Shown here in pieces: positions 1 through 64,000 of a DNA stretch of 64,000 nucleotides. Made by a program: the position numbers and the translations under genes. Origin of the DNA: Candidatus Poseidoniaceae archaeon (lineage in GTDB: Archaea > Thermoplasmatota > Poseidoniia > Poseidoniales > Poseidoniaceae); NCBI GenBank assembly GCA_949372875.1, contig CASIAW010000006.1:4966-68965 (forward strand), in the 5' to 3' direction. The notes beneath the pieces were generated by a model that was not told the origin of the DNA, did no database searches, and saw only the letters and a program-made list of their open reading frames with translations. Position 1 is the stretch's first letter, and each line of letters opens with the position of its first letter.

Positions 1-2
1 TA

Positions 3-533
3 GGTGGGCATTGTATTCCAGTTGACCCGTATTACATGATTCAGCGAGCTGCCGATGTCGGCGTTCCTGCCGGCCTGATTACTGCAGCACGAGCCGTTAA
101 CCGTTCAATGCCAAGTCACGTTGCTGGGGTTTTGAGTGATTTGATGTGGAATGCTGGAGTTGCTGCAGGTGATGCTAAAGTGCTCTTGCTCGGTTGGTCC
201 TACAAGGCTGAAGTCGGTGATCCAAGAGAAACTCCAGCAGAACCTCTGGCTGAGACTTTGATGGCCAAAGGTATCACTGTCGGTGCTTGGGATCCACATT
301 TGGATGATGGAAGTTATCCAGAAGGTGTAGACGTCATTTCAAACATAACCGATGCGAAAGGATACGATATGGCGGTACTCGTCACTGCTCACAAAGCCTG
401 TCTTGCTTTGGATTGGGCTTCATTGGCTAAGCAAATGCGCACGCCTTTGATTTACGATGGCCGTCGAGTTTTGGATTTGGATGGACTCAAATCCAGTGGA
501 TGGAATGCCTTTGCAGTCGGCCGCCCAGTCTAA
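3..533 (+). CDS. UDP-N-acetylhexosamine/nucleotide-sugar dehydrogenase (WecC/WbpA/TviB family), C-terminal part, 5' truncated by window edge
   Basis: Frame from nt 3 reads GGHCIPVDPYY (catalytic Cys motif); later GWSYKAEVGDPRETP, AWDP, LVTAH and IYDGR motifs of the UDP-binding domain. Confidence 0.9.
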   Translation, partial: GGHCIPVDPYYMIQRAADVGVPAGLITAARAVNRSMPSHVAGVLSDLMWNAGVAAGDAKVLLLGWSYKAEVGDPRETPAEPLAETLMAKGITVGAWDPHLDDGSYPEGVDVISNITDAKGYDMAVLVTAHKACLALDWASLAKQMRTPLIYDGRRVLDLDGLKSSGWNAFAVGRPV

Positions 534-1763
534 TTACTGAGCGTTGATGTATGCAAGGACATCGTGTAGAACTTGTGCAATTGTTCGCATGTTCTCTTGG
601 CTTAAATGCGGTTGAAGTGACAAGTCGCATGCAAATTCGATATTAGCAATGGTGTCACCTAATTCTTCCTTGTGGGCTTCGACGTATTCCCATTGACGGT
701 AATCTCGAGCATTTCGCTTAGCGCCAAAAATCTGCATTGGAATGCCTTCCATCTTCATCACGTCGATGAATAAATCAGCTTTTTCACGTGAAAGTCCAAC
801 CAAGTGAAATTGCATGGTGTCGCAGAAACTGTCCACTTGAGGCAGTGGCATTGGAACTTCGATATTTTCATGTTCGCAAACAAGGCTGTGTAGGAGTTTC
901 CAATTCTCAACATGCACGTTCTTAATGTGCTCTAAGCGCTCGATTTGTGGCGTCAACATAGCCGCAGTTACTTCTTGCATTCGCATTGAATATCCGGGGA
1001 TTTGATTTTGAAGTCGGTCCATGATTTCGGCATCGAGATCATAATGCTTGGTCCACAATCGCTCGTAAGATCCTGCATACAGTGCAGCTTTTGCAGCGTG
1101 TTCATCGTCATTGGTGATGAAGAGTCCACCTTCTCCTGCACTCATTCCTTTGGAAGACTGAGTAGAGAAACATCCGATTTCACCAAAGGTTCCGAGTAAT
1201 TGGCCGTTCCATAATGTGGCATAGGCATGTGCACAATCTTCTATGAAAATGAGGTTGTGTTTCTTGACAACTTCCATGACAGCATCCATGTCGGGAACGT
1301 GCCCTCTCATGTAGGACATCAGCAGAACTTTTGCTCCAGTTTCCGTTGCTTTTCGATCAAGGTCGTCTGCATCCATGGCCCACTCACGGTTGCTTTCAAC
1401 CAAGACAGGAACAGCACGAGCATGATGAATCACTGAAGGAACTGCGTGAAAGGTGAAGGCATTGGTGAGGATTTTATCACCTGGTTCAACGCCAACAATA
1501 TTCAGAGCAATATACATTGCAGAGCCGCAGGAATTCGTCCCAATAGTATGCTTTACACCCATGTATTTGGAGAAATCCCGTTCAAGGTTTGCAGTGATGG
1601 ATTGTTCTTTCTTCTTGGGTTGGTATCGATACATAACACCTGCATTCATTGCGGATACCGCGAGGTCAATTCCTTCTTGAGGGATTGGTTTGAATGCTTT
1701 GTTGTTAAAATCAACAATGGATTCTCCACCGTCGATAACGAGCCTTCGCGAATTATGTTGCAT
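534..1763 (-). CDS. DegT/DnrJ/EryC1/StrS family PLP-dependent aminotransferase
   Basis: NSCGSA, GDKILTNAFTF, IEDCAHA, CFSTQSSKGMSAGEGG (PLP lysine), GYSMRM; start placed at ATG 1763 (ORF extends to 1805). Confidence 0.9.
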   Translation of the reverse strand: MQHNSRRLVIDGGESIVDFNNKAFKPIPQEGIDLAVSAMNAGVMYRYQPKKKEQSITANLERDFSKYMGVKHTIGTNSCGSAMYIALNIVGVEPGDKILTNAFTFHAVPSVIHHARAVPVLVESNREWAMDADDLDRKATETGAKVLLMSYMRGHVPDMDAVMEVVKKHNLIFIEDCAHAYATLWNGQLLGTFGEIGCFSTQSSKGMSAGEGGLFITNDDEHAAKAALYAGSYERLWTKHYDLDAEIMDRLQNQIPGYSMRMQEVTAAMLTPQIERLEHIKNVHVENWKLLHSLVCEHENIEVPMPLPQVDSFCDTMQFHLVGLSREKADLFIDVMKMEGIPMQIFGAKRNARDYRQWEYVEAHKEELGDTIANIEFACDLSLQPHLSQENMRTIAQVLHDVLAYINAQ

Positions 1764-1801
1764 CAAACCACCGAATTGAAGTCCGTATAAAAAACGCCTG
1801 T

Positions 1802-2122
1802 TCAAGCGCTGCGACCTGCGTCAAACATCTCTTGCAGACTACCATCTTGGAGCATCTCAAGAACAATGTCTGAGCCGCCAATAAGTTCGCCTTGCACAAA
1901 TATTTGGGGCATAGTCGGGAAGTCAGACCAAGCACAAACCGAAGGGATTGCTCGAGGGTCAGAGAGAATATTGACTGCTGCAAAAGGTTCGCCAAATGTC
2001 TGCATAGCTTGTGCTGCACGGTTTGAGAAACCGCACTGAGGGTCATTCGGTGTTCCTTTCATGAACAATACGAGTGAGTGTTCATCGACAATTGTTTGTA
2101 TTTCTTCAGGTGTCCAATTCAT
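1802..2122 (-). CDS. grxD: Monothiol glutaredoxin, Grx4/CGFS type
   Basis: LFMKGTP..PQCGFS active site, PTMPQIFVQGELIGGSDI. Confidence 0.93.
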   Translation of the reverse strand: MNWTPEEIQTIVDEHSLVLFMKGTPNDPQCGFSNRAAQAMQTFGEPFAAVNILSDPRAIPSVCAWSDFPTMPQIFVQGELIGGSDIVLEMLQDGSLQEMFDAGRSA

Positions 2123-2128
2123 TTTTCA

Positions 2129-2446
2129 TCATTCCTTGTTTTTCTCGATTCGGCGGATATGGACTCCTTGTCCACCGCCGTGTGGGTCAAATGCAGTATC
2201 ACCAGCAGTTTCTGCTTGAGTCGGCGTCATGCATTTGAGGTCGAGTGCGTGTATTGGGTGCGGGATGTGTTGCTTCATCACAGCGAGCACCATTTTTTGG
2301 CGTTGTAAGGGTCGCATTCCGTCAAAAGTTTCTGAAATAATGCGAACGTGAAAGTGGTCTCCTGAGCGATGTAAATCGATCACTTCGACCGTTGCATCAG
2401 GTACTGCTTTGAGAACTTCAGCCTCAATCCATTCGGTTCCAACCAT
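2129..2446 (-). CDS. bolA: BolA/IbaG family protein
   Basis: GDHFHVRIISETFDGM..LQRQKMV..IHALDLKCMTP signature; directly upstream of the CGFS glutaredoxin. Confidence 0.92.
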   Translation of the reverse strand: MVGTEWIEAEVLKAVPDATVEVIDLHRSGDHFHVRIISETFDGMRPLQRQKMVLAVMKQHIPHPIHALDLKCMTPTQAETAGDTAFDPHGGGQGVHIRRIEKNKE

Positions 2447-2538
2447 TGGTACGCCTCAACCCATCGGTAGATGGAGTTGGCTTTGAACCTGCGCGTTCTC
2501 ATCCGATGCTTCAAGGAGCGAGAACATAACCCGTGTGT

Positions 2539-4041
2539 ATGGAGGGGGCCCATATCGCCAAGAGCCGCTTACCTCAGATGGGGAGAGATTCGGCTTGGCT
2601 TGCAGGTGCTGATTTAGTAGCGGTTTTCCTCGCACTCTTTGGCCAAGTTGTTCTCACTCGCGCATTGTGGACAGAATCTTATGGGCTCTACATCATTGCC
2701 CTGGATGTTTTTGCTACTTTGTTCTTAGTGATTGATTTAGGTCTACCCACTCTTCTTGCCCGTGATGGCCCCAATGCTCCGCACAGGATTTGGCCCTCGA
2801 TTTTACGAATTTACAATCTTCAATTCAAAGCCGCAATTCCGTTTCTTTTGCTCGCCATCGTGCTCTCTCCATCCATCGATTCCAATTGGACTTCACACCT
2901 CCCAGTGATGTCTATTTGTGCTCTAATTGCCCTCACGCACATCGCCTCGTATGCACCACGCTCTGGCCTTCGAGCAGCTGGAGAGGCTCGACTTGAGGCA
3001 TGGACCAAAGTTTTGGAACGAGCGGTGACCACAGCAGCCTATCTTTCTCTCTATGCTCTAGGCATTACCAGCGTGGTTGGTTATGCATCTGCTTTTTTAT
3101 TCGGAGCACTTTCTGGATTTATTCTCGCTCTTTGGTGGGTGAGGCGCACTGTGCGAATCTATGACGGTAAACAAGGGGATCAAGGAGACTTAGGAGACGA
3201 TTGGACCGATAATCGAACCTTGATGCTCCAAGCTCTGCCTTTTGCAATTACACTCGGAGTACTACCATACGTCGTGCGGATAGAGAAGTTCATCATCGGT
3301 TTTGAGATGGGTGTTGATTCAGCCGCTTTATTCCACGTTGCTCAGTTAGCCTGGTTGGCTGGATTAGTGGTTCCTCAAGCCTTGCGGGCAGCTCTGTTAC
3401 CTGTACTTGGTAAAGCCCGATTTTCACCTTCTCACTTTAGAAGTGAAATGAATGCATCATTGGATATTTGTTTTGGATTATTGCCCATAGGAATTTTTGC
3501 AGGAGCGTTCATTGTCAAGGCGTTCCTACCCTTTGCATTCCCATCGCAATACACCGATGGTTCACTTGGAGCATCAGCGGTGGATTTGTTTATGGTTTTG
3601 TTACTGGGATGGTGTTTCACTTTACTGGCTACCCCTACTTATACTGCCTTACAAGCGGGTCTACGGCCTTGGAGATTTACCTTTTTCATCAGCGTAGTCG
3701 TTCTTTTTGCAGCGCTTCTCGGCTTCTTCCTCATCGGCTGGCAAGCACCTTTGGGTGAGCGTCAGGGATTGTATGCTGCAGCACTTGCCTCGACCCTTTC
3801 AGCAGCATTTGCATTGTTGCTTTCTATTCATCTTAGCGACTCTTGGAATTTCTTTTTTGAGCGCTCGAAGGAGTGGGTTATCGCTCTTGCATGTATGTCC
3901 TTAGCCTGTTACGGCCTCTCTTCCAAAACATGGCTCGCTGTTACAGGCGTGCTGTTGTTTGGTTTTCTTCCACAAGCTCTGCGAGCAGTTGGTTCCACTG
4001 TTGGACAAAAGCCTCTTCCGAAAAGTGCTGAGGCAGAGTGA
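2539..4041 (+). CDS. Oligosaccharide flippase (Wzx/MOP superfamily)
   Basis: About 12-14 hydrophobic segments, LTRAL..ESYG and DLGL..LLAR motifs; next to a glycosyltransferase; start uncertain (2533/2539/2578). Confidence 0.8.
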   Translation: MEGAHIAKSRLPQMGRDSAWLAGADLVAVFLALFGQVVLTRALWTESYGLYIIALDVFATLFLVIDLGLPTLLARDGPNAPHRIWPSILRIYNLQFKAAIPFLLLAIVLSPSIDSNWTSHLPVMSICALIALTHIASYAPRSGLRAAGEARLEAWTKVLERAVTTAAYLSLYALGITSVVGYASAFLFGALSGFILALWWVRRTVRIYDGKQGDQGDLGDDWTDNRTLMLQALPFAITLGVLPYVVRIEKFIIGFEMGVDSAALFHVAQLAWLAGLVVPQALRAALLPVLGKARFSPSHFRSEMNASLDICFGLLPIGIFAGAFIVKAFLPFAFPSQYTDGSLGASAVDLFMVLLLGWCFTLLATPTYTALQAGLRPWRFTFFISVVVLFAALLGFFLIGWQAPLGERQGLYAAALASTLSAAFALLLSIHLSDSWNFFFERSKEWVIALACMSLACYGLSSKTWLAVTGVLLFGFLPQALRAVGSTVGQKPLPKSAEAE

Positions 4042-5062
4042 AGTTTTCTACCCACTGATGCTTCAGCGTTTTTTCACACGCATCGGCGAGTAATGTTGCA
4101 TCATAGGAGTCCACCACGCAGCCCTCCGGCAAATATGTTGCAACATCTCCGACATTGACCGAAACAACTGGCGTTCCGCATGCCATTGACTCTCGAGCAA
4201 CCAGAGGCCCAGATTCACGCTTTGATGTAATGAGGGTGAGGTCAGCAACCAACATCCGGTCCCAGACAATCGAGCGAGGTTGTATCTTTAGGGTCGTCAT
4301 CCCCACAATCCAGCCCCGTTGCTCTAGAATTTCTCCGGCCTGAAGGGCGAGCAAGTGATTTTTCTCTGGACGACGTGGGTCAGATGGGAATAAAATGTCA
4401 ATTCTGTCCTTTCTCCACCGGCCTTTCCAAGGTTTAATTGGTTGAAGCCATTCATCTTCTACAGCACAATGGCAAGGTATCATAGTGAGTTTTTCAGTAG
4501 CGATGTCAATACCTCGAGCGATGTCAAACAACCGCTGTGAAACCACCACGAGTCGATTCGCTTGGTGCGCTGAATGTTTTGTGGTTTTGGCAAGTGTTGG
4601 ATGGTTGATGCCAACATCAAAATCATACCCATGAACGACCCCTGCCCAGGGTACTTTCAGTCTCTTCGCAAGTGTTTCTGCTAAGATGGCAACAGGCCAA
4701 AGAGTATGGCATATAATGACTTCAGGTTTCCAATCTCCAAGCCAAGATTCGACCTTTTTGGCCTTTCTACGTACACTTTGAGCGGTGAAGTTAGGCCAGG
4801 GGTGCTCGGGTAAAGCAGTAAACCGAGGTGTGAAAACCGCAACTCCGCCGTGATCGAATTCTCTTGGTGCTCGTGCTGTTCCGGTGAGTGTTGAGCGTCG
4901 CGCTTCTTGGTATCGCATCATTCGTGGCAAGGGATTCACGACTCGGACTTCATGTCCATCTTTTATCAGCGCCTGAACATGGTCAGCGACAAACGTACCT
5001 CTCGCTACATTGCCCGGTAATGGGTAGAGCAAAGAAACCACAAGGATTTTCATTTCATTCAC
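3941..5062 (-). CDS. Glycosyltransferase family 4 (GT-B)
   Basis: KILVVSLLYP N-terminus, VVHGYD, EKNH, ESGPLVARESMACGTPVVSVNVGD (ExxxxxxxE motif); 3' end overlaps the flippase 3' end. Confidence 0.88.
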   Translation of the reverse strand: MNEMKILVVSLLYPLPGNVARGTFVADHVQALIKDGHEVRVVNPLPRMMRYQEARRSTLTGTARAPREFDHGGVAVFTPRFTALPEHPWPNFTAQSVRRKAKKVESWLGDWKPEVIICHTLWPVAILAETLAKRLKVPWAGVVHGYDFDVGINHPTLAKTTKHSAHQANRLVVVSQRLFDIARGIDIATEKLTMIPCHCAVEDEWLQPIKPWKGRWRKDRIDILFPSDPRRPEKNHLLALQAGEILEQRGWIVGMTTLKIQPRSIVWDRMLVADLTLITSKRESGPLVARESMACGTPVVSVNVGDVATYLPEGCVVDSYDATLLADACEKTLKHQWVENFTLPQHFSEEAFVQQWNQLLAELVEENQTTARL

Positions 5063-5067
5063 TCGAA

Positions 5068-5757
5068 TTATTGTTGAAGTGCCGTTTGGATGACTTCAAG
5101 GTTCTCTTGAACGCTTGCTTTGTCATTGAACAGGCCAGAGCCAACGACGCAATTCGTCACGCCCCAGTCTCGCAGCATAGCGATATTATGGGCCTTAACA
5201 CCGCCATCGATTTGAATCTGAACCGGCCGGCCGCCATCTGCTACTTGTGCATCAATTGCTTCTTTGAGGCGCCTTACTTTCCGTTCCACGGCAGGAATAA
5301 ACGATTGTCCTCCAAATCCGGGATTAACGCTCATGACCAAAACCAAATCGAGTTCAGATAAGACCTCAAGCGCAGCATCAACAGGTGTTCCGGGGTTGAG
5401 GACAACACCAACACCTGCTCCGGCCTCTCGTATGGCGGTGACCAATCGATGCAAATGGGTGGCAGCCTCGACATGAACTGAAAGGTGATTGCACCCAGCA
5501 TCGATGTAATCTTGGAAGCAACTTTCAGCATTTGAAATCATCAAATGAGCATCAAAAACAGGGCCATCGCCAAGGGCTTTTCGAAGAGATTTGATGACGG
5601 GTGGGCCGAACGTAAGGTTTGGTACATAGTTCCCATCCATGACATCAAGGTGAAGCCAATCCAGTCCGCTGTCTACCGCTTTCTGGCATGAACGGGCAAG
5701 GTCTGCGAGGTCTGCAGTAAGGACGCTTGGTGCGATGATCATTGTTCTCCCCAACAT
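5068..5757 (-). CDS. rpe: Ribulose-phosphate 3-epimerase
   Basis: IAPSVL, HLDVMDGNYVPNLTFG, DAHLMI, VMSVNPGFGGQ, QIDGGV. Confidence 0.97.
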   Translation of the reverse strand: MLGRTMIIAPSVLTADLADLARSCQKAVDSGLDWLHLDVMDGNYVPNLTFGPPVIKSLRKALGDGPVFDAHLMISNAESCFQDYIDAGCNHLSVHVEAATHLHRLVTAIREAGAGVGVVLNPGTPVDAALEVLSELDLVLVMSVNPGFGGQSFIPAVERKVRRLKEAIDAQVADGGRPVQIQIDGGVKAHNIAMLRDWGVTNCVVGSGLFNDKASVQENLEVIQTALQQ

Positions 5758-5859
5758 TGGCCAAACCTACCTTTGGCATGAGCGTTTCGTTCTCATTTCG
5801 TCAATCTTTTCAGTACAAAGCCTCATAATGTGCACGCATGAGGCTTCTTTGGTGCGACA

Positions 5860-6189
5860 ATGGGTGAAGTAAGAGCAGTCACTGACGGTGAATTTGAATC
5901 AACAGTAAAAGACAACGGATGGGTTCTCGTTGATTTTTGGGCAGCATGGTGTGGACCTTGTAAAGCGATTGCACCTGTTCTCGAACAAGTCGCAGGTGAA
6001 CGTGAATTGCTGGTTGCGAAAGTCGACACCGATTCAAACCCAATGAATGCAGGACGCCTTGGTGTTCGCGGCATCCCAGCGCTTTTCCTTTTCAATAACG
6101 GTAACTTGGTCAGCCAAAAGAGCGGCGCCATGCCAAAACCACAATTGTTGAAGTGGATTGACGAGCACATGAACGCAGATGATTTCTAA
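5860..6189 (+). CDS. trxA: Thioredoxin
   Basis: VLVDFWAAWCGPCK, cis-Pro GIP motif, 109 aa. Confidence 0.97.
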   Translation: MGEVRAVTDGEFESTVKDNGWVLVDFWAAWCGPCKAIAPVLEQVAGERELLVAKVDTDSNPMNAGRLGVRGIPALFLFNNGNLVSQKSGAMPKPQLLKWIDEHMNADDF

Positions 6190-6190
6190 A

Positions 6191-7741
6191 TCACTTGAGG
6201 CGTTTCTTTCGGTTTTCTTTTTTCGACCCTACATCGCGTAGTAATCTTTCACGCAATGCTTCATGAAGCCACATTCCTTCATCTAAGTCGAGAAGTAATC
6301 CGTGTTTAACCAAATTCTCTGGAGGAGTCCCTTCCCAGTTGACCGCAGCAGCAATCTTCTCCCACGCTACCGGTTTCTCAGCAATAGCAAGCGTAGAGAG
6401 CAACTCGTACTCAGCTTCTGGCAAACCAGTCAATATCTCTTCATCCAGGAACCTTAACCAATCCTCATGAGTGGCTTGTCCGTAAAGTTCGAGCAATTCT
6501 AAGGCCAGTGGATGACCCCCCGTTGCTGCATGCACCTCATCAACGCCGACGGTTGGAGAGTGTTCTAATTGGCTGAGCCAGTTCTTGGTGTCTTCAAGTG
6601 ATAATCCGCTCAAAGGCATTTCACGAACAACCCCACGCGTGTGTACGTCTCTTCGATCATAAATCCGAAGTGTTGTACGAGAAATAAACAGTAATCGAAG
6701 AGGGGTCTTGAGCGATATTTGCAAAAGTGCGCCAAGTAAATCCTTGGCATTTTCTTCCATATGATGGACGTCATCCAAGACGATGAGCCAATATGGAGGT
6801 GGGCCACCAGCCTCGTTTTTGTATCGTTCTCGAATGGTCCGTGCATCCGTGAGATACGAGAGTAATCTACGCCTCCATGTGTCAACATCCACGCTCCCTC
6901 CCGGAGTCAATGGAAGTGTTTCGATGAGATTGTAAGGGTCGTGAGATTCGTCAATTCCAAACCGGTGAAGCAGGCTTGTTGCTAATCCGAGAGAACGATC
7001 CCAGGGCTGACATGGGTACCAGCAAATCGAGAGATAAGGGTCCTCTTCAATCCGCTGCTCGAGCCAATGAGCCACTAAAGTTGATTTCCCGATACCTGCA
7101 ATTCCATGAACGACAGCACATGGCTTGCGCTCATCAAACCAATCGTGAAGTGCTTGCAATTCTTCTGTTCGTCCGTGGACAGGGCGCGTAATGGGCGGTT
7201 TGTTGTGATAGGTAGCATGTGCTCCAGTCATCGGTGTGAGCCGTCCAGGCTCAGGAATCTTTGAGTCACTTTTCTTACTGATGACGCCAAACCGGATGTC
7301 TCCGAATGTCAAAACTCCCTCATGCTGGGCATGGAGCAGTACTTGCAAAAGTGTAATGTCTGCCGCAAGGCGTACGGGTGCTTCACTTGCTTCGACTTCC
7401 AATAATTCGCCTTCATTGTTTCTTAACAGGACCTTTGTAGCACCGAGCTCCTTTGTCAGTTTTTGAGCAGATTCTTTTCCCAGTTGAGTGAGTTGCCATG
7501 TCTTTTGGCGTCTGTCTTCTCCGCGAATGGAACGTGTGTGCTCTGTGACAACTTGTTCTCGAAGTAAAGCCTTCATCGCTCGGCTCACGTTTGGAGGGTG
7601 CTGAGCGCACGCTTCGGCAATTCCTGGTCGAGTGAGTTCAGGTCCAACCACATAGCGGTCTGCTTGCTCGACATGTTCGGCCAAATGGAGCATGACGCGG
7701 TCTTGGACAGCGATACTGACCTTTGGCAAGCCTGCGCTCAT
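6191..7741 (-). CDS. Winged-helix plus STAND-class (NB-ARC/MalT-like) P-loop NTPase
   Basis: N-terminal wHTH (TRPGIAEACAQHPPNVSRAMKAL...WQLTQLG), VHGR, Walker A GIAGIGKS, Walker B LIVLDD, ISR sensor, TGGHPLAL GxP motif, terminal LHEALRE. Confidence 0.8.
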   Translation of the reverse strand: MSAGLPKVSIAVQDRVMLHLAEHVEQADRYVVGPELTRPGIAEACAQHPPNVSRAMKALLREQVVTEHTRSIRGEDRRQKTWQLTQLGKESAQKLTKELGATKVLLRNNEGELLEVEASEAPVRLAADITLLQVLLHAQHEGVLTFGDIRFGVISKKSDSKIPEPGRLTPMTGAHATYHNKPPITRPVHGRTEELQALHDWFDERKPCAVVHGIAGIGKSTLVAHWLEQRIEEDPYLSICWYPCQPWDRSLGLATSLLHRFGIDESHDPYNLIETLPLTPGGSVDVDTWRRRLLSYLTDARTIRERYKNEAGGPPPYWLIVLDDVHHMEENAKDLLGALLQISLKTPLRLLFISRTTLRIYDRRDVHTRGVVREMPLSGLSLEDTKNWLSQLEHSPTVGVDEVHAATGGHPLALELLELYGQATHEDWLRFLDEEILTGLPEAEYELLSTLAIAEKPVAWEKIAAAVNWEGTPPENLVKHGLLLDLDEGMWLHEALRERLLRDVGSKKENRKKRLK

Positions 7742-7872
7742 ACCATCGCTAAGATGCGTTCTCTCTCAATGCTTTCGCTGAAATGAAATCACAAAATACG
7801 CCATCGAGAGAGAATATATCGAATCACACTACACTTTTTGATTACACAGTTATACCATAACCCCTTTTAGGT

Positions 7873-10800
7873 ATGAACGGTCCCCTAATCATGGATTCTG
7901 CGCGCAGAGGCTTGTTACTGGTATCCTTGATGCTCATCATGGCATTGTCACCTTTGGTCACTGCTGCTGATTCTGATGGCGATGGCGTCGATGATTCAGT
8001 CGATGATTGCCGATGGGCAGCAGGGACTTCAACCATTGACAAAAACGGTTGCCCGGACCGTGATGGTGACGGATATTCAGACTTGAGCGATTCGTGGTCG
8101 ATTACCAACCCGAACTTCCAAAACGAGTATACGACCACTTCCAATAATGATTATCACGATGTTGATTTCTCTCCAGACGGGCAGTTTATCGTCACTGGTT
8201 CCGAAGACACCTTTGTCCGGTTATGGAACGCAACCACGCACATCAACCTCAAGTCTGTTGTAACCTCGGGAGAAGTCACATCAGTATCTTATTCACCCGA
8301 TGGCATGTATATCGCAGCCGGTATCGATGACGATACGATGCACATTTACTATTCCAGTAACTTGACCTCCGTTTACGGTGCAATCAGTGTTGATGTCGGT
8401 AGTGGAGATTATGTCAATGATGTGGAGTTCTCTCCAGACAGTGGACTAGTAGCCGTTTCAATCGGCCGCTCAGGTAACTCTGGAACCAACGGTCAAGTCT
8501 TCATCATCGATGTTTCTAACGGTCAAAAGGTCGGTAACGGAATGAATCCAAACAGCGAAGGTCGATTCTATGATGCTGCTTTTTCACCAACTGGGGAATT
8601 GATCGCACTTGCGAGTAATGATGACTTTTACATCGTTAACGTTTCTTCTCGAGCAACGGTCTACAGTATTTCTGACCCACCTGCTGCAGTCAATGCAATT
8701 GCATGGTCACCAGATGGTAACTATATCGCAATGTGTGGCGGATGGGAAGGTAATGGTGCGAGTTTCGATATGTTTGAGTTCACTGGTTCCTCGTGGTCTC
8801 GAATATGGCAAAAGTCAACTTCAACTTCATGCGCATCAACTGATTTCTCCTATGATGGCTCTCAAGTTGTTGTTGGAATGTATTGGTATGGGACAGATGG
8901 AAACACAGCACGAGTTTTTGCTTCTGACACTGGGGTTCAAATCGACTCGTTCGCTGGCCCTCGTCCTGGCAGTTGCTCTTCAGGAAACAACAACAATTGC
9001 GGCCAAATGGAAGGAATTACTTGGAGCCCCGATAGCACAAAAATTGTTTCAGCACACGGACGTGGCGATGAAGGCGTTTACTACTGGTTCGCGGATATTG
9101 ATGAAGACAACGACGGCTACAACACGACTGACCAAGGCGATGGTTTAGTCGATGCATTCCCGAGCGAAGGTTCGCAATGGAACGATACCGATAACGATGG
9201 TTTCGGAGACAATCCTGCTCCAGCATTCCAACCTGATGCTTGCATCACCGTGGCAGGAACATCCACCCAAGATCGATTTGGATGCCCTGATGCAGATGGC
9301 GATGGATGGTCTGATGACGGAGACTTATACCCTGCAAACCCTCTTCAATGGGCAGATTCTGATGGCGATGGCTATGGGGACAATTACTACTTTGATTTGA
9401 ACGGTGCTCAACTTCACATGAATCAAACTGGAGATGCTTTCCCTGACGATGCTACGCAATGGAACGATACCGATGGTGATGAGCGAGGCGATAATTATCA
9501 AAATGCTTCGTGGGATAATTTCCGGGCACCAGAATGGCCAGGACAGTTACTCTCTGTCGCAACCAATGTCGATGTGTTCCCTCTTGACCGAACACAGTGG
9601 TCAGATGCTGATGGCGATTGGGTCGGCGATGAGCAGATGAGCGACCGAGCTGATGGCTGTCCTACAATTTGGGGCAATTCACAATTCGACAGACTTGGTT
9701 GTCTTGACACCGATGGTGATGGATGGTCTGATCCTGACGCTGGATGGCCTGCAACGGCCGATTGCTATGGAGCAGACGCTTTCCCAAATGACCCGACACA
9801 ATGGTGTGACGAAGATAACGACGGCTATGGAAGTAACCAAACTGGAAACAATGCTGACGAATGTCCAAATCAGGCAGGAACCTCGTTTGAAGACCGAATC
9901 GGTTGCGCTGACCGAGACGGTGATGGATACTCTAACGCAGGGGACCCGTTCCCTGATGACAGCACTCAATGGGCTGACCGGGACGGAGACAACCGCGGTG
10001 ACAACCCAAATGGTTCCAATGCTGATATCTTCCCTGATGATGCATCCCAATGGAAAGATACCGATGGTGACGGTTATGGTGATAACCAAGGTGGATTTAA
10101 CGGCGATGCATTCCCATACGACGCCTCACAGTGGGACGATACCGATGGCGATGGCTATGGTGATAATTTCGTTGATGAAGACGGCGATGGCGTTTCTGAA
10201 GGTTCCTCTGATGTATGCCCGCTTGTTTCCGGGAACTCAAACGATCCTGAAACGCGAGGGTGCACAGATTCGGACAGCGATGGATATGTAGATCCTGTCG
10301 ATGTATTCCCAACCGATCCATTCCAGTGGGCAGATGCAGATGGTGACGGTTTTGGAGATAACACCGCAGTTCCAAGTGGAGACGACTGTGTAGACGTCTA
10401 CGGAAAATCCTTCGAAAACAATCGCCATGGATGCCCCGATGCTGACTTTGACGGTTGGGCTGATGTTGATGATGTGTTCCCGAACGATACTCTTCAATGG
10501 AAAGATACCGATGGTGATGGCTGGGGAGATAATTACGCTTGGTTTAATGACACTATCCAAGACCTTGATAATCCTGGTGAATCGTTCATCATTCGTAACC
10601 AATCAGGCGATGCTTTCCCAACCATTGTCGACCAGTGGTCGGACATGGATGGCGACGGATGGGGTGACAACCAAACCAGTTTCTATCAGCCGGATGCGTT
10701 CCCATTCGAACCTTCACAATGGAATGATTTTGACGGTGACGGTTACGGCGATAACAGCGTGTATGACCCTGACGGTGAAGAGGGTCCATTTGGACCTGAA

Positions 10801-11358
10801 AGCGCCTTCCAGCCTGATGCATGCCGCAAAGAATACGGAGAATCAACACTCGAAGAATTTGGCTGTCCAGACAGCGATTCTGATGGCCGTGCCGATTTAT
10901 ATGACCCATGCCCATGGGATCCAGCAGTAACCAACGGTGTTCTCACCGGCCCGAATGCAGTCGTATGCACAATCACCTCGGACCCGAACCTCAACTCTGG
11001 TGGAGATGAAAGCGGTTTAGGCTTTGGCTCCACTTCGAAAACGACACTCATCATGGGTGGATCAATTGTTTTCCTCCTAGCACTGATTTTCGTTGCGCAA
11101 CTTGCTAAGGCATCCTCCAAGCGTAAGAGTTCCACTGAACGGGATCAAGACCGCCAAATCGACCTTGCATCTTCTGAAGAAGAAGAACGACGCCTTGCCT
11201 GGATTAACCATTATGTGGCAGCAGGCCAATTCGATGAGGCGCGAGCACTTGGATGGACTGAAGAGCAGGCTACGCCGCAATGGAAGCAGTATGAGATGCA
11301 GCAGCAAGTTGCTGAAGAAGCATCGGTTCCGACGATGTTTGACCTCAATCAGCTTTGA
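7873..11358 (+). CDS. Secreted, membrane-anchored WD40 beta-propeller protein with thrombospondin type 3-like Ca-binding repeats
   Basis: Signal peptide; repeated FSPDG/WSPD WD40 blades; many DxDGDGxGDN...DAFPxDxxQW repeats; C-terminal TM helix and cytoplasmic tail. Confidence 0.85.
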   Translation: MNGPLIMDSARRGLLLVSLMLIMALSPLVTAADSDGDGVDDSVDDCRWAAGTSTIDKNGCPDRDGDGYSDLSDSWSITNPNFQNEYTTTSNNDYHDVDFSPDGQFIVTGSEDTFVRLWNATTHINLKSVVTSGEVTSVSYSPDGMYIAAGIDDDTMHIYYSSNLTSVYGAISVDVGSGDYVNDVEFSPDSGLVAVSIGRSGNSGTNGQVFIIDVSNGQKVGNGMNPNSEGRFYDAAFSPTGELIALASNDDFYIVNVSSRATVYSISDPPAAVNAIAWSPDGNYIAMCGGWEGNGASFDMFEFTGSSWSRIWQKSTSTSCASTDFSYDGSQVVVGMYWYGTDGNTARVFASDTGVQIDSFAGPRPGSCSSGNNNNCGQMEGITWSPDSTKIVSAHGRGDEGVYYWFADIDEDNDGYNTTDQGDGLVDAFPSEGSQWNDTDNDGFGDNPAPAFQPDACITVAGTSTQDRFGCPDADGDGWSDDGDLYPANPLQWADSDGDGYGDNYYFDLNGAQLHMNQTGDAFPDDATQWNDTDGDERGDNYQNASWDNFRAPEWPGQLLSVATNVDVFPLDRTQWSDADGDWVGDEQMSDRADGCPTIWGNSQFDRLGCLDTDGDGWSDPDAGWPATADCYGADAFPNDPTQWCDEDNDGYGSNQTGNNADECPNQAGTSFEDRIGCADRDGDGYSNAGDPFPDDSTQWADRDGDNRGDNPNGSNADIFPDDASQWKDTDGDGYGDNQGGFNGDAFPYDASQWDDTDGDGYGDNFVDEDGDGVSEGSSDVCPLVSGNSNDPETRGCTDSDSDGYVDPVDVFPTDPFQWADADGDGFGDNTAVPSGDDCVDVYGKSFENNRHGCPDADFDGWADVDDVFPNDTLQWKDTDGDGWGDNYAWFNDTIQDLDNPGESFIIRNQSGDAFPTIVDQWSDMDGDGWGDNQTSFYQPDAFPFEPSQWNDFDGDGYGDNSVYDPDGEEGPFGPESAFQPDACRKEYGESTLEEFGCPDSDSDGRADLYDPCPWDPAVTNGVLTGPNAVVCTITSDPNLNSGGDESGLGFGSTSKTTLIMGGSIVFLLALIFVAQLAKASSKRKSSTERDQDRQIDLASSEEEERRLAWINHYVAAGQFDEARALGWTEEQATPQWKQYEMQQQVAEEASVPTMFDLNQL

Positions 11359-11423
11359 TCGGCTTGGTTGTTACACATCAAATGCACCGCTTACCTTTCA
11401 AGTAATGAGTGGAATTGATAATC

Positions 11424-14036
11424 ATGGCCGGCGATACGCGTAGCAGCGTTGTTCTTTTCGTATCGCTCTTGCTGTTATCTTCACTACCACTGTTATCTGG
11501 TGCTGAAACCGGAGATGTTCTCTTTGAAGTTCAAGACAATACCTCCTCAAAACAGTGGTATGCGGCTGGAGATGTTTTTGAACTTACAACAATGTTCTCG
11601 AACGATGGTCCTCAAACCTCGATTGAGAATGACCCCTCGTGCGGCGTTGTTCTCCAAGTCTTTGATGACCTTGGCGCCCTGCTCCTTGATGAATCGTCTT
11701 CCTGCCGTGGTCAATCTCAAAGTATCGATCTAGCCGAAGGCGAAACATACATCTTCGATGCATTATCATGGAATCTACAACTTGCAGATGGAGCGTATGT
11801 GGAACCCGGAATTTACACTGTTTCCGCTTACCACTCTGCGACACAATCCATTGCATCTTCAGCAATTCAAGTTCAAACGCCAGTCAATGTTTCATCGGAC
11901 TTAGCCTTGATTCTCGAACTTAACACGAGACTCAATCAGGTTCAACAGAATGAAGAAATTATTCTTGGTGTTTCGCTTCACAACCCTACGAATCAAGTGA
12001 TTACGCTCCCCTCAAACGAAGGCTGCTTTGTCCATCTGAATGTAAACGGTGATACCACTCTCCAAATGCCTTGTTTCGCAGGATTTGAATCACTTCAGTC
12101 ATATGAGCAAACATGGCTTGGACATATTTTGTTTGAAGATGCCGCTCTCTTTGAAGGCGATAATACCATTGAAGCAAGCTTACCTTCAGGACTGTTGCTC
12201 AGTTCAATGACGTTCACTCTCGACAATTCGGAATCAATCGATACGACATTGCAAAGGGTGATATCCACTGAAATTATTGGTCAAGAAACGGAGAAGTTAA
12301 TCTATGCAGAGGACGATATTTACTCATCCTCTCTCTTGATAACAAATTCTGGAAGCGATACAATTTCTTTGAAATTCACAGATTCTTGCCGGTCAGAGAT
12401 GTGGGTCTTAGATGAAATGGGAGATGTTGTTTTTGACAGCCGGATGTTCAAAAACTGTAATGCTCTTGAACTGGATTACATTCTCGACCAAAACGAACAA
12501 CTTCAATTCACTTTACCTGACTGGACTTTCACAGACCTCGAAGGATGTGAAGTCAATACCGGTGCTTATACAATAGTCGCTGAAATCCCTGAATTCCACT
12601 TATCGACGACTCAAATTATTTCTTATGAGAAAACAGGTAATTCCTTGTGTAATGCCCCACTTGGAATTGAAATGATGCCTCATATCTCTCCTCTTGAAGG
12701 TGGATTTGAAGTCATGCTTGAGGTTCAATCGAACTCCGGTGAGATTGACTTGGCGTGGACGGGCCGTTGCGGCGTCATAGTTTCAATAATCGACCTCTCG
12801 ACCATAGAAACAGTTCTTTCCCAACCAACGATGTGTGATAACTATGATGGACGGCATTTTGTTCTTCCATCAGAGCAAACAGCGCCTCCTCTTCAACTTC
12901 AAATTGGTTCAATCAACATGACTAATAATGAATCTCAACCATTTTTAGAGGGGCAATATCAATTGGTTTTGAGTCTCGAAGTCAATCCAAAGACACGGGC
13001 AGGGTTTGTCTTTTCATGGCCGTTAACTGAGGAGGAAACATCGATGGAACAATCAGCTGAAGTGGTTGTTGAGCAACAATCCCGCCTCATTAGCGGAACA
13101 TGGTCTGGATTACAAACTGAACGTGGAACCTGTTGGCTTTTCGAATCTTCCGATGAAGGACAACTTCTTCTTTCAAGTGCCATACTCGGGCAATGGGTCC
13201 CTGAACAAGGTTGGAGTGGTATCTATGAAGTCGTTGATGCACCTGCCCATCCAGCATGCGCTAATTTCCAAGCACCTTCATTCCAAATCCATGGTGTTGA
13301 GATCGAAGTTCCGCTCGAGTCAACAGAAACGACGGTCGAGGTTTCTAAGCCATCACTCGAAGTACGTACTCAAGAACAAGTGGCATCATATGTTCCAACG
13401 GCTGTTGTTGTGATTACAACAGGCTCGATTCTTTCTCTCTTGTTCACCGCCGTGTTGAGTAACGAATCCTTCCGTATACCTTCGACAGCAGCAGGGTTGT
13501 GGTTCCTCGGCCTTCTTGGTCGCACGCATGAAACAACGGATGGACGTTACCAACGAGGTCGTCTCATGGGATACCTTACAGCGAATCCAGGTTGCCATTT
13601 CCGAGCACTTATGGCCGCTTTGGATATGAGTAACGGTCAGATCACTCACCATTTACGTATTCTTGAATCCGAAGAAGGCATTTGGAGAAGAAAAGATGGT
13701 CGTTTGGTACGCTATTACCCACTTACCAATTCACTTTATCCAAGTATGGATGAAGACGATTTACCGGTCCCTCCGCTTTCGCCTGATCCAAACAGTCTTC
13801 AAGGCAAAATACTCACTCTACTCGACCGTGAAGGCCCACTTGGGGAATTCCCAACGCAAGCCGAACTTGCAGTACGACTGGAAAAGAGTCAGCAACTGGT
13901 TTCACATCACTTACGAACATTGCAGAAGTTTGGGCTTGTTGAGAAAAGAAAAATGGGTCTGAAGAACCGCTACAAACTCACTCGAGAGGCAATTTTCCTC
14001 TTAGAGACAAACAAAGATTTCACTCATGAAGATTGA
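11424..14036 (+). CDS. Membrane-anchored transcriptional regulator: extracellular Ig-like (BsuPI-like) repeats, TM helix, tandem winged-helix domains
   Basis: Signal peptide; about four Cys-pair beta domains ending GxYT/Q; TM near aa 665-705; wHTH1 RGRLMGYLTANPGCHFRAL...SNGQITHHLRILE; wHTH2 TQAELAVRLEKSQQLVSHHLRTLQKFGLV. Confidence 0.8.
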   Translation: MAGDTRSSVVLFVSLLLLSSLPLLSGAETGDVLFEVQDNTSSKQWYAAGDVFELTTMFSNDGPQTSIENDPSCGVVLQVFDDLGALLLDESSSCRGQSQSIDLAEGETYIFDALSWNLQLADGAYVEPGIYTVSAYHSATQSIASSAIQVQTPVNVSSDLALILELNTRLNQVQQNEEIILGVSLHNPTNQVITLPSNEGCFVHLNVNGDTTLQMPCFAGFESLQSYEQTWLGHILFEDAALFEGDNTIEASLPSGLLLSSMTFTLDNSESIDTTLQRVISTEIIGQETEKLIYAEDDIYSSSLLITNSGSDTISLKFTDSCRSEMWVLDEMGDVVFDSRMFKNCNALELDYILDQNEQLQFTLPDWTFTDLEGCEVNTGAYTIVAEIPEFHLSTTQIISYEKTGNSLCNAPLGIEMMPHISPLEGGFEVMLEVQSNSGEIDLAWTGRCGVIVSIIDLSTIETVLSQPTMCDNYDGRHFVLPSEQTAPPLQLQIGSINMTNNESQPFLEGQYQLVLSLEVNPKTRAGFVFSWPLTEEETSMEQSAEVVVEQQSRLISGTWSGLQTERGTCWLFESSDEGQLLLSSAILGQWVPEQGWSGIYEVVDAPAHPACANFQAPSFQIHGVEIEVPLESTETTVEVSKPSLEVRTQEQVASYVPTAVVVITTGSILSLLFTAVLSNESFRIPSTAAGLWFLGLLGRTHETTDGRYQRGRLMGYLTANPGCHFRALMAALDMSNGQITHHLRILESEEGIWRRKDGRLVRYYPLTNSLYPSMDEDDLPVPPLSPDPNSLQGKILTLLDREGPLGEFPTQAELAVRLEKSQQLVSHHLRTLQKFGLVEKRKMGLKNRYKLTREAIFLLETNKDFTHED

Positions 14037-14907
14037 CTTCACGCTGAATTCCTTGGTGTTCGATAGCCCATTCCAGTTCGCTCCAACCAAGTTTTTCTGC
14101 TATTTCGTCCACTTCTTTCCGGTCATTCTCATGGTTCAAGAGGATTCCAACAACACCACCTCCGCCGGCGCCCATTACTTTCCATGACATAATGGAATAT
14201 CCAAGCTGTAAAGGTTTGAGATACTTTTCAAAGGGGGCATTGAATTCCTTTCCGAGCATATTGACGCTCCAACTTCCGCGATACATACTGAGAGCGAAAT
14301 GGTCCCTTGATTCGTGTTCAATTGCTTCAAGCATCTCTCCCGTAATATGCCGAATTCGATGTAAACCATCCTCCACCGTTCCATCCCCGTCGTTGAATTT
14401 ACTCCAAACACCCTCGTGTAAATCCCCAGAGACATGGGTAATCCCGCTGTCAAAAAGCACGAGGTTACTTTCAATCCAAGAAAGAAATTCTGGTGACGGA
14501 TTCAGAGGAGTAGAGGTAACAGAATCACCTTCGAAAACGAGATGCTGCATGCCACCAAGAGCACTGGCCCATTGGTCTTGGCGTCCGCCCGTATTGCCGA
14601 GTAAAGCCTCGAATTGGAAAGCGAGTTCTGCAATTTCTTCGGGAGTTCTATCATCACCAGAAATAGCCGATAACAGGGCGACATTCATCGCAGCAGAGGT
14701 TCCAAGGCCGGAACCTATTGGCATATCTGAACTGTATTTGACCGATATTTTACGCTCATCATCGATGTGCATTTCTGCAGTAATGTAACGGTTGATGGCG
14801 AGATTGATGACCTCACCTGTCGCTGTTGAACAATAGGCAGGTACATCGGTCCATCCTCCTGCTAGGTCGATTCGAACAGGAACACGAACGGTAACAGTCT
14901 TGGCCAT
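14020..14907 (-). CDS. GHMP-family sugar kinase (HddA/fucokinase-like)
   Basis: PVRIDLAGGWTD, PIGSGLGTSAA, GGRQDQW, KVMGAGGGG; start placed at ATG 14907. Confidence 0.85.
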   Translation of the reverse strand: MAKTVTVRVPVRIDLAGGWTDVPAYCSTATGEVINLAINRYITAEMHIDDERKISVKYSSDMPIGSGLGTSAAMNVALLSAISGDDRTPEEIAELAFQFEALLGNTGGRQDQWASALGGMQHLVFEGDSVTSTPLNPSPEFLSWIESNLVLFDSGITHVSGDLHEGVWSKFNDGDGTVEDGLHRIRHITGEMLEAIEHESRDHFALSMYRGSWSVNMLGKEFNAPFEKYLKPLQLGYSIMSWKVMGAGGGGVVGILLNHENDRKEVDEIAEKLGWSELEWAIEHQGIQREVNLHE

Positions 14908-14998
14908 GAATACCCGATAATTTCCACCCTCATGAAGAGTGGCATTCAAGTCAAATGGTTGATTCGGATGTTTATCTCGCAAGAGACTGGGTGTCATT

Positions 14999-17821
14999 AT
15001 GGCTAAGGAATATACCCCCGTCAACGAAGTTGCCTGGCAACAAAAGTGGGATGATGCCAAAATATTCCACTCACAAATTCGGTCAGATCGCCCGAAGTTT
15101 TACTGCCTCGAGATGTATCCTTATCCTTCTGGAAAAATGCATATGGGCCACGTAAGAAATTATTCTATTGGAGATGCTGTTGCCCGTTACAAGCGAATGA
15201 TGGGCTTCGATGTTTTGTATCCGATTGGGTTTGACTCCTTTGGAATGCCCGCTGAAAACGCGGCAATGGACGAAGGTGGTCATCCATACGAGATTACTGA
15301 ACGAAACATGGCTTCAATTACCAAACAAATCAAGAGGATGGGGTTTTCATACGATTGGAATCGCCAAGTAAAGAGCCATGATCCCAAATACTACAAATGG
15401 AATCAATACTTTTTCACGAAATTTTATGAAAAAGGGCTTGCTTATCGAGAACATGCCCCGGTGAATTGGTGTACGCAATGTGAAACAGTTCTGGCCAATG
15501 AACAGGTCAAAGCGGGCCGATGCTGGCGTTGCAATGGTCCAGTGAATCAAAAAGAGATGAATCAATGGTTCCTCGACATTAACAAATACGCACAAGAACT
15601 TGTTGATGGGCTTGACACCATCGCCTTCCCTGAAAATGTCAAGTCCTTGCAACGGGACTGGTTGGGACGTTCAGAAGGTGCTCAAATCAGTTTCAAAGTT
15701 GCTGACTCGGATACCGTTATTGAAGTCTTTACGACCCGCCCTGATACATTGTTTGGCTCGACCTTCGTCACCCTTGCTCCCGAGCATCCTATATCGGAAG
15801 AACTTGTCAAAGGTACCGACTTTGAACCTGCATGGCAAGAACTCTATGACGAGGTTTCAGTTATGGCTGAATTCGATAGGATTCGTAACATGAAGAAGAA
15901 GAAAGGAGTTCCTTCAGGTCGATTTGCAATCCACCCATTAACCGGTGAAGAGATTCCAATTTGGATTGGTAATTTTGTTATTGCATCCTATGGTACCGGT
16001 GCAGTAATGGCAGTCCCAGGTCACGATGAGCGAGATTTTGACTTCGCGCAAAAATTCGACATACCCATCAAACGGGTATTGGTCATGAAAGAAGATGGAG
16101 ATGCATCAGCACCACTTGAATCGGCCGAAACTGATTATGGTTGGATGGTTAACTCCCCAATAGAAGGGTTTGATGGTTTGTATGGTGAAGCGGCCAAACA
16201 TGCAGTTACAATCGCACTCGATTCCGAAGGTCTAGGAAACCAAACCATTAATTGGAAAATTCGTCCTTGGCTTGTCTCAAGACAACGTTACTGGGGAACT
16301 CCAATTCCAATGATTCATTGCGATGAATGCGGTGTTGTTCCAGTTCCTGAACAAGATTTGCCAGTTGTGTTGCCAACAGATGTTAAATTCGGCCAAGGTA
16401 ATCCTCTGGAATCTTCAGAATCTTTCCTCAATGTTGACTGTCCAACGTGCGGAAAACCTGCTCGGCGAGAAACAGATACTATGGACACCTTTGTTGACTC
16501 ATCATGGTATTACATGCGCTACACTGACCCATTGAACGATGAAATGTGTTTTGATCCAGACCTCGTCAACCATTTCATGAACGTTGACTTTTATTGTGGA
16601 GGGATTGAACATGCCCAAATGCATCTTATTTATGCTCGCTTCTACACAAAAGCTCTCCGCGACCTAGGCCTGCATTCAATTGATGAACCGTTCAATGAAT
16701 TACTTTGCCAGGGAATGGTAAATGCTCCTGCACCATGGTGTGAATCGTGTCAACTGACCTTCTCAGTATCTCATGCAGGCTCCCCTTGTCCGCATTGTCA
16801 ATCTCAACTAACTGTACGCTCTGCCAAGATGAGTAAATCCCTCGGAAACACAGTATCTCCAGAAAATATGGTTGAGAAATATGGAGCAGACACCGTTCGC
16901 TTGTTCATTCTCTTTTCAGCCAATCCGACCGCTGGAATGGACTGGTCAGATTCAGCAATTGCTTCGAACCATCGCGTTATGCTGCAGATGGCAACCATGC
17001 CTGACCGATTACTGGAATGGAACGGAGGTAGTTCATCAATGGATACTTGGATGCTCGGGCGACTCAAGCAACGTTGCGAAGAGTTCCAACGCGCAATGGA
17101 CCAATTTGATTTGCGACGGGCAGTTGAAATTTCGCACTATGACTTCATTAAAGACATCAATTGGTATGTTCGCCGAGGTGGAGAAAACCCACAGATTGGA
17201 CTAGAAGTTCTCAACTCCTGGACCCATCTTGTATCGGTTTCAACTCCTCATTTGGCTGAAGAATGGTGGCTCACACTCGGAATGGAGGGTCTTGTATGTG
17301 GAACTGAAATGAAGGCACTTTCTTCGATTACGGCTGAGGAACAGTCTGCTCTTGACAGTGAGACTCTGCTTCGAAGCGTTCTTGATTCCGCTCGTCGAAT
17401 CAAGGATGTTGCAGAACGCCATTTGGATGGCCCTGCTCAATCCGCCATCATCGTTGTATCCCCAACATGGAAGCGAACAATGGCAGTGGAGGCACTCAAC
17501 TTCTTAGAACAAGGCGGTAGTCCGAAGAAATTCGTCTCACACCTTTCTCAAATGGATATCGCTCAAGGTGAACGTAAAGGGGAAATCATTGGATATTGGG
17601 GTAAGAAGATGTTGCCTCAAGTGTTCAAGTGGGACGACGCTTCACGTGTCCTTTTACGAAGTTCTCTTGATGAGGTAGAGGCTTTGACCCATCGCGTCTC
17701 TTTCATTGCTCAAGAACTCGGCCTTCAATCAGTTGAAGTTGTTCTTGGCGAGTCATCCGAAGATGAAACAGGTCGTGCGGGTGGTTCTCTCCCACTTGCC
17801 CCAGCAATTGTTTACGCTTAA
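14999..17821 (+). CDS. leuS: Leucine--tRNA ligase (bacterial-type core, archaeal-type C-terminal domain)
   Basis: KFYCLEMYPYPSG, HMGH, editing motifs TTRPDTLFG and GTGAVMAVPGHDERD, SRQRYWG, KMSKS. Confidence 0.97.
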   Translation: MAKEYTPVNEVAWQQKWDDAKIFHSQIRSDRPKFYCLEMYPYPSGKMHMGHVRNYSIGDAVARYKRMMGFDVLYPIGFDSFGMPAENAAMDEGGHPYEITERNMASITKQIKRMGFSYDWNRQVKSHDPKYYKWNQYFFTKFYEKGLAYREHAPVNWCTQCETVLANEQVKAGRCWRCNGPVNQKEMNQWFLDINKYAQELVDGLDTIAFPENVKSLQRDWLGRSEGAQISFKVADSDTVIEVFTTRPDTLFGSTFVTLAPEHPISEELVKGTDFEPAWQELYDEVSVMAEFDRIRNMKKKKGVPSGRFAIHPLTGEEIPIWIGNFVIASYGTGAVMAVPGHDERDFDFAQKFDIPIKRVLVMKEDGDASAPLESAETDYGWMVNSPIEGFDGLYGEAAKHAVTIALDSEGLGNQTINWKIRPWLVSRQRYWGTPIPMIHCDECGVVPVPEQDLPVVLPTDVKFGQGNPLESSESFLNVDCPTCGKPARRETDTMDTFVDSSWYYMRYTDPLNDEMCFDPDLVNHFMNVDFYCGGIEHAQMHLIYARFYTKALRDLGLHSIDEPFNELLCQGMVNAPAPWCESCQLTFSVSHAGSPCPHCQSQLTVRSAKMSKSLGNTVSPENMVEKYGADTVRLFILFSANPTAGMDWSDSAIASNHRVMLQMATMPDRLLEWNGGSSSMDTWMLGRLKQRCEEFQRAMDQFDLRRAVEISHYDFIKDINWYVRRGGENPQIGLEVLNSWTHLVSVSTPHLAEEWWLTLGMEGLVCGTEMKALSSITAEEQSALDSETLLRSVLDSARRIKDVAERHLDGPAQSAIIVVSPTWKRTMAVEALNFLEQGGSPKKFVSHLSQMDIAQGERKGEIIGYWGKKMLPQVFKWDDASRVLLRSSLDEVEALTHRVSFIAQELGLQSVEVVLGESSEDETGRAGGSLPLAPAIVYA

Positions 17822-19930
17822 TCAGCGCTTTTGCCACTCGGTTCCAGTCCACCAATAGTTTGAACCATCATCCATGGCTCTCCACGTATATCCAGATTCA
17901 TCAGTCCATTGTCGGAGGACAGTTGGTTCTGCTCCAACTGCGGGTTGCTGGATGACGGGCTGTTGAACGGTAGGCTGTTGATACGTTTGCTGAACTGGTT
18001 GAACTTGAGTTTCCATTCCAAGTTGTGAGAAGTCCTTGGAAATGCCCTCCTCCTCCTTTCCACCTTTGCGCATGAACAGAACTGCTCCTGCAGCTCCACC
18101 AAGAAGTAATACAACAACGGCAATAATGGTCATCATTTGCTTCTGAGCCGCCTCTTCCTCTGCGGCTTTCTCTGCCGCAAGTGTTTCAGCAATCAATTGA
18201 GCATTGTCTCCAACGCCATCACCATCAGTATCCAGCGTTTCCGCTGCGTCTTCTGGGAAAGCATCGGCGTTGTTTCCTATTCCGTCACCATCAGAGTCAA
18301 CCGACTCCGACATGTCGAGTGGGAAAACGTCAGTATTGTCACCAACACCATCACCGTCAGTATCCAATGTTTCCGTCGCATCTTGTGGGAAAACGTCTGC
18401 GTTGTCTCCAACACCATCACCATCGAAATCAGCAGTTTCTGTAGCATCTTGTGGGAATACATCTGCATTGTCGCCAACACCATCTCCATCAGTGTCCACA
18501 GTTTCCGTTGCATCTTGAGGGAATACATCTGCATTATCACCAACGGTGTCTCCATCTGAATCAAGTGTTTCAGCAGGGTCATTCGGGAATGCATCGCCAT
18601 TATCTCCGACTTCATCTCCATCACTGTCGATAGTTTCGGCAGGGTCATTCGGGAATGCATCAGCGTTATCTCCAACTGAATCTTCATCTGAATCAAGTGT
18701 TTCAGTTGGGTCATTCGGGAATACATCAGCGTTATCTCCAACGCCGTCCATGTCAGTGTCAGTTGTTTCAGTGAAGTCGAACGGGAATGCATCAGCATTA
18801 TTTCCTACACCATCGTTATCTGAATCGAGTGTTTCTGTCGCATCGTTTGGGAATGCGTCACCGTTATCGCCTACTCCATCACTATCGGAGTCGGAAGTTT
18901 CAGTAGGATTGTTGGGGAATACATCCGTATTGTCACCAACTCCATCGTTGTCTGAATCAAGTGTTTCAGTTGCATCATTCGGGAATGCATCAGCATTGTC
19001 ACCTACGCCATCATTGTCTGAATCGAGTGTTTCCGTCGCATCATTCGGGAATGCATCAGCATTATTGCCCACGCCATCACCGTCACTGTCAGTGGTTTCA
19101 GAAGAATCATTCGGGAATGCATCATTACCGTCGAGAGTTCCATCACCATCAGAATCAATATCAGTAATCACTGCACTATCTGGGCACGATTCTGTGTTGC
19201 CGAAGTCCGTTCCATCACTTGGTGTGACCGTCACTGTCCACGTATCTCCAACGGAGGTCGCCGAGGCTGGTAAAGTCATAAAATCGTTGTAAGCGGTTAC
19301 AATTACTCCATCCTTCGACCATCGAATCTGAGAATTAGCCTCTGTATCGCCATCTCCATCATCATAGGTATAAGAAAGCATGAGAGATTGATCAACAGGA
19401 ACATTGCCTTCGGGCATGAGTCTCAAATCGAGAACAGTTGGTGGTTGATTTTGAGGGACAATTTCAGTGACGGTTGTGGATACAGTATCCCATGAATCGC
19501 CGCTGTTTTGACCATTACCGTTTGCTTGTAAAACAGCTAATCCAATGTTGACGGTACCACTGCCTGAGGTTGGAGCGGTCCAATCCATAGTCCAACTCAA
19601 AGAACCTGAACCAGAGTGAGTAGCACTCGTACCCGAGAATTTGACCAATGAACCGGCATTTGAAAAAGTACCTTGACTCACTTTAAGGGAAAAACCGCCA
19701 ACAAATGCTTGACTGCCACCTGTAGAATCAATGGTAATGCTATATGTTGAGCCTGGGGTGTATGATGAAGGGAAATTGTGATTGGCAGTGATTCCATTTC
19801 CGCCATTTGAGTGGCACGAGCATCCAGACGATTGGTTATGCTTTCCACTGCTTGAACCTTCAATGGCAGGGGCTGCGGCGAGCAAAAGAAGTAATGCTGC
19901 GCTCAAGAAAATACGGAAAAAGGGTGACAC
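17822..19930 (-). CDS. Secreted, membrane-anchored protein with Reeler-like N-domain, TSP3-like repeats and Trp-rich cytoplasmic tail
   Basis: Signal peptide, GCSCH, YTPGSTYSITI...WTAP..GSG.V Reeler-like pattern, about 14 DSDxDGVGDNxDxFPxDxxE repeats, TM helix, tail WTDESGYTWR...WWTGTEW; GTG start. Confidence 0.8.
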   Translation of the reverse strand: MSPFFRIFLSAALLLLLAAAPAIEGSSSGKHNQSSGCSCHSNGGNGITANHNFPSSYTPGSTYSITIDSTGGSQAFVGGFSLKVSQGTFSNAGSLVKFSGTSATHSGSGSLSWTMDWTAPTSGSGTVNIGLAVLQANGNGQNSGDSWDTVSTTVTEIVPQNQPPTVLDLRLMPEGNVPVDQSLMLSYTYDDGDGDTEANSQIRWSKDGVIVTAYNDFMTLPASATSVGDTWTVTVTPSDGTDFGNTESCPDSAVITDIDSDGDGTLDGNDAFPNDSSETTDSDGDGVGNNADAFPNDATETLDSDNDGVGDNADAFPNDATETLDSDNDGVGDNTDVFPNNPTETSDSDSDGVGDNGDAFPNDATETLDSDNDGVGNNADAFPFDFTETTDTDMDGVGDNADVFPNDPTETLDSDEDSVGDNADAFPNDPAETIDSDGDEVGDNGDAFPNDPAETLDSDGDTVGDNADVFPQDATETVDTDGDGVGDNADVFPQDATETADFDGDGVGDNADVFPQDATETLDTDGDGVGDNTDVFPLDMSESVDSDGDGIGNNADAFPEDAAETLDTDGDGVGDNAQLIAETLAAEKAAEEEAAQKQMMTIIAVVVLLLGGAAGAVLFMRKGGKEEEGISKDFSQLGMETQVQPVQQTYQQPTVQQPVIQQPAVGAEPTVLRQWTDESGYTWRAMDDGSNYWWTGTEWQKR
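18190..19160 (-). repeat. Intragenic tandem 69-bp (23-aa) TSP3-like repeats
   Basis: Unit DSDNDGVGDNADAFPNDATETL-like repeated about 14 times; recurring ttcgggaatgcatc on the + strand. Confidence 0.85.
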
Positions 19931-19981
19931 ATTTGATTGGCTGTTGCGCTTACACTTCTATCTTATGCTTACAACCGTCAA

Positions 19982-22693
19982 CTATTCACCTTCAGATTCA
20001 TCACCATTTGGTGACAATTCATCAATATTCGAGTAAGACTTTGATTGTTCTAATGGTTGCATAGTGTCTTTTTCTTTCACCGGTGGCTTGTTGAAAATAG
20101 ATACATACACGGCTGCACAAATGAACAACCCAGCAAACAGATACAGTACGGAACTCATGGTTAATTTGTTGTTTGAAGATGAATCGTTGTTCACTGTATT
20201 TCCAAGAACAATCTGGCAGCCAGATTGATCCACTATCTTTCCAGCAATTGTATTGAGGCATAAGTCTTCAGCATTTGAAATTCCGTCAAGATCATCATCG
20301 AGTTGATATTGACTGCATCCTGTGATGCCAACTTCTTGCCCGAGCACTGTTCTTGGGCACAGGTCGTCTTCATCAAGAACACCATCTTCGTCATCATCCA
20401 CGTCTTCATCACTGTCAATACATCCGTCGCCGTCAAGGTCTTGGCCTAAAGCAGCAATCCCGATTATTCCAGTCGGACAGTTGTCAATGACATCAACGAT
20501 ACCGTCTTGGTCATCGTCTTCATCTTCACTTAGGTCTCGGCATCCATCCCCATCATAATCGTCTATTGAAGCACTACTTGACCAGCGTATCTCTCCTCTC
20601 GGGCATGCATCATCAGCATCTCCAACACCATCTTCATCATCGTCGAAATCAGTGAGGGAATCATGACAACCATCCTGATCGTAATCATTCACAGAAGTGG
20701 AAGTCCAAAGAGGTGAATCACGAGGGCAATTATCTTCTGGGTTTGCTATGCTGTCTCCGTCCTCGTCAATATCGCACATGTCTCCTATGTTGTCTTCATC
20801 TAAATCCAATTGCTCAGGATTAGGCACATCGGGACAATTATCCATTTGGTCTACCCACTGGTCCCCATCAGAATCGATATCGGCACATCCGTCTCCTTCG
20901 CTATCAACTTCTGGAGTCGAAATCCAACCAACCGGGCCAAGAGGGCATGCATCATTATGGTCGAAAATGGTATCTTCATCGTCATCATAGTCCTCAGTCG
21001 CATCTTTGCACCCGTCGCTATCATGGTCGGTTGAGGCTTCCGAAAACCATCCTATGTCGCCAAAAGGACAATCATCGATTTCGTCCCGTAGGTTGTCATT
21101 ATCATCATCTTCATCACAAAGGTCACCTGCAAGGTCGTTGTCATGGTTTCCCTGTCCAGGGTTTGCTATTCGTGGGCAATTATCTTCTCCATCAAGGAGC
21201 CCATCATTATCTCGGTCAGTTTGATACAGCCAAACGCCTGAATCGTAACCCCCCCAGTTAGGCGATGTACCGTTAGCGGCTTCAAAAGATCCAGAATACA
21301 CAAAGGAAAGCTGCGGTGAGCCATCGTAACCAAGTGAAAGCGAAGTTGCCTCATCGTTTCCATCTCCTCCCGCTTGAAGTGCCCATTCCCAAGTGTTATT
21401 TTCAAGTAATTCTGCGAGGAAAATATCATTGTACGTATCGCTACTGCGGCTGTCCAAATCCTCCAGCGTATCCGGACCGAGCGTTAAACCTGCAGACGTA
21501 GTTCCTGCGACGAATGTCCCACCTTGTGGTGAGTGAACGATTGATGTGGCTCGATCTATTCCAACTCCACCACCTCGAATCAGATTGACCCATCCGCCTG
21601 TGTGTGAAATTTCGCCAACGAAGAAATCTACACCCGATGACTGTGTTGTGTATTTTGAGCCAAATGAAGCATTTCCAGAGAACTCACCAACTGCACGGAT
21701 TCCAGTTATTGATTTTCCGTCGCAATCCCATACTCGGTCTTCTCCAATGCCTCCCCCTGAGATCGCCCAGTTCCATCCAAATTCCGAATAACTGGCAATA
21801 GCGACATCAGTTGAGCCGGCAGAACTTATTCGGTACTCCTCTAACTGAAGTGTTCCTCTAAAAGACACTGCGATATACATTTGTCCTGTTGAATCACTAC
21901 ATAGCGAGCCATAAACCTCTATTCCACCTTCAGAATCAGCGACGACATAAGAAAGAACTTGGCCGTTCTCATCATACGTTGCAACAAGAAGACTCGATTC
22001 TTGTGGTGCTTCAACGAGGCTTCCGTTAAATTGCAATGGGCCACGGAAATTAACCGCAAGATGTATCTCATTTGATTCTGAAACCATCATGTCAATGACA
22101 AACAGTTCGTTTGAATTTCGAACTTGTGTTGACCAAATCCATGAACCACTAGCATTCAAACGAGCAAGAAATGTATTACCATCGTCATCAGCGTCCTCTT
22201 TCAGAAGAGGACTCAAATCTCCGAGATTGAGTTGACATGAATCTCCGGCACTGTTCAAGCAATATGTTCCCGCAACAAGAAGGTCGCCATTCGGCATAAC
22301 GTCAATCGCATCGATTGTGTCAACTGCGGCAGAACCACCGCTAACTGCGGAAGTTACACTCCCATTTTCATCCATCCATACAATGAAGAAATCAGTATCT
22401 TCACTACCACCGGAAGCACCGATACCGTCAATCTGGTCACGGAATTGCAAGTTGCCTTGAAACCAACCAGCAGAGGCGCTGCTACCATTTTCGAGGGACA
22501 CGCTGCCGTGAATGAAATCATTGAGTGGGCCCCCGATTGAAGAAACCCAACCCAGCGTTGTCGTATTATTGCCATCGGCTGCAAAGACTTGGTTTGAGGA
22601 ATCTCCCCAAGGTTTGGTATCTATTGGGACAGAGCTTATGCTTCCAAGCAGGAACAAAGCAACCATCGCTTTGCAAAGAAGAGCCCTGCGCAT
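19982..22693 (-). CDS. Secreted beta-propeller protein with TSP3-like repeats and C-terminal TM anchor
   Basis: Signal peptide; repeated GG..D...D(I/F)F(L/V)A.....G.W.W blades; DxDxDG..DxCP repeats; C-terminal hydrophobic helix. Confidence 0.8.
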   Translation of the reverse strand: MRRALLCKAMVALFLLGSISSVPIDTKPWGDSSNQVFAADGNNTTTLGWVSSIGGPLNDFIHGSVSLENGSSASAGWFQGNLQFRDQIDGIGASGGSEDTDFFIVWMDENGSVTSAVSGGSAAVDTIDAIDVMPNGDLLVAGTYCLNSAGDSCQLNLGDLSPLLKEDADDDGNTFLARLNASGSWIWSTQVRNSNELFVIDMMVSESNEIHLAVNFRGPLQFNGSLVEAPQESSLLVATYDENGQVLSYVVADSEGGIEVYGSLCSDSTGQMYIAVSFRGTLQLEEYRISSAGSTDVAIASYSEFGWNWAISGGGIGEDRVWDCDGKSITGIRAVGEFSGNASFGSKYTTQSSGVDFFVGEISHTGGWVNLIRGGGVGIDRATSIVHSPQGGTFVAGTTSAGLTLGPDTLEDLDSRSSDTYNDIFLAELLENNTWEWALQAGGDGNDEATSLSLGYDGSPQLSFVYSGSFEAANGTSPNWGGYDSGVWLYQTDRDNDGLLDGEDNCPRIANPGQGNHDNDLAGDLCDEDDDNDNLRDEIDDCPFGDIGWFSEASTDHDSDGCKDATEDYDDDEDTIFDHNDACPLGPVGWISTPEVDSEGDGCADIDSDGDQWVDQMDNCPDVPNPEQLDLDEDNIGDMCDIDEDGDSIANPEDNCPRDSPLWTSTSVNDYDQDGCHDSLTDFDDDEDGVGDADDACPRGEIRWSSSASIDDYDGDGCRDLSEDEDDDQDGIVDVIDNCPTGIIGIAALGQDLDGDGCIDSDEDVDDDEDGVLDEDDLCPRTVLGQEVGITGCSQYQLDDDLDGISNAEDLCLNTIAGKIVDQSGCQIVLGNTVNNDSSSNNKLTMSSVLYLFAGLFICAAVYVSIFNKPPVKEKDTMQPLEQSKSYSNIDELSPNGDESEGE

Positions 22694-22775
22694 AATGAAC
22701 GGATAATGTTACAGCATTTGAAACCGTGTGCTATGTGTCCCACAACTTCATGACGGGCGCATTCGTGGATGTAAC

Positions 22776-23336
22776 ATGGGCACTCCGCAAGGTGTTTGGC
22801 GGCATTCGTTACAAGCCACCCATTCAATTCAAGCGGGTGAGAATCTCCTCAATCTGGACACTTGGCCCTCGTGGAATACTTCTGCTCAAAGAGTTCTATC
22901 TTCGACAACAGGTCACCTTTCAGAAGGGCAGCGATTTGACCTTCATCGTGTTGAGCGACAGCGTTTGGTCGAAGAATTATGGTCTGTTCATACCATTCGA
23001 AAAGGGGAATCTCCTGATTTCCTTGAAATCGAGTTTGAATGGCTGGGCCAGCAAAGAGAAGGAAAAGCAGTCGGAACATCTCTGAAATCTCTGCGAATGG
23101 CAGTCACTGTATTGTGTGAAGAAGAAGGAGGAGTCGAAATTGCTGCATGGTGGAAAATCCCTTGGTGGGCTCGACCCATTCGTGCTCAAATAAACGCTCA
23201 AGCAAAATCATTTGCCACCCAATGGCTCGAGGATTTGACGTCCAGAGGCACGGTGTCACATGGTGAATCCCAGTCGTTTTCTTTTGGCGTGGAAGAAGGC
23301 GAGCATTCAAAGACGGTCGTCGACGACCCTGTTTGA
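22776..23336 (+). CDS. Hypothetical protein, weak SRPBCC/START-like pattern
   Basis: Fills the gap between genes; LLNLDTWPSWN resembles the SRPBCC N-terminal motif; TGATG stop/start overlap with the next gene. Confidence 0.5.
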   Translation: MGTPQGVWRHSLQATHSIQAGENLLNLDTWPSWNTSAQRVLSSTTGHLSEGQRFDLHRVERQRLVEELWSVHTIRKGESPDFLEIEFEWLGQQREGKAVGTSLKSLRMAVTVLCEEEGGVEIAAWWKIPWWARPIRAQINAQAKSFATQWLEDLTSRGTVSHGESQSFSFGVEEGEHSKTVVDDPV

Positions 23337-24415
23337 TGAGCCAACCAAACAGCGAGAAAAAAAAGAGTTCATCCAATGGTAAAAACTCTAACTCGCGTAA
23401 TAATCGCCGAGGTAACAGACCAAACAGACCTCGACGTTATGGCAGTACTGCCAAAAAGACTCTTGAAGAACGAAACGCAGTTGCAATCAAAAACATGGAC
23501 TCACAGGCACGCGAAAGGTTTGATAAAACCCCCTTGCCGATGGGATTTCCTGAAGACATCGAAGAACCTAAAACGTTCAAATTTGAATGGAAAATTTCTC
23601 CAGTCCCCCTAAAAGACGAAGAAGAAATGGCTGGCAAAGTTATGCGTAAAGGCGAATTTGGTTGGTTAGAGGACGAGCGTGTTGATGAAATCGCAGTAAT
23701 TGCAAAGGATTACAAAATGACTCTTGAACAAGCCCTTTCTCTTCGCTCAGCCCTTCTACAGCAGAAAACAGTTTACGGCCACGGACGACTTCGTTCCCAG
23801 GGAAAGAACATGTTGAGATTATACAAGGAGGGCGTAAGCGTCGTTGATTTATCAACACGATTTGATTTCCCACCAATGAATATCTTCCGTATCATTCTTG
23901 GCGAAATGCGCTGGTCAAAATCCAAAATTAAGGAAAGTCTTCGTCAACCCAGCCGTTTGAGTGAACGGGAGCGAGTTGAGTTTGAAGCAGCAGAGGCGGC
24001 TGACCGTGTCTCGAATGTTGATCAGGGTGAATCTCAAGAACGAGCAGATTTGTTTGAAGATATTCTGGCTGATTGGTTTGAAGAGCAAGGAGTTCGACTT
24101 CGGCGTCAACCTGAAATGGTCAAAGAACAAAAGCAAGATTTGGGTCGACCCGTACGAACGCCAGATTTACTTTTCCTCGACCATGTTGAAATCAACGGGA
24201 AACCCGTTGCTTGGATTGATGCAAAGCATTTCTATGGAGCTGATGTTGACTTCCAACGCAAGAAAATGGCGAAGCAGATGGCGCGTTATATTGAGGAATG
24301 GGGGAGCGGTGCAGTTGTCTACCGTCATGGCTTTTCCCAGAACCTCTTCATGCCCGGGTGTACTTTGCTTGACGCCAATGTGTTAGACCTAAGCAAACTT
24401 GGTTCTGGTGAGTAA
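23336..24415 (+). CDS. TPD-motif protein, CDIN1/C15orf41-like PD-(D/E)XK nuclease fold
   Basis: FE..L..W, RTPDLLF, WIDAKHFYG, Q..RY..EWGSGAVVY..GF; basic low-complexity N-terminus. Confidence 0.75.
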   Translation: MSQPNSEKKKSSSNGKNSNSRNNRRGNRPNRPRRYGSTAKKTLEERNAVAIKNMDSQARERFDKTPLPMGFPEDIEEPKTFKFEWKISPVPLKDEEEMAGKVMRKGEFGWLEDERVDEIAVIAKDYKMTLEQALSLRSALLQQKTVYGHGRLRSQGKNMLRLYKEGVSVVDLSTRFDFPPMNIFRIILGEMRWSKSKIKESLRQPSRLSERERVEFEAAEAADRVSNVDQGESQERADLFEDILADWFEEQGVRLRRQPEMVKEQKQDLGRPVRTPDLLFLDHVEINGKPVAWIDAKHFYGADVDFQRKKMAKQMARYIEEWGSGAVVYRHGFSQNLFMPGCTLLDANVLDLSKLGSGE

Positions 24416-25450
24416 TCACTGAATGCGGGTCTCTCGAACACCGAGTCCGTTTGTTCGTAACGCATCACATATGGCTTCTAATTCGTGTTCTAAAAGCGGT
24501 TGATCCAATCGGCGTGGAAGAATGGAAACAGATACGCCGAGCATGCACAAGCGAACATTAACTCGTGCTTGTAGGTCGAGTCGGAGGATTTCTTTTTGAA
24601 CCATCGCAAGGAGGTTTTTTCGTACTTTCTCCTCAAGCAATCCAGAAGCGTCGGCAAAGTTCCTTGATTCAAGCATCAGATCAGGCCACCGTTCAAAGGT
24701 CCAATCTTTGAGTCGTAAACGAGCAACAGATTGTTCACCTGCTTTTGATATTGAACGCTGCCAAATCGGGTCGTCAATGTAGGTTGATGTATGCCGACTT
24801 TCTTCAGGTCTCCACACAACCAGAATTGGCTGGCTGGTCGTGAAACTTACTACTTTTCCTCCCGAACCCGGGGCACCTGGTTCAAGTCGTAGTTCTACAC
24901 CCTTAGCAGAGATTCCCAAGACATCGCCAAGTCCAGAGCCATGCATGCGCTCAATTCGATGTGCTAGGCGTAAATATTGTTCATCAGAACCCTTACTGGA
25001 GAGTGCGTGAAAAGCCCTTGCTACAGCAATTAAACCAGCAGCAGACATTCCAAAACCTTGACTGGTTGGAAGTTCTAAAGTGACGTGTATTCGATAAGAA
25101 TCTTCCCTCTTGATGAGCCTGGCTTGTCTTAACTCTTCAACTAAGTCGAGATAAATCCGTCCGGAATTTTTCATTTCAAGACCGTCCATTCCTAGAACTT
25201 CTATGGAAATATCTCCATCCGTTATGGGGCCAGCAGGCGTATCTAACCGAGAACCAGAAGATAACTGCCCTTTGAATTCAGGTTTATTGGAAGAGACAAA
25301 CTCAACGTTTGCTTCTACGCCGTCTGCGATGTTCAACCCTGCCCCCCGGCTCCCTTGAGAACGGGCAAGGTGTGAATCCTTCCAGATTGAAAACAAGAGC
25401 GTAATGTGCCCTCCGCATCGCTCGACAACCATGATGTTCATTTGAACCAT
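24416..25450 (-). CDS. Pantoate kinase (archaeal CoA pathway, GHMP family)
   Basis: GHITLLF, GSRGAG, LPTSQGFGMSAAG, AH.IE....GLGDV, PGAPG, CMLG. Confidence 0.8.
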   Translation of the reverse strand: MVQMNIMVVERCGGHITLLFSIWKDSHLARSQGSRGAGLNIADGVEANVEFVSSNKPEFKGQLSSGSRLDTPAGPITDGDISIEVLGMDGLEMKNSGRIYLDLVEELRQARLIKREDSYRIHVTLELPTSQGFGMSAAGLIAVARAFHALSSKGSDEQYLRLAHRIERMHGSGLGDVLGISAKGVELRLEPGAPGSGGKVVSFTTSQPILVVWRPEESRHTSTYIDDPIWQRSISKAGEQSVARLRLKDWTFERWPDLMLESRNFADASGLLEEKVRKNLLAMVQKEILRLDLQARVNVRLCMLGVSVSILPRRLDQPLLEHELEAICDALRTNGLGVRETRIQ

Positions 25451-25481
25451 CGAGCGTAGTGACTTGAACTCTCGCCTCAAT

Positions 25482-26162
25482 TCACGCGTCGTCTTGCTTT
25501 TTCTCTCGAATCTTTTGGCATTGAAGCCTCATTTCTTCATTGAATATTTCTTGTTTCTCTTCATTACTCAATGCAACATACTGGATTTCGTCCTGAATAC
25601 AATCGAAATGGTGGGCGAGCAGTCGGAGCTCTAAAGGAATAATATCGTAAAGTTCCATGTCATTTTGCTCTAATGAGATCCCGTCTGAATAATACGATTG
25701 AATCCATTGATGGTCCTCCGCTTCATGGAGTAAAAACATCTCTAAAAGAGGGATTAACGCTGATAATTTTTCATCATCATGTAATCCCAATACCATTGAG
25801 ACAAGTCTGTCTGCGAGAGGCACCTTCTGCCCCTTCCCGCTGGGAGAAATACACAATTGGCACCACGAGACTTTCTCCAGTGTTTCAATCGGTTCAGCAA
25901 CAGAACCGAAGACTAAGATTGGTTGTGTCTCGGTAATGTCGTGCTCAGTTAGCATAGCTTGGCCGACAATTCGATACTTACGTCCTGATTTACTCTGTAA
26001 GTTGAGTTTATAGTTCACGACAGGAAGTTCGTCTGTGTTTTCAGATTTGATTTCTTCGCTATCGACACTCATCCATTCATATTCGGAACAGAGGGCATGG
26101 AGCCACTCCATGGCTCGTTTTTCTGATTCAAAAGGTTGACACATTTCTTCGAGCGCGTTCAT
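25482..26162 (-). CDS. Hypothetical protein (acidic)
   Basis: 226-aa ORF filling the space between pantoate kinase and the redoxin gene; no confident family. Confidence 0.6.
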   Translation of the reverse strand: MNALEEMCQPFESEKRAMEWLHALCSEYEWMSVDSEEIKSENTDELPVVNYKLNLQSKSGRKYRIVGQAMLTEHDITETQPILVFGSVAEPIETLEKVSWCQLCISPSGKGQKVPLADRLVSMVLGLHDDEKLSALIPLLEMFLLHEAEDHQWIQSYYSDGISLEQNDMELYDIIPLELRLLAHHFDCIQDEIQYVALSNEEKQEIFNEEMRLQCQKIREKKQDDA

Positions 26163-26242
26163 ACTTCGTTTTCTTTCAACCCTTTATCAAATCCACTGCT
26201 TTTCAAGCGAAGAGTTTTGAGCCACGGCTTCTTGATGATACC

Positions 26243-26782
26243 ATGACCCTCAGTATCGGAGACGCAGCACCGCCATTTGATCTTCAAAATTCAAATCCAC
26301 ACTATGGGGCTACATCGATGACCCTCAGCGATGCTCGAGGAGAAAAGGGCCTTCTTGTTGTTTTTGAATGCAATCATTGCCCTTATGTGGTTGCGAGCAT
26401 TTCCCGTCTTGAAGCGATGGCTAAGAAAGCCGAGGGTCTTCAGATTGGTTTTATCGGCATAAATTCGAATGACCCTACAGTCTATCCAAACGATTCATTT
26501 GAGCATATGCAAACTCGGGCGGAGGGAATGTCATATCCTTATCTTCACGACTCAACCCAAGATATTGCACATGCTTATGACGCGAAAAGAACTCCAGAGT
26601 TTTTCCTTTTTGACGGCGAACTGAACCTCGTTTACAAAGGACGAATGGATGACTCTCCTCGGGATCCAACTCAGGTGAATACTCATGAATTAGACGACGC
26701 GATTCGATCTATGCTCGATGGCGTCGCTCCAGAAATCGCCGTCACTGAATCGATCGGTTGTTCTGTAAAATGGAAACGGTGA
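26243..26782 (+). CDS. Thioredoxin-fold redoxin (AhpC/TSA, PRX-like1)
   Basis: IGDAAPPFDL, CNHCPYV, INSND, YLHD.TQ..A, TPEFFLFD, YKGRMDD, IGCSVKW. Confidence 0.9.
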   Translation: MTLSIGDAAPPFDLQNSNPHYGATSMTLSDARGEKGLLVVFECNHCPYVVASISRLEAMAKKAEGLQIGFIGINSNDPTVYPNDSFEHMQTRAEGMSYPYLHDSTQDIAHAYDAKRTPEFFLFDGELNLVYKGRMDDSPRDPTQVNTHELDDAIRSMLDGVAPEIAVTESIGCSVKWKR

Positions 26783-26919
26783 GTTCGATGTCAGGTTGCC
26801 GGCGACAATGCGATTGGGACAAGAACATGGTCTGCAGGAGCTGTGGAATCGACTACGGTATTGTTGACGATTCCGGCGGCAAGGAGGAAATTAAAACCCC
26901 ACCTGCCGAAGAAGAGTAA

Positions 26920-27342
26920 TCAGTATTGCTCAAGAACCAGTTCCGTGGTTGTAGAAGCAATCTCATTTGGGGCGGCAAGCCACATTTTATCGAGCAATGT
27001 TCGCAGCGCCATAGTATCGTCAACGTGGACAAGAGCGACCAAGTCGGCGCTTCCTGAAACTTCGTAAATAATCTCGATTCCATCCCATCCAGTAACTTCG
27101 GATGCGAACGAACCTATTTCGGCACCTGGCGAAACTTTGATTCGGACAAGAGCGGTGAGTCCAACGCCGCCTTCACGTACGGTGTAGCCTCGAATAGTCC
27201 CTTCCTCTTCCATTTTGCGAACGTGTGTTCGAACGGTTCGTTCAGATGCCCCTACTTCTTTTGCCAGTTCAACATAGGACATTCTTCCGTTGGTTCGGAG
27301 TTGAGCGAGAATTGCACGGTCTATTTCGGATACACGAGGCAT
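26920..27342 (-). CDS. Lrp/AsnC family transcriptional regulator
   Basis: IDRAILAQLRTNGRMSYVELAKEVGASERTVRTHVRKMEEEGTIRGYT HTH; YEVSGSAD RAM domain. Confidence 0.93.
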   Translation of the reverse strand: MPRVSEIDRAILAQLRTNGRMSYVELAKEVGASERTVRTHVRKMEEEGTIRGYTVREGGVGLTALVRIKVSPGAEIGSFASEVTGWDGIEIIYEVSGSADLVALVHVDDTMALRTLLDKMWLAAPNEIASTTTELVLEQY

Positions 27343-27519
27343 GGCCGGTCCTACGGTTTTGAGTATATCAACCCATCTTAATGCCTTTTTACGACATTCA
27401 TTCTCTCAAACCTGCCGGAAAGTGGAATTGCGGCTGAAATCTATCGGTTCTCTACGATGAAATGGGTTTGTCCGTTTCATTCAAAGGTCGCCAATGATTG
27501 CATTGATTTGGGGAAGTTC

Positions 27520-28770
27520 ATGTCTGGTCACATCACCGGTCTCGATGCTCGAATGATTCTCGATAGTCGTGGGAATCCAACCGTTGAAGTTGACTGTTAT
27601 GTCGATGGGAATTTACTCGGGCGTGCAGCGGTTCCTTCAGGCGCTTCCACCGGTGCGTATGAATCACTTGAAATGCGTGACGGAGATGCATCGAGATATC
27701 TTGGAAAAGGGGTTACACAGGCTGTTGAAAATGTCACGGACAGAATCGAAGAAGTTCTTCTCGGTATGCCGGTTGATGAACAACGTATCCTCGACGAATT
27801 GATGATTGAATTAGACGGCACTCCCAACAAAGCCGAGTTGGGTGCAAACGCAATGCTCGGTGCGTCTCTTGCATGCCTCCATGCGGGCGCTGCAATTCAT
27901 GAATTACCTTTATGGAAATATATCGGTGGAGTGGCAGGTGGCTTGATGCCGGTACCAATGCTGAACATCTTGAACGGAGGCGCTCATGCTGCAAGCAACG
28001 TTGATGTTCAAGAATTCATGGTCATGCCTCACGGTTTTGATACATTCGAAGAAGGACTTCGAGCAGGAGTTGAAACTTATCACGCCCTCAAAAAAGAACT
28101 CAAAACAGACGGTTTGCTCGGCGGTGTTGGCGATGAGGGGGGTTTTGCCCCTAATTTACCGGCGAATGAGGATGGTTTGAAATACATGGTTCGAGCCATT
28201 GAAAGTGCTGGATATTCCGTTGAAGAAATGGGGATTGCGATGGACGTAGCTGCAACTGAATTTCATGAAAAAGACGGTTACCACATGGATGGTAAAGTTC
28301 TGTCAAGTGAAGAACTCGCAAACGTATATTCTGGATGGCTTGATGAATACCCTATTCTCTCAATCGAAGATGGATTTGGAGAAGATGACTGGCGTGGGTG
28401 GACAAACTTTACCAAACGTGAAGGGCATAGAGTTCAATCGGTTGGAGATGACTTGTTTGTCACTCAGTCTGAACGTTTAGCCCAAGGTATCGAACTCGGT
28501 GCTGCGAACGCCATGCTCGTTAAGTTGAATCAAGTGGGGACAGTCACTGAGACCCTTGAAGCAATGGATCTAGCAACTTCAAACGGTTTCAATAATGTCA
28601 TTTCACACCGTAGCGGGGAAACAGAAGATGTAACAATTGCTGACCTTGCCGTAGGGACTCGTGCAGGCCAAATCAAAACCGGCGCACCAGCTCGAAGTGA
28701 TCGGGTTGCAAAGTATAACCAACTGTTGCGCATCGCTGCAGATGTTGATGAATATCGTTCACCGTTTTGA
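27520..28770 (+). CDS. eno: Enolase
   Basis: ILDSRGNPTVE, VPSGASTG, GDEGGFAP, VGDDLFVT, ISHRSGETED, AKYNQLLRI. Confidence 0.98.
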   Translation: MSGHITGLDARMILDSRGNPTVEVDCYVDGNLLGRAAVPSGASTGAYESLEMRDGDASRYLGKGVTQAVENVTDRIEEVLLGMPVDEQRILDELMIELDGTPNKAELGANAMLGASLACLHAGAAIHELPLWKYIGGVAGGLMPVPMLNILNGGAHAASNVDVQEFMVMPHGFDTFEEGLRAGVETYHALKKELKTDGLLGGVGDEGGFAPNLPANEDGLKYMVRAIESAGYSVEEMGIAMDVAATEFHEKDGYHMDGKVLSSEELANVYSGWLDEYPILSIEDGFGEDDWRGWTNFTKREGHRVQSVGDDLFVTQSERLAQGIELGAANAMLVKLNQVGTVTETLEAMDLATSNGFNNVISHRSGETEDVTIADLAVGTRAGQIKTGAPARSDRVAKYNQLLRIAADVDEYRSPF

Positions 28771-28790
28771 CGGCTTTTGAATTACAGTCG

Positions 28791-28798
28791 TTTAAGTA
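28791..28798 (+). promoter_or_regulatory. Putative archaeal TATA box for the fasciclin gene (near-leaderless transcript)
   Basis: TTTAAGTA beginning 30 nt upstream of ATG 28821. Confidence 0.45.
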
Positions 28799-28820
28799 GG
28801 GGCTGTGAAAAAATAGCAGC

Positions 28821-31028
28821 ATGAAGAGAACACTCGTATCCCTCATTTTAGCCAGCCTACTCGTATCAACCCTACCACTCAACGTGGCAGCCGATGAAAC
28901 CGAAGATATACCAACAAACGCCGCAGCAACAGGAGTTCATGACTCTCTCGTAGCCGCACTGACCCACGCCAATCTTGTGGCAACACTGCAAGGCAACGGA
29001 CCATTCACGGTCTTTGCCCCTACTGATGCTGCATTTGCAGCAGCAGGCATTGATCTTAACGACTTCGACACCGAAGAGGAGAACAACACCCTCTCTGATA
29101 TTCTTCTCTACCACGTTTACAGTGGTGCAGTTGCATCCAGTGATGTTACTGACGGTCTAACCGTTACAATGGTGAACGGAGCAGATGCCACTTTTACAGT
29201 CGCCTCTGACGGAACAGTCATGGTCGGTGATGCGACCGTTACAACAGCGGATGTCCAAGCCAGTAACGGCGTCATCCATGTTATCGACAAGGTGCTCACT
29301 CCGCCGGCGCCTGGGCCATCTCTTGACATTCCAGCTACAGCTCAATCGACTGGTGTGCATGATTCGCTCGTAGCAGCACTCACCAAGGCAAGCCTAGTTT
29401 CAACTCTGCAAGATGTGGGACCCTACACGGTTTTCGCTCCAACGGACCAAGCCTTCACCGATGCAGGAATTGATCTCTCAGCATTTGAAACCGAAACAGA
29501 AATCGCAGCGCTGGCAGACATTCTTCTCTACCACGTTTACTCCGGTGCAGTCGCATCAACAGACGTAACTGACGGACTCACAGTCGCAATGGTAAACGGA
29601 GACGATGCAACCTTCTCCGTCACCGATACAGCCGTAATGATTGAAGGAGCAACCGTAACAACAGCAGATGTCATGACAACAAACGGTGTTATTCACGTCA
29701 TCGATAAGGTCCTAACCCCACCGGCGGACCCAGTCGTCCTGTCAGACATTCCAACAATTGCTCAGTCGACGGGTGTCCACGATTCGCTTGTTGCTGCACT
29801 GACAAAAGCCAACCTCGTAGCCACATTGCAAGGAGACGGACCGTTCACGGTATTTGCACCAACGGACCAGGCCTTCACAGACGCAGGTATTGACCTTGCA
29901 ACATTTGAAACTGAGGAAGAGATTGCAACACTCACCGACATCCTCCTTTACCACGTCGCATCAGGTGCAGTCGCATCCACAGACGTCACAGACGGACTCA
30001 CTGTCACCATGGTGAACGGAGACAACGCCACTTTCACCGTGACTGCCGACGCAGTAACGATTGAAGGAGCAACAGTCACAACAGCCGATGTCATAGCAAG
30101 TAACGGTGTCGTTCATATCATCGACAAGGTCCTCATGCCACCGGCAGACCCAGTCGTTCTGTCAGACATTCCAACAATTGCTCAATCAACAGGCGTCCAC
30201 GACTCGCTTGTTGCTGCACTGACAAAAGCCAACCTCGTAGCCACATTGCAGGGAGACGGACCGTTCACGGTATTTGCCCCAACGGACGAAGCCTTTACCA
30301 ACGCAGGCATTGATTTGGACACCTTTGTCACTGATGAAGAAATAGCTACCCTCTCTGATATCTTGCTCTATCACGTGTTTTCTGGCGCAGTCGCATCAAC
30401 TGATGTGACTGACGGATTGACCGTCGCAATGGTTAACGGAGACAATGCAAGTTTCACAGTTACCGCTGCTGGTGTAACAATTGAAGGGGCAAATGTCGTC
30501 ACAGCTGATGTTACAGCGAGCAACGGTGTTGTTCACGTCATTGACAAGGTCCTCACGCCACCGGCAGACCCCGTTGTTGAACCAGAACTCACTCCGTGTG
30601 ATGCTGTCGTTCGAATCGCTCCAAGTGGAATGAAATACAGTCCATCAGAAGTTTCTATCACCGTTGGTCAAACAGTTTGCTGGCAATGGGAAAATGAATC
30701 CATGGCCCACAACGTGCGAGAAGTCGATGGAGATCAATCGACGACATATGCAGCGAACGGAGTTTCTTCAGGCACCGCTATGACAACACTCGATTTCCGT
30801 TATACTTTCGAGGAAGACAGCACCACCTTCTACTACGCTTGTGAGCCTCACCTGGCTGCAGGAATGTTCGGCAAGGTCATTGTCGGTGATGGCGGAGTTG
30901 TGGCAACACCGCCAGCCACAGACAACAGTATGGACTCTGATGAAGAATCTGTTCCAGGTTTCCTCGTGGCCATGACGACAATCGCTCTTGCCGGAGCGGT
31001 TATTGTATCGTCTCGACGAACTGAGTGA
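28821..31028 (+). CDS. Surface protein with four fasciclin (FAS1) domains, a type-1 copper cupredoxin domain and PGF-CTERM
   Basis: Four GP(F/Y)TVFAPTD..F / ILLYHV / NGV(I/V)H(V/I)IDKVL units; MAHNV and YACEPHLAAGM copper ligands; VPGF-hydrophobic-RR end. Confidence 0.92.
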   Translation: MKRTLVSLILASLLVSTLPLNVAADETEDIPTNAAATGVHDSLVAALTHANLVATLQGNGPFTVFAPTDAAFAAAGIDLNDFDTEEENNTLSDILLYHVYSGAVASSDVTDGLTVTMVNGADATFTVASDGTVMVGDATVTTADVQASNGVIHVIDKVLTPPAPGPSLDIPATAQSTGVHDSLVAALTKASLVSTLQDVGPYTVFAPTDQAFTDAGIDLSAFETETEIAALADILLYHVYSGAVASTDVTDGLTVAMVNGDDATFSVTDTAVMIEGATVTTADVMTTNGVIHVIDKVLTPPADPVVLSDIPTIAQSTGVHDSLVAALTKANLVATLQGDGPFTVFAPTDQAFTDAGIDLATFETEEEIATLTDILLYHVASGAVASTDVTDGLTVTMVNGDNATFTVTADAVTIEGATVTTADVIASNGVVHIIDKVLMPPADPVVLSDIPTIAQSTGVHDSLVAALTKANLVATLQGDGPFTVFAPTDEAFTNAGIDLDTFVTDEEIATLSDILLYHVFSGAVASTDVTDGLTVAMVNGDNASFTVTAAGVTIEGANVVTADVTASNGVVHVIDKVLTPPADPVVEPELTPCDAVVRIAPSGMKYSPSEVSITVGQTVCWQWENESMAHNVREVDGDQSTTYAANGVSSGTAMTTLDFRYTFEEDSTTFYYACEPHLAAGMFGKVIVGDGGVVATPPATDNSMDSDEESVPGFLVAMTTIALAGAVIVSSRRTE
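29721..30570 (+). repeat. Recent 420-bp tandem duplication of FAS1 domains
   Basis: ccggc(g/a)gacccagtcgt(c/t)ctgtcagacattccaacaattgctca at 29721 and 30141; ccggcagacc again at 30561. Confidence 0.85.
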
Positions 31029-31116
31029 TATCACTCATCGATGTAGAGCGCTGTCGAACATACCTCATTGAGGTTGAAGGGCAGTTGCAAGAATCGTGGA
31101 GCTAATAGCGAGAGGC

Positions 31117-31190
31117 CTAAGTCATCAGTTCTCTAACTGAGGGTGAGGGGTGCACTCAGTGCACCCCTCGCTTCAGGCTGAACAACTTAG
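31117..31190. other. Multi-hairpin intergenic structure (candidate ncRNA, terminator or regulatory element)
   Basis: GAGGGGTGCACT-C-AGTGCACCCCTC (31145-31169); TCAGTT-ctct-AACTGA (31125-31140); enclosing CTAAGT/ACTTAG. Confidence 0.5.
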
Positions 31191-31261
31191 TGCGAGAAAC
31201 TTTCATGCCTGTTTCCCTACAATGATGCGACATATCAAAGAACAAGGGCAGAATACAGAGC

Positions 31262-31684
31262 ATGAACAACATGGGCGACTCACAACGAAAAAGCCGCGAC
31301 CTTGACCATTTGATGGAGCAGAATTCAACTGAATTAGATTTTCTCTCCGCTTATGGAGGTTCTTCTTCTGAGGGAGACGGCGCTGCGATATTCGCCGCAT
31401 TGCGCCGTTTCCTCAAGGCAGGAGGTGTATCGATGACACTTGACAAGAAAGAAACTTCTCTACGTTTTGATTTTGGAAAGGCTTCAATAGAAGACAAGGG
31501 TTGTTTCATATCTTTCAAAGGCAAAAACTTACCTTTGGTAACAAGTGATGTTCAACAAGCAGGATTTATTCAAGGGTCTATGACTAAATCTCGAACATCT
31601 TGCAAAGTGACAATGGTTGAATGGGGCATTGAACAGCGTCGATTTATTGAACGACTTGTTGAATATCTCAATCACGACGAGTGA
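31262..31684 (+). CDS. Hypothetical protein
   Basis: 140-aa ORF with globular composition, convergent with the next gene. Confidence 0.65.
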   Translation: MNNMGDSQRKSRDLDHLMEQNSTELDFLSAYGGSSSEGDGAAIFAALRRFLKAGGVSMTLDKKETSLRFDFGKASIEDKGCFISFKGKNLPLVTSDVQQAGFIQGSMTKSRTSCKVTMVEWGIEQRRFIERLVEYLNHDE

Positions 31685-32243
31685 TAGCTGCAGCCATTAC
31701 TAGACTTGTCGTTACGAGCAACATGCTGAATCCAGGAATAGATTCACTTTCAGAACCAGTATTGCATCCATCATCATTGTAATCAACTCCGCCCCAACCT
31801 GAATCTTGTTGATAATAACAGGAAGACCATGTCTTGTACCAATCACCATTTGGATAATTCGTGTAGTTGTCATCACTGTAAGTCGCTTTGACTCTCCAAT
31901 TCACATAAGTGTGGTCGGAGGGTGGTGTGACTGAAATGGATTGAGTTTGATCTACAATAGTTGCCTCCATCAAGACTGGAGGGTCGCATACACCGTTGTT
32001 GGTACAAACCTGAGTTGTAATCTCAAAAGTGGTACCGTTCTCATATGCCTCATCATCCATTACAAGAGTAAGTCCCCACGACTCCCCATCTGTTGAAGGC
32101 GTGGTCCGCTCTGCGATAGAAAAGGGCACGTCCTCTTCGGAGGGCGATACGTCTTCACCAGCGACGACTTCGCTTCCGAGTGCAGCCATAGGAATCATCA
32201 TCAATGCTATGACAAGTAAAACGATGCAACCGCGCAGATTCAT
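31668..32243 (-). CDS. Secreted protein with PGF-CTERM sorting signal
   Basis: Signal peptide, Cys pairs, C-terminal IPGFSMLLVTTSLVMAAAITRRD. Confidence 0.8.
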   Translation of the reverse strand: MNLRGCIVLLVIALMMIPMAALGSEVVAGEDVSPSEEDVPFSIAERTTPSTDGESWGLTLVMDDEAYENGTTFEITTQVCTNNGVCDPPVLMEATIVDQTQSISVTPPSDHTYVNWRVKATYSDDNYTNYPNGDWYKTWSSCYYQQDSGWGGVDYNDDGCNTGSESESIPGFSMLLVTTSLVMAAAITRRD

Positions 32244-32292
32244 ATCAACGCCATAGCGTGGTCGTATTTATGTGTAAGGTGTAGATTTCAAA

Positions 32293-32802
32293 CTACGATT
32301 CCATGCCCCAGAGTTCATCCCCAACCCAATGCAATGTATTGATACCCTTTCCTTTTGTTAGGTTTGTCAATTCCTCTGCATTCATTGTTGCCCATCCAAT
32401 GGCCAGTGGTCGTTTGTGTGTCATGTCTCGAATCCAAACAAGGTCTCCGACTTCGATACTCGCATCTGCTGCATGAACGCCAGCCACCATACAATCAGCC
32501 CCTTTCATCAAAAAAGGAATTGCACCATGGTCAACTTCAACCCACTTTCCAGCATTATCATGGTCAAGAAAACCCCGCAAAGTCAAGAATACAAATCGTT
32601 CACGCTCTTGGTTTTGAACTTCGATTGCTTTTGCGATTTTATCGACTAAAACCATCGACCATGGGCCGTATTCAGCCATTTCAAGAAAAGCCCCATCGAC
32701 TTGAAGGTCGATTCCCAAATCGCTTTCCAGAGTTTTGAGGAGGGGGGCGATTTTCTTTCGACGAACTGGTCGTCGTTTTTTCATACTCCAATCGCGGGTC
32801 AT
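32293..32802 (-). CDS. PUA-domain RNA-binding protein (MCT-1/Tma20-like)
   Basis: FLTLRG, VEVDHGAIPFLMKGADCMVAGV, PLAIG, KGKGINTLHWVGDELW. Confidence 0.9.
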   Translation of the reverse strand: MTRDWSMKKRRPVRRKKIAPLLKTLESDLGIDLQVDGAFLEMAEYGPWSMVLVDKIAKAIEVQNQERERFVFLTLRGFLDHDNAGKWVEVDHGAIPFLMKGADCMVAGVHAADASIEVGDLVWIRDMTHKRPLAIGWATMNAEELTNLTKGKGINTLHWVGDELWGMES

Positions 32803-32813
32803 AGTCCGCACAC

Positions 32814-33488
32814 ATGCACTTTGTTTTTGACGCTTGGCTTGACCCTGTGTTTGATGAAGGAGAAACGCTTGGTGTTACTATGGCGCTATGGTGTACGATT
32901 CGAACATTTGCAAAACATGCTCTTGAATTAGGCAATGAACAACCAGCAACTCCAGTCTTTTTTGTCAAACCAAACAACTGCCTTCAAAGAACGGGCCCTC
33001 TTTTAGTTTCATCTCACCCTGGAGAAGTGCACCATGAAATCGAATGTGTTGTTCGTTTGAATAAACATTCACAACCTGAAGCAATTGCGGTTGGTCTTGA
33101 TCTCACGGACCGTATGACACAAGGCGAACTTCGGGCTGAACAATTACCTTGGACGAAAGGAAAATGCTTCCGAGGGAGCGCATATGTTGGAGGTTTTGTC
33201 GAATGGAAGGACACGTTTGAATCATTGGTTGATGAACAGCATGACCTTCGACTCCAACTCCGGGTCAATGATGTGTTAGTTCAATCTGCTCGGCTCTCCG
33301 AAATGACAATCTCACCTTCCTCACAAATCGAAGAATTACTCTCATGGGCGCCAGTTGCAGCCGGCGATTATCTGTTTACTGGAACTCCCGCAGGCGTAGG
33401 ACAACTTCACCCAAGAGACCGAGTTTATGCTACTCTAGAAACACTCGATGGCACAGTCTTGTCATATATTGACACCCAATGTGATTAG
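32814..33488 (+). CDS. Fumarylacetoacetate hydrolase family protein (FAHD1/YcgM-like)
   Basis: FAKHALEL, PVFFVKP, HHEIE, VGLDLTDR..Q, PWTKGKCF, GDYLFTGTPAGVG. Confidence 0.9.
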   Translation: MHFVFDAWLDPVFDEGETLGVTMALWCTIRTFAKHALELGNEQPATPVFFVKPNNCLQRTGPLLVSSHPGEVHHEIECVVRLNKHSQPEAIAVGLDLTDRMTQGELRAEQLPWTKGKCFRGSAYVGGFVEWKDTFESLVDEQHDLRLQLRVNDVLVQSARLSEMTISPSSQIEELLSWAPVAAGDYLFTGTPAGVGQLHPRDRVYATLETLDGTVLSYIDTQCD

Positions 33489-33542
33489 GGTTGCTTTCTT
33501 ATATGCCCTGCTGGTGGATTGGCTTTGCAAGGTGGCATCATT

Positions 33543-33923
33543 ATGGCTCAATGGCATGGTATCTCTCGACGTAAACCCAGTGGCGGACGCAAAGTACAGG
33601 CTCGCAGCAAGCGCTCTACTGAAATTTCAACTGAGAAGCAATTGGCTCTCGTTGGAGAACCTAAGCGTAAGATTTACCGACGAACTGGTGGAAACACATT
33701 GGTTCGTGTGATGTCAGAAAACCGTGTCTCAATTAACAATCCTAAGAAGGGAACGACAACAATCGGAACCATTCACAACGTCATTGAAAACGAGTCGGAC
33801 CCAAACTATGTTCGACGAAACATCCTAGTCAAAGGTGCTGTTATCGAAACTGACCAAGGCCGAGTCCGAGTTACTTCTCGCCCCGGTAAGGACGGCGTTA
33901 TCAACGGCATCCTTCTTGATTGA
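33543..33923 (+). CDS. rps8e: 30S ribosomal protein S8e
   Basis: WHGISRRKPSGG, RRTGGN, NYVRRNILVKGAVIET, VTSRPGKDGVING. Confidence 0.96.
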   Translation: MAQWHGISRRKPSGGRKVQARSKRSTEISTEKQLALVGEPKRKIYRRTGGNTLVRVMSENRVSINNPKKGTTTIGTIHNVIENESDPNYVRRNILVKGAVIETDQGRVRVTSRPGKDGVINGILLD

Positions 33924-33973
33924 AGCCGTTCCGCAGGTTTCAAATCATTCTCGCTCTTCGGTGCAATTGGTGA

Positions 33974-34441
33974 ATGGAAATGGACCACAACCCTGACAGA
34001 ATTTGTGTTTGGCCTGGTTATTTCAATACTCGGACATCTCGTCGAAACGGTCGGAGAGTTCCAAAAGACTCGTCAGTTATCAAACCCGATATTGACGGGC
34101 TTTTTCTTGCAGCTCGTAAACTCGGTTTGAAAAAAATAAAGCGTGATGAGGGCGTATCACATCCCTCCCGCCCCCATCTTAAAGAAGGTAGAATGTGGGT
34201 TTCTCGAGGCGGCTCTAAACAATCAGTCGGGGCGAATTCAAAAGAAGAACTTCTGCAACTGATTGGTGCACAGTGGCGCCAAATGCAGCGAGATCAAAAA
34301 GATGCCACTGTTGAGAGAATTGCTCAAGGTCCACAAACAGGTGACCGCAGAGCACGTTCCCAGCGAAAAAACCGTTCAAGTGACTCCTCAGCTGAAAAGC
34401 GATCAAGTTTCAAGAAACGTTCAAGTTTCAAGAAGCGCTGA
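33974..34441 (+). CDS. srp19: Signal recognition particle protein SRP19
   Basis: VWPGYFN...SRRNGRRVPK, HP.R....GR, KEELLQLIG; follows rps8e as often in archaea. Confidence 0.9.
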   Translation: MEMDHNPDRICVWPGYFNTRTSRRNGRRVPKDSSVIKPDIDGLFLAARKLGLKKIKRDEGVSHPSRPHLKEGRMWVSRGGSKQSVGANSKEELLQLIGAQWRQMQRDQKDATVERIAQGPQTGDRRARSQRKNRSSDSSAEKRSSFKKRSSFKKR

Positions 34442-34442
34442 T

Positions 34443-35465
34443 TCACTGAGGAACTTCATGCAACCAACCGAAGATATCTTCTTCGATTTCATTTTGAATC
34501 CCAACAAGGTGATTGTAGAGTTTTTCAGTGACTGGACCAGGTTTTTGATTACCATACGTCGCTTTTTCTTCTCCTTTGGTAATCGAGCCAATTGGGGATA
34601 TCACAGCAGCCGTTCCGCAACAAAATGCTTCATCAGCAGCCATGGCGAAGTCAGCAGAGACCTTTGTCTCGATGACTTCGTAACCATTGTGGCGAGCAAG
34701 TTGGATAATTGATTGACGGGTGATTCCGGGTAGAATTGTTCCTGTTAGTTCAGGGGTATAGAGCACATTGTCCTTGACACAAAAGAAATTCGCAGCACCG
34801 ACTTCTTCGACATATGTGTGTGTTTCAGCATCCAAATAAATGACTTCAGCGAATCCAGCTTCCTTTGCTTTCTTGCTTGGCATCATGCCTGGAGCATAGT
34901 TTCCAATTGCTTTCACGCCACCCGAGCCGCCTGGCGCTGCACGATGATATTCTTCAGAAATCAGCAGATCGATGGCTGAAACGCCACCTTTGAAGTAGGG
35001 GCCTACCGGTGTGACATAGACCAAGAAGGTGTACTCTGGTGCCGGAGCAACGCCAAGGATAGGTCCAGACCCCATAAGCAGTGGCCGGACATACATAGCG
35101 CCCTTTCCAGTTGGAGGAACCCAGCGAAGGTTTGCTTGGACGCATTGTTCGACTGCGTCAATAAAAATTGATTCTGGGACTGGTGGCATCTTCAGTCTGT
35201 CTGCCCCACGTTGCATTCGACGAGCATTTTCTTCAGGTCGGAAAAAGACAATACGGTCTTTTGATGTACGGAATGCTTTCATTCCTTCAAACAGCCCTTG
35301 CCCATAATTGAGGACACCTGCTGCTGGAGAAATTTCCATTGGCCCATAGGGGCGTAAGTCGCCCGGCATCCATGGCTCGGTAGAACTTGTTTTGGTGAGA
35401 TACATGGTGTCAGTGGGGGTGAGTGAAAAAGTAAGGCTGTCCCAATCAATTTCTTTTGACATCAT
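34443..35465 (-). CDS. ilvE: Branched-chain amino acid aminotransferase (class IV PLP)
   Basis: LNYGQGLFEGMKA, YVRP, KAIGNYA, EEVGAANFF, ILPGITRQS, EAFCCGTAAVISPI. Confidence 0.95.
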   Translation of the reverse strand: MMSKEIDWDSLTFSLTPTDTMYLTKTSSTEPWMPGDLRPYGPMEISPAAGVLNYGQGLFEGMKAFRTSKDRIVFFRPEENARRMQRGADRLKMPPVPESIFIDAVEQCVQANLRWVPPTGKGAMYVRPLLMGSGPILGVAPAPEYTFLVYVTPVGPYFKGGVSAIDLLISEEYHRAAPGGSGGVKAIGNYAPGMMPSKKAKEAGFAEVIYLDAETHTYVEEVGAANFFCVKDNVLYTPELTGTILPGITRQSIIQLARHNGYEVIETKVSADFAMAADEAFCCGTAAVISPIGSITKGEEKATYGNQKPGPVTEKLYNHLVGIQNEIEEDIFGWLHEVPQ

Positions 35466-35628
35466 AGCACCTGCCTTAGCAATTCATCCAAGGAGGTGGG
35501 GCTTTCAATCATTCCTCTCTCAAAACATGGATTTTTGATATGTTTTTACACGTAGGCTTCACATTTTATCGACGGCATATGAAGGCAAGACCCTTAGAGT
35601 GGGTTAACATGCTTCAATTTGAGGTGAA

Positions 35629-38316
35629 ATGGTGACGTACTCAGGAGACATCGGGGTTGTCAGTGGACGCTACCATTCGGTCGAAGCAAACAAGGACAAG
35701 GGCACACCGGAAAAAACAGTCTTGGAGATATTTGGCCGCAGTAAAACTGGTGAATCAGTTTGCTTACTCGTGTCAGGGCTTCAACCTTCATTTGAGATCA
35801 CTCCACTTAGTGCTTGGAGCGAGGAAATGGAAGTTAGTGATTTCATACGGGACCGGATTAAAACCGTTGAAAGCATGAACGATGTTGTTGAAGTGACTGG
35901 ACCTGTTATCAAACTCACAGATTTAGGAAAAAGACCAGTATGGTCTGTCACGGCTCGTCAACCCTTCCTTGTCCCCAATTTGCGAAAAACACTCTCGAAG
36001 CAATCATGGCAAATCTATTCAGGAGACATTCCTTTCTTCAATCGTTTCTTTCTCGACTATGACTTAGGTATGCATGTTTCAGTTGAAGGTACGGTTGTAG
36101 ACCGGCGAAATGAACCGAATGACAATCTGGAGCGAACCCACGCCGTCATTCAAGCAGGTGGTTCCGGCCGTTACGCAGTTGATGTAACGGTCGCTTGTGA
36201 TGTTACTCAAATTCGAGACTGCGAGCCGTTTCCAGCTCCTTTCAAAGTATTCTCTTTTGATTTGGAAACCAGTATTGAACATGAAACGATACTGTGTGCT
36301 GCAGCTTGGGTTGAAGACATGGGAACTGGTGCCCGTCAAGAGTATTCTTTCAAGGGTGATGAACTCAGTATCATGGAAAATTTAACGCTGGTTGTTCGAA
36401 GTATGGACCCCGATATCATCACGGGTTACAACATCGATAATTTCGATCTACCTCGTCTTAACGACCGGATGCAAGCACAAGCCAAATCCAAGGAATGGCG
36501 AAAGCGGGCTCAATTGTTTGGTTGGGGCCGAGTTGAGCAAAGTGAATCAGAATCCCGTCGTACTCGTCATGGATTATTCCCTCGCCGCCAATCGACTCGC
36601 GCTTGGAACGTGGCAGGAAGAAGCGTTGTTGATGCTTGGTGGCAAGCACGAATGGCCTTACGTCCACAACGAGAAACACTCTCATTCATCAGCAACTTAC
36701 TGTTTCCTGATGATGCCGAGAAGCATAAAATGGATGTTGATGCATCGAAAATGGATATGGAATGGGCGAATCGGCCTGAAGAAGTCATGGAATATTGTAT
36801 CCGTGATGCAGCGTTACCACTGGATATTCTCAATGCCCTGCAGGTGATTCGTCGAAAAGAGGCAGTTGCAGCAGTTGCCAAAGTTTCGTTTGACACAGCA
36901 GCCATAGGAAGTACGAGCCAACTGGTTGATTCTTTGGTCATCCGCCTAGCTGATTCGGAAAACGTCGCTGTGCCTTTGACAGGTTCGGCTGAAGCCAAAG
37001 AAGGCCAAATTACTGGAGGCTATGTTCACGAAGTCGATGCTGGCTTGCATCCATGGATTGCCGTACTTGACTTCAAGAGCATGTATCCTTCGATAATGAT
37101 CGGCCAAAACATCTGCTATACCACCAGAATTGACCCTGCTCAACCAGACCAACCCAAAGAAGGTGAGCCTGTGCATACTGCGCCAACGGGGGCTCGTTTC
37201 CGCCATCAATCGGTTCGTAAAGGCCTTGTTCCGCTCCTTTTAGAGGATTTAATGGAACAAAGAGATGTCCACAAGGGCGCACTGGCTGCTGCTAAAGTAG
37301 AAGGTGATGTTATCAAACAGTCGTTCCATGATTCAATGCAATATGCGGTGAAGATTCTAATGAATACCTTCTATGGTGTCTTTGCGAGCGGATTTTATCG
37401 TTTCACGCACCGAGACCTCGGCTCGTCCATTACCGCATGGGCCAGGCACAATATCAAAGCCATCATTGCTCAGTTAGAGGAGGAAGGCCACGGAGTTGTA
37501 TATTCAGATACAGATTCTATTTTCGTTCGCTCACCAGTTGATCAACAGTCCCCATCCTCCCTTCGAGAGGACGAGATTCTCGCAGCAAAAAACGGTGAGA
37601 AGGAAGCGGTTGAAAAGATTAAACGATGGGAGTCTGCCAAGCAGTCTATGATTGATTTTGGTCTTGAAATAGCGCAACGATACAGTCGTGATTCCGCAGT
37701 TTTAGAATTTGAAAAAGGACTCTCAGTCTTCTTTAGCCATGGGGCGAAAAAGCGTTACGTTGGACAAGTCGTATGGCCTGCTGAAGAAATGCTTATTCGC
37801 GGCTACGAGACACAACGAACGGATTCCTTCAACTACCTCACTCACACGATGAAGCGGATGTTCCGCCATGCTTTGGCCGATGAAGGCGATGCGTTAATCC
37901 AATACGCTCTCTCTCGAGTACAAGCCGTTAAGAATTCTCAAGTCGACGCTTCAGAACTCATTCTTGCCAAATCGTGTAAAGGACGTGTTGGTTCAAACGG
38001 CGATATTGATTTCACCAAAGATTATGCCAATCCAGACAGTATGGCGCAAGTCCGTGTAGCAAAAGCGAGAATCGACCTCGGACTTGGCTTTACCTCGGGC
38101 ATGAAGGTATCCTACATTGTCAGTGATGCATCTCAGCGACCAATGCGAGTAGAGCCATGGCTTGAGAACGAAGAGAACGGCGGCATTTCAACATATGATG
38201 GTCAGTTTTACGCTGAACGTTTAGCAGCAGCATTGGGAAGAATTACAGAGGCTTTTGACTGGACTGCAAAGGATTTGGTCTCTGGGAATAAGCAAACTTC
38301 ACTTTTTTCCTTCTAA
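35629..38316 (+). CDS. polB: Family B DNA polymerase with 3'-5' exonuclease
   Basis: Exo I FDLET, Exo II GYNIDNFD, Exo III YCIRDA; Pol motifs DFKSMYPSIM, KILMNTFYG, YSDTDS, KKRY; C-terminal PIP box QTSLFSF. Confidence 0.95.
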   Translation: MVTYSGDIGVVSGRYHSVEANKDKGTPEKTVLEIFGRSKTGESVCLLVSGLQPSFEITPLSAWSEEMEVSDFIRDRIKTVESMNDVVEVTGPVIKLTDLGKRPVWSVTARQPFLVPNLRKTLSKQSWQIYSGDIPFFNRFFLDYDLGMHVSVEGTVVDRRNEPNDNLERTHAVIQAGGSGRYAVDVTVACDVTQIRDCEPFPAPFKVFSFDLETSIEHETILCAAAWVEDMGTGARQEYSFKGDELSIMENLTLVVRSMDPDIITGYNIDNFDLPRLNDRMQAQAKSKEWRKRAQLFGWGRVEQSESESRRTRHGLFPRRQSTRAWNVAGRSVVDAWWQARMALRPQRETLSFISNLLFPDDAEKHKMDVDASKMDMEWANRPEEVMEYCIRDAALPLDILNALQVIRRKEAVAAVAKVSFDTAAIGSTSQLVDSLVIRLADSENVAVPLTGSAEAKEGQITGGYVHEVDAGLHPWIAVLDFKSMYPSIMIGQNICYTTRIDPAQPDQPKEGEPVHTAPTGARFRHQSVRKGLVPLLLEDLMEQRDVHKGALAAAKVEGDVIKQSFHDSMQYAVKILMNTFYGVFASGFYRFTHRDLGSSITAWARHNIKAIIAQLEEEGHGVVYSDTDSIFVRSPVDQQSPSSLREDEILAAKNGEKEAVEKIKRWESAKQSMIDFGLEIAQRYSRDSAVLEFEKGLSVFFSHGAKKRYVGQVVWPAEEMLIRGYETQRTDSFNYLTHTMKRMFRHALADEGDALIQYALSRVQAVKNSQVDASELILAKSCKGRVGSNGDIDFTKDYANPDSMAQVRVAKARIDLGLGFTSGMKVSYIVSDASQRPMRVEPWLENEENGGISTYDGQFYAERLAAALGRITEAFDWTAKDLVSGNKQTSLFSF

Positions 38317-38368
38317 TTTGACTGAAAAGAAGGAAGGCCTTTTGATGAAGTTGCCCCCAACTGCATCT

Positions 38369-39559
38369 ATGAAGTCGGCTTCTATGCCCGTTCTCCTCGC
38401 ATCTTTGATGGTCCTTTCCAGCCTCGCTGGTTGTATTTTCGATGACAGTGATAGTGGCTCAAATGGCGAGGTATTGGCTGTTTTTAATTACTCACCCTCG
38501 TCAAATATCCGCACCGGAGATGTGATTGTTTTTGATGGCGCTAGTTCGACTCCAAGCAATGGCCTAACTTATCGATGGGACTTCGATGCCGACGGTTCCA
38601 TTGATGAAACCGGCCGAACAGCGGAATGGCAATACGATACAGCGGGTATGAAAACAGTAGAATTGACCGTTTCCGATGGCACAAAATCTTCTTCTCAAAC
38701 AAAGGATGTCACCATTGCTGATGCAACTGCCCAGCCTCCTGCTGCTGAGATTGCTCAGTATGCAGATGATGAAGACTGCTCAAATGAAGACATTGATGAA
38801 AGCACCCACATTGTTCTTTGGATTTGTGAAATGGACAAGTCAATGACGGACCGAGACATTTCCGCAACGACAACCGTCACCTTAGACGCAACTCCTTCCG
38901 AAGCAGGCGACTCAAGCCAATACATCACTGAATGGAATTGGGATATGGACCCTGAGACGGACAAAGACAATGATGGTGATGCTGAAAATGATGTTGATTT
39001 CTCTGGTGAAACAATTGATTGGTCGAACGTAGAACCCGGTGAATATGAAATCAATCTCAATATCTTAAACAGTGCTGGAATGACCGATTCTGATTCCATC
39101 AAAGTCTTCGTGAACTACGCTGGGCAGTGGTCTGACTTTGAAATGGGCGGAAACAATTCAAATAATGCGCAAACTCTTGACTTTGACATGACGGTCTTTT
39201 ACGACAAAGACAAAGGCAATACGATTCGAAAAGCCGTTGGCGAACTCACTTATCCGCAACAAGACGATGATTGCACTTCACTTCCAGGGAGTTCGAATTG
39301 CAGAGCCAAACTTGACATCTATGCGTTTAACGAAGAAGATGAAGAGGCTACAAATACCTCTGAAAAAGGACTTGACCAACGAACTGACGGTGATTGTGAT
39401 GAAGAAAACAATGATTGCGTTCATTTGACTTTGAGTTCATACATGTTTACCGATACTGAATCAACCTACGGAGACGGAGATTGGGTTTTCCAACTCCGAA
39501 ATGAAATGGTCAATGATTTACAAGTTGAATCTTTTGTGATCCGATTGCATTATCGGTGA
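38369..39559 (+). CDS. PKD-domain lipoprotein
   Basis: Lipobox-like SSLAGC; FDGASS..TYRWDFDADG...VELTVSDG PKD motif and a second PKD-like domain. Confidence 0.8.
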   Translation: MKSASMPVLLASLMVLSSLAGCIFDDSDSGSNGEVLAVFNYSPSSNIRTGDVIVFDGASSTPSNGLTYRWDFDADGSIDETGRTAEWQYDTAGMKTVELTVSDGTKSSSQTKDVTIADATAQPPAAEIAQYADDEDCSNEDIDESTHIVLWICEMDKSMTDRDISATTTVTLDATPSEAGDSSQYITEWNWDMDPETDKDNDGDAENDVDFSGETIDWSNVEPGEYEINLNILNSAGMTDSDSIKVFVNYAGQWSDFEMGGNNSNNAQTLDFDMTVFYDKDKGNTIRKAVGELTYPQQDDDCTSLPGSSNCRAKLDIYAFNEEDEEATNTSEKGLDQRTDGDCDEENNDCVHLTLSSYMFTDTESTYGDGDWVFQLRNEMVNDLQVESFVIRLHYR

Positions 39560-39580
39560 GCACGATTCTTATGAGACATG

Positions 39581-39590
39581 TTTAAAATTA
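39581..39590 (+). promoter_or_regulatory. Putative TATA box for pyk
   Basis: TTTAAAATTA beginning 28 nt upstream of ATG 39609. Confidence 0.4.
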
Positions 39591-39608
39591 TACTGACGAG
39601 GGTAAACC

Positions 39609-41060
39609 ATGCGCCGAACACGAATCGTAGCAACCATCGGGCCTGCTTGTGACGACGAAGCAACCTTGCTTTCTCTTCTCCAGGCAGGGGTCAATGTTTG
39701 CAGGCTTAATTACTCACACGGTGCACCTGAAGAGAAAACTCCGTTGTATGAACGCATTCGTTCTTTGGAGGCGACCCTCGGGCGTCCAACATGCATTCTC
39801 GCGGACCTGCCGGGCCCGAAACTACGACTTGGCCGATTCCCTGGCGTTGTTGTTCTTGAACGAGGTGCATCAATCAAACTTCATTGTGGACAGCATTCGA
39901 TGCCAAATGCAGACGTCGGTAATATTCCGGTTGAGTATGATGGATTGTCTGCTGAACTGAATGATGGCGACCCTGTATTGATTGCAGACGGCCTCATTCG
40001 ACTCAAAGTCGTTCATTCACCTCGAGAGCTTAGCGGTGTTGTCGATTGTATTGTCGAAGACGGTGGTGTTCTAAGCGAACGAAAAGGCGTCAATGTCCCA
40101 GGCACGATGGTTGACTTACCAGCCATAGGCCCGAATGATGAAGCGGCTCTTGCCCATGCTCTGAAAGCCGGAGCAGATTACATTGCAGTGAGTTATGTCC
40201 GGACTGCAAAAGACCTTGAGCCCGCTCAAAAAGCAGTACGTGATGCTGGTCTTCACGTCCCTTTGATTGCAAAAATAGAGCACCCAGTGGCTCTTGAGCA
40301 TCTTGAAGAAATTCTCAATTCAGCAGACGCAGTTATGGTTGCACGTGGCGACTTAGGTGTGGAAATCCCTCTCGAAGATGTTCCAGAAGCGCAACAACGC
40401 ATCATCGACGGTGCGCTCACCCGTGGAAAAATAGTCATCGTAGCTACACAAATGCTGGAATCAATGACACTTCAGCCGCGTCCTACACGTGCTGAAGTAA
40501 GTGACGTTTCAGGCGCCATTCGTCACGGAGCAACTGCAGTGATGCTTTCTGGTGAAACCGCATTGGGGAAATATCCACTTGCTGCGGTTGAGACAATGGC
40601 AAAGATTGCTGTTGCCAGCGAAAAAGGATTGAACTCTTCGGATCAACGCCCAAGTGGTCTCGCGCGCTTTGTTTCAACACGTTCAGTAGCTCATGCTGGT
40701 GTGGAATTGGCGAAAATTTCCAAAGCCAAGCGAATTGTAGTTGCTACTCAACATGGAAATGCTGCTCGATTGGTTGCAGGTTATTGTCCAGGGATTCCTG
40801 TAACAGCAATCAGTAATCGAATACGTGCTATGCGGCGCCTCCAACTTATTCCCGGCATTGAAGGCCTCATGGTTGAAGAATTCGACCGAGGGTCGCAGAC
40901 AATGCAAGCCTCCCTCCATGCTCTCATGGATGCAGGAACGATTGGCGTTGGTGATCGAATCGTTGCCATTTCAGGGAGTCCAAAAGCCATATCAGGTGCT
41001 ACCAGTACAATTCGTCTGTACAAAATTGCCGAGGATGGCTCTATTCACGGTGCAGAATGA
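39609..41060 (+). CDS. pyk: Pyruvate kinase
   Basis: RTRIVATIGPA, RLNYSHG, DLPGPKLR, IAKIE, MVARGDLGVE, ATQMLESM, MLSGETA. Confidence 0.97.
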   Translation: MRRTRIVATIGPACDDEATLLSLLQAGVNVCRLNYSHGAPEEKTPLYERIRSLEATLGRPTCILADLPGPKLRLGRFPGVVVLERGASIKLHCGQHSMPNADVGNIPVEYDGLSAELNDGDPVLIADGLIRLKVVHSPRELSGVVDCIVEDGGVLSERKGVNVPGTMVDLPAIGPNDEAALAHALKAGADYIAVSYVRTAKDLEPAQKAVRDAGLHVPLIAKIEHPVALEHLEEILNSADAVMVARGDLGVEIPLEDVPEAQQRIIDGALTRGKIVIVATQMLESMTLQPRPTRAEVSDVSGAIRHGATAVMLSGETALGKYPLAAVETMAKIAVASEKGLNSSDQRPSGLARFVSTRSVAHAGVELAKISKAKRIVVATQHGNAARLVAGYCPGIPVTAISNRIRAMRRLQLIPGIEGLMVEEFDRGSQTMQASLHALMDAGTIGVGDRIVAISGSPKAISGATSTIRLYKIAEDGSIHGAE

Positions 41061-41208
41061 AACATATCGCCAAATCACGGATATTTCTACCCTCCAAACG
41101 AATAAAGAGGCAACAGCGCCATCTTTTTTCTTAATTGGTCATGGGTTGGCGCGTCGTGCTTTTCAAATAGGGGTGGTTGTTCGGATGGAACGCTAAGGAG
41201 TAATTACC

Positions 41209-42498
41209 ATGGGAAGTCAATGGGAAGATAAGAGCAAGCCTCACCTAAACATCGTGTTCATCGGACACGTTGATCACGGAAAATCAACAACTGTCGGACG
41301 TCTATTACTAGACTCTGGTCATATCGAAGGACACGTTATTGAAAAGAACGAAAAACTCGCTGCTGAATCTGGTAAAGCCGGTTTCGGACTTGCGTATGTT
41401 ATGGACGGACTCAAAGAAGAGCGCGAACGTGGTATTACCATCGACGTTGCTCACAAAGAGTTCTTCACTCCTAACTACTACTGGACTGTCATTGACGCTC
41501 CAGGTCACCGAGATTTCGTCAAGAACATGATTACTGGTGCTTCACAAGCTGACGCAGCGGTTCTTCTCTGTGCTGCTAACGACGGTGTCAACGCTCAAAC
41601 CAAGGAACACGCTTTCCTTGCAAAGGTGCTTGGTGTCAAGCAAATCATCGTTCACGTCAACAAAATGGATATTTCCGGTGTTGACTGGTCCGAAGACAAG
41701 TATAAGGCTGCATGTGCAGAAGTTGGAAACCTCCTCAAAATGGCTGGATTCAAGCCGGATGACATCCCTATGATTCCTGCCTCTTCATTGAATGGCGACA
41801 ACGTCTTCAACAAGTCTGACAAGTGCCCGTGGTATAACGGTCCTACACTTTTCGAAGCTATCGACAAAATCACAATGCCAAACAAGCCAATCAACAAGCC
41901 TCTTCGTTTGCCAATTCAGGATGTCTACAAGATCTCCGGTATCGGAACAGTGCCAGTCGGTAAGATTGAAACTGGAACTTTGAATGTTGGAAAGACTGTA
42001 ATCTTCAATCCATCACAAAAGTCTGCTGAAGTCAAGTCGATTGAAATGCACCACACTATGGTTCCTAAAGCAGAACCTGGTGACAACGTTGGTTTCAACG
42101 TTCGTGGTCTCGCTCAAGTCGACATCCGCCGTGGTGACGTTGCTGGATACGCTGACAGCGAACCAATGTTCGTTCGTCACGACGAAACATTCGTTGGACA
42201 AATCCAACTTATGGACATTCCAAAGGCAGTCTCCGTCGGATACACACCTGTATTCCACGCACACACCGCTCAAGTTGCAGTTCGTTTCCTCGAACTTCTT
42301 GAGAAGACCAACAAATCTGGTAAGGAAGCAAACCCGTCTTTCCTCAAGACTGGTGACGCTTGTCTCATCCGTTTCCAACCAAACAAGCCTATGGCAATTG
42401 AGCAAATGGACACGTTCCCTGAACTCTCTCGCTTCGCTATCCGTGACATGGGTAAGACCGTCGCAGCTGGCGTTTGTTTGAAGATTGACAAGAAGTGA
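41209..42498 (+). CDS. tuf: Translation elongation factor 1-alpha
   Basis: GHVDHGKST, RERGITID, DAPGHRDF, NKMD, RFAIRDMG; AAGGAG RBS upstream. Confidence 0.98.
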   Translation: MGSQWEDKSKPHLNIVFIGHVDHGKSTTVGRLLLDSGHIEGHVIEKNEKLAAESGKAGFGLAYVMDGLKEERERGITIDVAHKEFFTPNYYWTVIDAPGHRDFVKNMITGASQADAAVLLCAANDGVNAQTKEHAFLAKVLGVKQIIVHVNKMDISGVDWSEDKYKAACAEVGNLLKMAGFKPDDIPMIPASSLNGDNVFNKSDKCPWYNGPTLFEAIDKITMPNKPINKPLRLPIQDVYKISGIGTVPVGKIETGTLNVGKTVIFNPSQKSAEVKSIEMHHTMVPKAEPGDNVGFNVRGLAQVDIRRGDVAGYADSEPMFVRHDETFVGQIQLMDIPKAVSVGYTPVFHAHTAQVAVRFLELLEKTNKSGKEANPSFLKTGDACLIRFQPNKPMAIEQMDTFPELSRFAIRDMGKTVAAGVCLKIDKK

Positions 42499-42537
42499 AT
42501 TTCACTCTAATATCTGAAGGAATCGGAAGGAATCACT

Positions 42538-42867
42538 ATGGCAGCAGTAACGATCATCAAACTCACGGGCCAAAACCACAGTGATATCGACGCCGTTGCA
42601 AAGCAAATCAAAACCATCTGTGATACTGGTGGAATCTCCCTACGAGGACCGATTCCATTGCCAACTCGACATTTGGTAGTCCCTGTTCGCAAAGCACCTG
42701 ATGGTGAAGGCGTCGAAACATACGACCATTGGGAACTTCGTGTTCACAAGCGTTTGTTGGAAATGGATATTACCTCTGGAAAGGGCGAATCTGCTCTTCG
42801 CCAAGTGACCCGTATTCAGATTCCAGATACCGTGAGCATTGAACTTTCAATGCGCTCTGTCAACTGA
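42538..42867 (+). CDS. rpsJ: 30S ribosomal protein S10 (uS10)
   Basis: GPIPLPT, RKAPDGEG..TYDHWELRVHKRL; directly after tuf. Confidence 0.97.
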   Translation: MAAVTIIKLTGQNHSDIDAVAKQIKTICDTGGISLRGPIPLPTRHLVVPVRKAPDGEGVETYDHWELRVHKRLLEMDITSGKGESALRQVTRIQIPDTVSIELSMRSVN

Positions 42868-42916
42868 TTGAACAACGTATATTGTTCGCCTCAATAACAA
42901 ACGGCCGAAAGGCTAC

Positions 42917-43939
42917 TTAGAGCGAGGCCGCTTCTGCTACGCCAGAATCAATCAACCAACTTGCTGTCTCAGCATCTACAAAGTGAATGTCACCTTCTTC
43001 GAGAGTAAGTTCTTCACCACTCTTGGTAGCAATGGGTTCTGGACTTGCCATGAGAACACGTATTCGCTCGAGTTCAGGCTCACTTGACGAGATATCTTCC
43101 ACAGCCAGCTTTTCAACCGGCGTTTCCATCTCAAACATTTCAATTGTTGATGGAGATTTTTTAGAAGGTGCTAATTCAAGAGCTGCAGCATGTTTCTCAC
43201 TCCCCTCTTCACTTGGATTGACAATGACTGGAGTAACAGGCTCCTTAACGGGGATATTTTCGCCTAAATCAGCGTGAATATATTCATCTAAGTCTGGCCA
43301 TTCTTCATCGATGAAGCGTTCTTCATCATCACCAGATGCTTCTAATGCTTCAACGGGTGGTTCCCGATCTTCAAAGGCGAGATCTGGGGGTGCTGAACCG
43401 GTGAGATTTGAATCGACAAAGGAATCGAGTTGAACGGTCCCAGGCGCATGACGTGTTTGGTTTTGGGATGTTTCACCAGCAATTCCATTCTGCATTGAAT
43501 TCCAATCGACTTCCATCTTGAATCGATCAATTTGAACCTGCATCATATGGTAAATGGCTTTCTCAGCAGGGTCATGACGTTGCCAATCAAGTGCAGGTAA
43601 ATCTTGAGTAGTACCAGGTTGAGTTGATGTTCGAAGAGATTGTGAGGAAACATGTTGCATCATTGCTACTAAACGCTTCCTTGCTAATTCTGATGCGATA
43701 AGCCGAATATTCGCCTGCCTTTTTTGGAGATTTTGAAGGCGCATACCCGTCATACCCTTCATCAACATACTCTGAATTTCAGAGTCTAAGCTTCTCAATA
43801 ATTGATGGACCATACCCCAGAAGTCCTGACGAGGCAGTGGGACGGGTACATGTCGATTAATTTGTAACCTGTGCGTCGCAAATAATTGCTCTTCGATCTC
43901 GCGCGACTGAGCACTGTCAAGGTCGCCGAGGTTCGACAT
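42917..43939 (-). CDS. DNA replication GINS subunit (Gins51/Gins15-like) with long acidic linker
   Basis: Helical A-domain-like N-half (LPRQDFW, RKRLVAM); C-terminal B-domain pattern RIRVL....I....GEELTLEEGDIHFVDAETASWLIDSGVAE. Confidence 0.7.
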   Translation of the reverse strand: MSNLGDLDSAQSREIEEQLFATHRLQINRHVPVPLPRQDFWGMVHQLLRSLDSEIQSMLMKGMTGMRLQNLQKRQANIRLIASELARKRLVAMMQHVSSQSLRTSTQPGTTQDLPALDWQRHDPAEKAIYHMMQVQIDRFKMEVDWNSMQNGIAGETSQNQTRHAPGTVQLDSFVDSNLTGSAPPDLAFEDREPPVEALEASGDDEERFIDEEWPDLDEYIHADLGENIPVKEPVTPVIVNPSEEGSEKHAAALELAPSKKSPSTIEMFEMETPVEKLAVEDISSSEPELERIRVLMASPEPIATKSGEELTLEEGDIHFVDAETASWLIDSGVAEAASL

Positions 43940-44050
43940 CGTTCACTCCTATGGCCGACATACTTTGAACCCTTCACAGGTGTTTTATCAAACATGGAGC
44001 GCGCTTATTGATAATCCATGGCTCACCTCGCTAAGCGAGGTGATTCAAGA

Positions 44051-47000
44051 ATGCTGGAAAATCAACATCTTCCACGCGACTTTTGGCGGTCATCTCGTAC
44101 AGCCCTTTTGTTGGTATTTTTGATGGTGAGTGGCCCGTTAAGCGCTGCAAATGACTCGTCGTTTTCCGAGTCTCTCTTGCCTGCGCCTCAATCTGATACG
44201 ACGGGTGATCTCTTTTTCCATCCCGGAGTCAATCAATCCAGTGTCAATACCAGTTTGTCTTCCGCTGTTTTGGTTCCTTCAAATCAAACATTCCTTGATG
44301 GGACGCTTGAAGTGGAACCACTTTGGAACCTCTCGGATGGGAACGGCAGTCAATTCGGAGTTTCAGCAGCTAATCAATGGAATGGAACACATCAACAAAC
44401 CAATGGTATCGGGCATGGTGGGAAACTAACGCTTGCTACAAATTCCTCTCTCGGATCAATTACCAATTTCGAATCTACAGTTGTTGTAGCACCAGGATGG
44501 TTGGGGACCGGTCATGACCATCAGTCATGGTCGATACAACGACCAAGCATCGTACCTTTCTCCTCCCCGTCCGGTATGCTCGTTCCATCAAATGGTTCGA
44601 ATTCAGTTGGATTTTTGGCTACACAAGCATTGGGCGACCTCGGGCCAGATATGGACGGATGCCTTCGTTCTCCAATTATTCAAGGTCCGACATTTGTCAA
44701 GAATTATTCATTGTCTTTTGAGCATTGGACTGCTTTGGACCAGAGTGATGCAGCATGGGTTGAAATCCGGCATACAAATGGCACATGGGGATTAATTTCT
44801 CCAATTGGCGGATATCCGTATACAGTTCAATTGAACAATACACCAACGACTGTTTGGAATGGGGAAGACAGTACGTGGCAAACAGCCGAATTCCAACTGG
44901 ATGCCTATGTCACTGATATGCAAGACCTTGTTCAATTCCGACTTTGTTTTCAAACCAGTTCCACGCTCGGCGCTCGAGGTGGCTGGTTCGTGGATGAGCT
45001 CAAAGTGCATAACCAAGGCGACGATACCGCCTCATGGTTCCATGGAAATATGTCTGGTGATTATTCACCGAATGCAAATGGGGAGTTGGTATTTCCACTT
45101 GATTTGGTCAACTATACAGGACAGAATGTAGAATTAGAAATATGGGCGAACTGGGATATTCAAGGTGGCGCGAGTGATTCGCTTTCTGCTTGGCTTTCTT
45201 TGGATAACGGGTCGTCCTATTCACCAATTTCTACGTATCCTGGCCACCCGTCTATTGGAGCTGTTTGTAGTGGGGCTTGGTTCAATGGTGCTGATTCATT
45301 GGGCGAATGGTGTCCTGTTCGCTTTTCACTTCCTTGGACAGTGACTGCACCGGCGAATGCCAGTACTGCACTCCTCCGATTCAAAGTGCTCACAGATTCA
45401 CAAATCAACTATGGAGGTACGACCTCTTCAGGCTGGGAAGGAATTGCAATTGATGATTTGAGTATTTGGACCGACAGAGGGACTCCTTCGGAAGTCTTTC
45501 ATCGCTTGAATAACTTCACAAATCAGCCTTCTGGCATCAATGGATCTCTCGATGGTTGGTTAGAATCTCCATTAGGTCCGAATGAATGGCAATGGCTCAC
45601 TCAATTGGGTCATAATACCCAACAAACTCGAACATTTGATTTTGATTCTGGAAATGAATTACCGGCTGGTTGGTCGTTATGGGCACAATCAAATCGCCGC
45701 TGGGATGTAGGGACTACCAGTAACTCTTCTGGGTTTGGGCCCGGTGTCTGGCACTCAGGATTAAACGGTGCGGGAATTTATCTTGATGACGAATACAGAA
45801 ACGACATGTGGACTGATTTGTTCACACCAGAATACTACCTCCCGGAAAATTCGACCTCCAGACTCACTTTCCGAAGTTGGATTTGCACAGAACCAAATTG
45901 GGACGGAGGCACTGTTTCAATCTCCACTGATGGCGGAGAGTCTTGGTGGTTCCTTCCACCGACGCTTGGAACTTTCCATGACCAGTTATCAACAGTAAAC
46001 AGCTTTTCTCCGTTTTTCAATCAAGGAATATTTGATGGTTCACGAGTCATCGGTGGCTGCCATAATGTTCAGAGAGGATTTGATCTCAAGGAGTATGATT
46101 TGTCTAATCTTACCGGTTCTACAGTACGAGCCAAATTCAGTTTCTTTTCAGACCAGTTGATTGAGCTTGATGGATGGTACATTGATGATGCTGGAATTGA
46201 AATCGATGTCTATGAGCCATCGGGCTCTTGGGTCTCCGAAATCTTAACGCCTGACCCTCTGTTTGGTTGGGGTCAACTGGATGGTTTTGTACATGAGCCA
46301 GTAAATACGACGGTGCGTTTTGACGTTCTCGATGCTAATGGCACCCCAATCCCTGGCTATCAAAACCGAACCCTTCCTGTTGATTTACCGCTTGACGTTG
46401 CCCAATTCCCATCCTTACACATCCGCACTCATATGACCAGCCTTGATCGACTTCTAACACCCCATGTTGAACGACTTTCGATAGGCACGCCGACTTTTTT
46501 TGACGCATACCACCTCACTCATCTTGGAGATTATGGTGGCTCTCATCTTCAAGACCTTACCGTGAATCCTGATAACGCAATTGTTTCTTCGGCTTCCACC
46601 AACCTTGTATCTTTGCTCTGGTCCACGAATGCCGTCTGTCCATTTCAAAAAGCGGAGTTCGAAATGATATCAGGGAACTTGACCGCCACTCACAGTCAGT
46701 ATTCAGTCGTCTCCAGTCGCTGGAATGAAGCATACAAGCCAACATTGACTCAGACGATTGAACGCCAAGGACGGCCTCAACTTTCCACAGACTTCTCCTT
46801 AACTTGGTTCCCCGGAGATTTAATTTCTGGATTCCTCTTTGAACCAATATGTGCTCTTGCACCAATACAACCGATGGTTCATCTTGGCACTGAAAAGCAC
46901 GAGTTGTTTTCTTGGCCAGAGTCAAATGCGAGTCACGAGTTTGGAATAAACAAAAACTTCTTCAGCCTTGAAACGAGTCATCCTGGCGTATTGAATAGCC

Positions 47001-50000
47001 TCCAATCCATTGACTTCACTGCTGAAACTGGTACGACGCTTGCGAATCTCAGTGTTCTCGTTGCTCGGAATGAGGGAGTAAACCCACTTCCCTCTTCCTT
47101 TGATATCAGTTTCTTAGTCACTGCTCAAACGGATAGTGCTCCGGCATGGATTCGTCTTGCTCCATTTGGTCTCGGTCAAGAAATGGCTTCTACCTCTGAA
47201 ACTCAGTTTCAAAGAATTCAAACCACTGGCTCCTGTTCCAGCCAATATCAAGTAACTGCTCATCTGGATGCCTGCATTCTACAATTGCAGTTGCATGGGA
47301 ACTTTACAGCAACTTTGAGCCAACTTCAATTCATACCTCACCAGCAAACCGTTTCCAGCCAACTTACGCACCAAGTGTTGAACAGCATTCTTCAAAATGC
47401 TGCAAATAATTCTTCAGCATCCATTTTAGAAATTCCTTTGAAGGTTCAGACTACTCGAGGTTCGGTGATGGTTAATTTGAGTTACGAAATTCAAACCAAA
47501 CTTGTTGATCACATTGTTTCACCAACTCATACACGCTGGTTACCGAAACAAACGGTCTTTTTCGAAACACAACATTGGAGGGGCGATGCTCATTCTTTAG
47601 AATGGGACGCTCCCGATTTAAGTTCAATTCAGTTTACATTGTCTTCCTCCAACTCATATACAGATCGTTTGGTTGAAGTCGAAGCATACAATCTTGATTC
47701 AACCCCCCAATTCCGGCAACTTTACGGCGTTGGCTTCGCTTCACTGATTGTCGATGAATCATCGATACAATGCACGATGAATACCTGTTCAGCTTCATGG
47801 GCTTTCATCAGTCATTGGCTGATGGATGATGTTGATGACATCCACATTTTAGCAAAGGGAGTGGATGTGGATGGCTTCTATACAGGACCTTCGCATCTTT
47901 ATCGACAAACTTCTTTCAATGAAATAGAGAATGATTTAGAGATTATCAATTTCAATGTCATCGATGATCAAAACCGAGTCCTCAATGACTGGTCGAATCC
48001 TCAATGGCCGTTTCATCTGAACGTAAGCCAGAGTATGGAAGCCACTGGGAAAGTACGGTTTGAAGGAATTCCCGATTCCTTCATTGGTGCAGGAGATGCT
48101 AAAATTCGTATTGATGCAACTGCTGTGCCACCATTGAATATAACTGGAGGGCTTGATGAGTGGACCGAAGAATCGATTGATTGGCAGACCTCTTGGTATA
48201 CTGATGTTGATTCAACCGGCGGCTTTTCAATCCTCCTTCAAGCACCAGAAGATACTGAATCCTTACCGAGTAATACTCGAATTCTTCTCTCACCTCACAT
48301 CGAACGCTCTGGACCGCTTTCGGAAAACGCAGTGACCAGTGTTGACCGAACCAGCCCATCGCAAAACATTCCGTTCTTATTCGATAAAATTCAACCTTCC
48401 ACGACGACCTTACTTATTCTCGATTCAGGTGGCTACGCACCTGCTGACGACCATATCTGGACAGCGCAACAGGATGTAGCGTTGCGTTTGATGCTTCAGG
48501 ACCCTGAAGGTTTATCGAACTCCATTCAATTTTATTATTGGCTTGAAGCAAGTCACGATTTGAATGGGAATGGTGAGATGGAGGAAGAAGAATATTCCAG
48601 TCAAGTGGTTACTTTCAATTCAGGATTAACAACGGCTGAAATTGACCTTCCTTTGCTTTCTTGGCAAGAGATTTTGCCTGCAGGTCGTTCTTCAGGGAAA
48701 GCGAGTATCTATGTTGAAGGGTTCGATTTAGCCGGCAATACTCTCCTCGGAGGTGGGGCGTTTGGAAGTGAGCAGGACTTAGCCACCTTCCAAGTTCAAC
48801 AACGCTTCGACACACTTATCCAAACGGACTCTCTTACATTTGATTTGTATAATTCTTCACTTCTCATTGGCTATGAGCATACATTTCGTTTTACCATCAC
48901 GGATGGAAATGGAATCGAATCTCTTGATTCATTTGAATTCGCTCTTCTCAGCCGTGACCAAACCGAACAGTGCGCTATTGAGTATGAGCCACGCTTTGCG
49001 ATTGTGAACAGCGACGTAGACTGTTTTTACTCGACTCCAACAGTTCAAGTTGTGAAAACACCTTTGCAATTCGAGTGGCAGGTCGAGGTTAAGTTTCGCA
49101 TCGCATGGAATGTCACCAACGCTTCGAACCTGTCTGGAACACCTTCTCTGAAGGTATTCGATGAAGGGCAAAATCTAGGCCTTGGACTTTCACGTCTTAC
49201 TGTATTTGATTGGACCCTTTCTACAGACCTTACTCTTGGCTCCATCGAAATATCGGACCAAACTCTACCGATTGGCACAATTACAGCCAACGACGTCTGG
49301 GTACACTCAAATGATTATTTGCACATTCAGACTCAGCTTTACTACTCAAACAGCACGATTCCTGCTCAAAACCTCCCTCCTTCCGTTTACCTGCAAGCCA
49401 CTCTTGCTGATGGTGAGCGTACTTTCCAACAGAACATGAGTTTTTCATCAACAGGAAATATATCCATGCTCGTTCATCTTAACTCATCTCTCCTTAAGCA
49501 TCGACTAGCGACCATGAATTTGGAGATTATTGGAATATCGGAGTTCACTTCTTTCCAAACGTATGCTCTTACTTTTGACGATACCGCACCTCTTCTTTCA
49601 ATGCCTCCTGGAGTACTCTCAAGAGTGGATTCAAACAAATTAGAAGTACAAGAAATCATCGTTATTACTAGCGATGAAATTGGAATGAACCAGACATCCT
49701 TGCAAATGCATTGGCATTTTACCCGCGGAGGACTTCTTGTCGAATCTTCTCAAGGTTCTGCTCCTATTGAATACCTCAATGGCTCAAATCCCACATACAC
49801 GTTTTCATCAATCGTGGACCTTCGCCCTGACAATGAGTCTTTACTCCTCAAGAATGACCAGCTCGTCGTTTGGTTCAGCGGCTATGACTTGTCAGGAAGG
49901 GAACTCTCGGGAGTGGGTACCGAAGGCTCCCCACTGACCCCGCAGTTCCGCTGGATTGCGTTTGAGCCTCAGTTTGAAGATATTGTCGTGACTCCACGCC

Positions 50001-50464
50001 AACCGATAATTGGTGAAGAATTTTCCCTCTTTGTCCGCGTTTCAAACGTTGGCATACTTCCGGGGAACATAACCGTAGAATGTTACGATGATTTAGGACG
50101 GCTTCTTGCCTCCAATTCAAGCAGTATAGAAGGCGGTTCTTGGGTTGATTATGAATGGCAGATTGAGGCATGGAAAACCGGACGGCTCGGCATTACCGTA
50201 AAATTAGTCAATTATACTGGAAATGTTCCGGTTTTGGTTGCAGATGTACAATCCTCTCAAGATCAAAAAGGTCAATCAGTGACAACAGTAGGATTTGCCA
50301 GCCTCATTTTCCTGCTTTCAGGTGGTATTTTGGTTGCTTCTATTCTTCGAAGAAGGGAGAAAAACAATCAATTTACAACCGACCAAGTCAATTTTGCCAT
50401 GAACCATCGCAGTTTGCCTCCACCTCGTCCGAAGGATTTGGTTGATTTGACTCAAGAGGAATAG
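44051..50464 (+). CDS. Giant (~2140 aa) secreted, membrane-anchored protein with jelly-roll (MAM/cleaved-adhesin-like) repeats and a C-terminal CARDB-like domain
   Basis: GAGGTGA RBS before ATG 44051; signal peptide; three units ending GWFVDE / GIAIDD / GWYIDD; VRVSNVG Ig-like domain; TM followed by RRR. Confidence 0.8.
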   Translation: MLENQHLPRDFWRSSRTALLLVFLMVSGPLSAANDSSFSESLLPAPQSDTTGDLFFHPGVNQSSVNTSLSSAVLVPSNQTFLDGTLEVEPLWNLSDGNGSQFGVSAANQWNGTHQQTNGIGHGGKLTLATNSSLGSITNFESTVVVAPGWLGTGHDHQSWSIQRPSIVPFSSPSGMLVPSNGSNSVGFLATQALGDLGPDMDGCLRSPIIQGPTFVKNYSLSFEHWTALDQSDAAWVEIRHTNGTWGLISPIGGYPYTVQLNNTPTTVWNGEDSTWQTAEFQLDAYVTDMQDLVQFRLCFQTSSTLGARGGWFVDELKVHNQGDDTASWFHGNMSGDYSPNANGELVFPLDLVNYTGQNVELEIWANWDIQGGASDSLSAWLSLDNGSSYSPISTYPGHPSIGAVCSGAWFNGADSLGEWCPVRFSLPWTVTAPANASTALLRFKVLTDSQINYGGTTSSGWEGIAIDDLSIWTDRGTPSEVFHRLNNFTNQPSGINGSLDGWLESPLGPNEWQWLTQLGHNTQQTRTFDFDSGNELPAGWSLWAQSNRRWDVGTTSNSSGFGPGVWHSGLNGAGIYLDDEYRNDMWTDLFTPEYYLPENSTSRLTFRSWICTEPNWDGGTVSISTDGGESWWFLPPTLGTFHDQLSTVNSFSPFFNQGIFDGSRVIGGCHNVQRGFDLKEYDLSNLTGSTVRAKFSFFSDQLIELDGWYIDDAGIEIDVYEPSGSWVSEILTPDPLFGWGQLDGFVHEPVNTTVRFDVLDANGTPIPGYQNRTLPVDLPLDVAQFPSLHIRTHMTSLDRLLTPHVERLSIGTPTFFDAYHLTHLGDYGGSHLQDLTVNPDNAIVSSASTNLVSLLWSTNAVCPFQKAEFEMISGNLTATHSQYSVVSSRWNEAYKPTLTQTIERQGRPQLSTDFSLTWFPGDLISGFLFEPICALAPIQPMVHLGTEKHELFSWPESNASHEFGINKNFFSLETSHPGVLNSLQSIDFTAETGTTLANLSVLVARNEGVNPLPSSFDISFLVTAQTDSAPAWIRLAPFGLGQEMASTSETQFQRIQTTGSCSSQYQVTAHLDACILQLQLHGNFTATLSQLQFIPHQQTVSSQLTHQVLNSILQNAANNSSASILEIPLKVQTTRGSVMVNLSYEIQTKLVDHIVSPTHTRWLPKQTVFFETQHWRGDAHSLEWDAPDLSSIQFTLSSSNSYTDRLVEVEAYNLDSTPQFRQLYGVGFASLIVDESSIQCTMNTCSASWAFISHWLMDDVDDIHILAKGVDVDGFYTGPSHLYRQTSFNEIENDLEIINFNVIDDQNRVLNDWSNPQWPFHLNVSQSMEATGKVRFEGIPDSFIGAGDAKIRIDATAVPPLNITGGLDEWTEESIDWQTSWYTDVDSTGGFSILLQAPEDTESLPSNTRILLSPHIERSGPLSENAVTSVDRTSPSQNIPFLFDKIQPSTTTLLILDSGGYAPADDHIWTAQQDVALRLMLQDPEGLSNSIQFYYWLEASHDLNGNGEMEEEEYSSQVVTFNSGLTTAEIDLPLLSWQEILPAGRSSGKASIYVEGFDLAGNTLLGGGAFGSEQDLATFQVQQRFDTLIQTDSLTFDLYNSSLLIGYEHTFRFTITDGNGIESLDSFEFALLSRDQTEQCAIEYEPRFAIVNSDVDCFYSTPTVQVVKTPLQFEWQVEVKFRIAWNVTNASNLSGTPSLKVFDEGQNLGLGLSRLTVFDWTLSTDLTLGSIEISDQTLPIGTITANDVWVHSNDYLHIQTQLYYSNSTIPAQNLPPSVYLQATLADGERTFQQNMSFSSTGNISMLVHLNSSLLKHRLATMNLEIIGISEFTSFQTYALTFDDTAPLLSMPPGVLSRVDSNKLEVQEIIVITSDEIGMNQTSLQMHWHFTRGGLLVESSQGSAPIEYLNGSNPTYTFSSIVDLRPDNESLLLKNDQLVVWFSGYDLSGRELSGVGTEGSPLTPQFRWIAFEPQFEDIVVTPRQPIIGEEFSLFVRVSNVGILPGNITVECYDDLGRLLASNSSSIEGGSWVDYEWQIEAWKTGRLGITVKLVNYTGNVPVLVADVQSSQDQKGQSVTTVGFASLIFLLSGGILVASILRRREKNNQFTTDQVNFAMNHRSLPPPRPKDLVDLTQEE

Positions 50465-50496
50465 TCAAAAACAGAGGGTTCTACGCTCAACAACAA

Positions 50497-50578
50497 GCCG
50501 GGGTTCCCGAGCGGTCAAAGGGGGTGGACTCAAGATCCTCTGCGTAAAGCTTCGCAGGTTCGAATCCTGCCCCCGGCA
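50497..50578 (+). tRNA. tRNA-Leu (anticodon CAA)
   Basis: Acceptor GCCGGGG/CCCCGGC, discriminator A, D-loop AGCGGTCAAA, anticodon loop CT-CAA-GA, long variable arm, T-arm GCAGG-TTCGAAT-CCTGC; CCA not fully encoded. Confidence 0.95.
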
Positions 50579-50611
50579 CCTCTACTCAAAACGCTAAAAT
50601 TACGAATGATG

Positions 50612-51505
50612 TTACTTCAATTCGATAAGTGTCTCGGAAGTAGCTAGGAAACGAACTTTCGGAATAACATAACACAATGGTTCGCTCAATGGAGCAAAAT
50701 TATCAAGCATAGGGCATGAGAATTCCTCAGGCTGAAGTTTAAGCGGTTGAATCGTAGTAGTATCGATTGGTAATTCAATTTGCGAGAATGCGAAAATGGA
50801 ATCACGGTCAGTATAGGATACAGCTGCATCTTGAAAGGAGAGGAACTCTACGATGTCTTCCCATGAGTCAAACAGTTTCGAAAATGGCTTATCGATTGTC
50901 TTTTCATCGCTTTCTTCAACGTAACATTTCAATTCTGGAGCGCTCCCTTTCCCCGGAGAAAGAGTCGTTTCAAAACCGTTATTTTTCCGCTTGTGGGCGA
51001 ATTTACGGGGGTGGTGCGTGGCCAATACATCTGAAAATACACGTGTACCTAAAGCATACAAATGACTGCTCATGCTGTTTTTGAGAAACAGGACGGTCGA
51101 TCCTTGAGGTACATTGGGTGGAGCAGATTTGAGGTAAAGCCTCCAGTTGCTTTGAAGCGGCGAGAGAAATAATCGGCGAAACGGTCCAAGAAAAGATGGC
51201 CCAAAACTCCCGTGTCGGTAGGTGAGAATCGTGAACAGCGTCATACCATCCTTTTCCCACAACTCAAGTCCCCTCGGAACCAAATGACGAAGCTTATCTG
51301 TTTCCAAAATCCAGTTCATGTAGACAACATTTTTTACATCACTTCGTAATTTTAAAAACGGGAAAAAAGATGTGAATTTCCGCCGGTATCGAGCAATGAG
51401 TTTGGAGTTGCAGAGTGCTGCAGTCAACCAGTGAATCGGTCCTCTTCGAGGTGAGACAAAACGATTGCCGAGTAGGTCGAGGGTTTGCTCTTGCTCAACG
51501 ACCAT
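50612..51505 (-). CDS. DUF2071/YqjF-like protein (acetoacetate decarboxylase-like fold)
   Basis: VVYMNW......LRHLVPRGLEL, LQSNWRLY, VLFLKN pattern; convergent on the tRNA 3' end. Confidence 0.6.
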   Translation of the reverse strand: MVVEQEQTLDLLGNRFVSPRRGPIHWLTAALCNSKLIARYRRKFTSFFPFLKLRSDVKNVVYMNWILETDKLRHLVPRGLELWEKDGMTLFTILTYRHGSFGPSFLGPFRRLFLSPLQSNWRLYLKSAPPNVPQGSTVLFLKNSMSSHLYALGTRVFSDVLATHHPRKFAHKRKNNGFETTLSPGKGSAPELKCYVEESDEKTIDKPFSKLFDSWEDIVEFLSFQDAAVSYTDRDSIFAFSQIELPIDTTTIQPLKLQPEEFSCPMLDNFAPLSEPLCYVIPKVRFLATSETLIELK

Positions 51506-51535
51506 GTTCTTGGAAAAGGTCTGCTTCTTTTAACT

Positions 51536-52273
51536 TCATTCACGAGTATGCGAACGGGCCATGAGAATAGCATCAACCAGTGGTACAAATGTGTCGCCGT
51601 GCATGTGAGGTGAACAGACATCTGCGGCAGCTGATACTGATTCAAACGCCCCTTTGACCGCAATAGACCAGTGTGCAGTTTCGAACATTGACAAATCATT
51701 TGGAGCATCTCCAACGCACAGCATGTCTTCTTTTCTCCATCCCAATCGGTCAAGAAGAATACTCAGTCCGCTTCCCTTTGAAAGATGTGGTTCCATCAGA
51801 TGAATCGCAAACCCTGTTCGTAATGCAGTGAGGTGAGACCATTCACTTTCTGCAAGATGCATACGAATTTGTTCTAAATTTTCACCTGGTTCAAGACACC
51901 ATTCACTTTCTCTCCATTGGTTTGATTCAATTCCCCTCCAGCCTCCGTTGAGGTGCATCACCGTATCGAGCCATTGCGCCGCTTTCTTCGCATCATTTCC
52001 ATCTGCTTGAAGGATGGGTTGGTCAAATGAGGGGTGCCAGAGAACACCTCCATTCTCACAACATATTGGACCGGAGAGTTTGAGGAAACGCCACAAACCA
52101 TAGGTGATTCCTCGCACATTTCCAGTTGCGAGAATGACGGGTATGCCCGCTTCTTCAAGGCGGTGCAAGGCATCTAATGCCCGAGTATTGAGACGTTTCT
52201 CTCCATCGGTAAGCGTACCATCAATATCAACAGCGACAAATTTTGGAAACCAATTTTTAGGGAGCCACTGCAT
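51536..52273 (-). CDS. HAD-superfamily phosphoglycolate phosphatase (archaeal TA0175/SPP-like)
   Basis: DIDGTLTD, LATGN, CENGG, SKGSG, VGDAPND. Confidence 0.9.
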   Translation of the reverse strand: MQWLPKNWFPKFVAVDIDGTLTDGEKRLNTRALDALHRLEEAGIPVILATGNVRGITYGLWRFLKLSGPICCENGGVLWHPSFDQPILQADGNDAKKAAQWLDTVMHLNGGWRGIESNQWRESEWCLEPGENLEQIRMHLAESEWSHLTALRTGFAIHLMEPHLSKGSGLSILLDRLGWRKEDMLCVGDAPNDLSMFETAHWSIAVKGAFESVSAAADVCSPHMHGDTFVPLVDAILMARSHTRE

Positions 52274-52377
52274 GATTACGCCCAGTCGTTAGTGTTTGAT
52301 GAAATTTCGCCCTATGGCGGCTCATCTTATTCCCTTTTCAACGGAGAGATTAATTGGCACCCCCCCAAGGGGACATT

Positions 52378-55074
52378 ATGTCAACAGGCAATGAGGAGGA
52401 CGTCTTTCTCGCGCTTGATGATGAGGTTGAACCTAAATTGCCCAAGAAGGGTAAAAAAACCAATCAAAAAACCGCAGAAAAAAAGCCTTCTAAATCTTCG
52501 CCCCCTCCTTCTGTAACGGTCCTCGATGCTGAAATCCTTGACACTTCTATTATTCGACAAGCGACAGGAGAATTTGAAGTTGGATGGCCACTCTTAGGTA
52601 TGGATTGTCCTGATTGTGCAGGCAAGGCCACTCGTGCTTTGAAGACCCTTGTTCACATCAATGATAGCAGCGTTTCAGCGACTGCTGGAACGGTGAAACT
52701 CACCGTCCAACTTGAGTATGGTTCGCTTTCTGAAGCCTCCTCAGTGCTACGTTCTTTGGGCCATGCACCCGATGTTGCTTACAATGAATTAGCGGGTATA
52801 CGTAGTTCACAGGTCGCTCAACGTAACGGAGTCGACCAACGGAAATTAGCCAAGATCTTCCGTCAGCAACCGGGTGTTTTAGATGCAGAGATTACAGATG
52901 ATGAACGCATTCTGCTTCAATTTCCAACAGATGTATCTCAAGAAATGTTTGCTCTACGAGATTCTCACATCCATGAGATTGTTGGGTCTCCAGTCAAGTA
53001 TATCCCTGCCCAATCGAACCGTATTCGCCCCGATCAATGGCGTTTAATTGGTGGCGGCATAGCGTTACCACTTCTGTTGTTGGTCATTTTGGGTGAACTT
53101 CTTGGGTTTTCGTCAATGGTGCTCGGAATTATTGCTCTTCCAGGATTGCTCATAGGTGGCTCTCAAATGTTCAAGGAAGCAATGGCGAGTATTCGAAACC
53201 GGCAACTTGGATTTCAGGTTTTGACAAGTTTGGCAGTCATCGGGGCTGCGATTCTCGGTATGTGGGAGGAAGCACTCATTGTCGCCATTCTTGTAGCCTT
53301 CACCGCACACCTTGAAGGCGATGCCCTTGTGAAAGCACGTAAAGCGATGCAAGGAGGACTTGACCGTCTACCACGTAACGCTCGTAAAGTCAACAAGGCT
53401 CTTTCGCCGAAAATAGCACCAGAAAACCTGGTCGGTATTTCTCTACAGATGTCTTCCGCCTCTCCAGTGATAGGTGCAGGTCAAGGGGTTATACCCGCTC
53501 AAGATGATGGTGAAGAAATGGTCCCAATTGAATTGATTCGAATTGGCGATTCACTGGAAATACGGAGTGGGGAATTGATTCCTGCTGACGGCATAATCCT
53601 CGAAGGCCATGGGTCAATCGATAAAGCACCGCTGACAGGAGAATCGGTTCCGGTGGAAGTTTCAGTTGGAGATGATATTCAAGCAGGCCTCGTCTTGGCT
53701 CGTGGCCCTATTGTCATCAAAGTCACTGCAGTAGGCGACGATACTCGCTTGTCGGGATTGATTGATGCAGTCCATACTTTTCGAGATAAACCACCGCGGT
53801 TGCAGAGCAGCATCGAGTTTTTCACCGCTATATGGGTACCAATTGTACTCGTTGGAGCCGTCGCAATTTGGTATTTCTTATTCCCGAATGACTGGAAGAT
53901 CATTTTGCTCATATGGGTTGTAGCTTGCCCATGTGCTTTGTTACTCGCTACACCCGTGCCTCATGCCGCAGCACTCTCTCGCTCCGCTCACTTTGGTGCA
54001 ATTGTTCGCGGTGGTGACATTATCGAACGTCTTTCCAAAGTGAATCACATTCTGTTGGATAAAACGGGTACATTGACGTCTGGCAAGCCTAGATTAGGAG
54101 AGGTCATCATGGCCAAGGGACGTCAACAATCAGCAGCCTTGAAACTCGCAGGAGGGCTTGAGGCTCGTTCATCGCACCCTTATGCTCTTTCTGTGACGGA
54201 ATATCTCAAATTACAGCGAGTTCCTGCTGGCAAAGTTACTGATATATCGGATATCGAAGCCGGTGTTCAAGGAAAATCTGGCGGGAAAGAAGTGATGTTC
54301 ATCCGCTTTGATCGTTCAAAACAACATGGCGTGACTGTACCGAATGAACTTCAGAATGCGTATAATGATGCAGAACGTCGAGGACATGGAGCGAGTCTAC
54401 TTGTGCGGGAGGGTGATGCAATTGCTCTTTTCACTTTCATCCATGATGACACCCACTCCGGCAGTAAAGAATTGATTGCCGGGCTAAAAAAGCGTTCAAT
54501 CAATGTCGAAATATTATCGGGGGACAATCAAGCAGCTGTTTCAGCCTTTGCTAAAAGTGTCGGTCTCCCTGAATCATCCGCTCACGGTGGATTTTCACCT
54601 GAACAAAAGGTTCAGTGGGTTGAAAACCGTTCAAAAACCCACATTACCATGATGGTTGGTGATGGATTCAATGACGCATCCGCTCTTGCACTGTCAGATG
54701 TTGGTGTGGCAGTTGGAACTGGTGAAACAGTGAATCTTGAAGCAGCAGACGTCCTTATTCCAAGTGATAACCCTCTCATGCTCACCGAGCTCATCGATCT
54801 TTCACGGCGTGCACAGAGAATCCTCATGGGTAATCTCATCATCTCAGTCGGCATCACGCTTGCTCTTGTGGTTGCGGTAATTCTCCAACTTTATGATGAA
54901 CTTTGGGTTGGCGTCTTGATTCATGAAGCGTCGGTTTTGTTGGTGATTTTGAACGGGGCTCGGCTTGCAGGTGGAGGAGGAGGTTTTGCACTTCTTAGTG
55001 CAATATTTATTTCCTTGTGGAGTGATTTGAAAGAATCCTTCTCCTTGCTTAGGTTGAGATATTTTCCACAGTGA
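52378..55074 (+). CDS. Heavy-metal-translocating P1B-type ATPase (ZntA/CadA-like)
   Basis: HMA GMDCPDC, TGES, CPC in TM6, DKTGT, HP, GDGFND, HEAS in the last TM. Confidence 0.92.
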   Translation: MSTGNEEDVFLALDDEVEPKLPKKGKKTNQKTAEKKPSKSSPPPSVTVLDAEILDTSIIRQATGEFEVGWPLLGMDCPDCAGKATRALKTLVHINDSSVSATAGTVKLTVQLEYGSLSEASSVLRSLGHAPDVAYNELAGIRSSQVAQRNGVDQRKLAKIFRQQPGVLDAEITDDERILLQFPTDVSQEMFALRDSHIHEIVGSPVKYIPAQSNRIRPDQWRLIGGGIALPLLLLVILGELLGFSSMVLGIIALPGLLIGGSQMFKEAMASIRNRQLGFQVLTSLAVIGAAILGMWEEALIVAILVAFTAHLEGDALVKARKAMQGGLDRLPRNARKVNKALSPKIAPENLVGISLQMSSASPVIGAGQGVIPAQDDGEEMVPIELIRIGDSLEIRSGELIPADGIILEGHGSIDKAPLTGESVPVEVSVGDDIQAGLVLARGPIVIKVTAVGDDTRLSGLIDAVHTFRDKPPRLQSSIEFFTAIWVPIVLVGAVAIWYFLFPNDWKIILLIWVVACPCALLLATPVPHAAALSRSAHFGAIVRGGDIIERLSKVNHILLDKTGTLTSGKPRLGEVIMAKGRQQSAALKLAGGLEARSSHPYALSVTEYLKLQRVPAGKVTDISDIEAGVQGKSGGKEVMFIRFDRSKQHGVTVPNELQNAYNDAERRGHGASLLVREGDAIALFTFIHDDTHSGSKELIAGLKKRSINVEILSGDNQAAVSAFAKSVGLPESSAHGGFSPEQKVQWVENRSKTHITMMVGDGFNDASALALSDVGVAVGTGETVNLEAADVLIPSDNPLMLTELIDLSRRAQRILMGNLIISVGITLALVVAVILQLYDELWVGVLIHEASVLLVILNGARLAGGGGGFALLSAIFISLWSDLKESFSLLRLRYFPQ

Positions 55075-55141
55075 GGGGCAATCGACCTCTTTACGCGGCA
55101 TCTTCAAACCGTAGAGGGGTTTCTCCCCAAACGGTGAGGTG

Positions 55142-55642
55142 ATGGCACGAGTTCGAGTAGACCCAGTCACAACTGCTCTTGCACACCCCACGCGTCGTGC
55201 CTTGTATGTGGCTTTGTCAAAGAATGAGGAAATGAGTACCGTTCAACTGCAAACAGAAGTGAATGTAGAACGTTACAACCTTTACCACCACTTGAAAAAG
55301 TTAGCCTTCTTGAACTTGATTGAAAACCATCGAGATGCTGGACGCTCTCGGTGGTGGAAAAAAACTTCACACGTGGATTTACCCGAACTGCTTTCCACAA
55401 CGCATCTTCCTTCATCATCACCATCAGGCCCCTCAACAAACGGCTTGGGAGTACTTCCGGATGGTCTTACAGCAGAAGTCGATGAAGGGAGTGAAGTTCA
55501 CATCATCAATCTCGAAGGTTCGAGAGATCAAATAGGAGCAAAACGGATGCTTGAACTTCTCGCACTTGAACACGGAATTGAATTGGATTTACCCTGGAAT
55601 TTTTTACCAGCGAGTATTGCATTGATTGCCAAGAAAAAGTGA
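55142..55642 (+). CDS. ArsR-like winged-helix transcriptional regulator
   Basis: ALAHPTRRALY..L......LYHHLKKL..LNLIE; GGTGAGG RBS; directly downstream of the P1B ATPase. Confidence 0.8.
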   Translation: MARVRVDPVTTALAHPTRRALYVALSKNEEMSTVQLQTEVNVERYNLYHHLKKLAFLNLIENHRDAGRSRWWKKTSHVDLPELLSTTHLPSSSPSGPSTNGLGVLPDGLTAEVDEGSEVHIINLEGSRDQIGAKRMLELLALEHGIELDLPWNFLPASIALIAKKK

Positions 55643-55695
55643 ATACGACCTTTTGAAAGCAAATAACTCAAGAAGTGAGAGCAGGAGCGGATACT

Positions 55696-56088
55696 ATGGG
55701 CGAAGAACTGACAGTCGAATCTCGTGTAGCCCCTCCGCCACTTTCATGTCCAAAATGCGATGGTTTATTGCCAAATGAACTCGGTGAAATACGTTGCACT
55801 TTATGTCCCGCACGTGTCCGAATAGACCACCCTGTAACTCGAAAGAAATGGGCAGAGGAAAAGATTGGCTGTCCCGATTGTGGCAAAGTACTGGTCGTAG
55901 GTGTTAACAAACGTCCAGCACATCTGAAATGCGCATCATGTTCTGCTCACTTTACTGTCCTTCCGAAAACGGCACGTGTTGAAGTCAAGTGCCCTGGTTG
56001 CGAACGTCAATTGCGCATGAAGCGACGCCCAGGTGAACGACAAATCGACTGTCCAGCCTGTGATACAATTTTCAAAGTTACCTTTTGA
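55696..56088 (+). CDS. Triple zinc-ribbon protein
   Basis: Six CxxC motifs (CPKC, CTLC, CPDC, CASC, CPGC, CPAC); AGGAG RBS. Confidence 0.85.
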   Translation: MGEELTVESRVAPPPLSCPKCDGLLPNELGEIRCTLCPARVRIDHPVTRKKWAEEKIGCPDCGKVLVVGVNKRPAHLKCASCSAHFTVLPKTARVEVKCPGCERQLRMKRRPGERQIDCPACDTIFKVTF

Positions 56089-56229
56089 TTCACATAGCGT
56101 AACCTTGGCTTCGAGGAACATCGCCAAGTTGGTTCGTCGCATAACCATCGCAAACAGCCTTGAAGGCTCGCGTTCTTGTCGCGCTCCTTATCTATGATGA
56201 GATGTCCATGAAACACTGGATGGGATACG

Positions 56230-58695
56230 ATGGGATTGAGCGCAAGCAACAGTGACGAGGCTCTTGATGCTGCTCGCAGGAAGCGAGAAAACGCTGACAT
56301 AGTCTCTCTTTCTGCACTTCGGTCACAATTCACATCGACGGCTACATCCTCTCTCGATCAAGCAACAATGACGAGTGCTCGTTTCCGACAAGAAGAGCGA
56401 TTGAGAGCAGATCTCAGACGCGAACGCAGAATCCGACAGCAAGCAATCACCGAACGTGTGAACGTCATGCAAGAAGCATTAGCCAGTGATTTAGCTGTGC
56501 AACATGAACTGACTCTGGATTCACTTGAAAAAGAGATGAGAGAGGAAATGGAGCGTGATTTGAGTACGCTCGAGCGTGATTCACTTGCTCGTGAAGAATC
56601 TCGTATGCGAGGGGAACTTGAACTACGGCTCAATCGCCAACTCGAAACGCTCCAAGACAAACTCGATGTCGAACAGGACATGCGCCTTGAAGAACATAAA
56701 GCGCAACTAAAAGCACAAATTGAAACCCAACTTCAGGATGAACACCGTCAACGTCTCGACATTCAAAAAGAACGACTTGCAATGGAATATAATCAAGAAT
56801 TGCAACGCAGAGTTCGCGAGATTGAAGCAAATATTGAGCATGAGATGGAAGAACGGTTCAAGGAAATGGAAGTTTCAGAAATTTCTCGCCTTGAAGAAGG
56901 TCATGCTGCTCGACTCGCTGAACGCGAGGAGCAATTACGCCGAGGTATCCGAACCCGCCTTGAACAACAACTCCGTACTCGCTTAAAGCAACGTGAAGCC
57001 CGCTTGAAGGCTGAATATGAACGTCGTAGTCTCCGCCTCGAAGAGGATATTGCAGAACAATTACAGGTTGAACTTGAAGGACGTCTCCGTCAAGAAACCG
57101 ACGATTTGGAAGAAAGAATGCGAGAAGATGTGGAATTAGCAATTGCTCGACGAAGAGATGAACTACGAGTCGAAATCGAACAACAATTGCAGACACGTCA
57201 TGCAGAACGTCTTTCAGAGCGTAAGTCTCGACTTCGAGAGAAATATGACATCACCTTTTCCAAGGCAGTGGATGATATTTCACGCTCTCTCAAATCAGAT
57301 GTTGAATCCGAACTTGATGTTCGAATGGATGAAGAGTTCAGCAGTTACCGCAACGCTCGAGAGGCTGAAATCCAAAACCGACTAGCACGTTATCGATATG
57401 AACGTGAAGCAGAACTTCGAGATCAACTTGAAAATCAATACGAATCAAAGAAGGTCGACTGGTCCGAACGTCTAGAGTTAGAATTCCAATCTCGTGAGGC
57501 ATCTGCTCGTAAAGCGATTATGTCTGAAGTGGATGCAGGTCTACGAAATGAACGCCTGACCTTTGAAACCGATCTTGACCTTCTCAAAGAAGAAACCTCA
57601 CTCGAACTTGAAGTCGATATGGAAGACCGTCTCAACGAATTCCGAGTCCGCAAGGAAGAGGAAGTTGCAACACAACTTGAACGACAACTGGACAAGCGTG
57701 AAGAAATCATGCGAAACAAGGCACTTATCGATGTTCGCAAGCGTGAGACTCATATTCGTGCAGAGATTGAAGCGCAACTGGGCTTAAAGAGAGCCGAGAT
57801 TCGCACTCGTCTCCAGACCTTAAGTGAGAAAATGGATGCTTTCAAGGAAATGGCCGAAGATCAAATGCGTAGCGCCATCTCAAAGCAAATTGAAGGGGAA
57901 ATCGACACTGCAGAATCGGATGTTCGAACTCGAGAAGCAGAGTTCCGGGAACTTCAATCTACGGACACTCGTGCTGAAAAGCGACAAATGTGGATGCAAT
58001 CCATTTCAGGGCAGAATGCACCTGGGGCAATTGATTCAATGACGCCTGGTGCTCTTGGCGCTCGTTCAAATGCATTAGGCTCCAGTGCTGGACGTGAAAT
58101 GCGTGGTGTACTCTCAGGTCAACAGCAAGCACCTCAACCTCGAATGGGCTTGAGTGGAATGCGTAGTCCGATGACAAGTTCCAAACCATTGGCTCCTCAA
58201 AGCGGTATTCCGCTTGCACGACCAGTCAAAACACCTCTCGGTGGTGGCGATGCACCGTCACTGCCTCAACCAGTTCAAAAGTTGGTAAGAACACCTCTTC
58301 AGCCAATCAGTTCACCCGCTGCAGAAACGCAAATGGAGCAAGTAGTAGAGCCAGTTTCAGAACCTGTAACAGAGGTTGAACCTGTAGCAGAGGCTGAACC
58401 ACCTGTAGAGGAAGTTCAAGAGGAGGAAGTAGTAACAACGCTTCGTCCTATTACAGCTGTCCTTGAAGCACTGGAAACTCCAGAAGTTGTGAAAACAACG
58501 ACGTTGACTCCTCAGCGGCCTCAAATGATTCCAAAGAAAGAACGTGGTTCACCTCCGCAATCAAAACGCGGAGAGGTTCCAAAGTCTGGGGACGTAACCG
58601 TCTTGAAGCCTGTTCAGAGACTGACTCCACTCAAACTGACCCCTCCGACTCAAGCCTCTGATTCAGAAGAAGAAGGCGAAGATGAAGACGAGTGA
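56230..58695 (+). CDS. Long E/R-rich coiled-coil protein with Pro-rich disordered C-terminus
   Basis: About 580 aa proline-free E/R/L/Q helical region followed by P/T/E-rich tail; no ATPase or TM motif. Confidence 0.85.
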   Translation: MGLSASNSDEALDAARRKRENADIVSLSALRSQFTSTATSSLDQATMTSARFRQEERLRADLRRERRIRQQAITERVNVMQEALASDLAVQHELTLDSLEKEMREEMERDLSTLERDSLAREESRMRGELELRLNRQLETLQDKLDVEQDMRLEEHKAQLKAQIETQLQDEHRQRLDIQKERLAMEYNQELQRRVREIEANIEHEMEERFKEMEVSEISRLEEGHAARLAEREEQLRRGIRTRLEQQLRTRLKQREARLKAEYERRSLRLEEDIAEQLQVELEGRLRQETDDLEERMREDVELAIARRRDELRVEIEQQLQTRHAERLSERKSRLREKYDITFSKAVDDISRSLKSDVESELDVRMDEEFSSYRNAREAEIQNRLARYRYEREAELRDQLENQYESKKVDWSERLELEFQSREASARKAIMSEVDAGLRNERLTFETDLDLLKEETSLELEVDMEDRLNEFRVRKEEEVATQLERQLDKREEIMRNKALIDVRKRETHIRAEIEAQLGLKRAEIRTRLQTLSEKMDAFKEMAEDQMRSAISKQIEGEIDTAESDVRTREAEFRELQSTDTRAEKRQMWMQSISGQNAPGAIDSMTPGALGARSNALGSSAGREMRGVLSGQQQAPQPRMGLSGMRSPMTSSKPLAPQSGIPLARPVKTPLGGGDAPSLPQPVQKLVRTPLQPISSPAAETQMEQVVEPVSEPVTEVEPVAEAEPPVEEVQEEEVVTTLRPITAVLEALETPEVVKTTTLTPQRPQMIPKKERGSPPQSKRGEVPKSGDVTVLKPVQRLTPLKLTPPTQASDSEEEGEDEDE

Positions 58696-58759
58696 AGAGA
58701 AAAAATCTCTTGATGCCTCCAAGGGTACGCTTCATATCGCTAAAGGTCCTCGGGATACT

Positions 58760-61195
58760 ATGAAGAGACTCGTCGTTCTTCTTATCGCAGCATTGATGCT
58801 ACCAATTGCTGCAGTTGTTCCACTGGCATCAGCTTCAGGCTCCTCTCTTGTCGATGGGGGATATACTCAAGAAAATGAACCGAGTTTTGTATATTGGAAA
58901 CAAATGTATGATGGTTCCATTTTGACTGTTGATACGACAGGTAATTTGAGCGTTAACAGTTTTGTTAGTGGTTTCCTTATCCCTCAATGGACCATTGACT
59001 TGAATGTTAGTGCAAATTCAGCACGATTAGATTCGGCGCAACAATTGACGGTTGTGTGTCACGATTCTGGAGTTCTAATTGTTCATATGGACCTTCAAAT
59101 CGCAAACCGTAATATTTCTACTTTAGACGCCGTTAATGATGCTGATTGGGATGATGATGGTGATCTTTGGCTTGCATACTATGCAGGACGACGCCGTGCC
59201 GAAGAAATCGATTCCGAGGGCCCAACCGGGGTTGTATCTCCTCAAATTTCAACTGGTTTCAATGGATTTGAAGTCCTCTCCGATGGACGGGTTGTTGTCG
59301 GTGCATACGACAAAAAGGTCTACGTTTCAGGGAATGATGGGACCTTTTTGAGAACTTTAACTGACTCAACTGCAATTGTCAATACGGTCATGGAAGACCA
59401 TAATGAAGATTTAATTGTCGGTACTGCCAATGGCAAACTGTTTCGGTACAATACCACATCTTGGACTGTTGAAACCCTCTCGTTAACACATGGTAGTTCG
59501 ATTGTTTCTATTGAAGAGTTTGATAATTCAACTTATCACATCGGGACTCAAAATGGTCGATTGACTCAGGTTGACGTTACGGGCTTTTCCGAAGGCGAAA
59601 CATATGCTTCCTCTGGGCGCGTCATTGGCTCGTTACAGGCCTTCACCGGTGAACTGTATATCGTCACTTCAACTGCAACATCATCGAAGATTCGATTGTA
59701 TGACTTGGATACAGATGGCGATGGAGTCACCGACCAGGTCGACCTTTTCCCGTTCGAATTCACGCAATGGGAAGACGCTGATGGTGACGGATACGGAGAT
59801 AACCCAAATGGGTATCTTGGTGACGTTTTCCCTACAGATATCACGCAATGGGCAGATGCCGATGGTGACGGCTATGGAGATAATGCTGATGGCACAGACG
59901 GTGATGCTTTCCCAAATAACATTGAACAATGGACTGACTCTGATGGAGATGGATTTGGAGATAATGCAAATGGCATGGAGGGTGATAAATTCAAATTCGA
60001 ACCTTCACAATGGTTCGATACTGACCAAGACGGATACGGGGATAATCCAGAGGGAATAACACCCGATTCTTGTCCAACTGCGAATGGTTTTTCCAAATTC
60101 GATCGATTTGGCTGTCTTGATTCAGACCTCGATGGCTATTCGAACCCAACTGATTCTTGGACCGTGACACAGGGTGCTGACGCATTGCCAGAGCAAGGCA
60201 CGCAATGGAGAGATGGCGATGGTGACGGGTATGGGGACAACATCACAGGACTCTTGCCCGACTCTTGCAACTGGAAAGCAGGAACTTCAACAAAAGCTTG
60301 GATTGTTAACATTACTGCAGATATTGGCTACATCGAAGTTCCTTCCTACGGTTGCGAAGATGCCGATGGTGATGGGTGGGTCGATGTGACTGAGTCACAG
60401 AATATGGATTTAGACCCGAACGAGTATTTTGATGGAGACAACGATGGGGTAGGCTCCAATTCGGACTACGATGACACTCGTCCGTTGATTCAAACTGAAG
60501 AAGACCACTGCATGCTTAATTTTGATGACACATCACTTGCTTGTCAGGGATGGCGTAGTTCCGAATATCAGTCCTATGTGTCGAGAGATAAATCTGACAA
60601 TGAGTCCGACTTAAGTTTTGCAGCATGGAATACCAGCAAAAATGCGGGCTTACTCGACACCAATAAAGTAGATTCAAACACGGTAAAGCAAGTGGCGATG
60701 GTTGGAGGAGGCGCTTTCCTTCTCTTGACGGTCATCATCATCATTGTTGGTGTCTTTGCGAAACGTCGAAAGATGAATTCGTTGGTGAAAATGTACGGTG
60801 TACCGTTTATTCCGACTGAAAATAAATCCGCTGAAAATGAAGCATTAGAAGGTACTGCGGGCCTCTCCGCCCAAGGTGGTATCATTTCTGATTCGTCTTG
60901 GGATGATGAGATTGAAAGTCTTGACTTCTCAGCTCCTCAAGATGGTATCGAAGAGGAAGAATCACCTTCAAACGTTATTGACGCAGAGAGTTTGTATGGT
61001 GGTGAAGAAAGCCTTGAATCGATTGCTGGAATTGAAACTGAAGCCGCTCCAAGCCCTGTGCCAACTCCCGCAGCCGCTCCTGCCCCCGAGACGCCTGTAG
61101 AAGCCCCACCATTACCACCTGGTGGACTTCCAGAAGGATGGACTACGGATCAATGGAAATGGTATGGCCAAGAATGGCTTGATAAGAATCAGTGA
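58760..61195 (+). CDS. Secreted, membrane-anchored beta-propeller protein with TSP3-like repeats and Trp-rich cytoplasmic tail
   Basis: Signal peptide MKRLVVLLIAALML; propeller blades; DADGDGYGDN repeats; TM then KRRK; tail PPLPPGGLPEGWTTDQWKWYGQEWL. Confidence 0.85.
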   Translation: MKRLVVLLIAALMLPIAAVVPLASASGSSLVDGGYTQENEPSFVYWKQMYDGSILTVDTTGNLSVNSFVSGFLIPQWTIDLNVSANSARLDSAQQLTVVCHDSGVLIVHMDLQIANRNISTLDAVNDADWDDDGDLWLAYYAGRRRAEEIDSEGPTGVVSPQISTGFNGFEVLSDGRVVVGAYDKKVYVSGNDGTFLRTLTDSTAIVNTVMEDHNEDLIVGTANGKLFRYNTTSWTVETLSLTHGSSIVSIEEFDNSTYHIGTQNGRLTQVDVTGFSEGETYASSGRVIGSLQAFTGELYIVTSTATSSKIRLYDLDTDGDGVTDQVDLFPFEFTQWEDADGDGYGDNPNGYLGDVFPTDITQWADADGDGYGDNADGTDGDAFPNNIEQWTDSDGDGFGDNANGMEGDKFKFEPSQWFDTDQDGYGDNPEGITPDSCPTANGFSKFDRFGCLDSDLDGYSNPTDSWTVTQGADALPEQGTQWRDGDGDGYGDNITGLLPDSCNWKAGTSTKAWIVNITADIGYIEVPSYGCEDADGDGWVDVTESQNMDLDPNEYFDGDNDGVGSNSDYDDTRPLIQTEEDHCMLNFDDTSLACQGWRSSEYQSYVSRDKSDNESDLSFAAWNTSKNAGLLDTNKVDSNTVKQVAMVGGGAFLLLTVIIIIVGVFAKRRKMNSLVKMYGVPFIPTENKSAENEALEGTAGLSAQGGIISDSSWDDEIESLDFSAPQDGIEEEESPSNVIDAESLYGGEESLESIAGIETEAAPSPVPTPAAAPAPETPVEAPPLPPGGLPEGWTTDQWKWYGQEWLDKNQ

Positions 61196-61252
61196 ACTCT
61201 GTTTTCCATTCCTTCATGAAGCAGCAACTGAGCCGCTGAGCAGAGAGTAGGC

Positions 61253-61358
61253 AGTGTACTGGGGGACTGAACACCCATTGTACTCTTCCATAATGTCTTG
61301 AGGGGTTTGACAGAACCCTTGCGACTTCGTGGAAATGATATGTCGGTTGTCTGTATCA
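61253..61358. repeat. Structured ~107-nt direct repeat, copy 1
   Basis: agtgtactgggggactgaacacccattgtact...tgtcggttgtctgtatca; matches 62451-62557 with 5 substitutions and 1 indel. Confidence 0.92.
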
Positions 61359-61395
61359 ACCAACAGCGTTCACTACTCGTATCGCTTTGTATTGA

Positions 61396-62373
61396 CTACT
61401 TCCCCTGCTTAAGTTTCTTCCAAAGTTTGGACAGTTCAGAATCACTCTCGATGATTTTCATTATTTTCTGTGGTGTTAATACAGAATCAAAATTAATTTT
61501 GATAGGGAGGTATATTCCAATCTTTTTCTTCAGTTGATTTCTAATTTCTAAAATTTGTTCAAAATCACCAACTAAATCATCTCTTTTGAGATTATGGACT
61601 GAAGTATAAATTTTATCTACACCATATGACCCAATAGCGACATCACCATTTTTCATTTTGTACATGAATCCTTGTCGTGGGTGGCTATTATCTCCTCCTG
61701 AATAAGAGAAATGCCTTAACTCTACATAATGATTTTCATTCACTGATTTGAATGAATTAAATGTGAATGTTTTATCCTTCCATACGTAACCTGCATAGTA
61801 TGAAGAATCAGGTACAAATCCAATTCCGTTTCCTTGGCCATAAGAACCACCGGCACTCTGAGATATTACTAAATCCTCAGATGTGTGAGTATTGCCTCCG
61901 ACAAATGCAATCGATAGAACAAAAATTGATGGAACCATACACATACACATTGCTAACTCTGCTCCATTACTCAAAAGCAGAAGAAAACCCATTAAGGAGA
62001 TTACAAAAAATACTATTCCGAATGTGCTAAAGCTTCTATCAAAATCCATGCTATCAATAATCGAATCTTCGGTGACTATACTGTTTCCACCATGGCCAAA
62101 ACTGCTGAGAACTGTTATGTTGTTATCCATCACTTCGTTGGCAAAATCGATAGCATCGGCAAATTTTTCCGGGTCAAAGCGTGAGGAGAAGTGTTCTCCA
62201 TCAACGAAAAGATAGTGGCGATTTGTTATTACTCCGGTGATGTGTTTACCATTCCAATCTAATTCTGCTACACATTCTGGGCATTCAAAGACATTAGGCT
62301 CTCCTTGAGGAAATATAACCTGCTCGCGACAAATTGGGCATTCTATTTCGGCCATATCGAGTTCTGTATACAT
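61396..62373 (-). CDS. AT-rich orphan membrane protein with N-terminal zinc ribbon and two TM helices
   Basis: CPIC...CPEC; two hydrophobic helices mid-protein; visibly more AT-rich than flanking genes; lies between the two repeats. Confidence 0.75.
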   Translation of the reverse strand: MYTELDMAEIECPICREQVIFPQGEPNVFECPECVAELDWNGKHITGVITNRHYLFVDGEHFSSRFDPEKFADAIDFANEVMDNNITVLSSFGHGGNSIVTEDSIIDSMDFDRSFSTFGIVFFVISLMGFLLLLSNGAELAMCMCMVPSIFVLSIAFVGGNTHTSEDLVISQSAGGSYGQGNGIGFVPDSSYYAGYVWKDKTFTFNSFKSVNENHYVELRHFSYSGGDNSHPRQGFMYKMKNGDVAIGSYGVDKIYTSVHNLKRDDLVGDFEQILEIRNQLKKKIGIYLPIKINFDSVLTPQKIMKIIESDSELSKLWKKLKQGK

Positions 62374-62450
62374 CTAGAGTATAACGATTGAGCCGGCGAC
62401 ACCCTCCTCGCGACACCCACGCGTGACATACACTCCACGCGTCCGTAGCG

Positions 62451-62557
62451 AGTGTACTGGGGGACTGAACACCCATTGTACTTCTTCCATAATGTCTTGA
62501 GGGGTTTGTAAGAACCCTCGCGATTTCATGGAAATGATATGTCGGTTGTCTGTATCA
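62451..62557. repeat. Structured ~107-nt direct repeat, copy 2
   Basis: Same orientation as 61253-61358 and about 94% identical by manual alignment. Confidence 0.92.
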
Positions 62558-62629
62558 GCCCTCAAGAGACGGTGTAAACTTTCGATTACCGAGGTCTCTA
62601 CATCAGAACCTGCTTATCGGCTATCACGT

Positions 62630-64000
62630 TCACTCATTACGACGAATAAATGCTGCACCAAGCAAGCTAAGTGCTGCCAGTACTCCTGTAAAGCCTGGAA
62701 GCGATGAATCCTCGTCGGAAACAGTATCTTTCGATTTAGTTGAATCAAGTGGGAAGGCGTCGTCTGCATCGAGAACGTTATCTCCGTCGTCGTCTGTGTC
62801 TGCATTGTCGCCAGTTCCGTCATTGTCTGTATCCACGGATTCAGAGGAGTCGAGTGGGAAAGCATCGTCTGCATCGAGAACGTTATCTCCGTCATCGTCG
62901 GTGTCTGCATTGTCGCCAGTTCCGTCATTGTCTGTATCCACGGATTCAGAGGAGTCGAGTGGGAAGGCATCGTCTGCATCCGAGAACGTTATCTCCATCA
63001 TCGTCAGTGTCGGCATTGTCGCCAGTTCCGTCATTGTCTGTATCCACGGATTCAGAGGAGTCGAGTGGGAAAGCATCGTCTGCATCGAGAACGTTATCTC
63101 CATCATCGTCGGTGTCGGCATTGTCGCCAGTTCCGTCGTTGTCCGTATCCACGGATTCGGTTGGAGTCAAGTGGGAAGGCATCGTCTGCATCGAGAACGT
63201 TATCTCCATCATCGTCGGTGTCGGCATTGTCGCCAGTTCCGTCGTTGTCTGTATCTACGGATTCGGTTGGATCAAGTGGGAAGGCGTCATCTGCATCGAG
63301 AACTGATCGCCATCGTCATCAGTATCGGCATTGTCGCCAGTTCCGTCGTTGTCTGTATCCACGGATTCAGAGGAGTCAAGTGGGAAAGCATCGTCTGCAT
63401 CGAGAACGTTGTCACCGTCATCATCAGTATCGGCATTGTCTCCAGTTCCATCATTGTCTGTATCCACGGATTCAGAGGAGTCAAGTGGGAAGGCGTCGTC
63501 TGCATCGAGAACGTTATCTCCATCATCATCTGTGTCGGCATTGTCGCCAGTTCCGTCGTTGTCTGTATCCACGGATTCAGAGGAGTCGAGTGGGAAGGCG
63601 TCATCTGCATCGAGAACTGAATCTCCGTCGTCATCGGTGTCGGCATTGTCGCCAGTTCCGTCGTTGTCTGTATCTACGGATTCAGAGGAGTCGAGTGGGA
63701 AGGCATCGTCTGCATCAGAACGTTATCTCCATCATCGTCGGTGTCGGCATTGTCGCCAGTTCCGTCGTTGTCCGTATCTTCAGATTCGGTTGGAGTCAAG
63801 TGGGAAGGCATCGTCTGCATCCGGAACGTTATCTCCGTCATCGTCTGTGTCGGCATTGTCGCCAGTTCCGTCGTTATCCGTATCTTCAGATTCGGTTGGA
63901 TCAAGTGGGAAGGCATCGTCTGCATCCGTCACGTTATCTCCATCATCGTCGGTGTCGGCATTGTCGCCAGTTCCGTCGTTGTCCGTATCTTCAGATTCGG
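62630..64000 (-). CDS. C-terminal part of a TSP3-like repeat surface protein with PGF-CTERM (5' end beyond window; frameshifted in this sequence)
   Basis: DTDNDGTGDNADTDDDGDNVLDADDAFPLDSSESV repeats spread over several frames; ends LPGFTGVLAALSLLGAAFIRRNE. Confidence 0.75.
62740..64000 (-). repeat. Near-identical 105-bp tandem repeat array (about 12 units, 35 aa each)
   Basis: gcattgtcgccagttccgtc recurs every ~105 nt to the window end. Confidence 0.92.

What the first reader, a model, noticed from the sequence alone, without database searches (positions are those of the whole stretch)
61229..62557. Structured direct repeats bracketing a foreign-looking gene: candidate gene-cassette (attC-analogous) or mobile structured-RNA system
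Seen: two non-coding ~107-nt copies (61253-61358, 62451-62557) in direct orientation enclose exactly one AT-rich orphan gene. Each copy sits shortly downstream of a minus-strand stop codon (37 and 72 nt), giving gene-repeat-gene-repeat. On the + strand the unit folds into three consecutive hairpins: AGTGTACTGGG/CCCATTGTACT; TTCCAT..GTC.TGAGGGGTT/AACCCTYG.GAY..RTGGAA; TGATAT/GTATCA. Of the 5 substitutions, 2 fall in a loop and 3 swap Watson-Crick for G-T/G-U pairs; the indel lies between hairpins. The fold is therefore conserved on the strand antisense to the genes. Both copies are also preceded by TGAGCCG...GTAG with a variable spacer. Known: integron attC sites follow each cassette ORF and fold on the bottom strand. 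These repeats lack canonical RYYYAAC/GTTRRRY boxes, and no recombinase is in the window. Inference: a non-canonical cassette-shuffling site, a non-autonomous element or an undescribed ncRNA family.
Basis: partly seen in the sequence, partly recalled or inferred. Interest (0 to 1): 0.85.

Follow-up and report, generated by a model that had tools for sequence, protein, structure and literature searches.

The report
Conserved repeat marking archaeal gene cassettes
The two repeats belong to an undescribed, highly conserved ~105-base non-coding element of marine Group II archaea that sits at the tail of accessory genes and marks the edges of gene modules swapped between distantly related genomes.

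Summary
Two ~106-nt direct copies (61244-61349 and 62442-62548) bracket one AT-rich gene. They are not a local duplication. The own genome holds 8 copies in 4 pairs. 98 of 201 family genomes and 52 of 151 order genomes hold the unit, at 85-97% identity, while core genes are only 64-74% identical. It was found almost only in Poseidoniales, in no viral or phage collection searched, and matches no Rfam family.

The unit lies 0-160 nt beyond the stop codon of a gene on the opposite strand. Among 95 unique copies, 109 pairs share only the gene-side flank, 4 only the other flank and 1 both. So gene plus unit form a module that is joined to unrelated neighbours.

Unit-bounded blocks are 99-100% identical between genomes whose core DNA is about 74% identical. 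Three shared blocks end exactly at a GTA| joint. Empty, decayed and truncated sites exist.

Support for a fold is weak: 1 compensatory pair, and G·T pairs favour the + strand. No integron integrase, attC boxes or transposase was found.

Best reading (about 0.5): a cassette-end recombination element, like attC in layout but not an integron. A functional small RNA remains a serious rival.

The parts
61244..61349 (+). Unit copy 1 (core). It begins at the GTAG joint (61247-61250) and ends in the invariant ...ATGATATGTCGG. It is the tail element of the 325-aa gene.
   Evidence: R1 covariance model, 133.6 bits; repeat families D7 and D8; alignment A1.
61350..61361 (+).
   Evidence: Alignment of copies. 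Third hairpin paired in 79.8% of cells on the + strand and 61.6% on the - strand over 95 copies.
61396..62373 (-). Cassette gene: a 325-aa AT-rich protein of no known family. By eye it has N-terminal CxxC pairs and a hydrophobic stretch; this was not tested.
   Evidence: ORF list; no Pfam or NCBIfam match; GC 35-39%; sparse homologues. In G137, a different genus, the unit plus the gene's 3' end is 92.4% identical over 331 nt.
62374..62444 (-). Head (5' leader) of the 325-aa gene, an 'A-type' module (...ACCC..ACCCACGCGTGA...CGCGTCC) that ends at the joint with unit copy 2.
   Evidence: Left-flank comparison. A-type modules end at ...CGGTA| in three between-genome comparisons.
62442..62548 (+). 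Unit copy 2 (core), with the joint GTAG at 62445-62448. It is the tail element of the surface-protein gene to its right.
   Evidence: R1, 125.2 bits.
62549..62579 (+). 3' extension of copy 2 (TCTGTATCAGCCCTCAAGAGACGGTGTAAAC), seen by eye in many but not all of the copies listed (not counted).
   Evidence: Alignment of copies. Its flank family also occurs at own C7:2346-2382 and C7:5006-5065.
62630..64000 (-). 3' end of a large surface-protein gene made of 105-nt tandem repeats rich in Asp, ending ...PGFTGVLAALSLLGAAFIRRNE. The frame is broken several times in the window.
   Evidence: ORF list; repeat families D1-D3; weak thrombospondin-type-3 match NF047638. The PGF-CTERM label is recalled from memory and was not tested.
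58682..61195 (+). Core 837-aa gene that forms one edge of the flexible island. Unit copy 1 starts 51 nt after its stop codon.
   Evidence: Orthologues in 46 of 46 genus genomes. In 17 of 29 relatives' loci the convergent gene X follows directly, with no island.

Best explanation
The repeat is the conserved tail element of mobile gene modules ('cassettes') in the flexible genomic islands of Poseidoniales (Marine Group II archaea). A module consists of a gene (sometimes two or three), a short 5' head sequence, and in many cases this ~105-nt unit just beyond the stop codon, on the opposite strand. Modules are joined to one another, or to core genes, at the gene-distal end of the unit, at a short (G/C)TA(G/C) core. 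In the window this core is GTAG at 61247-61250 and at 62445-62448. Because the unit is nearly identical across the whole order, it acts as the recombination site, or at least as portable homology, through which modules are inserted, lost, inverted and passed between genomes that otherwise share little DNA identity. The window shows two such modules in tandem at the edge of an island: core gene | unit1 + 325-aa gene + head | unit2 + surface-protein gene.

Shown by the analysis:
- the family and its distribution;
- the gene-tail position;
- the one-sided flank conservation;
- near-identical blocks shared between diverged genomes;
- exact GTA| ends in three comparisons;
- empty and decayed sites.

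Inferred only:
- that recombination happens at or in the unit;
- whether it is site-specific, with an unknown enzyme possibly acting on the folded + strand or on the 13-6-13 imperfect palindrome of hairpin 1, or homology-driven;
- the direction of gene transfer.
For: (1) Family and distribution.
- The own genome has 8 copies in 4 pairs, 1.2-2.7 kb apart.
- 98 of 201 family genomes, in 10 of 12 genera, hold it at 82-97% identity.
- 52 of 151 order genomes hold it: 44/74 in the own family f1, 7/74 in a second family f3, 0/2 in f2.
- An exact 22-mer scan of 185,579 species genomes gave 70 stretches. All but two carry Poseidoniales, Poseidoniaceae, Methanobacteriota or euryarchaeote labels.

(2) Gene-tail position.
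- In 64 of 95 unique copies a minus-strand ORF of at least 80 codons ends -21 to +162 nt (median 45) from the core's right end.
- 17 copies had a longer plus-strand frame there and 14 had none.

(3) Module behaviour.
- Among the 4,465 pairs of these 95 copies, 109 are alike only on the gene side, 4 only on the distal side and 1 on both.
- In each of the 8 largest of the 16 gene-side flank families (3-9 members) every member has a different distal flank.
- In the 19 pairs listed that share the gene side, homology starts within -9..+11 nt of the unit start in 17.

(4) Horizontal exchange.
- Own C5:167006-169241 is 99.55% identical over 2,236 nt to G084:C3, starting at one unit and ending inside the next. 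Core DNA of the same genomes is 64-74% identical.
- A unit-gene-unit block in G023:C7 and G079:C3 is 99.3% identical over 2,071 nt, and L170 vs L171 is 99.2% over 1,753 nt. These same-genus genomes were not compared with each other at core genes.
- Identity profiles fall from 100% on the gene side, through 76-96% inside the unit, to the level of unrelated sequence (16-72% per 25-nt window) beyond it, in 8 of 8 pairs examined.

(5) Exact joints.
- In three comparisons the same head module ends at ...GGTA|. In two (L057/L030, L056/L125) it is followed by a unit in one genome and an inverted head in the other. In the third (L170/L171) it is followed by an inverted head in one and an inverted part-unit in the other.

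(6) Turnover at one orthologous site (the 3' end of an HxlR gene).
- The unit is intact in 8 loci, decayed in L169 (28.5 bits), truncated in L168 and absent in L167, which has the same downstream gene as L171.
- Unit divergence is uncoupled from the gene. L164 vs L165: CDS 98.1% identical, unit 78%. L162 vs L170: 4-fold sites 61%, unit 88%.

(7) Island setting.
- The 837-aa gene is followed directly by gene X in 17 of 29 relatives' loci. In the own genome X lies on C5, 600 nt from the C5 unit pair.

(8) Cargo is typical of flexible islands: a GmrSD/HNH nuclease, a C5 methylase with an EcoRII-C-like nuclease and a resolvase, DUF1801, DUF4357, and secreted and surface proteins.
Against: - No enzyme is identified. 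The own genome (94.9% complete) gave no match to Y1 transposase, TnpB, resolvase, reverse transcriptase, DDE_3 or DDE_Tnp_1.
- Its two tyrosine recombinases lie on another contig. The accessory one was found in only 7 of 201 family genomes.
- In 11 of 15 pairs with 97-100% identical gene-side flanks, the unit interior differs at 10-19 positions spread along its length. That fits gene conversion or homologous exchange better than one fixed crossover point.
- The exact GTA| joints rest on three comparisons.
- No terminal inverted repeats or target duplications were found between the two flanks.
- Units occur in both orientations, which an integron-type array would not show.
- Strong sequence conservation could equally reflect an RNA function.
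- No excised circle or empty allele of the window's own cassette was seen; the reads laid gave no cover over the gene.
- Most genomes are metagenome bins, so some joins could be assembly chimeras. The key blocks, however, lie inside contigs of 171-268 kb.
Confidence: 0.5

Rival explanations
1. The unit is a gene for, or part of, a structured non-coding RNA. It could be a ~125-150-nt small RNA transcribed on the + strand, convergent with and partly antisense to the 3' end of the neighbouring gene, or a 3'-UTR element on the gene strand. Selection on the RNA keeps the sequence constant. Recombination at the unit is then a side effect of its being the only near-identical DNA shared by diverged genomes.
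For: - Conservation is extreme compared with core genes.
- Over 95 copies, hairpin cells are paired in 80-96% on the + strand and 62-86% on the - strand. There are 581 G.T cells against 110 A.C cells.
- Three stem sites toggle G.U with G-C or U-A.
- Alifold energy is -14.8 on the + strand and -11.0 on the - strand.
- A run of at least 4 T lies within 70 nt downstream on the + strand in 58 of 95 copies, against 27 of 95 on the - strand.
- Contigs from RNA libraries of two studies cover both units and diverge at 61247 and 61345.
- The variable positions cluster in the loop of hairpin 2.
Against: - Only 1 of 18 predicted pairs shows a compensatory change, and the covariation term is -0.23 kcal/mol.
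- Single-sequence folds are no better than shuffles, with z of -1.1 to -1.6.
- No conserved promoter-like motif was noticed at a fixed distance upstream in the left flanks read.
- The unit was not found in 13 of 41 high-quality family genomes, and copy number runs from 0 to at least 9. Decayed copies exist. So it is dispensable.
- The RNA-library contigs show neither strand nor ends and may include DNA.
- There is no Rfam match.
Confidence: 0.27
2. The unit is the end of a non-autonomous, TA-targeting DNA transposon (MITE-like, or the end of a cargo-carrying transposon). It is mobilised in trans by a transposase that is absent from most genomes.
For: - The distribution is multi-copy and patchy, and many copies lie at contig ends.
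- All joints have a central TA, in GTAG, CTAG, GTAC or CTAC forms.
- Inverted pairs with outward-facing unit starts flank 2.5-8 kb segments. In G222:C17 such a pair flanks a resolvase and a restriction-modification set.
- The reverse complement of the ~80-nt 'B' repeat end resembles the unit's first ~30 nt (TAG..ACTG..CCC). The mean alignment score is 4.3 against 2.4 +/- 1.5 for shuffles.
- One solo presence/absence site exists (L171 vs L167).
Against: - No IS630/DDE_3, IS4/IS5, Y1, TnpB or serine recombinase match was found in the own genome.
- No terminal inverted repeat or target duplication was found between the left and right flanks of 70 copies.
- The similarity to the B end is weak: 9% of single shuffles reach the observed mean.
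- The unit's fixed position and orientation behind a stop codon, and its travel together with that gene, do not match free insertion.
- No match in IMG/VR or the phage collection.
Confidence: 0.12
3. A canonical integron-type system (a CALIN): the units are attC sites recombined by an IntI integrase.
For: The layout is gene, then repeat, then gene, then repeat. The better-pairing strand is the one antisense to the genes. Arrays of 4 strong units within 12 kb occur in G079:C3. The repeats are very similar to each other, as in chromosomal integrons of Vibrio (recalled, not tested).
Against: - The consensus has no RYYYAAC or GTTRRRY box on either strand.
- The fold is three separate hairpins, not one end-to-end imperfect hairpin.
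- Units occur in both orientations on one contig.
- No IntI-like gene lies near any unit examined. The own genome's accessory tyrosine recombinase scores 24 bits against a cut-off of 220 for the XerA/integron-integrase model and sits on another contig.
- The main text of the survey of archaeal integrons does not mention Poseidoniales or Thermoplasmatota (passages only; supplements closed).
Confidence: 0.03
4. A simple local tandem duplication of a 3' flank, with no function.
For: Two of the own copies (C6:67410 and C7:2368) follow paralogous surface-protein genes and share the downstream flank.
Against: There are 8 own copies behind unrelated genes. The family is order-wide at 85-97% identity against 64-74% for core DNA.
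Confidence: 0.01

Closest known systems
Integron attC sites and CALIN arrays (including highly similar chromosomal attC repeats such as Vibrio VCRs; the VCR comparison is recalled)
   Same: A ~100-nt repeat follows each accessory gene. Arrays have the form gene-repeat-gene-repeat. The joint lies at the gene-distal end of the repeat. The better-pairing strand is antisense to the gene. The cargo is variable and exchanged horizontally.
   Different: There are no R/L core boxes. The fold is three hairpins rather than one long imperfect hairpin. No IntI is present. Repeats occur in both orientations. Modules carry their own 5' head sequences. The joint core is (G/C)TA(G/C), not G|TT.
Xer-dependent 'dif modules' (pdif modules) of Acinetobacter plasmids (recalled from memory, not searched)
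   Same: Single genes or small gene sets are bounded by copies of a short conserved recombination site in either orientation. They are moved between replicons by a housekeeping tyrosine recombinase, and no element-encoded enzyme is needed. Hairpin 1 of the unit is an imperfect 13-6-13 palindrome by my reading of the sequence, which is the general shape of such sites.
   Different: The unit is four times longer than a 28-bp dif site. No dif-like site or XerA binding was tested. The observed joints lie at the edge of the unit, not in the 6-nt spacer.
REP/BIME, MITEs and MITE-flanked mobilisation units
   Same: Short, structured, multi-copy extragenic repeats lie behind stop codons with an orientation bias, are scattered patchily, and can bracket genes.
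   Different: The unit is far longer and more conserved than REP elements. No RAYT or Y1 transposase is present. No terminal inverted repeats or target duplications were found. The unit stays linked to one gene across genomes.
tRNA or tmRNA genes as island integration sites
   Same: A conserved ~100-nt structured sequence sits at the edge of flexible islands, with repeats at island borders.
   Different: The unit is not a tRNA (ARAGORN). It is dispensable and multi-copy. Whole units, not partial att copies, are repeated.

Membership tests
Integron attC / CALIN | R'' (RYYYAAC) and R' (GTTRRRY) core boxes at the two ends | tested here: not met
   A regular-expression scan of the 95-copy consensus found none on either strand.
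Integron attC / CALIN | A single imperfect hairpin pairing the two ends of the site, with extrahelical bases | tested here: not met
   RNAfold and RNAalifold give two or three separate local hairpins, and the 5' and 3' ends do not pair consistently. DNA energy parameters and IntegronFinder/HattCI were not run.
Integron attC / CALIN | An IntI tyrosine recombinase with the IntI-specific domain, next to the array or elsewhere in the genome | tested here: not met
   The own genome has two PF00589 matches, both on contig C2. One scores 124.9 bits. The other is a 431-aa protein scoring 24.1 bits against a cut-off of 220 for NF040815. Neither is near a unit. The genome is 94.9% complete, so absence is not proven.
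Integron attC / CALIN | All sites of an array lie in one orientation, 3' of the cassette ORFs | tested here: inconclusive
   The 3'-of-ORF position is met in 64 of 95 copies. Same-orientation arrays exist (G079:C3, own C6/C7/C13/C5). Inverted pairs on one contig are also common, for example G023:C1, G084:C3, G150:C5 and G222:C17.
MITE / IS630-Tc1-type non-autonomous transposon | Terminal inverted repeats and a TA target-site duplication | tested here: inconclusive
   TA is central to every joint read. BLAST of the left against the right flanks of 70 copies gave only 11 weak hits, 7 inverted and 4 direct. The resemblance between the unit start and the reverse complement of the B-repeat end is weak.
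MITE / IS630-Tc1-type non-autonomous transposon | A cognate transposase somewhere in the host range | tested here: not met
   PF13358, PF01609, PF01797 and PF07282 gave no match in the own genome, and the control genomes did match. Other genomes were not searched.
REP elements with RAYT | A short (20-40 nt) GC-rich palindrome with a conserved tetranucleotide head and a Y1 (RAYT) transposase | tested here: not met
   The unit is ~105 nt with three hairpins, and there is no PF01797 match.
Any described RNA family (Rfam 15) | A match to a curated covariance model | tested here: not met
   Scans at the E-value threshold (up to 10 or 1) of window 60000-64000 and of 9 loci holding units and B repeats gave only chance hits or none. 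ARAGORN found no tRNA or tmRNA at the units.
Xer/dif-type module site | Two ~11-13-bp inverted arms around a 6-8-bp spacer, bound and cut by XerA | not testable with these tools
   By my reading, hairpin 1 is a 13-6-13 imperfect palindrome with 9 of 13 arm positions symmetric. No binding or cleavage data exist, and the joints lie outside the spacer.

The most novel reading that the evidence does not exclude
Poseidoniales carry a previously unseen gene-cassette system. Accessory genes are packaged as modules whose ends, the ~105-nt unit at the tail and the short A/B/C-type sequences at the head, are cut and rejoined at a (G/C)TA(G/C) core. The enzyme is not yet recognised; it could be a host enzyme such as XerA or one supplied in trans, perhaps acting on the folded + strand of the unit. 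This would let the most abundant planktonic archaea share surface, defence and enzyme genes across genus and family boundaries. It would be functionally parallel to integrons but evolutionarily unrelated.
Probability: 0.3. Interest if true: 0.9.

Novelty: new variant of a known kind. Interest (0 to 1): 0.72.

Why it matters
Marine Group II archaea are among the most abundant microbes of the surface ocean and have no cultured representative. How their flexible islands are built is unknown to me, and none of the six literature searches turned up a description of these repeats.

If the reading holds, a conserved element that marks the borders of gene modules shared at 99-100% identity between genomes with ~74% core identity would give three things:
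- a direct handle on horizontal gene flow in this group;
- a sequence tag for pulling cassettes out of metagenomes, as attC is used for integrons;
- a candidate recombination site whose enzyme can be sought.

If it is instead an RNA, it is one of the most conserved accessory non-coding RNAs known in Archaea. Either way it also explains why assemblies of these genomes break at these places.

Tried and rejected
- Reads and RNA libraries. Four RNA-library runs were laid. All are kept as contigs, so they show neither strand nor ends. There was no cover over the 325-aa gene, so nothing can be said about an empty allele or a circular junction of the window's own cassette. The run shares of 0.05-0.14 are small and are not used as evidence of habitat.
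- 'TGAGCCG...GTAG' motif. TGAGCCG was not seen in the other copies' left flanks read by eye (not counted); rejected as part of the element.
- Coding potential. The unit is open in one minus-strand frame in copy 1, but 1-nt indels between copies shift the frame; rejected.
- Other RNA classes. C/D-box, H/ACA and hammerhead-like readings were considered by eye. None fits, and Rfam found nothing.
- Terminal inverted repeats and target duplications between flanks: not found.
- Resemblance of the 3' extension to the A-type head: seen by eye only, not supported.
- RNAalifold on the 95-copy alignment that includes the variable 3' extension gave almost no structure. The 48-copy core alignment was used instead.
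- Accessory tyrosine recombinase as the partner enzyme. It was found in 7 of 201 family genomes. It is 100% identical in five of them, four of which are rich in units, but it is not next to any unit or B repeat. The unit occurs in 98 of 201 genomes; rejected as the general partner.
- Viral origin. No hit for two exact motifs in IMG/VR, and none in the phage collection.
- Tools not used: complex prediction, structure prediction, fold search, the protein-atlas search, the search for homologous proteins and the metagenome-contig scan. No question here turned on them.
Supplements of the archaeal-integron paper were not requested because supplements are closed; they may list the orders that hold attC sites.
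Full report
**The observation**

The window holds two direct copies of a non-coding unit.
- The repeat finder reports 61284-61361 vs 62483-62560 (78 nt, 92%) and 61247-61284 vs 62445-62482 (38 nt, 95%).
- The copies enclose one minus-strand gene of 325 aa (61396-62373).
- Copy 1 ends 37 nt from that gene's stop codon. Copy 2 ends 72 nt from the stop of the next minus-strand ORF (62630).
- The enclosed gene has 35-39% GC against 44-53% around it and no Pfam or NCBIfam family.

**It is a family, not a duplication**

- The own genome (2.16 Mb, 13 contigs, 94.9% complete) has 8 copies in four pairs: C6 66212/67410, C7 2368/5052, C13 12271/14124 and C5 167005/169173.
- A DNA search found the unit in 98 of 201 genomes of the family, in 10 of 12 genera, at 82-97% identity. 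It was found in 28 of 41 high-quality genomes.
- A covariance model built from 48 unique copies (A2, R1) found it in 52 of 151 genomes of the order: 44/74 in the own family, 7/74 in a second family and 0/2 in a third.
- Copy number runs from 0 to at least 9. The complete genome G012 has one copy and G079 has nine.
- An exact 22-mer scan of one genome for each of 185,579 species gave 70 stretches. All but two are labelled Poseidoniales, Poseidoniaceae, Poseidonia, Methanobacteriota or euryarchaeote. The two exceptions are a 2.5-kb contig of a Bacteroidetes bin and a contig of a Deltaproteobacteria single-cell assembly.
- Two exact motifs gave nothing in IMG/VR, and a sensitive BLAST gave nothing in the phage collection.
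- Core genes next to the unit (window 56230-61195) are only 64-74% identical in DNA between the own genome and four same-genus genomes, and 65-69% to a genome of another genus. The unit is therefore far more conserved than its surroundings.

**Not a described element**

- Rfam 15 at permissive thresholds gave only chance hits in window 60000-64000, and nothing in nine further loci that hold units and the associated repeats.
- ARAGORN finds no tRNA or tmRNA at any unit.
- Full-text searches for Poseidoniales with non-coding RNA, for Marine Group II with intergenic repeats or hairpins, for metatranscriptome small RNAs, and for Poseidoniales with genomic islands returned nothing relevant (search listings only).
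- The paper on integrons in Archaea (PMC9668308) does not mention Poseidoniales, Thermoplasmatota or Marine Group II in its main text (passages only, supplements closed).

**Fold and strand**

- Single-sequence folds are no better than shuffles, with z of -1.06 to -1.55.
- RNAalifold on 48 copies predicts 18 pairs with a covariation term of only -0.23 kcal/mol and one pair with compensatory changes.
There are 581 G.T cells against 110 A.C cells. Three stem sites toggle G.U with G-C or U-A.
- Alifold energy is -14.8 on the + strand and -11.0 on the - strand.
- A run of at least four T follows the core within 70 nt on the + strand in 58 of 95 copies, against 27 of 95 on the - strand. Copies in related contexts are not independent.

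But the structure is supported mainly by conservation and wobble pairs, not by covariation. The 1-nt indels between copies rule out a coding role.

**Position relative to genes**

- In 64 of 95 unique copies a minus-strand ORF of at least 80 codons ends -21 to +162 nt (median 45) from the right end of the core. In 17 a longer plus-strand frame lies there, and in 14 none.
- In two own copies the core abuts the stop codon directly.
- On the left side lies either the 3' end of a convergent gene (54 copies), the start of the next gene on the minus strand (32) or nothing (9).

**The unit travels with the gene on its right and is joined to anything on its left**

This is the central result.
- Among all pairs of the 95 copies, 109 pairs have alike right (gene-side) flanks only, 4 have alike left flanks only, and 1 has both alike (at least 85% identity over at least 60 nt).
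- Right flanks form 16 families. In each of the 8 largest (3-9 members) every member has a different left flank.
- In the 19 pairs listed that share the right side, homology begins within -9..+11 nt of the unit start in 17.
- Identity profiles of eight pairs run from 100% in the gene, through 76-96% inside the unit, to the level of unrelated sequence (16-72% per 25-nt window) beyond it.

**The shared blocks are recent transfers**

- Own C5:167006-169241 matches G084:C3 at 99.55% over 2,236 nt. The block starts at the left edge of one unit and ends inside the next. Core DNA of these two genomes is 65-74% identical.
- A unit-gene-unit block is 99.3% identical over 2,071 nt between G023:C7 and G079:C3. 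Another block is 99.2% identical over 1,753 nt between G283 and G290. These same-genus genomes were not compared with each other at core genes.
- The window's own cassette is found in part in G137, a different genus. There the unit plus the 3' end of the 325-aa gene is 92.4% identical over 331 nt, up to a contig end, and homology stops 8 nt left of GTAGGC.

**Exact joints**

- Three shared blocks end at the same point of the head sequence of the last gene, ...CGGTA|.
  - In L057 vs L030 and L056 vs L125, one genome continues with GGC and a unit while the other continues with CC and an inverted head.
  - In L170 vs L171, one genome continues with an inverted head and the other with an inverted part-unit.
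- All joints read have a central TA, as GTAG, CTAG, GTAC or CTAC.
- Head sequences fall into recurrent types.
  - One type is an ~80-nt 'B' repeat, with 20 matches at E<=0.01 (15 at E<1e-5) in the own genome, all but one without a unit. It often lies head to head around GCTAGC.
  - An 'A' type lies head to head around GGTACC.
- The start of the unit and the reverse complement of the B end look alike (TAG..ACTG..CCC), but the statistics are weak.

**Turnover**

- At the 3' end of an orthologous HxlR regulator gene the unit is intact in eight loci, decayed in L169 (28.5 bits), truncated after about 55 nt in L168, and absent in L167, which shares the downstream gene with the filled site L171.
- Unit divergence is uncoupled from the gene.
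  - L164 vs L165: CDS 98.1% identical, units 78%.
  - L170 vs L171: CDS 100%, units 90%.
  - L162 vs L170: 4-fold sites 61%, units 88%.
- In 11 of 15 pairs with 97-100% identical gene-side flanks the units differ at 10-19 positions along their whole length. In 3 pairs they differ only at the left end.

Unit interiors are thus mosaics, as expected if copies recombine with or convert each other.

**Island setting**

- The 837-aa gene left of copy 1 is a core gene, with orthologues in 46 of 46 genus genomes.
- In 17 of 29 relatives' loci it is followed within about 130 nt by the same conserved reverse-strand sequence. In L198 that sequence is the 3' end of a 93-aa gene X.
- In the own genome X is on contig C5 (166126-166398), about 600 nt from the C5 unit pair.
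- The window's pair and the C5 pair therefore sit at the two ends of one inserted flexible island that the assembly has broken up. The other own units lie at a contig start (C7) and on a 35-kb contig (C13).
- Cargo next to units includes surface proteins with 105-nt repeats, secreted proteins of unknown family, an HxlR regulator, DUF1801, DUF4357, a GmrSD/HNH nuclease, and a resolvase with a C5 methylase and an EcoRII-C-like nuclease lying between an inverted unit pair in G222.

**Enzymes**

- The own genome gave no match to Y1 transposase, TnpB, resolvase, reverse transcriptase, DDE_3 or DDE_Tnp_1, while the control genomes matched.
- It has two tyrosine recombinases on contig C2.
- The accessory one (431 aa) scores 24 bits against a cut-off of 220 for the XerA/integron-integrase model. 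It is 100% identical over at least 2.8 kb in five genomes and was found in only 7 of 201. It is not next to a unit or B repeat.
- No partner enzyme is identified.

**Expression**

- Ten of the 14 runs that hold part of the stretch are RNA libraries.
- Of four laid, two (from two studies) have contigs over both units that diverge from the window at 61247 and 61345. None covers the cassette gene.
- These are contigs, so they show neither strand, ends nor level, and DNA carry-over cannot be excluded.

**Reading**

The data fit best a cassette-end element. It is a conserved sequence that stays with the 3' end of an accessory gene. Its outer end is where modules are joined, and it is shared by the whole order, so it permits exchange between genomes too diverged for ordinary homologous recombination.

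The exact GTA| ends point to a site-specific step. The mosaic interiors point to homologous exchange or conversion. Both may act.

It works like attC in layout, but it fails the tests for integron membership: no core boxes, no single hairpin, no IntI, and mixed orientation. A functional small RNA on the + strand remains a serious rival, and a TA-targeting non-autonomous transposon a lesser one.

**Limits**

- Almost all genomes are metagenome bins.
- Related copies are not independent.
- The exact-joint evidence rests on three comparisons.
- No read-level evidence of excision was obtainable.

Noticed in passing
Own genome outside the window, e.g. G000:C4:233236-233388, C3:189431-189510, C3:191039-191116, C13:4705-4812, C6:72483-72562 (just beyond the window end): A second repeat family ('B', ~80 nt: AAGGGT-loop-ACCCTT ... 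AAGGGCTYGCAGTGGGYC ... CGCTA(G/C)C). It has 20 nhmmer matches at E<=0.01 (15 at E<1e-5) in the own genome, all but one without the unit. It mostly lies just upstream of a gene start and often head to head around GCTAGC. It shows visible compensatory changes in its first hairpin. No Rfam match.
   Followed up: partly
L244 = G000:C2:1-2794 (also G023:C5, G079:C5, G084:C2, G129:C59): A 431-aa weak tyrosine-recombinase gene and at least 2.8 kb around it are 100% identical in five genomes of different species and two genera, three times at a contig start. It is probably a very recently spread integrative element or virus, or a shared binned contig.
   Followed up: partly
window 62630-64000 (-), and own C7:121-4982: Large surface-protein genes are built of 105-nt tandem repeats (DTDNDGTGDNADTDDDGDNV-like, weak thrombospondin-type-3 match) with a C-terminal PGF...RRNE tail. 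In the window and on C7 the reading frame is broken several times inside the repeats. This could be an assembly error in the repeats, phase variation or a pseudogene.
   Followed up: no
L172, L173, L175 (G098:C2, G286:C104, G142:C92), downstream of the HxlR gene: In these relatives the HxlR gene is followed by two to four tandem copies of a ~70-nt sequence (ATGAGATGCGGGGGGCAGGATTCTCACC...). In two of the three loci (L172, L173) the array runs into what looks like the 3' half of a tRNA gene on the other strand, possibly repeated att-like partial tRNA copies.
   Followed up: no
L083:11595-11701 (G084:C3) and L171 about 1750 nt right of its unit: Chimeric part-units. The first ~66 nt of a unit is fused at ...CCCTTA|GGTAC to an inverted A-type head, and the mirror arrangement also occurs. 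These look like products of recombination between inverted elements.
   Followed up: partly
window 59741-60249 (+): The core 837-aa protein carries five 81-nt repeats encoding D-x-D-G-D-G-Y-G-D-N calcium-binding-like motifs, related in reverse complement to the repeats of the neighbouring surface-protein gene (inverted repeats I1-I6).
   Followed up: no
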